Below are positions 1 through 27,776 of a stretch of 27,776 nucleotides of DNA, one piece after another (position 1 is the first letter of the stretch; each line of letters starts with the position of its first letter). The DNA comes from a virus (Duplodnaviria; Caudoviricetes). A program made the position numbers and the translations under genes. Location: the IMG/VR virus record IMGVR_UViG_3300032219_001080, positions 1-27,776 of that record; one strand, 5' to 3'. The notes under the pieces are model-generated. The model did no database searches and had not been told where the DNA came from. It worked only from the letters and a program-made list of their open reading frames with translations.

Positions 1-189
1 TCGTCAGCACTAGCCATCGTTGGTGGTAGCGCAGTCATCGCACCTGAGTTGGAAATCTGGAAGTCTGCTGTACTCGCAGGTTTCGCCGCATGTGCCACCG
101 TTGTTCAGAAACTTGCACAGTCTTCACTTGATGGCAAGTTGACCTTTGATGAAATCAATGAGGCGTTCGGCTCTAAGCCAAAGGCATAG
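1..189 (+). CDS. 3' part of putative holin (membrane protein), truncated by window edge
   Basis: Open frame from base 1: SSALAIVGGSAVIAPELEIWKSAVLAGFAACATVVQKLAQSSLDGKLTFDEINEAFGSKPKA*; two hydrophobic segments and a charged tail, directly upstream of the endolysin. Confidence 0.6.
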   Translation, partial: SSALAIVGGSAVIAPELEIWKSAVLAGFAACATVVQKLAQSSLDGKLTFDEINEAFGSKPKA

Positions 190-191
190 TA

Positions 192-737
192 GTGCCAAAA
201 CCAAACTGGACTGTCCTACCAATCCACTGGTGTGAACATCTTAAAGGCAAGAAACCTTCTGAGATTACACCAGATATGGTCGCCCCCATCACAGGTGGAG
301 GCAAGTTGGAAAAGTGTGCTGCTGCTGCGTGGGAAGAAATGGTTGTTGCTGCTAAGGCGGATGGTGTAGTTCTTAAACCAACCAGTTCGGGTGATGCTTT
401 GCGTTCAGTTGCCCAGCAAACAGCAGGTTTTGTTAGCCGTTATCAGAAGGAACCTATTGCGGGTGCTTCAACTAAAACTTGGAACGGTGAAAAATGGTAT
501 CTGAAAAAGGGTATGGCTATGCTGGCTACACCATATGATGACCCAGCAAACGACAAAGCACGTGGTTCAAAACATTTGTACGGTATTGCTGTCGATGTGG
601 CGAACGCTAACGGCAAGGTTCTGGCTTGGCTACTGGAGAATGAAGTTAAGTTTGGGTTCTCGCATGAAGTTTTAGGGGACGCTAATGGTAAGGGCGCAGA
701 GCCTTGGCATATTCGTTTCGTAGGGAAGAAGGCTTAA
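192..737 (+). CDS. Endolysin, peptidase M15 (VanY/D-Ala-D-Ala carboxypeptidase-like) family
   Basis: Motifs S-G..RS...Q, SxHxxGxAxD (SKHLYGIAVD) and EPWH; located in lysis cassette. Confidence 0.88.
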   Translation: MPKPNWTVLPIHWCEHLKGKKPSEITPDMVAPITGGGKLEKCAAAAWEEMVVAAKADGVVLKPTSSGDALRSVAQQTAGFVSRYQKEPIAGASTKTWNGEKWYLKKGMAMLATPYDDPANDKARGSKHLYGIAVDVANANGKVLAWLLENEVKFGFSHEVLGDANGKGAEPWHIRFVGKKA

Positions 738-738
738 T

Positions 739-957
739 GTGGATACTGGGATTGCCTCTATTGGGGTTGCTGTTATTACTGGTTTTTTTGGTCTGCTAAC
801 TATTCTTTTGCAGAGACTAAAAAAAGAAAACACCAAAGACCACGAGATAGTTATGGGCATGTTGAAGATGGTGTACAAGAAGCAGGGTTCTGTTGAGTAC
901 AAGATTGACAAAGTGTCTGACCAATTGGGTGACCATCTAAAAAATCACAAAAAGTAA
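739..957 (+). CDS. Small single-pass membrane protein (lysis cassette, holin-like/accessory)
   Basis: N-terminal hydrophobic helix followed by basic/coiled-coil tail; follows endolysin after 1 nt. Confidence 0.6.
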   Translation: MDTGIASIGVAVITGFFGLLTILLQRLKKENTKDHEIVMGMLKMVYKKQGSVEYKIDKVSDQLGDHLKNHKK

Positions 958-997
958 TCGCAAGACAATTCAATAGGCTGGTATCTTGGTCGGTCCC

Positions 998-1147
998 ATG
1001 ACTCGCCAAACCTTAGAGACAATCCGCAAATACCTAGTGACCGCAAGGGTTTCCCGCCCCGAAGAAGACGAATTCTTCAAGGCACTCAACGAACTAGACC
1101 GCCTGCTTATCGCATCCTCGCGCCCGCGGGAGACAGTAAACTCTTGA
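998..1147 (+). CDS. Hypothetical 49-aa protein (not in ORF track)
   Basis: ATG 998, TGA 1145-1147; MTRQTLETIRKYLVTARVSRPEEDEFFKALNELDRLLIASSRPRETVNS; fills the gap and abuts the next ATG at 1149. Confidence 0.6.
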   Translation: MTRQTLETIRKYLVTARVSRPEEDEFFKALNELDRLLIASSRPRETVNS

Positions 1148-1148
1148 C

Positions 1149-1415
1149 ATGGAAGAAGGGCTAACACATCCCATAGTCACCGTCACGTGGATGGACGCGC
1201 ATGCCGCGACAGAAACATGGACACCATTGAGCGACATCGACCAAGAGCCGTGCATGGTGTTGAGTTGCGGGTTCCTGTTAGCAGTAGAACAAGGTGGCAA
1301 ACCTGACCATGTAACTATCTACCAATCGAAAACAGAAAGCGATGACGTGGATGGTGTGTTATGTATCCCCGTGGCGATGGTGAAGACGCTAAAAGTTTTT
1401 CCAATTAATACTTGA
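1149..1415 (+). CDS. Conserved-type phage hypothetical protein
   Basis: VTWMDA...W...SCGFLL...IP pattern typical of a small beta-rich phage protein family; function unknown. Confidence 0.7.
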   Translation: MEEGLTHPIVTVTWMDAHAATETWTPLSDIDQEPCMVLSCGFLLAVEQGGKPDHVTIYQSKTESDDVDGVLCIPVAMVKTLKVFPINT

Positions 1416-1441
1416 CATACAGTATTACTTGCTTGTAAGGT
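1412..1441 (+). promoter_or_regulatory. Sigma70/SigA-type promoter for recombination operon
   Basis: TTGACA (1412-1417), 18 bp, TAAGGT (1436-1441); SD AAGGGA before ATG 1474. Confidence 0.7.
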
Positions 1442-1473
1442 GAACCATATCAACTTACAACGAAGGGAAGCGA

Positions 1474-2433
1474 ATGGAAATCAAACGATTCCGCATAACC
1501 AAACCCACACACGGAGAACAAGACTGGCTTGACATCCGCTTCTGGGATGAACAGAAACGTAAACGAGTATCAGCATCAGCAGTAGCCGCAATCTACGGGC
1601 TACACCCATTTGTTCCGATGGACAAGTACGCTGCAGAACTGTTAGGTGACATACCCCCTGCACCTATCCCGCCAACATGGGCAATGACCCGTGGCAACGA
1701 CCTTGAACCACTCTGTATCAAATGGGCAATAGACCGAACAGGCATTGAGTTCTTCACACCTGAAGAAATGTTTGCTTGTGAAACCGACAACGGTGCGCGA
1801 ATGATTGCCACCCTTGACGGCTTCTATGAGAACGGTGATGACCGCAAGATACTTGAAATCAAAACCATGAACCGTGAATGGTCAGGCGTACTGCCCGACT
1901 ACTGGCGTATCCAAGGTATCCAGCAAGCCATCTGTGCTGACGTAAGTCAGGTGACATGGGGTGTGTTTGATTCCTCTATGAGTTTCTATATACACGAACA
2001 AATGATTAGCGAAGGAGAAAAGAATGAGCACATTGAAGCAGTCGGAAAGTGGCTGGCATCCTGCGATTTGGGCATCACACCTGAAGGTGTCAAGTGGTCG
2101 TACGAAACCATCACGACCCGCTACCAGCGTCCAACGGACACCACGATTGAACTCCCACCTGACACTCTTGACTTGGTCGCCCAACTCAAACAAGTAAAAA
2201 AACAGGTGAAGGAACTGAGCGTCATTGAGGACCAGTTGAAAGCAGAACTCTGCGATTTGATTGGGCAGAATGAATACGCTACGGTGAACGGCACGATGGT
2301 TGCCACATGGAAAGGCAAGACGTGGCAGTCACTTGACATCAAATCATTGAAGGCTTTAGAGCCAGCAATTGCAGACAAATACAGTAAGCAAGTAACCAAT
2401 AGAACACTTCTCTTGAAGGGAGAAAAGGCATGA
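1474..2433 (+). CDS. YqaJ-like viral recombinase exonuclease
   Basis: WL..R...vSAS.vAAI.G, RGNDLEP, ATLDG, LEIKT, Y..Q motifs of lambda-exonuclease/YqaJ family. Confidence 0.92.
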   Translation: MEIKRFRITKPTHGEQDWLDIRFWDEQKRKRVSASAVAAIYGLHPFVPMDKYAAELLGDIPPAPIPPTWAMTRGNDLEPLCIKWAIDRTGIEFFTPEEMFACETDNGARMIATLDGFYENGDDRKILEIKTMNREWSGVLPDYWRIQGIQQAICADVSQVTWGVFDSSMSFYIHEQMISEGEKNEHIEAVGKWLASCDLGITPEGVKWSYETITTRYQRPTDTTIELPPDTLDLVAQLKQVKKQVKELSVIEDQLKAELCDLIGQNEYATVNGTMVATWKGKTWQSLDIKSLKALEPAIADKYSKQVTNRTLLLKGEKA

Positions 2434-3068
2434 AATTAGAAGAAGTCCTCGGCAAGTATGGCGTACCAGACCCAAAGATTATTGGCAAACTACCTCGCGG
2501 TGGAACCTCACTTGATTTCGTGGGGCATGCTGACGTCACCAAGATGCTTATTGAAATCGACAGCGAGTGGACATGGGAGCCAGTTGCATTTGATGTAAAC
2601 GGTTTACCTGCGTACCGTGTAGAGAACGGCATGGCACACATGGCTGGATGGATGACCATTCACGGTGTACGCCGTCTCGGTATCGGCTCAGTCCAAGCAT
2701 CAAAGCCTGACTTACTCAAGGAACTTGTGTCCGACTTTATTCGTAATGCGGCTATGCGCTTCGGTGTATGCCTCGCACTATGGACCAAGCAAGAGTGGGA
2801 GTCAGACGATGCACCCGCAAAAGCACAGGTAGGCAGTAAGGCAGTAGTGCCAAAGGTTGCAAAGGTGGAGACACCAGCAGAACCCGAAGCAGACAAGGCT
2901 CTCACCCAGTCACAGGTAAAACAATTCGTGGATGCTTGCGACAAGATTGGTTTAGACCCAGCCATCGTCGCATCCAAAGCCAAACTAAATTGGGACGGCA
3001 TCATCATGCAGTCACAGTTGCCGTTGTTGCGTGACGCATTCACCGCATTGAAGAACGAAGGTGGATAG
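2430..3068 (+). CDS. Single-strand annealing protein, Rad52/Sak-like
   Basis: LDFVGHADV...W.W and KE..SD..RNAAMRFGV.L.LW motifs; ATGA-coupled to exonuclease. Confidence 0.8.
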   Translation: MKLEEVLGKYGVPDPKIIGKLPRGGTSLDFVGHADVTKMLIEIDSEWTWEPVAFDVNGLPAYRVENGMAHMAGWMTIHGVRRLGIGSVQASKPDLLKELVSDFIRNAAMRFGVCLALWTKQEWESDDAPAKAQVGSKAVVPKVAKVETPAEPEADKALTQSQVKQFVDACDKIGLDPAIVASKAKLNWDGIIMQSQLPLLRDAFTALKNEGG

Positions 3069-3070
3069 CA

Positions 3071-3265
3071 ATGGCTGCGAAACGAACCGTAGACCCAACA
3101 GGTAAAGACCGTTCAGTCAAGATGATTGCGTTGCGTATCACCGCACAGCAACATGAGGTGCTGACACAGTTGTGCCAACAGCGTGGCGTAGGGCGTAGTG
3201 CTTTACTTCGCCAACTGCTACAACAGGAGGTGAGGAATGTCCAAGGAACGAGCCAAGGGAACTAG
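3071..3265 (+). CDS. Ribbon-helix-helix DNA-binding protein
   Basis: Beta strand MIALRIT, then helix, GVGRSALLRQLL; CopG/Arc-like pattern. Confidence 0.75.
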   Translation: MAAKRTVDPTGKDRSVKMIALRITAQQHEVLTQLCQQRGVGRSALLRQLLQQEVRNVQGTSQGN

Positions 3266-3572
3266 TTTTGAGACGTTCGTAGTGAACTACCTCAAAGACT
3301 TTTACCCTCACGTCGAACGACGCACACTACAAGGCACGTTAGACAAAGGCGACATCACTGGAACAGACCCGCGTCTTGTATGGGAATGCAAGAACCATAA
3401 GACATTGAACTTCTCTGGCTGGTTACATGAGGCTGAGAACGAACGAGTGAACGCGAACGCAGAGATAGGTATAGTCGTGGCGAAGCGCCGTAACTATGGC
3501 AATCCTGCTGACCAGTATGCGCTTGTCCGTTTAGAAGACTTAGTGAAACTGTTGAAGCAAGCAGGCTACTAG
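3237..3572 (+). CDS. Holliday junction resolvase (Hjc-like PD-(D/E)XK nuclease)
   Basis: KG..FE..V..YL, GDI, ECK motifs typical of actinophage resolvases. Confidence 0.8.
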   Translation: MSKERAKGTSFETFVVNYLKDFYPHVERRTLQGTLDKGDITGTDPRLVWECKNHKTLNFSGWLHEAENERVNANAEIGIVVAKRRNYGNPADQYALVRLEDLVKLLKQAGY

Positions 3573-4006
3573 TGGCTGAGCGTACCGAAGGTTACGTACC
3601 ATCACATGACATCAAACAGTTTGACTTCACAAAAGATTTAGAGTTCGGACATCAAGGCGAAGAGATTGTTTTGCAGTTTCTTTCGGACTTAAGTCAGGGT
3701 TCTTTTGAGGTGAAGTATGACAGATACCGTAATGGTCGAATCTTCGTAGAGTACGAACAGAACCCACGTAATACAGGGTGGAAGCCAAGTGGGATACAGG
3801 TAACACAAGCGAAATGGTGGGTGTATTTGTTCTCACCCAACGCATTCGTTATAATTGAGGTACGCAGATTGAAACGCTACCTTAAACATAACGTCACTCA
3901 ACTCAGACAGTTGGTAGCGGCGGAACACTCAGACAACCCAGCGAAAGGCTTTCTTATATACCCAGAGCAGGTCAAGGAGTTGATGTCAGTATCCACCTAC
4001 GATTAG
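3572..4006 (+). CDS. Putative PD-(D/E)XK nuclease-fold protein
   Basis: G..GE, FEVKYD, GRIFVEY, KPSGI..T.A.WW pattern. Confidence 0.6.
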   Translation: MAERTEGYVPSHDIKQFDFTKDLEFGHQGEEIVLQFLSDLSQGSFEVKYDRYRNGRIFVEYEQNPRNTGWKPSGIQVTQAKWWVYLFSPNAFVIIEVRRLKRYLKHNVTQLRQLVAAEHSDNPAKGFLIYPEQVKELMSVSTYD

Positions 4007-4014
4007 GAGAATAA

Positions 4015-4485
4015 ATGTTAAAGATTTTTACAGCATTACTTATAGGTTTAGGTTTAGCAGGGGGAACGGTAGCGATGGCAGAAGCACCAGCGGAGAAGAC
4101 AGGGACGCCATCGTCAACCCACAACATTCGTTTAGTAAGGGAAGAACCATTGCCGATACCAGCAGATGCCAAAGTACCCCAATGGTGGGCGCTTGCACGT
4201 GAGGTTGGTTGGACAGAGGATGCATTGCCTACCCTTGACTACGTGATTTTTAGGGAGAGCCGTGGGTTCAACCGTTCCTTCAACCGCGAAGACCCGCATG
4301 GTGGAAGCCGTTGCTTGCTTCAACTGAATGGGTCATGGACTGGATGGCTGACCGACAAGGGCATCATCACTAAACCAGCAGACCTATTCAAGCCTGTCAC
4401 CTGTCTTACGGCAGGGCTAGCCATCTACCAGTACGGTATGGATAGGTACGGTTTCGGCTGGGGACCTTGGGCTATCAAGCCATAA
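4015..4485 (+). CDS. Secreted/membrane-anchored lytic transglycosylase (SLT/lysozyme-like fold)
   Basis: Signal-peptide-like N-terminus; catalytic RES, LLQLN (GLxQ variant), C-terminal GWGPW; SD AGGAG. Confidence 0.72.
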   Translation: MLKIFTALLIGLGLAGGTVAMAEAPAEKTGTPSSTHNIRLVREEPLPIPADAKVPQWWALAREVGWTEDALPTLDYVIFRESRGFNRSFNREDPHGGSRCLLQLNGSWTGWLTDKGIITKPADLFKPVTCLTAGLAIYQYGMDRYGFGWGPWAIKP

Positions 4486-4495
4486 ACTAAACACG

Positions 4496-4654
4496 ATGAA
4501 GGGCAGACACACAACAAGTTGGGTATGCGATGCGTGCAGTACACGCCTCATTACCCATGTAAAAGTTTCCGAACCACCAACCCATGTTTGTCTTGGGCGT
4601 GATAGGAATAGCACAACAAACAACATCCATCCCATGAAAGAGGAAACAAAATGA
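4496..4654 (+). CDS. Hypothetical 52-aa Zn-finger-like protein (not in ORF track)
   Basis: MKGRHTTSWVCDACSTRLITHVKVSEPPTHVCLG...; CxxC and HxC; ATGA overlap with ssb. Confidence 0.6.
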   Translation: MKGRHTTSWVCDACSTRLITHVKVSEPPTHVCLGRDRNSTTNNIHPMKEETK

Positions 4655-5049
4655 ATACCATCACCATTGTCGGCAACGCTGGCAAACCAATTGAGTTGAA
4701 GTACGGTCAATCAGGGCTAGCACAAGGCACGTTCTCTGTTGCTACCACATCAGGCAAAGACGAAAAGAAAGTTACCGTGTGGCACAATGTCACTGTCTTC
4801 GGACAGATGGCAGAGCACGCTGCATCATCCATCGAAAAGGGTAGTCGCGTGGTTGTTGTAGGCAAACTAGACATCTCGTCATACGAAAACAAAGAAGGTG
4901 TGAAGGTGTGGACAACCAAGATTTTGGCTGACGAAATCGGATTGACCATGCGTTTCAACAACGTGTTCGCAGACAAGAGCGAACAGGTACTGAAGCAGGT
5001 GACACAGAAGTTCGGAGCGCCATCGTTCCTTGAAGAAGAATCTTTCTAG
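4651..5049 (+). CDS. ssb: Single-stranded DNA-binding protein
   Basis: MNTITIVGN, FSVA, WHNVTVFG..AE, KGSRVVVVGKL, acidic C-terminus ending in F. Confidence 0.95.
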   Translation: MNTITIVGNAGKPIELKYGQSGLAQGTFSVATTSGKDEKKVTVWHNVTVFGQMAEHAASSIEKGSRVVVVGKLDISSYENKEGVKVWTTKILADEIGLTMRFNNVFADKSEQVLKQVTQKFGAPSFLEEESF

Positions 5050-5309
5050 TGGACATTATGAAACTGTCCTTTGACCAGTGGTTAGAGATTGGTCTTAGGG
5101 CAGGGTTCACCACCCCACCTGTCTGCTCAACCCATGACGGGCTACCGATGACGATTACTGAAGACGCAGAGTTCATGGACGGCTCTGACCCTTGCGTTTA
5201 TGTGATGCGTTGCTATGAAAGCGATGAGCAAAGAGAAGCAGTTGAAGCCAACTGTGGCGCGGTTATTTGGAGGAACCCATATAATGAGACAAGAGACAAA
5301 AGGCGCTGA
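5049..5309 (+). CDS. Hypothetical protein
   Basis: Coupled ORF with C..HDG.P and DPC motifs. Confidence 0.7.
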   Translation: MDIMKLSFDQWLEIGLRAGFTTPPVCSTHDGLPMTITEDAEFMDGSDPCVYVMRCYESDEQREAVEANCGAVIWRNPYNETRDKRR

Positions 5310-5601
5310 AGTCCTATTAGAAGCACACAACCTCATCACGGGGGACAGACACAACGAGTATGCCCACCCGTTAGAGGACTATACGCATACACGTGACATC
5401 TTTCACGCGCTTACGGGCATACATATGAGCGTAGAGGAAGCCATCCTGTTCATGGTTTCAGTCAAACTGTCCCGTCTTAGGACAGCAATGAGCGAAGGCA
5501 GATGGGCGCACGATACTGTCGTGGACACAGCAGGATACATTGGTTGCTTGTCTATGGTGAACGCGAAACGCACAGATGATTTCTTGGGTGAGGTTCGCTG
5601 A
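5284..5601 (+). CDS. DUF6378-like protein (related to dATP/dGTP diphosphohydrolase N-terminal domain)
   Basis: L.EA..LITGDR..Y.HP, M..VKLSR, DT.VD.AGY motifs; start moved to ATG 5284 (GGAGG upstream). Confidence 0.7.
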   Translation: MRQETKGAEVLLEAHNLITGDRHNEYAHPLEDYTHTRDIFHALTGIHMSVEEAILFMVSVKLSRLRTAMSEGRWAHDTVVDTAGYIGCLSMVNAKRTDDFLGEVR

Positions 5602-5699
5602 TGGTGCAGAAGGGCGAACGTAAACCATGTCCGTGTGACTTTCCGATTGGGAGAACACCCCTCGTGTGTGGTAAACCTGAAGAAGATGATGACGACTGA
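5601..5699 (+). CDS. Possible 32-aa Cys-containing peptide
   Basis: TGATG coupling, GAGG upstream; MVQKGERKPCPCDFPIGRTPLVCGKPEEDDDD. Confidence 0.45.
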   Translation: MVQKGERKPCPCDFPIGRTPLVCGKPEEDDDD

Positions 5700-5883
5700 T
5701 GACTTCCCGAATGGTAACTGTGTCCACCCGTGCGGGCATATGGGTATCTGTGACCATTGCGGGACAGTCAGCAAAGCGGTGCAAGTATGGACAGACTTTG
5801 AGATAGAGGGCTGTCAATGCCTCTGTCATAAGGCAAGAAAACTATTCGTTGGTGTAGCAAAGAAAACTAAGGGGCGCAAGTGA
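5686..5883 (+). CDS. Cys/His-rich hypothetical protein (putative Zn binding)
   Basis: CVHPCGH, CDHC, CQCLCH; GTGA overlap with whiB; start uncertain (5686/5689). Confidence 0.6.
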   Translation: MMTTDDFPNGNCVHPCGHMGICDHCGTVSKAVQVWTDFEIEGCQCLCHKARKLFVGVAKKTKGRK

Positions 5884-6134
5884 GAGAGTTAGAGTTGGGT
5901 TGGTATGACCGTGCGCGATGTAAAGGTATGGACGCCAAGATATTTTTCCCTGATATACCTGCTGGGTTGAACCATCGCGGTGTGTTTGATGAGGCGGTGA
6001 AGGTGTGCGGGCTGTGCTCGGTGCGCCGTGAGTGCTTGACTCTTGCTATGCAGGCGGAGACGAATGACATTCGCAGGTACGGGGTGTTCGGTGGCAAGAC
6101 CCCACGTCAGCGCGATGCGATTGCGGGTAAATAA
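5880..6134 (+). CDS. whiB: WhiB-family Fe-S transcription factor
   Basis: W...A.C....IFFP, A..VC..C.VR.EC, YGVFGG.T..QR; four conserved Cys. Confidence 0.95.
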   Translation: MRELELGWYDRARCKGMDAKIFFPDIPAGLNHRGVFDEAVKVCGLCSVRRECLTLAMQAETNDIRRYGVFGGKTPRQRDAIAGK

Positions 6135-6186
6135 AAAGTAGCCCTGCTCTACCACAGGAAGGGGAAACCGTGGGAGCAAGGCTACT
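6131..6186 (-). terminator. Intrinsic terminator between convergent operons
   Basis: Long imperfect stem AGTAGCC/GGCTACT + TGCTC/GAGCA + CCAC/GTGG; followed by TTTTTAT on minus strand. Confidence 0.75.
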
Positions 6187-6201
6187 CGGACTGTAATACT
6201 A

Positions 6202-6528
6202 TCAGACTTGGGTGTAGTACAACTTCCACCCGTCACATGCGTCACTGTTCATGGCGCAATGCTTCGCTGTTTGCTCGGACTGAAAGCGCCGTGCCTTTGC
6301 TTTATCCAAAGACCAACAGTTATCTATTGTCTTGGCGGTGGCGATGTGTCTGCCTGTCCAGTATTTATCTATGGATGGGTGCTTGCCGCAACGCTTGACC
6401 ACCCACCTATAGGTAGGCAGGGGCTGTGTGACGGGGTGGTTCTTCCTGTCGTAAGGCTTGACCCTGCGATACAAGGTGAGTGCGATGTCCACGCTCGGAC
6501 GGTTGAGTATCCATTTACGCATTCTCAT
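6202..6528 (-). CDS. Hypothetical protein
   Basis: ORF; likely start MRMRKW at 6528 with GAGGAG SD. Confidence 0.65.
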   Translation of the reverse strand: MRMRKWILNRPSVDIALTLYRRVKPYDRKNHPVTQPLPTYRWVVKRCGKHPSIDKYWTGRHIATAKTIDNCWSLDKAKARRFQSEQTAKHCAMNSDACDGWKLYYTQV

Positions 6529-6676
6529 TAGCCTGCTCCTCGTACTGTAGCCAGTCATTGATTAGTACTGTCCAACCCCAACGCTGTCGCAGTATCTCTA
6601 CTACCTCGCGTGCTGTTGGTTCGTTGGTGATGTGATGGTTCACCCAGTCTTCTAACATTTCGCGTGTGGTTCTCAT
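6515..6676 (-). CDS. Hypothetical 53-aa protein (not in ORF track)
   Basis: MRTTREMLEDWVNHHITNEPTAREVVEILRQRWGWTVLINDWLQYEEQANENA; ATGA overlap with upstream gene. Confidence 0.65.
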   Translation of the reverse strand: MRTTREMLEDWVNHHITNEPTAREVVEILRQRWGWTVLINDWLQYEEQANENA

Positions 6677-7071
6677 TCCGATACCGCGTCTGTCAGTTCA
6701 GCAATCACTTCGTCTATCTGACGTTGCGTCAGGTGCTGTCCCAGTGTGTACGTCAGCCAGTTGATTGGGTCATGCAGTAGGTTTGCCTTCGCTTCAATCC
6801 AACTCTGCTGTTGCTCTGTCATGCGTGCGCTGTTGAGTACCTGCATTGCGTCAGTGAATTGTTTGGCAAGTTCATCTGTGCCTGCGATGTACTCGCCGTC
6901 ACCCCTGTAGTCGCTTTCCCAATGGTCGTAACTTTCGTTGTAGATAGTTCCGTATGGGAAGAAACCTTCCTCGCTTTCAATGTCGTGATACCACGTCTTG
7001 GTACTGCTGTCGTAAGTCACGATGTAGTAGTGCTGTCGTTCTATCTTTTGGGTTAGGTCGTACACTTTCAT
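6673..7071 (-). CDS. Hypothetical protein
   Basis: Likely start MKVYDL at 7071 (TAATG coupling, GGGAG SD). Confidence 0.7.
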   Translation of the reverse strand: MKVYDLTQKIERQHYYIVTYDSSTKTWYHDIESEEGFFPYGTIYNESYDHWESDYRGDGEYIAGTDELAKQFTDAMQVLNSARMTEQQQSWIEAKANLLHDPINWLTYTLGQHLTQRQIDEVIAELTDAVSE

Positions 7072-7256
7072 TACGCTGTCTCCCATGCTTCTGCTTCGTT
7101 GGCATGAAAGTCCATGTCCATGCCATGTTGGTCTTGTAGGAACGCTGTTGCGTTTGCTATCGCTTGGTCTTCTTCTTCTGCTTGGACGTGTGTGGTTAGT
7201 GTGAAGTAATTTCCCACGAACTGTACTGTCCATGTAGTTTCTGTCGCGACACTCAT
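7071..7256 (-). CDS. Hypothetical protein
   Basis: AAGGAG SD, ATGA coupling. Confidence 0.7.
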   Translation of the reverse strand: MSVATETTWTVQFVGNYFTLTTHVQAEEEDQAIANATAFLQDQHGMDMDFHANEAEAWETA

Positions 7257-7396
7257 TGCGCTGTCTCCTTCTTGGAATTCTCATAGCGAACCATGAGCAT
7301 TTGTTGATATAACCTGTTCAATTCTTTTTTATTTTTAGGTTCGGCAAAACCTGCCTCGGTTAGTTCCCTTCTAATTGTTTGCTCAATGATGCTCAT
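7253..7396 (-). CDS. Hypothetical 47-aa protein (not in ORF track)
   Basis: MSIIEQTIRRELTEAGFAEPKNKKELNRLYQQMLMVRYENSKKETAQ; AAGGAG SD, ATGA coupling at both ends. Confidence 0.7.
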   Translation of the reverse strand: MSIIEQTIRRELTEAGFAEPKNKKELNRLYQQMLMVRYENSKKETAQ

Positions 7397-7575
7397 TGCG
7401 CTGTCTCCTTGTCCTTCATGCCCTGCTCAATGAGGAACTGGGCTTGGTTCAGTTGCTCTAACATTCCGAACGTTTGCATTGGGCGTAGTTCTCCCTGTCT
7501 TACGCCCTCACTTAGTAAGAAACGTAAGTCCTCAAACCCTCGGATTATTTCTGCTCGGATAGTTTCCTTAGTCAT
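7393..7575 (-). CDS. Hypothetical protein
   Basis: AAGGAG SD; helical 60-aa ORF. Confidence 0.7.
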   Translation of the reverse strand: MTKETIRAEIIRGFEDLRFLLSEGVRQGELRPMQTFGMLEQLNQAQFLIEQGMKDKETAQ

Positions 7576-7924
7576 TGCTGTTCTCCTTGTTGTATCGTGC
7601 GATGTGTTCTTCAGTTATATAAGCGTTGGTGCTTAGTGGTTGTATGTCGTAGTCGGTGCAGTGTTCGTCATAACAAACATCGCATAGGCTTTTATCCCAG
7701 TCGTAAGTCCTGTCCGTGTTGTCCTCGTTGTTTCCGATTGGGAATAAGTTGTGCTCATCGTGGAAGTCCTCTGTCCCCAGTGGCTTGTCGCAGTAGTGAC
7801 ACCTCGCGCTGAATGTTTTACCCAGTAGTCGCCACTTGATTATGGATAGACGTTGCTGTCCCGTGCTCAAAGTAGACCAGTCGGTCATCTTGAATTCGTC
7901 CCATTGGTCACGTATTTTTTTCAT
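7568..7924 (-). CDS. Hypothetical Zn-finger protein
   Basis: CHYC and CDVC pairs; AAGGAG SD. Confidence 0.7.
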   Translation of the reverse strand: MKKIRDQWDEFKMTDWSTLSTGQQRLSIIKWRLLGKTFSARCHYCDKPLGTEDFHDEHNLFPIGNNEDNTDRTYDWDKSLCDVCYDEHCTDYDIQPLSTNAYITEEHIARYNKENSND

Positions 7925-8130
7925 TGCTGTTCTCCTTCGTTGTTTGTAAATATCCCTACTTTGTTTTTGTAATCATCTACCAATGTTTCGGTGAGATAGT
8001 CAATAAAACTTTCAACTTCTTTCAGGCAGTGTTGCTTTATTTCTTCCCAAACAAAATCGGTCAGTGAGCCATTAGCCCAAACCTCAAAATCTTCTTTGGT
8101 TATTGTGGTGAACTTGATTGCTTCATTCAT
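7921..8130 (-). CDS. Hypothetical protein
   Basis: Likely start MNEAIK at 8130 with AAGGAG SD. Confidence 0.7.
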   Translation of the reverse strand: MNEAIKFTTITKEDFEVWANGSLTDFVWEEIKQHCLKEVESFIDYLTETLVDDYKNKVGIFTNNEGEQQ

Positions 8131-8297
8131 TGCTGTTCTCCTTCGTTGATGTCTTCCCATGTGATGTTGTCAATTACTACTTCGTCATAACCTTTATCTG
8201 TCCAGTACTCTGCTATCTGTCGTGCTTCTTCAAGTGTGACGGTGTAATCAGTGACTTCTCCGCCACCCACCCACACTGTCCAAGTCTTTGTAGTCAT
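8127..8297 (-). CDS. Hypothetical 56-aa protein (not in ORF track)
   Basis: MTTKTWTVWVGGGEVTDYTVTLEEARQIAEYWTDKGYDEVVIDNITWEDINEGEQQ; AAGGAG SD, ATGA coupling. Confidence 0.72.
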   Translation of the reverse strand: MTTKTWTVWVGGGEVTDYTVTLEEARQIAEYWTDKGYDEVVIDNITWEDINEGEQQ

Positions 8298-8521
8298 CGC
8301 TGTGCTCCTTCGTTGTTGGTTATGTTTTCTACTGTCCTAATACTTGAATGCTGAAATGCGAAGTCATACTCGTGACCTTTCATTGGGTGCACGGCGGTGA
8401 ACTCCACTGTCTCATCGTCTATCGCTGTGATACAGCAGTCCTCGTACACAGTCCAGTCCGTGATGATGGTCACGATGTCGCTGTGTTCGTATGCGTGCCG
8501 TAGTAATTCTTTGTTGGTCAT
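8294..8521 (-). CDS. Hypothetical protein
   Basis: ORF; start 8521 (ATG) or 8533 (GTG). Confidence 0.65.
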   Translation of the reverse strand: MTNKELLRHAYEHSDIVTIITDWTVYEDCCITAIDDETVEFTAVHPMKGHEYDFAFQHSSIRTVENITNNEGAQR

Positions 8522-8526
8522 GGCAA

Positions 8527-8997
8527 TCACCAACTCGCCTGATAAGTCAAGTGCCAGTCTTCGTTTACTGTCTTAAGTACGCGAGATAGCAACTCAATCG
8601 TGTAGTCAATGTCATGCCAGTACCATTCGTCAATCTCGTCCGACCCGAAGAAGAACCCCGCTGTTGGTGAGAGTAGTTTCTCTGCCTTGCTTGGGTCTTG
8701 CTTGACTGTCTGACACAGGGTTAGTAGTTCCTGCAACTTGCCTCGGGTCACGTCATACTCTCGGCATTCATCTTCGCCATCTTGCACGTTGCGTACGAAC
8801 CAGCCATGAATTTGGTTAGCCTTTCTCCAGCAACCAACCTTGACCGCGAGGTTCATGCTTGGTATGTCCTCGCCCTCAACCATGTCATGCGCGTTCATGG
8901 TGCTGACGATTTGTGAGAACTGTTCTCGCTCCTCATCGCCTCGCCACTCGGCGCTCCCGATATTTTTATTTGCGTATAGATATTGGTCTAATCCCAC
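8527..8997 (-). CDS. Conserved phage hypothetical protein (MGLD...WRKAN family)
   Basis: MGLDQYL, WRKANQIHGWF, GFFFGS...Y, YQASW motifs; AAGGGAG SD. Confidence 0.8.
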   Translation of the reverse strand: MGLDQYLYANKNIGSAEWRGDEEREQFSQIVSTMNAHDMVEGEDIPSMNLAVKVGCWRKANQIHGWFVRNVQDGEDECREYDVTRGKLQELLTLCQTVKQDPSKAEKLLSPTAGFFFGSDEIDEWYWHDIDYTIELLSRVLKTVNEDWHLTYQASW

Positions 8998-9027
8998 TTC
9001 GTTCTCCCTTGTTTGTTGTTATGTTTT

Positions 9028-9056
9028 ACCGTAGTACAAATACTATGTGATGTCAA
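9028..9056 (-). promoter_or_regulatory. Sigma70/SigA-type promoter (leftward)
   Basis: Minus strand TTGACA-17 bp-TACGGT. Confidence 0.7.
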
Positions 9057-9080
9057 GTATTGTTTTATATCTTTACATCG

Positions 9081-9121
9081 TGGGTGTCGCGGACTTGAAC
9101 CGCGAGGTATGCCATTCACCC
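9081..9121 (-). ncRNA. Mini tRNA-like (T-loop) structured RNA element
   Basis: GGGUG-AAUGGCAUACC-UCGCGG UUCAAGU CCGCGA-CACCC-A. Confidence 0.6.
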
Positions 9122-9129
9122 TGCCTGCC

Positions 9130-9501
9130 TTACGACAGGACTTTTATGCTTGGCTCTACAAATTCGCGGACTCGGTTTACAAAGTACGTGACCCATTCAA
9201 CCTGCTGTTCGGTGAGCCCCAGCGTGTTGCCGTCTTCGTCTGTCCCGCCCGATATGACGACGTCGCCCACGATGTAGTCGGTGTGGACTCCGAACAATTT
9301 GTCCCAGAAGAACTGCCCGTATGGATTGTGTGCCTGTCCTAAGACCTTGCCTTCTTCGTTCAACCATAGAGTGAGACGTTCGCTTAGGTCTACTGCTTGC
9401 ACCAGCCCGCCAACGCCTTGCTGTAGTGTCGCGAGTGGTTCGGTGCTGAGGTCTAACTTAGTAACCCAGCCGTCCGTTGTTATCTTGAATGCGGTTTTCA
9501 T
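9130..9501 (-). CDS. DUF3846-like protein
   Basis: LQ..VGG.V..V, LWLNEEGK, N, IVGDVVI.G pattern; start MKTAF at 9501 with AGGAG SD. Confidence 0.75.
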   Translation of the reverse strand: MKTAFKITTDGWVTKLDLSTEPLATLQQGVGGLVQAVDLSERLTLWLNEEGKVLGQAHNPYGQFFWDKLFGVHTDYIVGDVVISGGTDEDGNTLGLTEQQVEWVTYFVNRVREFVEPSIKVLS

Positions 9502-9529
9502 TTCCGTTTCTCCTGTCTTACGTCCTGCA

Positions 9530-9886
9530 TTAGACATACATGTCCTCGTCTTCGTCCTCGTCTTCGGACTCATAGTCTGCGCCCTGCGGAATTAGGTTCG
9601 TGAACCCAGCGTTCGGGTCTTCCTCGTTGTGTTCAACTGCGTGAATAAATTTGAGCGAGCATGACTTGTCCCACCACTCGCGGAGCACCGCCAGCATTTG
9701 CCACTCGGTTCCCTTGTATGTGCGCGATGTCTTGCACCCCTCGGGGCTGTAGTTTTTGCGGAACCACTCGGCTTCTATCTCGTCCATTGCGATATATATT
9801 TTGTGACACCCGTCAAACGCGATGAGGTGAGCGTTTTCTAACGCTTCCTCTACGTCCCACCAGTACTCTTTCATTTCGGTATTCAT
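9530..9886 (-). CDS. Hypothetical protein with acidic tail
   Basis: FDGCHKIY motif, WW..SC.LKFI; AAGGGG SD. Confidence 0.75.
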   Translation of the reverse strand: MNTEMKEYWWDVEEALENAHLIAFDGCHKIYIAMDEIEAEWFRKNYSPEGCKTSRTYKGTEWQMLAVLREWWDKSCSLKFIHAVEHNEEDPNAGFTNLIPQGADYESEDEDEDEDMYV

Positions 9887-9931
9887 GTCTTACGTCCCCT
9901 TTTTGTTTTGTCTTCGGCGGAATTGCCTTGT

Positions 9932-9970
9932 CCCTAGTCCCGATTGAACGGCACGCCCGAGGCGCTAGGG
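9932..9970 (-). ncRNA. Three-way-junction RNA element with T-loop-like hairpin
   Basis: CCCUAG-CGCC UCG GGCG-UG-CCG UUCAAU CGG-GA-CUAGGG. Confidence 0.55.
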
Positions 9971-9987
9971 GTTACTGTCTTACGTCC

Positions 9988-10155
9988 TTACCTGTTCCAC
10001 CAGTAGTTGTTGATTTTGTTTCTCTGCATGTTCACTAGTTCGCGGGTGCTGTACCTCGGGCGGTTATCGTTCCACCGTTGGAGCATTGCCCCGAGAATGA
10101 ATGGTGACAACATGACAAGGGCGCCGAGCCCAGTCCACAGAAATTCTTTTATCAC
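9988..10155 (-). CDS. Small membrane protein, 55 aa (not in ORF track)
   Basis: MIKEFLWTGLGALVMLSPFILGAMLQRWNDNRPRYSTRELVNMQRNKINNYWWNR; GTGA coupling, GGAG SD. Confidence 0.65.
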   Translation of the reverse strand: MIKEFLWTGLGALVMLSPFILGAMLQRWNDNRPRYSTRELVNMQRNKINNYWWNR

Positions 10156-10349
10156 TTCGCGTCTCCGTTCTTTTGGTTCAGTATGTTTTGTGCGTTGCTG
10201 AATAACTCTCGCGGGCTCCCGCCAATTTCCCGACAGATAGCCTGTATTCTGTCTGTCGCTGTGTATGCTTGCATTTTGTTACACTCCCCGCCCAGAAGAT
10301 AGAAGGCAAGTTCTAACGCCTCGGCTCCGAGTTGCTCTACTGTTTTCAT
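10152..10349 (-). CDS. Hypothetical protein
   Basis: Likely start MKTVEQ at 10349, GGGGAG SD, ATGA coupling. Confidence 0.65.
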   Translation of the reverse strand: MKTVEQLGAEALELAFYLLGGECNKMQAYTATDRIQAICREIGGSPRELFSNAQNILNQKNGDAK

Positions 10350-10636
10350 GCTGAGTACTCCCCCGCACATACTGCCACTGCCCCGTCCGTGATAGTTGAG
10401 ACAACCCAGTGTCCGCCCCAGTTGGCACGGCGTAGGTATTCCAGCACTGCTTGCTCGTACTGCTCGGGCATGTCTAGCGCGTAGTTGCGGGCTACTGTAA
10501 TCCGTTGCGGGTCTTTGCCGTACGTGTTGCCCTCGTAGCGGGCGACTGTAATTCGTCCGCTATTTGGTAGGTACTTCGCGCGGAGTGTCACGCGGTGACT
10601 GCTCCTAACGAAACTAGTTCTCGGTATTGTTTGCAT
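10346..10636 (-). CDS. Hypothetical protein
   Basis: Likely start MQTIPR at 10636 with AGGGG SD. Confidence 0.7.
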   Translation of the reverse strand: MQTIPRTSFVRSSHRVTLRAKYLPNSGRITVARYEGNTYGKDPQRITVARNYALDMPEQYEQAVLEYLRRANWGGHWVVSTITDGAVAVCAGEYSA

Positions 10637-10664
10637 GTTTCCCCTTTGTTTGTTGGTGTATTTG

Positions 10665-10698
10665 CTTATATCTATTTGTATCACACTTGGAAGGCAAG
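10665..10698 (-). promoter_or_regulatory. Putative leftward promoter, paralog of 11862-11896
   Basis: CTTGCCTTCCAAGTGTGATAC...TATAAG; same upstream block and 17-bp geometry as the promoter at 11862; the -10 lacks the usual final T. Confidence 0.45.
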
Positions 10699-10742
10699 CG
10701 CAAGTCATGCACCCGCTTTTCTTTGTGTAAGGGTTTCCCCTC

Positions 10743-10793
10743 GCGGGCGGGTGAGGTCTCGCTCCTCGTGGCGCCTGCGCGCTCCCGCCCCGC
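10743..10793 (-). ncRNA. Three-way-junction RNA element
   Basis: GCGGGGCGGG-A-GCGC GCAG GCGC-CAC-GAGG AGCGAGA CCUC-A-CCCGCCCGC, followed by GGG GAAA CCC. Confidence 0.55.
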
Positions 10794-10804
10794 TTGCCCC
10801 TGTC

Positions 10805-11593
10805 TTACGACACTGGAATGAATGGTGTCTCACAGCCGAGGCATAGCACGCCCTTGTCGTACACCTTGCGCGAGGCTCGCATTATGGAGCCACAAGAACA
10901 CACCGCCTTTATTTGGTTCTTGTCGCGCCCCTTTGGGGTGTCGCCCCCGCCGATAATAAACCCCCCGCCCGTACCCGTGCTCGTCCCTGTCTTACGTCCG
11001 TAACCCGAGGCAACGCGGATACTCTCCGAGATTTTTTCTATTTGGGCGCTCCACTTTTCGGCACACTCGCGGGTGACTGTTGTCTTCGTCCACCCCGCCC
11101 AATGGTTCGGCGCGTATTCTTCAATGAGGAGCCCGAAGAAATACTCGGCGGTAGTCTTGAATTTCTTATTGTGGCGTCCGTTGATGTCCACGTCCTGTAC
11201 CCCGCGCACAATGTTGATGGCGTGAGCCACTTCGTGGGCGACTGTCCCGAACACTTCGCGCCCGCCTCGCGCGAGGTTCTCGGCGCTTACCATTATTTCA
11301 TATTTGCCGAGGTACTTGGTCTCGGTTCCTAATCCCATTGCAACGGCGAAGGGCGCGTAAGCGTAGTCTTCGTCTATTGCCTCGTATGGTGTCGCCCATG
11401 TTGGGCGGGTCGTGATGTGTCCCCATGCGCGAGAATCGCGTTGCGAGATGAAGACAACAGGCGGGAGCACTACCGCGCCCCGCGTCATGTTGCGGACATG
11501 TATGGCTAAATCGTCATAGACGTCATGTAGTGCCGAGATGACGGGAGCAAGTGTGCCCTCGCCAGCCTCGGCGGTGAATGTTGATGTATTCAT
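10805..11593 (-). CDS. SprT-like zinc metalloprotease with C-terminal Zn ribbon
   Basis: HEVAH (HExxH), downstream H.K.F, C-terminal CSC...CLGC; AAGGGG SD. Confidence 0.8.
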   Translation of the reverse strand: MNTSTFTAEAGEGTLAPVISALHDVYDDLAIHVRNMTRGAVVLPPVVFISQRDSRAWGHITTRPTWATPYEAIDEDYAYAPFAVAMGLGTETKYLGKYEIMVSAENLARGGREVFGTVAHEVAHAINIVRGVQDVDINGRHNKKFKTTAEYFFGLLIEEYAPNHWAGWTKTTVTRECAEKWSAQIEKISESIRVASGYGRKTGTSTGTGGGFIIGGGDTPKGRDKNQIKAVCSCGSIMRASRKVYDKGVLCLGCETPFIPVS

Positions 11594-11611
11594 GTATTCC
11601 CCTTTGTTGTG

Positions 11612-11674
11612 TGTCTGACCTCGTCAGTGCCCGCATTACGGACAGACCCCCGAAGGGGTTTCGGTCTTAGGACA
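11612..11674 (-). ncRNA. Type II hammerhead ribozyme
   Basis: UGUC-CUAA-GACC-GAAA-CCCC UUCG GGGG-UC^-UGUCCG UAAUG CGGGCA-CUGACGA-GGUC-A-GACA; complete catalytic core, all three stems pair. Confidence 0.93.
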
Positions 11675-11816
11675 GTTGTCCGAGCAAGCCCGCTACATCG
11701 TTCAACCAACGAGACTGAAAGCCGTAACTGTCGTCTAGGTTTTCTTGCCCCGCCATCTCTCGCAATTTCTCGGCAAGCGCCTCGGCTAGCCTCTTCGTCT
11801 CTTTGTCTACGAACAT
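11667..11816 (-). CDS. Hypothetical 49-aa protein, first gene of leftward operon (not in ORF track)
   Basis: AAAGGGG SD; MFVDKETKRLAEALAEKLREMAGQENLDDSYGFQSRWLNDVAGLLGQLS. Confidence 0.72.
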   Translation of the reverse strand: MFVDKETKRLAEALAEKLREMAGQENLDDSYGFQSRWLNDVAGLLGQLS

Positions 11817-11823
11817 CTGTTCG
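11810..11823. promoter_or_regulatory. LexA (SOS) box
   Basis: CGAAC-ATCT-GTTCG, matches the Gram-positive/actinobacterial CGAAC-N4-GTTCG consensus; overlaps start codon. Confidence 0.8.
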
Positions 11824-11861
11824 CCCCTTTCGTAAGTCTCGGGCTAATTCCCGATGAGACA

Positions 11862-11896
11862 AGTATACGCATGGGTATGACACATGGAAAGGCAAG
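11862..11896 (-). promoter_or_regulatory. Main leftward (early) promoter
   Basis: TTTCCA-17 bp-TATACT; 5' leader hairpin UCGGG AAUUAG CCCGA. Confidence 0.65.
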
Positions 11897-11942
11897 CAAG
11901 CCATAAGACAGGCAAAAGCCCGCACAGAATGAGGCTCCGAAC

Positions 11943-11960
11943 ATTGTAACCAAATTGTAA
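11943..11960. promoter_or_regulatory. 11-bp-period direct repeat (OmpR/PhoB-family, GlnR/MtrA-like site)
   Basis: ATTGTAA at 11943 and 11954; GTAAC-N6-GTAAT. Confidence 0.35.
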
Positions 11961-11984
11961 TACAAATCTAGGGAGACGAAGAAG

Positions 11985-12004
11985 AAAAGTTAGGCGCACC
12001 TAAC
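11985..12004. promoter_or_regulatory. IdeR/DtxR-like box
   Basis: AAAAGTTAGGCGCACCTAA versus consensus TTAGGTTAGGCTAACCTAA; perfect GTTAGG-N4-CCTAAC inverted repeat. Confidence 0.55.
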
Positions 12005-12008
12005 AAAA

Positions 12009-12103
12009 CGAACGTATGTTCGCAATGCCACGCCGAGACAACACACAGCCGAACAAGTGTTCGCAAGGGAGACGACACAGCGCCGAGGGTGAACAAGTGT
12101 TCG
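12009..12103. promoter_or_regulatory. Three tandem LexA (SOS) boxes
   Basis: CGAACGTATGTTCG (12009), CGAACAAGTGTTCG (12050), TGAACAAGTGTTCG (12090); 41 and 40 bp apart. Confidence 0.8.
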
Positions 12104-12114
12104 CCATGCCACCA

Positions 12115-12134
12115 CATAATGAGAATGGTTCTCA
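12115..12134. promoter_or_regulatory. Fur/Zur-family box
   Basis: 7-1-7 repeat TGAGAAT-G-GTTCTCA; CATAATGAGAATGGTTCTC matches 14/19 of the classical Fur box. Confidence 0.55.
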
Positions 12135-12489
12135 CTCTCACAGTAGGCGAGCCTGTCTGCTAACTACTGCAAGCGGGGCATATACTTTTGCAAGCGCCGA
12201 TAGGTAGGGGTAGGGGTGTCGGTTCGTGCGTTTGTGCGTGAATGCGGGCGTGTGGGCGCGTGACCGCGTAGCGTGGGCGGGCGTTTGTTTGGCAACTGGG
12301 CATATGCCGAGGGTCGCGCGGACCCAGTAACGATATATCCTCTCTGTATATATGCACATTTGTGGCTGGAAAGTTGGCTCTAAATTTAGTGCTAAATAGT
12401 GTGGGTGGCTGTGTGGGTTTGGTTGTGTTTTTTGTTGGCAAGTGTTATACATCGGCGCCATTTGCGGAAAGAAAAAAACAGAAAAAAAA

Positions 12490-12822
12490 GAAGCACTGAA
12501 CGAGGGTGTCAGACGTTAGCAACATTGCTTCTCTTTCTTTGCGAGCAAGCCCAACGGGCGCGCTAGATGGTTTCACTGCCGTTGGCAACACTGTCGAAAC
12601 AGCATAAGAGTGCCTCCCCCACAGTTCCCGCCCCCGCGGAAGGTCGCCGTGGCATATTTCAGCCGACACCTTTATTTGATGAGATGACGTTCATCACGCT
12701 GCTTTTCTATTTCAAAGAATAGAAACCAACCCAGGTTCCCCTGTTTACGCCCCGCCACATGCAACCGTGGTACAGCCATGCGTGCATCGCTATCTCCCGA
12801 CAGTGACGACTTGTGAAGTTGA
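12490..12822 (-). ncRNA. Structured ncRNA, candidate ColE1 RNA II-like replication primer
   Basis: Own promoter, hairpins with GGGA, GGAA and UUCG loops and G-U pairs on the minus strand, G-tracts, downstream U-rich run; three blocks resembling RNA II. Confidence 0.65.
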
Positions 12823-12827
12823 CAGCA

Positions 12828-12855
12828 AGTATACACACACCAAAACAAAATGCAA
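12828..12855 (-). promoter_or_regulatory. Promoter for the minus-strand ncRNA
   Basis: TTGCAT-16 bp-TATACT on minus strand. Confidence 0.65.
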
Positions 12856-12860
12856 ACATC

Positions 12861-12869
12861 TGCTAACCT
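12861..12869 (+). promoter_or_regulatory. Extended -10 promoter for terminase (near-leaderless)
   Basis: TG-C-TAACCT ending 11 nt before ATG 12881; no SD. Confidence 0.45.
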
Positions 12870-12880
12870 GCAAAATACAA

Positions 12881-14854
12881 ATGGCACAGGGAATTCGTAA
12901 AGTTCCAGCAAACGACAAAGCACGTTTCTGGCAAGCAATCCACTCAGGACACACAACGTTAGACGCATGCCGCATCGCAGGTGTACACCCCAACACAGGT
13001 TACAACTGGATAAAGAAATCTAAAGTAGCCAAAGCAAACGCCGATGTTGCAGCAATAGAACTCACTAAACACACCCGCCGTCAAGGTGGCGTCCAATGGG
13101 AAGACGCAATGGACCTTGCCGAAGCAGCAGACCTACCACCAGCCATACCGTTAGACCGTCTCACCCCAGAAGCCCGCAGAGGACTAGACGACTTCCAATT
13201 CTTCCGTGAACACTACCTAGGACGTGTGTCTGCACCATGGCAAGTAGAAGCCGCACTAGAAATAGTTAAGTCTTTGGACAGCGAAGAAAAAGAATTCATC
13301 TGCCTAAACGTCCCACCAGGAGCAGGCAAATCCACTTTGTTCCACGATGTTGCCGTATGGGCAATCGTAAAGAACCGTGCCATCCGTGTACTCATCGGCT
13401 CAGCCAACCAAAACCTAGCCAAGATGTACTCCCGCCGAATTCGCGAAACCCTAGAACGCCCCAACCCTATGCTTGCTGACACAGAACTAGCCAAGAAAGG
13501 CTTAGCCCAAGACGCACAAGGATGCCTCTCCATCGACTACGGGCGCTTCAAACCAGCAGACAAAGGTGCGCTATGGCGTGCTGAAGAATTCATTGTTGAA
13601 CAACTAGACGGCAACGGGCTAGACAACAAAGAACCAACCGTCCGTGCATACGGTATCGACGCAGAGTTCATCGGACACCGTGCAGACCTCTGCCTCTTTG
13701 ACGACGTAGCCTCCACCGAAAACGCACGCGAATCCACAGCCCGTGACAAACTCCTAGAACGCTGGGACTCAATGGCAGAAGCACGTGTAGACCCAGGCGG
13801 CACCTTGGTTGTAGTCGGACAAAGACTCGGCTCAGGCGACCTGTATGCCCACTGTCTGAACAAAGTAACGTATGACTTAGATGAGGACGATTATGATGGC
13901 GAAGATGTCACAACTTCCAATGTGCTTGAGAAGCCTGAACCAACCAAGAAACAAAAATATAAGCATATTATTTATAAGGCGTACTACGAAGACTTGGATA
14001 CTGGTCCTAAGTCCAGGCGTCTTGACTCGCCTGCTTACCCTGATGGACCACTACTTGACCCCAAAAGGCTCTCGTGGAAAGACCTCTCGTATCTCCGTTC
14101 TTCAAACAATGAGCGCTTCCGTGTCATCTACCAACAAGAAGACCTCGCAGACGAAACATATCTTGTTGATAGAACATGGATTACAGGCGGACTAGGACAA
14201 GACGGCGTACTCTACTCAGGGTGCATAGACAACGAACGTCTACCAGAACACATCCCACCAGGATTACGCGCCCCAGTCATCTCCATCATCAGCATTGACC
14301 CATCTCCAACCCAATTCTGGGGACTCATCTGGATGCTCTACCAACCAGAACACAACCTGTATCACATCGTAGACATCCAACGAACCAAACTCACCGCAGA
14401 AAACCTACTCGGATACAACACAACCGATGGCTCATTCACAGGAATCCTCCAAGAATGGTGCGAACGCGCCCAATACCTCGGTTATCCCGTGTCCCACATC
14501 ATCGTAGAAATCAACGCAGCCCAACGATTCCTACTTCAACACGACTTTGTACGCAAATGGACAGCCAAATGGGGTGTCAACATCCTTCCGCACACCACAG
14601 CCCGCAACAAACTAGACCAAAACCTAGGAATCGAAGCAATCATCCCAACACTTGCACGCTCAGGCGCACTACGACTACCAACAATGCGCGGAAACTGGAA
14701 GACACTTGCCCTCGTAGACGAACTATGCAAGTGGACCCGCGACAAAAAGAACGGAACCGACCTAGCAATGGCGTTATGGTTTGCATGTCTACACGCACCG
14801 AACCTCACCACAATAAAACGTCCACCAAGACAGTGGCGACCCTCATGGATATAA
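12881..14854 (+). CDS. terL: Terminase large subunit with N-terminal HTH domain
   Basis: Walker A NVPPGAGKST, Walker B LCLFDD, coupling motif GQR, nuclease ISIDP, terminal D.A.A; start moved to ATG 12881. Confidence 0.92.
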   Translation: MAQGIRKVPANDKARFWQAIHSGHTTLDACRIAGVHPNTGYNWIKKSKVAKANADVAAIELTKHTRRQGGVQWEDAMDLAEAADLPPAIPLDRLTPEARRGLDDFQFFREHYLGRVSAPWQVEAALEIVKSLDSEEKEFICLNVPPGAGKSTLFHDVAVWAIVKNRAIRVLIGSANQNLAKMYSRRIRETLERPNPMLADTELAKKGLAQDAQGCLSIDYGRFKPADKGALWRAEEFIVEQLDGNGLDNKEPTVRAYGIDAEFIGHRADLCLFDDVASTENARESTARDKLLERWDSMAEARVDPGGTLVVVGQRLGSGDLYAHCLNKVTYDLDEDDYDGEDVTTSNVLEKPEPTKKQKYKHIIYKAYYEDLDTGPKSRRLDSPAYPDGPLLDPKRLSWKDLSYLRSSNNERFRVIYQQEDLADETYLVDRTWITGGLGQDGVLYSGCIDNERLPEHIPPGLRAPVISIISIDPSPTQFWGLIWMLYQPEHNLYHIVDIQRTKLTAENLLGYNTTDGSFTGILQEWCERAQYLGYPVSHIIVEINAAQRFLLQHDFVRKWTAKWGVNILPHTTARNKLDQNLGIEAIIPTLARSGALRLPTMRGNWKTLALVDELCKWTRDKKNGTDLAMALWFACLHAPNLTTIKRPPRQWRPSWI

Positions 14855-14903
14855 CACTTGTGTATGCTATAACCACCAGGTTTAACATCGCAAAGGTTGA
14901 TTA

Positions 14904-16727
14904 GTGGCAATTACCGTCGAAGAAATTGTAAGTCTCTACAAATCACGTCGAGAAACACAAGGACCAGTGCTCGCACAAATGCGCCGCGTCCGCGACCTAG
15001 CCAACGGCGACGTCATCGTACCGTTGAACGAACTAGACCGCAACGCACGCACATCAACAGCCAACCTACTCGTACAAGGCTTGGACCAAACGTCTATGCG
15101 TGTCGCATCCACGATGCCGATGCCATACTTCCCGCCAGTAAAAGAAGGCAACGAGCGAAGCAAAGAACTATCACGCACCCGCCGCAAAGCAATCCTATCC
15201 ATGTGGGATACAAACAAAATGGATTTGAAAATGCGACGCCGCGCACGTCACCTTCTTGCATACTCGTCAAGCCCAGTCATGCTGCGCCCCGATTTCAAGA
15301 ACCTTTCACCAAAATGGTCAGTACGAAACCCACTAGACACCTACGCAGCACCATCGGACGACCCAGATAACCTAGTCCCAGACGACTGCATCTTCACCTA
15401 CCTAAAGCCAGCATCATGGCTTATCTCCAACTACGGAGAACAAGTCATCGGACGTCTCCGCATGGGCAAAGTACGCTTTGACACCCAATACGTCATCCTT
15501 GAATACGTTGATGAGAACGAAATCATTTGCTGTGTAATGGGACCAGAGAACACTGAAACACTTTCACCAGAGGAACGCTCAGGGTTGGAAGTTGTAGAAC
15601 TAGAACGCATCCCTAACCGTGCAGGAATCCCACTAGCAGTCGTACCACAACGCATCACCCTCGACCTACCAAAAGGACAGTTCGACGGTGTCATGGGCAT
15701 GTACTACACACGTGCTCGTCTGCAAGCACTCACGGAAATTGCTATCGAACGCGGCATCTTCCCAGACGAATACCTCGTAGCACGCCCAGGTGAGAACCCA
15801 GAAATCTTGCAGATTGCCGATGGTAAGACAGGACAACTTGGTGTTGTTAAGGGTGGCGACATTCAACAGTTGCAATCAAACCCTGGATACAAAACCGATG
15901 TTGCCCTAGACCGCTTGGAACGCCAAGAGCGTCTTGAAGGTGCAATCCCTGCAGAGTTCGGTGGCGAATCAGGAACCAACATTCGTACTGGTCGCCGCGG
16001 CGAATCCGTACTCTCAGCAACCGTTGACTTCCGCGTGCAAGAAGCACAATCAATCTTCTCCCAATCACTACTTGAAGAAGACAAGATTGCTATTGCTTTG
16101 GAGAAATCGTATTTCGGAAACATGTCCAAATCGTTCTTCATGCCAGGACGCCAATCAAGTGGACGCATCGACTATGTTCCAAACAAAATTTGGGAAACAG
16201 ACTTCCACTACGTAAACTATCCATCATCAGGTGCAGACGTCAACGGACTTATCGTTGGACTTGGACAGCGCCTCGGAACAGGACTTATGTCAAAAGAATC
16301 CGCACGCGAAGCCGACCCACTCATCTCAGACCCAGAGTTGGAAAAGGACCGCATCACCGCAGAGTCAGTAGAAGCAGCATTGCTATCTTCGATTCAGGCA
16401 CAAGCCGCTGACCCTAACGGACCATACCAACCAGACGACCTTGCATACTTGACGAAACTTACAGTGGAAGAAAACGTGCCACTACACGAGGCTGTACGTC
16501 GCACCAACGAACGCGCACAACAACGTCAAGCAACACCAGTAGAACCTGGCGCACCAGAAGCAATGCCAGGACTAGCAATGCCAGGCATGGGTGCAGAAGC
16601 ACCAACAGCAGGCGGACCAGCAGGAATTGAAGGATTGCTTTCACAACTTGGGGGACCACCTGCAGGAGCAGAAGCACAACCAGGAACACCTGGCGGTGTT
16701 CTCTCACTAGCAGGTAGGTTAGGTTAA
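14904..16727 (+). CDS. Portal protein
   Basis: 607 aa directly after terminase, helical content, low-complexity P/G/A tail; call mainly by synteny and size. Confidence 0.75.
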   Translation: MAITVEEIVSLYKSRRETQGPVLAQMRRVRDLANGDVIVPLNELDRNARTSTANLLVQGLDQTSMRVASTMPMPYFPPVKEGNERSKELSRTRRKAILSMWDTNKMDLKMRRRARHLLAYSSSPVMLRPDFKNLSPKWSVRNPLDTYAAPSDDPDNLVPDDCIFTYLKPASWLISNYGEQVIGRLRMGKVRFDTQYVILEYVDENEIICCVMGPENTETLSPEERSGLEVVELERIPNRAGIPLAVVPQRITLDLPKGQFDGVMGMYYTRARLQALTEIAIERGIFPDEYLVARPGENPEILQIADGKTGQLGVVKGGDIQQLQSNPGYKTDVALDRLERQERLEGAIPAEFGGESGTNIRTGRRGESVLSATVDFRVQEAQSIFSQSLLEEDKIAIALEKSYFGNMSKSFFMPGRQSSGRIDYVPNKIWETDFHYVNYPSSGADVNGLIVGLGQRLGTGLMSKESAREADPLISDPELEKDRITAESVEAALLSSIQAQAADPNGPYQPDDLAYLTKLTVEENVPLHEAVRRTNERAQQRQATPVEPGAPEAMPGLAMPGMGAEAPTAGGPAGIEGLLSQLGGPPAGAEAQPGTPGGVLSLAGRLG

Positions 16728-17131
16728 TGGCAAAGCAATATCCGAATCGTTCAGACCTTCGTAACCCTGCAAAAAAAATTGCAGCAAAAGCAGCACCAGG
16801 TCAAACCTATGGTGAAGCAGGAAAACAAATGGCTGCACAACGCGCAGTACCAATGGCAGCCCCACCAACAGATGTAGCACCAATCGCTACACCACAACAA
16901 CCACGTGTAGCACCAGGTTCAATGGGTCCACTTAACCGCCCCACAGAACGCCCTAACGAACCGCTTACTGCTGGCGCACCATTTGGACCAGGACGCACAC
17001 AACAACTAGGTGGATACATCGGACCACGAAACAACGACCCAATTCTTGACGAATTACGCGCACTTTACGCAACATTCCCAAGTGATGAACTAGCAGACAT
17101 GTTGGACTCTTACATCCGTGAAGGATACTAA
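16727..17131 (+). CDS. Pro/Ala-rich virion-module hypothetical protein
   Basis: TAATG coupling; PTERPNEPLTAG motif. Confidence 0.7.
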   Translation: MAKQYPNRSDLRNPAKKIAAKAAPGQTYGEAGKQMAAQRAVPMAAPPTDVAPIATPQQPRVAPGSMGPLNRPTERPNEPLTAGAPFGPGRTQQLGGYIGPRNNDPILDELRALYATFPSDELADMLDSYIREGY

Positions 17132-20100
17132 TGGCATTATTTGGTGCATTCGACCCAGTCGACGAAGAAAACAACGATAAAGACGCACAAGCCAATATCG
17201 CGGCACAAAAAAAGTTTGAAACACTTGTTACACCACAACAAGCCCAAGCCGTCGCACAAATCTATCGTCAATCACCGTGGGTACCACCACGAGTAATTCT
17301 CGACCTTGCAAAAGCCAACGCATCACAACAAGCAATCGACACAGTATCTAATGTTGCTGGCAAACAATATGTAATGACCAACACCCCACAAAAGAAAGAT
17401 GAGGGCAGTTGGTTCCAACGCAATGTTTATGGTAAAGCAAAAGCATTGTCACGTTGGACTTTCGCCGCATTACAGTTCACCCCAGACCTTGCACAAAACG
17501 CTGCATCACAACTGTTCTCAGGAAATGACCCAGCAGGCGTAGACGGATGGTTTGCGTCCACACAGTTAGGTCAGATGGCTGGAAGTAAAGATGCTGGACA
17601 AGGATTCTTTTTCGGTGGCGAAGCACAAAAAACGCAAGCACAAAAAGCACGAGAGTTTCGTGGAACAATCAACGGTCACGCATGGACTATTGGTCGTGGT
17701 GCAGCAGACTTAGTGTTCACCCCTGGCTCAAAAGAATACTCACTACTATCAGGCTTCCTTGACGCTGGCGTAAACATCTTTGCCGACCCAACGCTCTATG
17801 CAGGTCAAGCACTCAAAGCAGCCAAGACAGGTGCATATGCCGATGACGTTATTAAGGGTTTGCCAGGCACACGAAAAATATCTCAAGCGCTAGGTAAGCA
17901 ACTCGTTGAACGTGGCGTTGTTGAAACAGACAAAATACCTGAAATCAGCAAAGCAGCAGGTGAAGCCGCTGCACGAATCGCTCGCGGCGAAGCAGGCTTA
18001 GACGCCAAAGAAAGCATTGCATTCGTTGAATCAAAGTTCTATACATGGTTTGACAAGAACACACGTGCAGGACGCATGGCAGACCGCCTTGCTGGACACG
18101 CCAAAGTAGCAACAGACAACATCACCACCCGCGGCTTATCAGGTGCTGACGCAGACAACCAGTATGGTCGTGCCGCAGCAAAAATCCTCGAAGACTTCGG
18201 TGACAGAATCGACCCAGAAGTAGCAATGCGTCTAGCCCGAGCAGACTCGCCAGACAAAATCAAAGCAATCATCGGTGAAGCAGCAGCAGTACTCGGAAAA
18301 GAAAAAGGAGCAGGCAGACTTCCAGCGTCAATCTCTGGAGTCACTGGCACAGGTGCAACATTCGCTGCACGCCAATACGCGCGCGAACGAGTACCTCTAT
18401 ACCGTTCAATTCGCAACAGCCGATGGTGGTCAGAAATACCAGCACAACAAGCCATCATCAACGGCACGGGCATGGAACGCTCCAAATCAATTGCGACCTA
18501 CCGCCAATGGATGAAGGGTCTAAAGATTGACCAACAGTTACCAGAAACTTATGAAAAGTTTTTAGGTAAAGCAATGAACACGTTTAGTTTGGAAAATACT
18601 GCTGCTCGCCGTGAATCAGTAGACAAACTATACGACGAGTTTCTTGACATAATTACCGAACATGCTGGCGGAGATAAAGCAGTAGCAAAAAAAGCAGTAG
18701 ACAGCATACGTGCAGATAAAGCAAAACTACGCACATATAGTGTTGACCAGAACGGCAAACTTGATGACGGTGGAATGATTCAATTCCTTCGTGATTACAC
18801 AGACCCAAAAGAATTTGCACAATTTGACTCACTACAACTCGAACAACTAAAACTGCAAGGCGCAAGTGCGCTCAACGAAATGATTGAAAACGTGCAGGTT
18901 CTCCCTGACTACCGAAAGTTCCGTGCATTAACTGGAGCCAAAATCGGTGGAAACAAAGTTTTCCGTCATGTCCTTCGCACTAAAGATGGTCGCGAGCGCG
19001 CACTTATCGCCGCCGCAGAACAACTCCAGCAAGAAGTCTGGAAGCCAATGGTTCTTGCCACAGGCGGATACATCGTACGAAACATGATTGACTCACACAT
19101 TCGTATCGGCGCACGAGGTTACGAATCATTCTTTACACACCCATTTCGCACCATTCAAACCGTTATGGGACGCAGATACGTTGGACCACTCACGGGGAAA
19201 ATGGACCCAACTGGAGTCAACGTTGCAACCACCTTCGAAGAAGCATTGGAAGATGGCGCTGGAGAAATGAACGCAATTTTTGATGGGTACAAAAACGCGG
19301 TACAGCGTTCTGTATACCAGCATCTTCAAGACCCTGCGTCCTTCAACGAATCAATGTTCAGGAGTGAACAATTCGCAACAGTTTCAAGACAAGTAAATCC
19401 AGAAGGTCACGTCACTGGATATGTAGACAACTTGGGTCAAATTGCCACGGACCCAATTCTTTCACGTATTGCTTCTTTCTGGAATCTCCCACAACAAGAA
19501 CGCTTAGAAAGAACTATCCAATGGTTCAACACCACTACAGATGGTAAAGAGGCTAAGAAAATAATTATTGACAATTTCCGCAACGGCGTCAAAGTTACAG
19601 ACGACAGTGGTAATCCATATTTTCAGTCTTTTAAGTCCACTGGCGATGACGCAATCCTTATTGGCTGGGTAGACCGTTTGTCGACAGCAAAGTTATCAAC
19701 CATTCTCCGTGGTTCCTCGCCAACAGGTGTAGTCGACGAAGACCTAAGATTCATTGTTGCATTTGACCGTGTTCCACTCATGGAAAACCTTAAAGTTGGT
19801 GGAGAATTTACAGACGAAGCAGTCATTGCGCGACGTGTAGAACAAACACTTGATTCCGTAACCTATGCCGCTGACGAAGCAAACAACCCACGTGGCATTG
19901 GTGGATTGGTAAACCTTCCAGATGACCGTCAAGGTGTAATTGTTGGTATCAAAACCAACATGATTGAAGACCCATTTAACCCTGGAACGATGATTAACCG
20001 TGAAGTTGCAGAAATCCAACCAGTAGCACCTGGTCGCGCTTTCACCAAAAAAGAAAAAGACCCATCACTTTTGGGTACTGAAGCACTCCGTGAACATCTC

Positions 20101-21987
20101 AATTACAAAGGCGCAAAAAATCAACTTGCTGAAGATGTCAAAGTTGCTGTCCGTGTAGAAAAAGGCAAAACAGTTGGCTTAGACAAAATCTCGCAAGCAT
20201 TAGACACGGGCGTTAAGTGGTTCTTTAACAGTCTTGTTGGACGCTCAACGCAGTCGCTTGAACGCTCACCGTTGTATCGTCAAGCCTTCTATAAGGAAGT
20301 TGGTGACAAAGCATTTTTGCTTTCTCCAGAAGAACAAACAACATTGCAAGCCAACATTACCCGTTATGTCGACGAACTTAACGCAGACCTTGCACGTGAA
20401 GGCAAACGCGCCCGCCTAACCGTAGAACAATACGTTGGAAACAAAAAGAACTACGACGCAATCTTTAACAAACCAGCAACAGGTGACGCAACAATTGCTG
20501 AACTAGAAGAATTTGCATCTTCAATTGCTGTACAAGAACTACAAGACATCTTGTATAACGCTCAAAGCAAATCTAACGTTGAAGACATGCTCCGTGTAGT
20601 AGCACCATTTGCTACGGCATTCCGTGAAACCCTCGGCAAATACGTTGGCTACCTCATCGAAGACCCATCGCGAGTACGCAAAACCCAACTTGCATACAAT
20701 GCTGTGAACTACAACAGCGACGACCCAGACAACTTTGGTGCAGGTTGGTTTGACAAAGACGCGGTAAGCGGCAAACACGTATTCAACTTCCCAATCGGAG
20801 GCTGGGCAGGACCACTCCTTCAGTTCCCTGTACGTGGCGCATTCCAAGTATTGAGTCTCCCAGGTGTAGGTCCAGTAGCCCAAATCGCTGCCAGCAACAT
20901 CATCCCAGACACCCCACGACTCGACTTCGTACGCAGCATGGTTCTCCCATACGGCAAACAAGGCATTTCATCGTTCGCACCACAATGGGCGCGCCGTGGT
21001 ATCGAAGCAATCAAAGCCGACACCACCAATATGGAAACCATCTACGGCAACACCTACGGTGAAACAGTCAAATACCTTGCATCATCAGGCGAATACGACC
21101 TAAATGACCCTAATGACACAGCCAAACTATATGCAGATGCCAAAGGCAAAGCCCGAATCCTCGCAGGCTTGCGCGCCCTGTTTCAATTCACTGGACCAGC
21201 ATCACCACAAATCGATTTCAGGCTAGAAACCGACGGCGGTGACATTGTCGCATCAGCAATCTCCCAAGAGTTCTACAAGTTCCAAACCGAAAACCCAGAC
21301 AATGCCGTACAACGCTTCATCGAAACCTTCGGCGAAGATGCATTTATCTACCTCGGTCATAAGACAGAACCAATCGCAGGTGGCTTGGAAGCATCAGAAG
21401 CATTCGGTGACTGGCAACGCAATAACGGTGGATTGTTTGAACAATACAAACAGTCAGCAGGCTACTTCGCCCCAGGTGGTGACGACTTCTCGTTTGAAAC
21501 ATGGAACCGTCAAATCCAAAAAGGACAACGCCGCCGACTCTCAGCCCCAGAAATGGTTGCCGCAGCCCAATACCGTTTAGGTGCAGCCGTCTACCGTTCA
21601 AAGCGCAACCAGTTAGGCGACAGAATCAGCAGCGAACAGCGTGACTGGCTCAGCCAATGGCGTGTCTATTTGAACAGCCAATACCCTGGATTCCCTGCAA
21701 AAGCGAACTTCAACCCAGGCGAATTTGACTCATTCATTGGCGAACTCAAACAAGCCGTACAAGATGACCGTCTGGTAAATAACGAAGTAGCACAAGCAGT
21801 CAAGGAATACATCGCTGCTCGTGACAAAGCGCTTGCTCAGGCTGGTGCAGCGAACCTGAAGTCGTTGGATTCTGTTCGCGCAGAACCTTTGCGTGACTGG
21901 TTGAGTAGTATTGCACAGGTGCTTATTCAGAGAACCCCAGAATTCTCCCGAATTTTTGAAGATAAACTTGCAGCAGAGGTAGACTAA
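17131..21987 (+). CDS. Very large (1618 aa) probable internal virion/ejection protein
   Basis: Size, helical Ala-rich composition, position in structural operon; no catalytic motif recognised. Confidence 0.55.
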   Translation: MALFGAFDPVDEENNDKDAQANIAAQKKFETLVTPQQAQAVAQIYRQSPWVPPRVILDLAKANASQQAIDTVSNVAGKQYVMTNTPQKKDEGSWFQRNVYGKAKALSRWTFAALQFTPDLAQNAASQLFSGNDPAGVDGWFASTQLGQMAGSKDAGQGFFFGGEAQKTQAQKAREFRGTINGHAWTIGRGAADLVFTPGSKEYSLLSGFLDAGVNIFADPTLYAGQALKAAKTGAYADDVIKGLPGTRKISQALGKQLVERGVVETDKIPEISKAAGEAAARIARGEAGLDAKESIAFVESKFYTWFDKNTRAGRMADRLAGHAKVATDNITTRGLSGADADNQYGRAAAKILEDFGDRIDPEVAMRLARADSPDKIKAIIGEAAAVLGKEKGAGRLPASISGVTGTGATFAARQYARERVPLYRSIRNSRWWSEIPAQQAIINGTGMERSKSIATYRQWMKGLKIDQQLPETYEKFLGKAMNTFSLENTAARRESVDKLYDEFLDIITEHAGGDKAVAKKAVDSIRADKAKLRTYSVDQNGKLDDGGMIQFLRDYTDPKEFAQFDSLQLEQLKLQGASALNEMIENVQVLPDYRKFRALTGAKIGGNKVFRHVLRTKDGRERALIAAAEQLQQEVWKPMVLATGGYIVRNMIDSHIRIGARGYESFFTHPFRTIQTVMGRRYVGPLTGKMDPTGVNVATTFEEALEDGAGEMNAIFDGYKNAVQRSVYQHLQDPASFNESMFRSEQFATVSRQVNPEGHVTGYVDNLGQIATDPILSRIASFWNLPQQERLERTIQWFNTTTDGKEAKKIIIDNFRNGVKVTDDSGNPYFQSFKSTGDDAILIGWVDRLSTAKLSTILRGSSPTGVVDEDLRFIVAFDRVPLMENLKVGGEFTDEAVIARRVEQTLDSVTYAADEANNPRGIGGLVNLPDDRQGVIVGIKTNMIEDPFNPGTMINREVAEIQPVAPGRAFTKKEKDPSLLGTEALREHLNYKGAKNQLAEDVKVAVRVEKGKTVGLDKISQALDTGVKWFFNSLVGRSTQSLERSPLYRQAFYKEVGDKAFLLSPEEQTTLQANITRYVDELNADLAREGKRARLTVEQYVGNKKNYDAIFNKPATGDATIAELEEFASSIAVQELQDILYNAQSKSNVEDMLRVVAPFATAFRETLGKYVGYLIEDPSRVRKTQLAYNAVNYNSDDPDNFGAGWFDKDAVSGKHVFNFPIGGWAGPLLQFPVRGAFQVLSLPGVGPVAQIAASNIIPDTPRLDFVRSMVLPYGKQGISSFAPQWARRGIEAIKADTTNMETIYGNTYGETVKYLASSGEYDLNDPNDTAKLYADAKGKARILAGLRALFQFTGPASPQIDFRLETDGGDIVASAISQEFYKFQTENPDNAVQRFIETFGEDAFIYLGHKTEPIAGGLEASEAFGDWQRNNGGLFEQYKQSAGYFAPGGDDFSFETWNRQIQKGQRRRLSAPEMVAAAQYRLGAAVYRSKRNQLGDRISSEQRDWLSQWRVYLNSQYPGFPAKANFNPGEFDSFIGELKQAVQDDRLVNNEVAQAVKEYIAARDKALAQAGAANLKSLDSVRAEPLRDWLSSIAQVLIQRTPEFSRIFEDKLAAEVD

Positions 21988-22796
21988 TGAGTTTCGATGA
22001 CACAGAAATGACTGGACAGCCAGCGGCAAACGCACCCAGTGCGCTGTCTTCAGGTTCGTCAGGATTACGTTCAGACGTAAAACTACCTACACGCCAAGTC
22101 AAAGGTGTAGAGATGGAAGGGTTTAACCCTAACGTCCAAGACATTGTTGGAACCACCCCAGTATCAACTGGTGAGGCAACGTCTGCACGTGTTCGCGAAG
22201 TAGCAGGACCATCAGCATTTGGCTATATCGGTCAAAGCCTCGTAGACAGCAGAGGCATTATCACCCGTGGACAGTACGACCCAGCGAGCGAAGCCTATAG
22301 CGAATTAGCAAAAATGGACTTGGCAGAACGCCAAGCATTTCTTAACTCGCTTGCAGCACGCGGACTCTACGGCAACAGTAAACCATCTGCCACAGGCTTC
22401 GATACCAAAGACTTCTCCGCAATGGGAGAGTTCCTCCGTTTCGCAAACGCACAAGGCGTCACATCCGATGTTGCATACAGCCAACTACTCACCACATTCA
22501 AAGCAACAAGTGGCGCTAAACGAGTACGCACCACAGCCAAAGAAGACATCCGTGCGGTGTTCAAAGATGCAACCCGCAAAATGCTAGGGCGCGATGTATC
22601 TAACGATGAGATTGAAAAGTTTGTTAAAGCCTACGAAGGCAAAGAAATCACAGAAGGTACTGGCGGAGTTAAGGCTCCAAGCCTGCAAACTGCCGCAGAA
22701 CTACAAGTCGAGCAGCAGTATGGTGCTGAGGCTGGTGCTGTAGGCATGTTGTCTCTGTTCGACATTCTTGACAAATCAATTAAAGGACTCGCATAA
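21987..22796 (+). CDS. Putative internal virion protein
   Basis: TAATG-coupled ORF in structural operon. Confidence 0.5.
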   Translation: MSFDDTEMTGQPAANAPSALSSGSSGLRSDVKLPTRQVKGVEMEGFNPNVQDIVGTTPVSTGEATSARVREVAGPSAFGYIGQSLVDSRGIITRGQYDPASEAYSELAKMDLAERQAFLNSLAARGLYGNSKPSATGFDTKDFSAMGEFLRFANAQGVTSDVAYSQLLTTFKATSGAKRVRTTAKEDIRAVFKDATRKMLGRDVSNDEIEKFVKAYEGKEITEGTGGVKAPSLQTAAELQVEQQYGAEAGAVGMLSLFDILDKSIKGLA

Positions 22797-24352
22797 TGGC
22801 TGCAAGTGACGACCTCAAAACGCTTGACAACCTTCTTAAAGACCCGAACCTTCAACTTGGTGGTTCTGTCAAATACAAGAACAAGTCTTACACCCTTGCT
22901 GAACTTGCTGCTGAAAGAAATAAAGTTTTCATACAGGTTCGCCAGCAACAAACCAATGCACCTTCTGACTTCCGTGCACAAGAGCAACCATCTGAGTTTG
23001 CCCAAACGCTAAGTAGCGGTGTTGCTAAGGCTCAGAAAGATGTTGATGATGCCCAAGACAAATTGGATAGTGCTATCAACCAGAACAAAGGTGTTGCTGA
23101 AGCCCAGCGTGTTCTTTCTACGGCATTCCGCAAATTGCAGGCTGTTAACCCAAACGACAAAAGGCTTGAAGGAGTTGTCGTTCCTAGCATTTCTCGTTCT
23201 GGTGCGGAACGTGAAGGTGGAACTAGCGATATAGGTATTGCTGACCCTACTCTTGCTGACCGTGCAACCGAAGAATCAATCAAGAAGCGAACAGATGAAG
23301 AAAAAGCAACAGGTATAACCAGCGTTAAAACCATTGTAGAAAATGGCGTCCAAATGCAGTTAACAACTTACGCCAATGGCGATGTCAAAAAAACACCTCT
23401 TGTATCATCCGCCGCCGCAGGAACGGCAGGTGTAACAGCATCTGCTGGCGTAACTCCAGCCGTCACAAAACCAGGCAAGGGACCAAAAGTTACAGCAGCC
23501 GCAGTCGCCCCATCAACAGACTGGGAAACAACATTCCGTTCAACCTTCCCATCAAAAGCATGGTTGCTAGACCAAGACCGCAGCAAATACCCACAACTAT
23601 TTGCCCTCTTGCAAAAGGCTCACGACGAAAAATACTATGAATCAACTGAAGGTCAAGCACGATTTGCTGCCGAACTTCAAGGCGTTGACTTCTACCGTGA
23701 ACTAGCCACATCAGGAAAAGTCCGTGAAATCAAAACCATCGTCGGCGACCTCGGCTTCGACAGCACAGACTTCTCCAAGTTCGTCACCGACTCAATCAAC
23801 TTCGGATGGACAGGCGAAACCCTAAAGGCAGAAACCTATAAGGAAGTATTCCGTAAGAACCCTGACGGAACCTACGCGAACCCAACATCGATAAAGCGTG
23901 CCACATCAGGCAATGACTATCTCAATGTGCAGTTGATTGCTAAAAACTATTTCAACTCCGCACCACAATCCAGCATCGAAAGTGTATTGACTGGTGGAAT
24001 TACCACAGCAGACTTTCAACGCCAGCAACGTGAAATTGCCAAGAAGCGTTACGGGCATCTCTCGGACCTCATCGACCAAGGTGTAACCCTTGAAGACTTG
24101 GCAGGCAACTACAAGCAGACAGCAGCCAAACTCTTAGAAGTAGACCCAAACACTATTGACATGTCACAGGGCGACTATGAGGTTGCGTTGTCATTTGGCG
24201 AAGAAGGCAAGAAGCGTGCCATGACCACGGGTGAGTGGGAAAAGTTGTTACGTTCTGATTCCCGCTATGGTTGGGAGAAGACAGAGAACGCTAAGAGCGA
24301 GGCACGTAGCCTTGCTAATAACTTGGCTCAGGCATTTGGAAGGATTATCTAA
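22796..24352 (+). CDS. Putative internal virion protein
   Basis: TAATG-coupled 518-aa ORF with coiled-coil and A/T/G-rich linker. Confidence 0.5.
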   Translation: MAASDDLKTLDNLLKDPNLQLGGSVKYKNKSYTLAELAAERNKVFIQVRQQQTNAPSDFRAQEQPSEFAQTLSSGVAKAQKDVDDAQDKLDSAINQNKGVAEAQRVLSTAFRKLQAVNPNDKRLEGVVVPSISRSGAEREGGTSDIGIADPTLADRATEESIKKRTDEEKATGITSVKTIVENGVQMQLTTYANGDVKKTPLVSSAAAGTAGVTASAGVTPAVTKPGKGPKVTAAAVAPSTDWETTFRSTFPSKAWLLDQDRSKYPQLFALLQKAHDEKYYESTEGQARFAAELQGVDFYRELATSGKVREIKTIVGDLGFDSTDFSKFVTDSINFGWTGETLKAETYKEVFRKNPDGTYANPTSIKRATSGNDYLNVQLIAKNYFNSAPQSSIESVLTGGITTADFQRQQREIAKKRYGHLSDLIDQGVTLEDLAGNYKQTAAKLLEVDPNTIDMSQGDYEVALSFGEEGKKRAMTTGEWEKLLRSDSRYGWEKTENAKSEARSLANNLAQAFGRII

Positions 24353-25425
24353 TGAGTGACATGTTCGGCATCCAGGAGCGCATGGCTAACAGGGAATTCC
24401 CTACAGGTGGCGGAGATGTTGCTCCTCGTAAAGCAATCAGAACCTACTTTGAAGGCAGTGGTGCTAACCGCATGCAAGTTACAGAGTTTGATGATGGTTA
24501 CATTAAACGGGTTTTGGCACCAGAAGAATCTGATGGTGGCGGCGGCGGCGTGACTGAAGACGATGTACGTAAAATCATCCGCAACTTCAATAGCCAACAG
24601 AACCAGCAAGACACAGAAACCGCATCGAGCATTCTTGCAGCCACCCTAAAGTATTACGGTATGGATGAACCTGCCCTACTCGCAGACGTAAAGACCGCAC
24701 TCGCAGACCGACGCATCACAGGCGCATCCACCATCGACGACATCGGAATCCAGTTGCGCGAATCAGAAGCATTCAAACGACGCTTCGCTGGCAACGAAGC
24801 ACGCCGCGCAGCAAACAAACCAGCCTACTCAGTATCCCAATACCTGCAACTAGAGTCCTCATACCGTCAGGTATTGAACGCGGCTGGGATGCCAAACGAC
24901 TTTTACAACGGCAAAGAAGACTTTGAAACATTCATCGCCAACGACATCAGCCCAGACGAAATCCAATTCCGTGTACAACAGGGCTATGCCGCAGTCAAGA
25001 ACGCTGACCCAGCAGTAGTCAACGAACTCAAAACCCTCTACGGGCTAGATGAAGGCACACTTGCCGCCTACTTTATTGACCCAACCAAGACCAAGGACGC
25101 AGTAGTACGTTCCGCACGCGCCGCAGAAATTGCTGCACAATCGCGCAAACAAGCAGGAATCGGACTCAACGTCAGCCAAGCAGAGTCACTGGCTCTACAA
25201 GGTATCACCGAATCACAAGCCCAACAAGGCTTCGCCCAAATCAATCAGCAACAAGAACTACTCAACCCGTTGGTTGGCGAACAAGCACTCACCCAAGAAG
25301 AACTCATCGCAGGAACATTCGGCACAAGTGGTGCAGCAACACAACGAGTAGCAACAACACGACGCCGACGTCAAGCCTCATTCGAAACAGGCGGACAAGC
25401 AGGACTTGGTACTGTCGGGCAGTAG
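24352..25425 (+). CDS. Putative internal virion protein
   Basis: TAATG-coupled 357-aa ORF, Q/A-rich C-terminus. Confidence 0.5.
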   Translation: MSDMFGIQERMANREFPTGGGDVAPRKAIRTYFEGSGANRMQVTEFDDGYIKRVLAPEESDGGGGGVTEDDVRKIIRNFNSQQNQQDTETASSILAATLKYYGMDEPALLADVKTALADRRITGASTIDDIGIQLRESEAFKRRFAGNEARRAANKPAYSVSQYLQLESSYRQVLNAAGMPNDFYNGKEDFETFIANDISPDEIQFRVQQGYAAVKNADPAVVNELKTLYGLDEGTLAAYFIDPTKTKDAVVRSARAAEIAAQSRKQAGIGLNVSQAESLALQGITESQAQQGFAQINQQQELLNPLVGEQALTQEELIAGTFGTSGAATQRVATTRRRRQASFETGGQAGLGTVGQ

Positions 25426-25430
25426 CCTGA

Positions 25431-25459
25431 TTGCATTCTGTCTTACAACAGGATAATGT
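25431..25459 (+). promoter_or_regulatory. Promoter for scaffold/capsid operon
   Basis: TTGCAT-17 bp-TAATGT. Confidence 0.65.
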
Positions 25460-25487
25460 AACAAACGATACTTTGAACAGTAGGAAC

Positions 25488-25584
25488 CTGTGCGGGCGCC
25501 CCCCGACTCGCACGGCGCATACGGGGTGTACCAATCAACTAAGCAGCCATCACTTCCCTCCGATGTGATGTGGGCAAAAGGAGC
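25488..25584 (+). ncRNA. Structured 5' leader with two potential H-type pseudoknots
   Basis: Two hairpins whose C-rich loops are complementary to downstream GGGGUG and to the SD GGAG. Confidence 0.55.
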
Positions 25585-25592
25585 GTGCCATA

Positions 25593-26045
25593 ATGTCACA
25601 GTTTGACAACTACGACGAAGACCAACTGGAAGAAACCGAAACTCGCAATCCGTTGCGGGCAAGGATGAAGCAACTGGAAAAGGAAAACGCAGAAGCCAAA
25701 AAACTTCTTGCGGAAGCCGAATCCGAAAGACGAGAACTAGCCTTTGTGAAGGCGGGTATTGACCCAACCTCACCAATGGCAAAGTACTTTGTCAAAGGAT
25801 ACGACGGCGAACTAAACCCAGAAGCAATCCGTGAGGCTGCAGTCGAGGCGCAATTGATTAGTCCACCCGTAGCACCATCCCAAACCGATGAGGCAAAGGC
25901 TTGGAACCGAACCGCAAAAATTGCGGCAGGTTCACAAACCGCACAGCCTCCAGTCGATTGGGCGCGACGTTTGGAAGAAGCAGAGTCGCCACGAGAAGTT
26001 GAAAAAATTTTGGCAGAGGCACGAGCAGCAATAGATAACTCATAA
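25593..26045 (+). CDS. Capsid scaffolding protein
   Basis: Acidic N-terminus, coiled coil, directly before MCP; AAGGAG SD. Confidence 0.75.
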   Translation: MSQFDNYDEDQLEETETRNPLRARMKQLEKENAEAKKLLAEAESERRELAFVKAGIDPTSPMAKYFVKGYDGELNPEAIREAAVEAQLISPPVAPSQTDEAKAWNRTAKIAAGSQTAQPPVDWARRLEEAESPREVEKILAEARAAIDNS

Positions 26046-26071
26046 ACCTCTAAACCAAAGGAATAAAAATC

Positions 26072-27037
26072 ATGGCAGGCGAAACCCAACTCTCGTCTCT
26101 GTCCGTAGACCAGGTAGCATTTGACCGTCTCGCGTATTTCGCGTTGCGTTCAGAACTCTTGTTCGACCAGGCAGCAGACGTACAACCAGTACAGCAGGCA
26201 ATGCCAGGTACAGGCGTAACATTCACCATCTTCAGCGACATTGCAGCAGCAACGTCAACGTTGAACGAAGTTACCGACGTAACCCCAACAGCATTGTCCG
26301 ACAGCCAAGTAACCGTAACCCTCAACGAATACGGTAACGCAGTAGTAACCACCGCCAAGTTGCGTGGAACAGCGTTCTTGGATGTTGACTCAGCAGCAGC
26401 AAACATCATCGGATACAACGCAGGCGATTCAATCGACCAGGTTATCCGTGAAGTTCTTGCTGGCGGAACCAACGTTGTTTACGCAACGGGTGGCTCGACC
26501 ACACCTTCAAGCCGTGTAACGGTCCAGGCAGAAGACATCATCGCTGCTGACGACGTTCGCAGGGTAACAGCACAGTTGCGTGCAGCAAACGTTGCTACGT
26601 TTGATGGCTCGTACCTCGGCTACATTCACCCAGACGTTTCGTACGACTTCCGTTCGGCAACTGACGCAGCAGCATGGCGCACCCCTGCTAACTACGTCAA
26701 CCCAGAGGGAATCTACAACGGCGAAATCGGCAAGTTCGAATCCGTACGTTTCATTGAAACCCCACGTGCCAAGGTATTCACCGACGCATCAAACGGAACC
26801 AGCACAACTGGCAACATTGACGTGTATTGCACACACATCATGGGTCGTCAGGCTCTTGCAAAGGCATACAGCGTACAAGACGGAAACGGTGCAGTACCGA
26901 AGATTGTCCGTGGTAACGTAACCGACATCCTGATGCGCTTGCAGCCATTGGGTTGGTACTGGTTGGGTGGCTATGGTCGCTTCCGCGAAGCATCACTACG
27001 CCGCATTGAGTCATCCTCAAGCATTGGCTCCAACTAA
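26072..27037 (+). CDS. Major capsid protein (HK97 fold, N4-gp56-like family)
   Basis: 321 aa; L.E...P, TL.EYGN, YIHPDV.YD.R, GEIG....VRFIET, GWY..G motifs; followed by terminator. Confidence 0.88.
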   Translation: MAGETQLSSLSVDQVAFDRLAYFALRSELLFDQAADVQPVQQAMPGTGVTFTIFSDIAAATSTLNEVTDVTPTALSDSQVTVTLNEYGNAVVTTAKLRGTAFLDVDSAAANIIGYNAGDSIDQVIREVLAGGTNVVYATGGSTTPSSRVTVQAEDIIAADDVRRVTAQLRAANVATFDGSYLGYIHPDVSYDFRSATDAAAWRTPANYVNPEGIYNGEIGKFESVRFIETPRAKVFTDASNGTSTTGNIDVYCTHIMGRQALAKAYSVQDGNGAVPKIVRGNVTDILMRLQPLGWYWLGGYGRFREASLRRIESSSSIGSN

Positions 27038-27057
27038 TAACTGACAACAGTTAAAGC

Positions 27058-27105
27058 AAAAGCCCCTCATTTCCCCTAGTACGGGAGGTGGGGGGCTTTC
27101 GTTTT
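27058..27105 (+). terminator. Intrinsic terminator after MCP
   Basis: AAAGCCCCTCATTTCCC...GGGAGGTGGGGGGCTTT stem with G-U pairs, followed by CGTTTT. Confidence 0.8.
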
Positions 27106-27113
27106 GCTATAGT
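27105..27113 (+). promoter_or_regulatory. Extended -10 promoter for tail genes
   Basis: TG-C-TATAGT upstream of AAAGG SD and ATG 27136. Confidence 0.5.
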
Positions 27114-27135
27114 CATATGATACGAAAGGTTTACA

Positions 27136-27504
27136 ATGTCAATTTCTAACTATGCGGAATTAAAGATTTTGGAACACACCACGGGTAAGACTGCGTGGAC
27201 TATTCCTACGAACGTTTATGTGAAGTTGCATACCGCTGACCCAGGTGAGGCTGGCACTACTGCTGCTGCTACCGAGACAACTCGCAAGGTTGCTGCTTGG
27301 GCTACTGCTGCTTCTGGTGCTATTGCGACTTCTGCGACTATTGAGTGGACGAACGTTTCTACTACGGAAACCTATTCGCATTGGTCGTTGTGGGATGCGT
27401 CTACTGCTGGTAACTGTTTGTGGACTGGTGCTTTGGCTTCTTCTGCTGCTGTTACGGCTGGCGATACTTTCCAGATTACTTCTCTTACGTTGACGCTCGA
27501 CTAG
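27136..27504 (+). CDS. Virion structural protein (tail/head-associated)
   Basis: SNY.E..IL, YV.LHT.DPGE, WDA.TAGN.L..G.L, GDT pattern; Thr/Ala-rich beta protein. Confidence 0.65.
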   Translation: MSISNYAELKILEHTTGKTAWTIPTNVYVKLHTADPGEAGTTAAATETTRKVAAWATAASGAIATSATIEWTNVSTTETYSHWSLWDASTAGNCLWTGALASSAAVTAGDTFQITSLTLTLD

Positions 27505-27518
27505 GCGGGTAGCCCCTC

Positions 27519-27755
27519 GTGGCAACAGGCTTTCCTACTTCGTTAGATGCGCTAACTAATCCGACTAGTACGGATGCGTTAACGAGTCCGTCTCATGCTG
27601 ACCAACACGCTGATGCTAATGATGCTATTGAGGCGTTGCAGGCTAAAGTAGGCGTGAATGGTTCGGCGGTGGTTGCATCGTTGGATTACAAGGTTTCTAA
27701 CCCTACGAGTAGTGCCGCTTTAGGTGCGATTCTTATTATGGATATTGGAGTTTAG
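27519..27755 (+). CDS. Small structural (fiber-anchor-like) protein
   Basis: FPTSLD..TNP, H...NDAIEALQAKVG pattern typical of fiber N-termini. Confidence 0.55.
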   Translation: MATGFPTSLDALTNPTSTDALTSPSHADQHADANDAIEALQAKVGVNGSAVVASLDYKVSNPTSSAALGAILIMDIGV

Positions 27756-27757
27756 TT

Positions 27758-27776
27758 ATGGCTATTGGTGACAGAA
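27758..27776 (+). CDS. Start of next CDS, truncated
   Basis: GGAG SD then ATG GCT ATT GGT GAC AGA. Confidence 0.5.

Follow-up and report, generated by a model that had tools for sequence, protein, structure and literature searches.

Type II hammerhead ribozymes have been found flanking prophage genes, where they cleave and were proposed to split polycistronic RNA (Perreault et al. 2011, PMC3088659). Cleavage of related type II hammerheads is documented both in vitro and in vivo (PMC3088659, PMC8782182). Since the work of Perreault et al. (2011), hammerheads between early genes of phages are an already known arrangement, and the role of self-cleaving ribozymes in bacteria and phages was called open in reviews of 2017 and 2019 (PMC6765202). 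The locus analysed here, a compact motif filling the gap between two early genes of a Caudoviricetes phage, raises the question of what such an element contributes to the gene behind it. The window, i.e. the whole stretch of DNA under analysis, comprises 27,776 nt (IMG/VR record IMGVR_UViG_3300032219_001080).

Pfam and PHROG annotation places terminase, portal and major capsid genes on the right side of the window, while RecE-like, annealing, RusA, SSB and WhiB genes lie on its left side and the small genes form a leftward run (about 6200-11816). Gene size, position and promoter-like sites suggest that this leftward region is expressed early. The right side also encodes a 1618-aa virion-module protein (17131-21987, plus strand) without match in Pfam or PHROG. 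The gene following the motif carries an HExxH motif and resembles SprT-like proteins only weakly, its PF10263 score of 19.9 bits (E=7e-4) lying under the Pfam cut-off of 25.6 bits. In total, 87 homologues were found, H120, E121 and H124 being invariant and HExxH being invariant in 29 homologues; no relative occurred in a collection of genome contigs. Its only named match is Pas43 of Actinoplanes phage phiAsp2 (29% identity), which together with the WhiB gene suggests an actinobacterial host. The DNA showed no match to named phages, and the phiAsp2 Pas43 locus gave no match with the hammerhead descriptor. An A/C-rich linker precedes the Shine-Dalgarno-like AAAGGGG of the SprT-like gene.

The 49-aa ORF upstream of the motif has no match in Pfam, PHROG or NCBIfam, and homologues of 43-71% identity occur on three other contigs. 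Contigs of two sequencing runs join 11608 to 12045 and thus represent a natural allele lacking both the ORF and the ribozyme. A contig of run X1 covers the stretch with 0 differences; as it is possibly the source of the window DNA, it does not count as independent support. Palindromes of the form CGAAC-N4-GTTCG are located at 11810-11823, 12009-12022, 12050-12063 and about 12091-12104, one of them overlapping the start codon of the 49-aa ORF, and they are present in relatives, too. They resemble the actinobacterial LexA box, and early expression may be tied to the host SOS response. Another DNA word, CGTAAGAC(A), is repeated on the minus strand at 10996, 10809, 9984, 9894, 9522, 7504 and 4410, mostly at gene ends of the leftward region. 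In relatives its copies often adjoin elements, and a near copy at the end of the 49-aa ORF overlaps the 5' edge of the ribozyme. Possibly, these repeats are a protein-binding or recombination site.

Table 1 Features of the locus, with the basis on which each was assigned
Feature	Position	Strand	Basis
Sigma70-type promoter-like site TTTCCA-17-TATACT before the 49-aa ORF	11862..11890	-	consensus match only
49-aa upstream ORF	11667..11816	-	homologues in L135, L045, L006
Predicted hairpin GGAC-AACU-GUCC at the end of the upstream ORF	11670..11681	-	predicted fold
Type II hammerhead ribozyme motif	11617..11667	-	sequence; RF02276, 29.3 bits; descriptor and shuffles; relatives
Putative contact base A, directly 5' of stem II and last in the upstream UAA stop	11667	-	covariation, 136 relatives
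Stem II strand GACC	11666-63	-	sequence
GAAA	11662-59	-	sequence
Stem III CCCC(UUCG)GGGG	11658-47	-	sequence
U16.1-C17	11646-45	-	sequence
Predicted cleavage site, after C17 in the GUC triplet	11644..11645	-	hammerhead numbering on sequence
Stem I UGUCCG/CGGGCA, 6 bp	11644-39/11633-28	-	sequence
U1.7, first base of loop I	11638	-	U in 132/140; covaries with contact A
Core CUGACGA	11627-21	-	sequence
Stem II strand GGUC	11620-17	-	sequence
Predicted core-sequestering hairpin CUGAC-GAG-GUCAG (CUGAC 11627-23, GUCAG 11619-15)	11615..11627	-	folds; covariation; 35/140
Shine-Dalgarno-like AAAGGGG of the SprT-like gene	11599..11605	-	sequence; kept in relatives
HExxH-containing gene of 262 aa, weakly SprT-like (AUG at 11593)	10805..11593	-	PF10263, E=7e-4; phrog_6361
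tRNA-top-half-like element between two early genes	9932..9970	-	only strict-descriptor match in the window; fold

An initial annotation made from the letters of the window alone had proposed a complete type II hammerhead at this place, and its sequence, strand and coordinates proved exact. All positions of the hammerhead core (C3 U4 G5 A6 N7 G8 A9, G12 A13 A14, A15.1-U16.1, H17) are present as CUGACGA, GAAA and UC. The permutation is that of type II, stem II being open and stems I and III being closed by loops. Stems I, II and III comprise 6, 4 and 4 (plus A-U) bp with intact core-adjacent pairs, and loop I reads UAAUG. The hammerhead descriptor gave 0 matches on 300 dinucleotide shuffles of the window and no other hammerhead of types I-III elsewhere in it. 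A search with the Rfam hammerhead models, which had been suggested as a check, yielded a full-length alignment to RF02276 (Hammerhead_II) covering all core positions, although its 29.3 bits (E=0.0017 in a 1.5-kb search) stay below the gathering score of 37; at gathering, Rfam returned nothing for the whole window or for 10 relative loci. In contrast to RF02276, the window has a short loop I without pseudoknot partner. Every sequence feature tested identifies the element as a type II hammerhead; it misses the RF02276 cut-off, has no counterpart of that model's pseudoknot and, as a hammerhead, is ordinary. Hammerhead self-cleavage yields a 2',3'-cyclic phosphate and a 5'-OH. The predicted cut and a structured 5'-OH end 51 nt ahead of the SprT-like AUG, both already put forward in the initial annotation, follow from the sequence and this established chemistry.

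For comparison, relatives were gathered from IMG/VR by pattern scans, and all counts stand without correction for relatedness or tree. A first scan gave 73 loci; merged with earlier loci, these amount to 104 distinct type II motifs (the pattern-biased set), 41 of which the pattern had not selected. A second pattern, in which only the core and a 17-nt stem-loop I were fixed, hit 135 loci in 3/64 parts of the collection, extrapolating to about 2700 stretches in IMG/VR; the unbiased set consists of 140 distinct motifs from 161 matches passing a structure filter. A third scan, specifying TCAG in the tail only and leaving N7 and its partner free to vary, recovered 126 loci from 10/64 parts, corresponding to about 800 stretches, with 125 distinct sequences among 133 matches. 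Throughout the relatives the core is invariant, while the stems vary with pairing kept. The unbiased set shares a 6-bp stem I with loop U-N-A-N-G, and stem II has 4 bp in 127 of the 140 motifs. Many contigs hold several hammerheads, one per small gene. In L022-L024 (one 67.6-kb contig), L073, L027, L033-L034 and L091, 5-10 type II hammerheads of this kind stand in dense arrays, each ahead of a small gene. Stem-loop I variants of 21-23 nt without tail hairpin occur in the same gene slot or in arrays (L128:3426 and L050). A 27-nt stretch spanning cut site, stem I and core is essentially identical between the window and L013-L020, an unrelated phage group differing in genes and style of ribosome-binding site, which implies either horizontal spread or strong convergence.

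The initial annotation had proposed an extension of stem II (UGUC/GACA) through a CUAA/A internal loop, suited to a tertiary contact with loop I. This extension was rejected: its pair probability is 0.0 in the predicted ensemble, it occurs in 1 of 19 hammerhead rows of the window's phage group (the window itself), and no enrichment is seen family-wide (46/140 against 41.5 expected, p=0.18; 40/104 against 33.1, p=0.056). The bases proposed for it are taken up by the predicted hairpin GGAC-AACU-GUCC (P 0.82-0.99), which lacks conservation in relatives. This hairpin had been annotated as a competitor of the outer stem and indeed occupies its bases in the predicted fold; it does not, however, compete with the ribozyme itself, as it overlaps neither stem II nor contact A. 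A pseudoknot of loop I with the 3' tail or the 5' flank was likewise not supported in either set of relatives. The loop UAAUG of the window has no complement in the 3' tail, the 3'-tail pseudoknot is found in 24/140 motifs of the unbiased set against 26.9 expected, and the pattern-biased set gives a weaker signal at one threshold only (35/104 against 25.5).

What the relatives point to instead is a single predicted reverse-Hoogsteen pair between U1.7 and the base directly 5' of stem II, which is A in 131/140 motifs. In the 136 motifs where stem I has all of its 6 bp and stem II all of its 4 bp, the two positions are A-U in 128, U-A in 7 and C-A in 1, with neither A-A nor U-U. The swap is distributed over 6 contigs and about three stem families, with L086 as one more in the wider set. 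These inverted contacts, with U before stem II and A at 1.7 (L322, L342, L366, L416, L419, L423, L086), mostly have the loop A-N-N-U-A and appear to form a small natural subclass. In the window the A is the last base of the UAA stop of the upstream ORF, so that the stop codon, annotated as internal loop of the extended stem II, would take part in the fold by a tertiary contact rather than by that loop. The contact A is structural and not a by-product of UAA or UGA, because it is kept where the stop ends further upstream (65/68; 51/52 in another tally).

A reverse-Hoogsteen pair of this kind joins the 5' U of loop 1 to the 3' A of loop 2 in viroid and satellite hammerheads, where double mutants are rescued (Dufour et al., PMC2632901), an experiment mirrored by the natural A-U/U-A swap. 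Shared with that loop-loop motif are a 6-bp stem I with a 5' U in loop I, a 4-bp stem II, an A 5' of its second strand and the opposite purine (A11616), whereas the window has no loop II and takes its A from the single-stranded upstream flank, i.e. the stop codon. Of the UNmYN/RNmA motif, the 5' U of loop I and the 3'-side A are present as U11638 and A11667; the penultimate pyrimidine (U11635) and the 5' purine (A11616) occur in the window as well, the purine being kept across the family (88/104) but not the pyrimidine (53/92). The pair also resembles that of the minimal hammerhead with a U1.7-A contact described by O'Rourke et al., as cited in PMC11875169. The contact as such is already known, since Perreault et al. 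tallied U..YN/R..A in type II motifs (Fig. S5, PMC3088659). Added here is its natural swap, which was not found in the openly accessible literature searched, including parts of Perreault et al.

The competing hairpin that matters was absent from the initial annotation. CUGAC of the core is complementary to GUCAG of the tail, and ViennaRNA assigns the resulting hairpin a probability of about 0.95 in uncut RNA and includes it in the minimum free energy fold of the 3' product. As tail hairpin and active fold are mutually exclusive, the former likely either fixes the 3' product after the cut or dampens the cutting itself. The complement is present in the tail of 35/140 motifs of the unbiased set (29 strictly Watson-Crick), compared to 1.1% per 14-nt background window, and in none of their 5' flanks. 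It recurs in 17 of 19 rows of the window's phage group (two rows being alternative readings of L135) and survives a changed stem II or a downstream shift (L112, L125). Where the partner of N7 lies beyond stem II, the pairs are C-G 30, U-A 26, U-G 3, C-A 1 and other 3 (p=1.6e-12); where it overlaps stem II, as in the window, they are C-G 22, U-A 20, U-G 11, C-A 4 and other 5 (p=3.5e-4). Summed up, U-G wobbles (14) exceed C-A mismatches (5), as for RNA pairing. This covariation persists within GC tertiles (p=0.036, 2e-6 and 5e-5) and also after reduction to a single row for each stem I hexamer (Watson-Crick in 71/89), one of five control positions also tracking N7 (p=6e-4). The spacing of the inverted repeat is variable (offsets 4-12), which, together with the tolerance of U-G, favours an RNA hairpin over a DNA operator. 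Reaching the active fold costs a computed median of 2.46 kcal/mol in motifs with the tail versus 1.06 kcal/mol in those without (p=0.001). In the window, the active fold lies 2.2-4.1 kcal/mol above the ensemble (P 0.001-0.03, in a ViennaRNA model without tertiary and core contacts), because the tail hairpin wins. With an overlap of the window's type, only 2 more bases have to be transcribed after stem II before the hairpin can form; hence, it may act before the cut. On the other hand, 105/140 relatives do without the tail motif, which is thus dispensable.

The gene slot upstream of the SprT homologues gives an indication of the purpose of the element. From the 87 loci, 9 partial or duplicate ones and 4 with too little upstream DNA were removed, and the remainder reduced to 58 distinct slots, of which 12 hold a hammerhead, 7 a tRNA-top-half-like element and 39 neither. 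An element is present in 0/20 slots without upstream ORF versus 19/38 slots with one, and this absence where no gene lies upstream points to transcript segmentation. Promoter-like sites precede 0/19 element slots versus 11/39 others (p=0.011), in a coarse scan that overlooks visible promoters. The genes upstream of the slot are varied and mostly unrelated. Of the 19 slots with an apparent upstream ORF and no detected element, 3-4 fold as missed tRNA-like junctions; in others the ORF call is likely spurious or the genes simply abut. Judged by these sequences, an element would be wanted for a gene located inside a transcript, and unrelated chemistries can apparently serve.

The tRNA-like element of the window combines an acceptor-like stem CCCUAG/CUAGGG, a small hairpin and a T-arm-like loop UUCAAU followed by ACA. 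Near-identical copies with covarying T-stems are found in L106-L112, L125 and L160, and a tRNA-like fold is present in L009/L010. The strict descriptor, tuned by eye on examples and missing some, matched 53 distinct sequences on the coding strand versus 5 on the other, while a loose descriptor did not discriminate the strands (122 versus 97). ARAGORN reported no tRNA in the whole window, Rfam at gathering returned nothing on the tRNA-like elements, and their MAFFT alignments were too poor for a covariance model. A second such element at 9121-9082 (minus strand), in which a canonical-looking T-arm (GGUUCAAGUCC) stacks on GGGUG/CACCC, is missed by the strict descriptor and has similar counterparts in L126-L128 and L179. 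Behind the SprT-like gene, a GC-rich structured spacer of ambiguous fold (10800-10715, minus strand) takes the place where relatives have tRNA-like elements.

Taken together, we somewhat favour a model in which the hammerhead self-cleaves during transcription with the help of the U1.7-A contact, whereupon the tail strips stem II and the SprT-like mRNA is released with a structured 5' end. Cleavage would split the early transcript into a piece carrying the 49-aa ORF and the SprT-like mRNA, docking of the A on U1.7 providing activity without the usual pseudoknot. After the cut, the two pieces would be held together by the 4-bp stem II only. GUCAG of the tail could then pair with CUGAC of the spent core, displacing the upstream piece and blocking re-ligation. 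The 5' end of the SprT-like mRNA would refold into two stacked hairpins, followed by the A/C-rich linker and the ribosome-binding site, so that an internal gene obtains a promoter-independent structured 5' end. In relatives, tRNA-like elements would do the same job, which becomes needless where the gene directly follows a promoter.

Several other readings of cleavage were considered. Cleavage as an on-switch of translation was rejected, since the cost of opening the ribosome-binding site falls from 4.5 to 3.4 kcal/mol, a computed gain of only about 1 kcal/mol. Protection by the 5'-OH, proposed earlier on the grounds that such an end is a poor RNase J/E substrate, is uncertain, as RNase J1 of B. 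subtilis breaks down the 5'-OH product of glmS (PMC11780869) and tRNA-like elements, the processing of which would leave no 5'-OH, fill the same slot. Unrelated chemistries in one slot favour segmentation or 5'-end formation over a 5'-OH-specific role. The fate of glmS could also mean that cleavage destabilises the downstream mRNA, or exposes the upstream piece to decay, and thereby causes a step-down in expression. While the lack of a predicted gain in access to the ribosome-binding site would fit, we consider this quite improbable, given that the predicted fold of the 3' product begins with paired bases at the 5' end and with two hairpins, and that the tail hairpin is under pairing selection. 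That gene cassettes carry the motif along in a decayed or neutral state, for instance as a recombination junction or DNA palindrome for which cleavage would be irrelevant, is highly improbable in our view. A score under the Rfam cut-off, the natural alleles missing the block of ORF and motif (joint 11608/12045) and the fact that CTGAYG..CRTCAG is also a DNA inverted repeat are in line with it, but the invariant core amid stems that vary with pairing kept, the covarying tertiary pair and the variable, U-G-tolerant inverted repeat argue against.

A rather unlikely alternative is that the tail hairpin serves as attenuator or switch, capturing the core before cleavage in some transcripts so that cut and uncut mRNA coexist, with a ribosome at the stop codon favouring the inactive fold. 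Such a ribosome would sit on contact A together with the 5' strand of stem II. The high predicted occupancy of the hairpin in uncut RNA and the greater cost of the active fold with the tail agree with this, and so does the position of the stop, which lies within -2 to +3 nt of stem II in 96 of the 136 motifs having an upstream frame of at least 35 codons (68/100 in another tally). Yet motifs with and without the tail do not differ in how often the stop is close (26/34 versus 70/102, p=0.52), the distance differs among close relatives, and the upstream ORFs are unrelated. Closeness of the stop may reflect genome compaction. The coupling of cleavage to termination of the upstream ORF considered in the initial annotation is weak for similar reasons: contact A is kept where the stop is distant, and in L006/L099, with a homologous upstream ORF, 13-14 nt separate stop and stem II.

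Compared to the clustered hammerheads of Perreault et al. (PMC3088659), co-transcriptional cleavage in the window would build on the same type II topology, canonical core and intergenic location among small phage genes, whereas the window motif lacks the pseudoknot between loop I and 3' tail and is a single copy. Judged by description, the type II hammerheads of Desulfovibrio vulgaris are comparable in lying beside phage-like genes; they cleave in vivo, and the sections of PMC8782182 compared assign no function to them. What is added beyond known type II hammerheads is the covarying core-pairing tail. Core-complementary tail hairpin and natural contact swap are both absent from the parts of PMC3088659 compared, and a search of its supplements for the core-pairing motif gave 0 matches, in PDF alignments that may carry gaps or be images. 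No description of such a tail was found in the open literature, a weak absence with most subscription papers outside.

The natural compensatory swap pins down which tertiary contact is used by type II hammerheads without pseudoknot, and the conserved hairpin, predicted to be self-inhibiting, is breakable by a 2-nt change. This 60-nt element is also relevant to ribozyme insulators in synthetic biology. A single gene slot that naturally occurs in three states, with a promoter, a hammerhead or a tRNA mimic, bears on the role of a processed 5' end in expression. It is conceivable, if unlikely, that the relatives constitute a subclass of type II hammerheads, widespread in phages and lacking the pseudoknot, with a built-in two-state switch, gated by translation, interchangeable with tRNA mimics and segmenting early operons. 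As the upstream stop supplies the contact base, a terminating ribosome could then tip the choice between the folds. If so, the two-state tail, predicted for about 800 of the roughly 2700 IMG/VR stretches that match, would render cleavage one-way or set the fraction of transcripts that is cut.

Follow-up and report, generated by a model that had tools for sequence, protein, structure and literature searches.

How does a tailed phage that lacks recognisable replication genes copy its DNA? This question is raised by the window analysed here, a 27.8-kb virus record taken at its full length of 27,776 nucleotides, for which 44 ORFs were scanned. The proteins it encodes include RecE, an annealing protein, RusA, SSB, WhiB, terminase, portal and capsid; because WhiB is among them, we infer an actinobacterial host. 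No initiator, primase or polymerase was recognised among the 44 ORFs. Early genes run leftward, and the terminase arm rightward, from a non-coding gap, for which a preliminary description of this DNA had proposed a ColE1-type, RNA-primed replication origin. That the region holds no credible ORF, as had been stated there, was borne out.

The gap adjoins the terminase large subunit gene (12881..14854, plus strand; phrog_38, E 1.7e-59), a neighbour of the RNA described below and separate from it. By pattern only, TGCTAACCT (12861..12869, plus strand) is a candidate extended −10 promoter for this divergent gene. The terminase N-terminus (12881-13040, plus strand) possesses a small-subunit-like helix-turn-helix (phrog_4102 at residues 13-53); a separate small subunit gene was not recognised in the window. 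A type II hammerhead ribozyme-like sequence with an intact core (11609-11666, minus strand) directly precedes the first early gene; it scores 29.3 bits, which is under the Rfam cut-off, and similar sequences with covarying stems were found by pattern and inspection in 17 of 125 relatives. Palindromes of the form GAAC-N4-GTTC occur five times in the window against 0.4 expected, among other positions at 11811-11822, 12010-12021, 12051-12062 and 12091-12102, and are present in 21 of 99 relatives, with none found for the N3 and N5 spacing controls; they resemble the Gram-positive LexA box, which suggests host SOS control, although a tyrosine integrase was found in none of five complete genomes.

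A covarying RNA family in the gap

All RNA features described below lie on the minus strand. A promoter-like site at 12828..12856, read as a −35 TTGCAT (or TTTGCA) and a −10 TATACT, has a predicted start near 12821. This leftward promoter had been noted in the preliminary description and was found again; the pattern by itself is weak (2 found against 1.1 expected), and a TAnnnT −10 upstream of the RNA recurs in alignment A1 of relatives. An optional 5′ hairpin with a GGGA loop (12786..12807), missing from several relatives, precedes the conserved type A core (12612..12782), which is ~170 nt long, pseudoknotted, and ends in a run of G. The core is closed by CAU (12780-12778) pairing with GUG (12622-12620). 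Within it, P2 (12749..12776) comprises two stacked helices that are 100% paired, with double changes at 5 of 7 pairs, and its loop UUGC (12764-12761) pairs with GCAG (12702-12699) as a pseudoknot that is paired in 28/28 sequences with three double changes, and compatible in 91/91 of a wider set. P3 (12732..12743) was recognised by inspection as a CAGG-GGAA-CCUG hairpin with a GNRA loop. The variable hairpin P4 (12704..12725) is 98% paired and shows double changes at 6/6 pairs; in long type A forms (e.g. L054, L069, L078), a conserved 40-50-nt subdomain is inserted in P4. P5 (12677..12696), a UGAUGA/UCAUCA hairpin with an invariant AACG, was likewise drawn by inspection and carries no pair count. 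P6 (12641..12671) is a near-invariant bulged hairpin, GGUGUCGGC...GCCACGGCGACC, and P7 (12627..12640) is a variable hairpin, the stem of which contains a DnaA box in some relatives. The G-run GGGGGAGG (12613..12620) lies 3′ of the closing helix and is a putative R-loop anchor. Further downstream, a hairpin and a terminator-like A-rich stem with a U-run (12482..12564, the A-rich stem and U-run at 12539-12482) vary between relatives. The minus-strand hairpins and the U-rich end listed earlier are all present in the sequence, with GCUGU-UUCG-ACAGU falling outside the conserved core.

Folding of the window's single RNA sequence, on which the preliminary description had relied, is no better than that of its shuffles (z −0.85); it is the comparative structure that stands. 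We scored the named structure across 28 type A sequences against 500 shuffles, which ignore relatedness: 90.1% of cells were paired versus 77.2% in shuffles, double changes numbered 131 versus 43, and the covariation score was 0.40 versus 0.17, with 0/500 shuffles as high for each measure and slid controls scoring far lower. The count of further pair types was at shuffle level (412/500). Covariation support was strongest for P2, P4 and the outer part of P6; scores were lower for P3, P7 and the upper part of P6, which are misaligned in this test, and the low pair count of P3 reflects its misalignment in alignment A2. The closing CA:UG pairs do not covary because they never vary. The covariance model R1, which has the window among its training sequences, scores the window's core at 161 bits.

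Terminase-adjacent regions of relatives were collected, as had been suggested. Among 79 loci selected through terminase, 66 have an HMM match to the element, in every case on the strand that does not encode the terminase. In all 60 terminase-selected loci with sufficient upstream DNA, the slot is occupied by the element or a related form (type A/B in 56, type C in 4). The type C RNAs (L060, L065, L076, L077, upstream of terminase) possess the GNRA region and the terminal G-run and do without P6; R1 misses them. The G-run is invariant in 42 sequences selected through terminase alone, and at least five G residues stand at the 3′ end in 57/60 terminase-selected loci, type C among them. Each of 11 near-complete genomes has a single R1 match, and about 470 stored viral stretches fit one strict pattern of the RNA.

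No family in Rfam 15 matches the RNA core at gathering score; a mir-268 match concerns the terminator, outside the core, and was set aside. Searches with blastn against plasmids and annotated phages returned nothing or chance matches. A pattern scan of GTDB gave five matches, four of them chance by inspection (R1 has no match to L201 or L203), while L202 is a short contig carrying the element with a window-type terminase. The literature surveyed, with PMC10690425 represented by six supplements and not by its alignment files, holds no description of the RNA, and a fragment of it may be among the 8,495 unnamed candidates in that work. The element represents a genuine RNA family, uncatalogued and missing from Rfam, that comes in three subtypes.

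Relation to ColE1 RNA II

The preliminary description had aligned three blocks of this RNA by eye with the ColE1 origin. Because eye-picked blocks need a matched null, we scored the best colinear ungapped blocks against shuffles: the best three reached 26 against 23.5±1.9 (46/300 shuffles as high), and for four blocks 26/300 shuffles were as high. Local alignments to ColE1 were at shuffle level under four scorings. Taken singly, block 1 is a variable stem with a family mean of 12.3/22 against 12.0 when shuffled, and block 3 is for the most part the variable hairpin P7, with a family mean of 10.5/17. Block 2, which corresponds to P6, is indeed conserved, yet forms a local hairpin. The pairing of its GCCAC with GUGGC of block 1 found no support; GUGG pairs instead with CCAC at 12770-12767, and there covariation is present.

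For model searches, the comparison set comprised ColE1, three mycobacteriophage RNA origins and six plasmids that are listed or cited as ColE1-like and come from Pasteurella, Aeromonas and Vibrionaceae. With E values of up to 10 allowed, R1 has no match across the ColE1 origin; the lowest E reached anywhere in the ColE1, ColE1-like plasmid and mycobacteriophage records is 0.12. Opposite-strand promoter patterns are nearly absent inside the element across 127 clusters; none recurs there, and an RNA I is therefore not indicated, nor does the Rfam RNAI family match the element.

Membership in the ColE1 family is thus not supported by the tests run, and the RNA is best regarded as an independent family rather than as ColE1 RNA II. 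It is very improbable that the element is a true, highly diverged homologue of RNA II, a descent that would be compatible with the origin role favoured below. By eye, a GNRA hairpin, UGUCGG..GCCAC and a G-run do follow in the same order in both, and the family block score lies a little above shuffles (4/40); all tests are nevertheless non-significant and the pairings of the RNA differ from those of ColE1. Against this reading it also counts that the 3′ half of ColE1 failed to align even to Aeromonas ColE1-like origins. Of the RNA-primed, ColE1-type origin first proposed, the kinship falls away, and the function gains independent support from gene content, genomic context and DnaA boxes.

Gene content and genomic context

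The preliminary description had noted that initiator, primase and helicase genes are lacking, and in complete relatives no recognisable family of these kinds, nor a polymerase, was found. A DnaB-type helicase or domain was found in 0/14 virus records of relatives, of which 13 are at least 96% complete and six have terminal repeats. PHROG scans of 158 non-core ORF representatives (at least 110 aa, seven genomes), many of which match no family at all, recognised no initiator, primase, helicase or polymerase; a ‘DNA primase’ match fell within a methyltransferase, a ‘clamp loader’ match within an AAA ATPase, and both were rejected. An initiator may be hidden among unannotated or short ORFs, and recombination-dependent replication via RecE, the annealing protein, SSB and RusA is possible.

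We surveyed the context of 101 loci that had been found by pattern and have 2 kb of upstream sequence. A divergent homologue of the window-type terminase lies within ~2.3 kb in 89 and is missing from 12; eight of these 12 carry a different terminase (L278, phrog_979) or an SSB/WhiB module in between. In one locus (L249), the RNA sits inside a module of RecE, annealing protein and WhiB. A family of small ORFs with a zinc-finger-like end was noted in the DNA-metabolism arm (L218:15544-15957, L249:3456-3845, L062, L227); it is loader-like by eye and matches no family.

In larger phages, the RNA lies 136-269 nt upstream, in the same orientation, of an ORF of 123-146 aa, after which comes a helicase loader (phrog_2289). 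This arrangement is seen in L131, a phage that encodes tape measure and tail sheath proteins, and in L244. The short ORF matches only the C-terminal part of an initiator (phrog_16167, of whose 315 positions 171-267 are covered, E 7e-14; also the O-like phrog_18020); an Atlas lead for it gave Phg_2220_C, DnaB_2 and DnaT domains. Of 25 long initiator homologues scanned, five have an N-terminal DNA-binding domain of the initiator kind, HTH_36 or Phage_rep_org_N. A search with the short-initiator protein gathered 42 loci, with the loader next in 41 and the same upstream gene family before the initiator in 22 of 25 representatives. Among the 41 informative loci, those with upstream DNA, 37 possess a conserved C-rich motif in the slot without the RNA and four possess the RNA without the motif, so that the two are mutually exclusive. 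The four belong to three lineages that group together (86/87, unstarred), and the exchange may therefore be a single swap event. The C-rich motif is itself a putative origin; the idea that it encodes the proline linker of full initiators was weak and was dropped, with 7/42 long homologues matching, some of which are probably over-extended ORFs. A headless initiator, a loader and a conserved C-rich motif behind a promoter also occur in 130-170-kb phages (L369-L407, upstream of ~2500; 81 viral stretches), and neither DnaB nor Pol A was found in the complete genomes of this kind that were tested. This group is a second unexplained origin type.

A third line of evidence comes from host initiator sites. 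Scanning 86 non-redundant loci for the DnaA box, we found an exact copy between −40 and +260 relative to the G-run in nine of them, a count that ranks highest among 1,680 permutations (mean 0.1). Pairs of boxes arranged head-to-head occur in 7/86 loci against 1 in 331,962 flanking bases. At 70 of the 86 loci there is no nearby box, and none within one mismatch is present in the window.

Other observations are neutral or adverse. GC skew at fourfold sites in G024 is negative in most bins in either gene orientation, and the cumulative curves of G024 and G009 have a maximum at the slot, not a minimum; skew does not support an origin at the slot and is uninformative or mildly against one. Downstream DNA hairpins with GNA loops favour the template strand (17 vs 5), not the strand that an R-loop would displace. 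Beyond one A, no conserved cut-site sequence was found 3′ of the G-run. Contig ends near the element are scattered and mark no genome terminus. One RNA-library contig from a relative (depth 2.8, no strand information) spans the element and begins inside the −10 box, and may therefore be DNA. On balance, an origin role, supported by gene content, the initiator/loader context and DnaA boxes, is the best-supported proposal for the RNA.

Proposed mechanism, alternatives and known systems

From the sequence, covarying structure, copy number and context laid out above, a model can be proposed in which transcription, folding, R-loop formation, cleavage and priming are predicted steps. We put at roughly 55% the probability that this RNA of ~170-230 bases is the phage replication origin, acting via a predicted R-loop to prime host-driven leftward DNA synthesis. 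Host RNA polymerase would transcribe it from the 12856-12828 promoter, starting near 12821; pairing of its ends would close a multi-helix pseudoknotted body and leave the G-run free behind the closing helix, from where it could re-anneal to the C-rich template and form the R-loop. By analogy with ColE1 only, host RNase H would trim the RNA 10-25 bases past the G-run, at ~12605-12590, and host Pol I would extend the primer leftward. According to the S1 Text of PMC8683028, ColE1-type origins lie ~20 bp after a poly-GC run; the RNA-DNA junction is therefore expected near 12605-12590 and not at 12615-12618, where the preliminary description had misplaced it, inside the conserved G-run (12620-12613). 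The host helicase would then be loaded on the opened DNA, with DnaA boxes helping in some members; the C-terminal domain of the phage initiator and the loader would assist in the larger phages, and host proteins alone would suffice in the window's 40-kb group. Transcripts that escape would stop at the U-run near 12490. More tentatively, and with the odds somewhat against it, the RNA could be a portable initiator that moves between unrelated actinophages, replaces the origin-binding half of a lambda-O-type initiator in large phages, and is the sole determinant of replication, lytic growth included, in the common 40-kb group of freshwater phages.

Two alternatives are unlikely to a similar degree. 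The RNA could mark the origin and only melt it, by transcription or an R-loop, leaving priming to host DnaA, helicase and primase with no RNA-DNA junction. All of the context evidence would fit equally well, the presence of DnaA boxes and of a loader suggests that a helicase is loaded, and no cut site is conserved; an elaborate invariant structure with a terminal G-run, however, exceeds what simple transcriptional activation needs. The other possibility is an RNA with no part in replication, placed at an early-promoter junction and acting in trans as a regulator, scaffold or catalyst. Its own promoter and terminator, the pseudoknot, GNRA loops and invariant unpaired bases would suit such an RNA, as a divergent-promoter junction would suit any early RNA, but this would leave unexplained both the DnaA boxes and why the RNA and the C-rich motif replace one another ahead of initiator and loader, and neither a ribozyme nor any other Rfam family matches the core. 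A cis-acting leader is unlikely because the next gene varies between groups and, in the window, is ~1 kb away with its own promoter.

That the RNA serves packaging, as a phi29 pRNA-like molecule or a transcription-dependent signal working with the adjacent terminase, is improbable. The divergent terminase in 89/101 loci and the lack of a recognised small subunit gene in the window speak for it, and the loop-loop pairing could be intermolecular. With the 12/101 loci that lack the window-type terminase, the RNA is not tied to one motor; some of its loci lie within replication modules, its distance from the terminase ranges from 190 to 2,250 nt, and a separate GGCAGACCC-like DNA motif is a better end or pac candidate. 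This candidate packaging or end signal, at ~12290-12345 (minus strand) in the window, consists of an AT-rich run, inverted G/C runs and then the GGCAGACCC-like sequence; it lies 85-430 nt past the G-run, fits a strict pattern in 94/144 loci, and is found beside type C RNAs also. Action of the structure as single-stranded DNA (an sso/ssi-type signal), to which a DnaA box in a hairpin stem of some members might point, is a very remote prospect, since invariant U-G pairs, positions that alternate between U-G and C-G, the GNRA loops and a promoter of its own fit a minus-strand RNA. Possible likenesses to lambda cos, RNase P and domain V of group II introns were considered and dropped.

Should the origin role hold, it would account for DNA copying without replication genes in a widespread group of freshwater actinophages; the primer RNA, at under half the length of RNA II, would suit structural work on fold-driven R-loop formation and might furnish a protein-free replicon for Actinobacteria. 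Even if it fails, the three subtypes make up an RNA family with strong covariation that Rfam does not contain.

RNA-based origins in tailed actinophages, of which the preliminary description knew none, are already on record and give the favoured reading a precedent: Wetzel et al. (PMC7157519) describe RNA-based prophage origins in the cluster A mycobacteriophages RedRock, Alma and Gladiator, in which, as here, a non-coding RNA is proposed as initiator in a tailed actinophage without RepA. The RNA of the window is unrelated to them in sequence, and these three of the five published origins match neither R1 nor the HMM. As described in PMC7157519, they adjoin parABS, serve the prophage, and are dispensable in lytic growth. 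PHROG scans of the window and its relatives, by contrast, matched no ParA or ParB, and the window's group differs further in that a tyrosine integrase was found in 0/5 complete genomes and no other replication genes were recognised.

The ColE1/pMB1 origin uses an RNA II pre-primer, RNA I and Pol I (PMC8683028, PMC7157519). With it, the RNA shares the lack of a Rep gene of recognisable family, a promoter-driven structured RNA and a G-run near the 3′ end; the ColE1 DnaA box lies ~100 nt past the ColE1 G-run, and some members of the RNA family likewise have one downstream. It differs in size (~200 nt against 550 nt for RNA II), has no antisense RNA I promoter, other pairings with a pseudoknot, and no detectable sequence or model similarity, and, unlike ColE1/pMB1, resides in 40-kb and larger phage genomes. 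Marine Vibrio replicons are described in PMC3035462 as RNA-dependent and without Rep, with an RNA I. The pSIO1 origin region shows a G-run like that of the RNA and does not match R1. R-loop priming at G-rich transcript ends, as predicted for the RNA, is used at phage T4 oriF/oriG and mitochondrial CSB II; T4 employs its own replisome, and neither system is known to involve the fold of this RNA. Lambda O/P and SPP1 G39P are initiator-loader modules; the window's own group does without both genes. In the larger phages, the RNA similarly stands ahead of the C-terminal domain of an initiator, with a helicase loader next; here, unlike in lambda and SPP1, the N-terminal DNA-binding part is missing and a non-coding sequence stands in its place.
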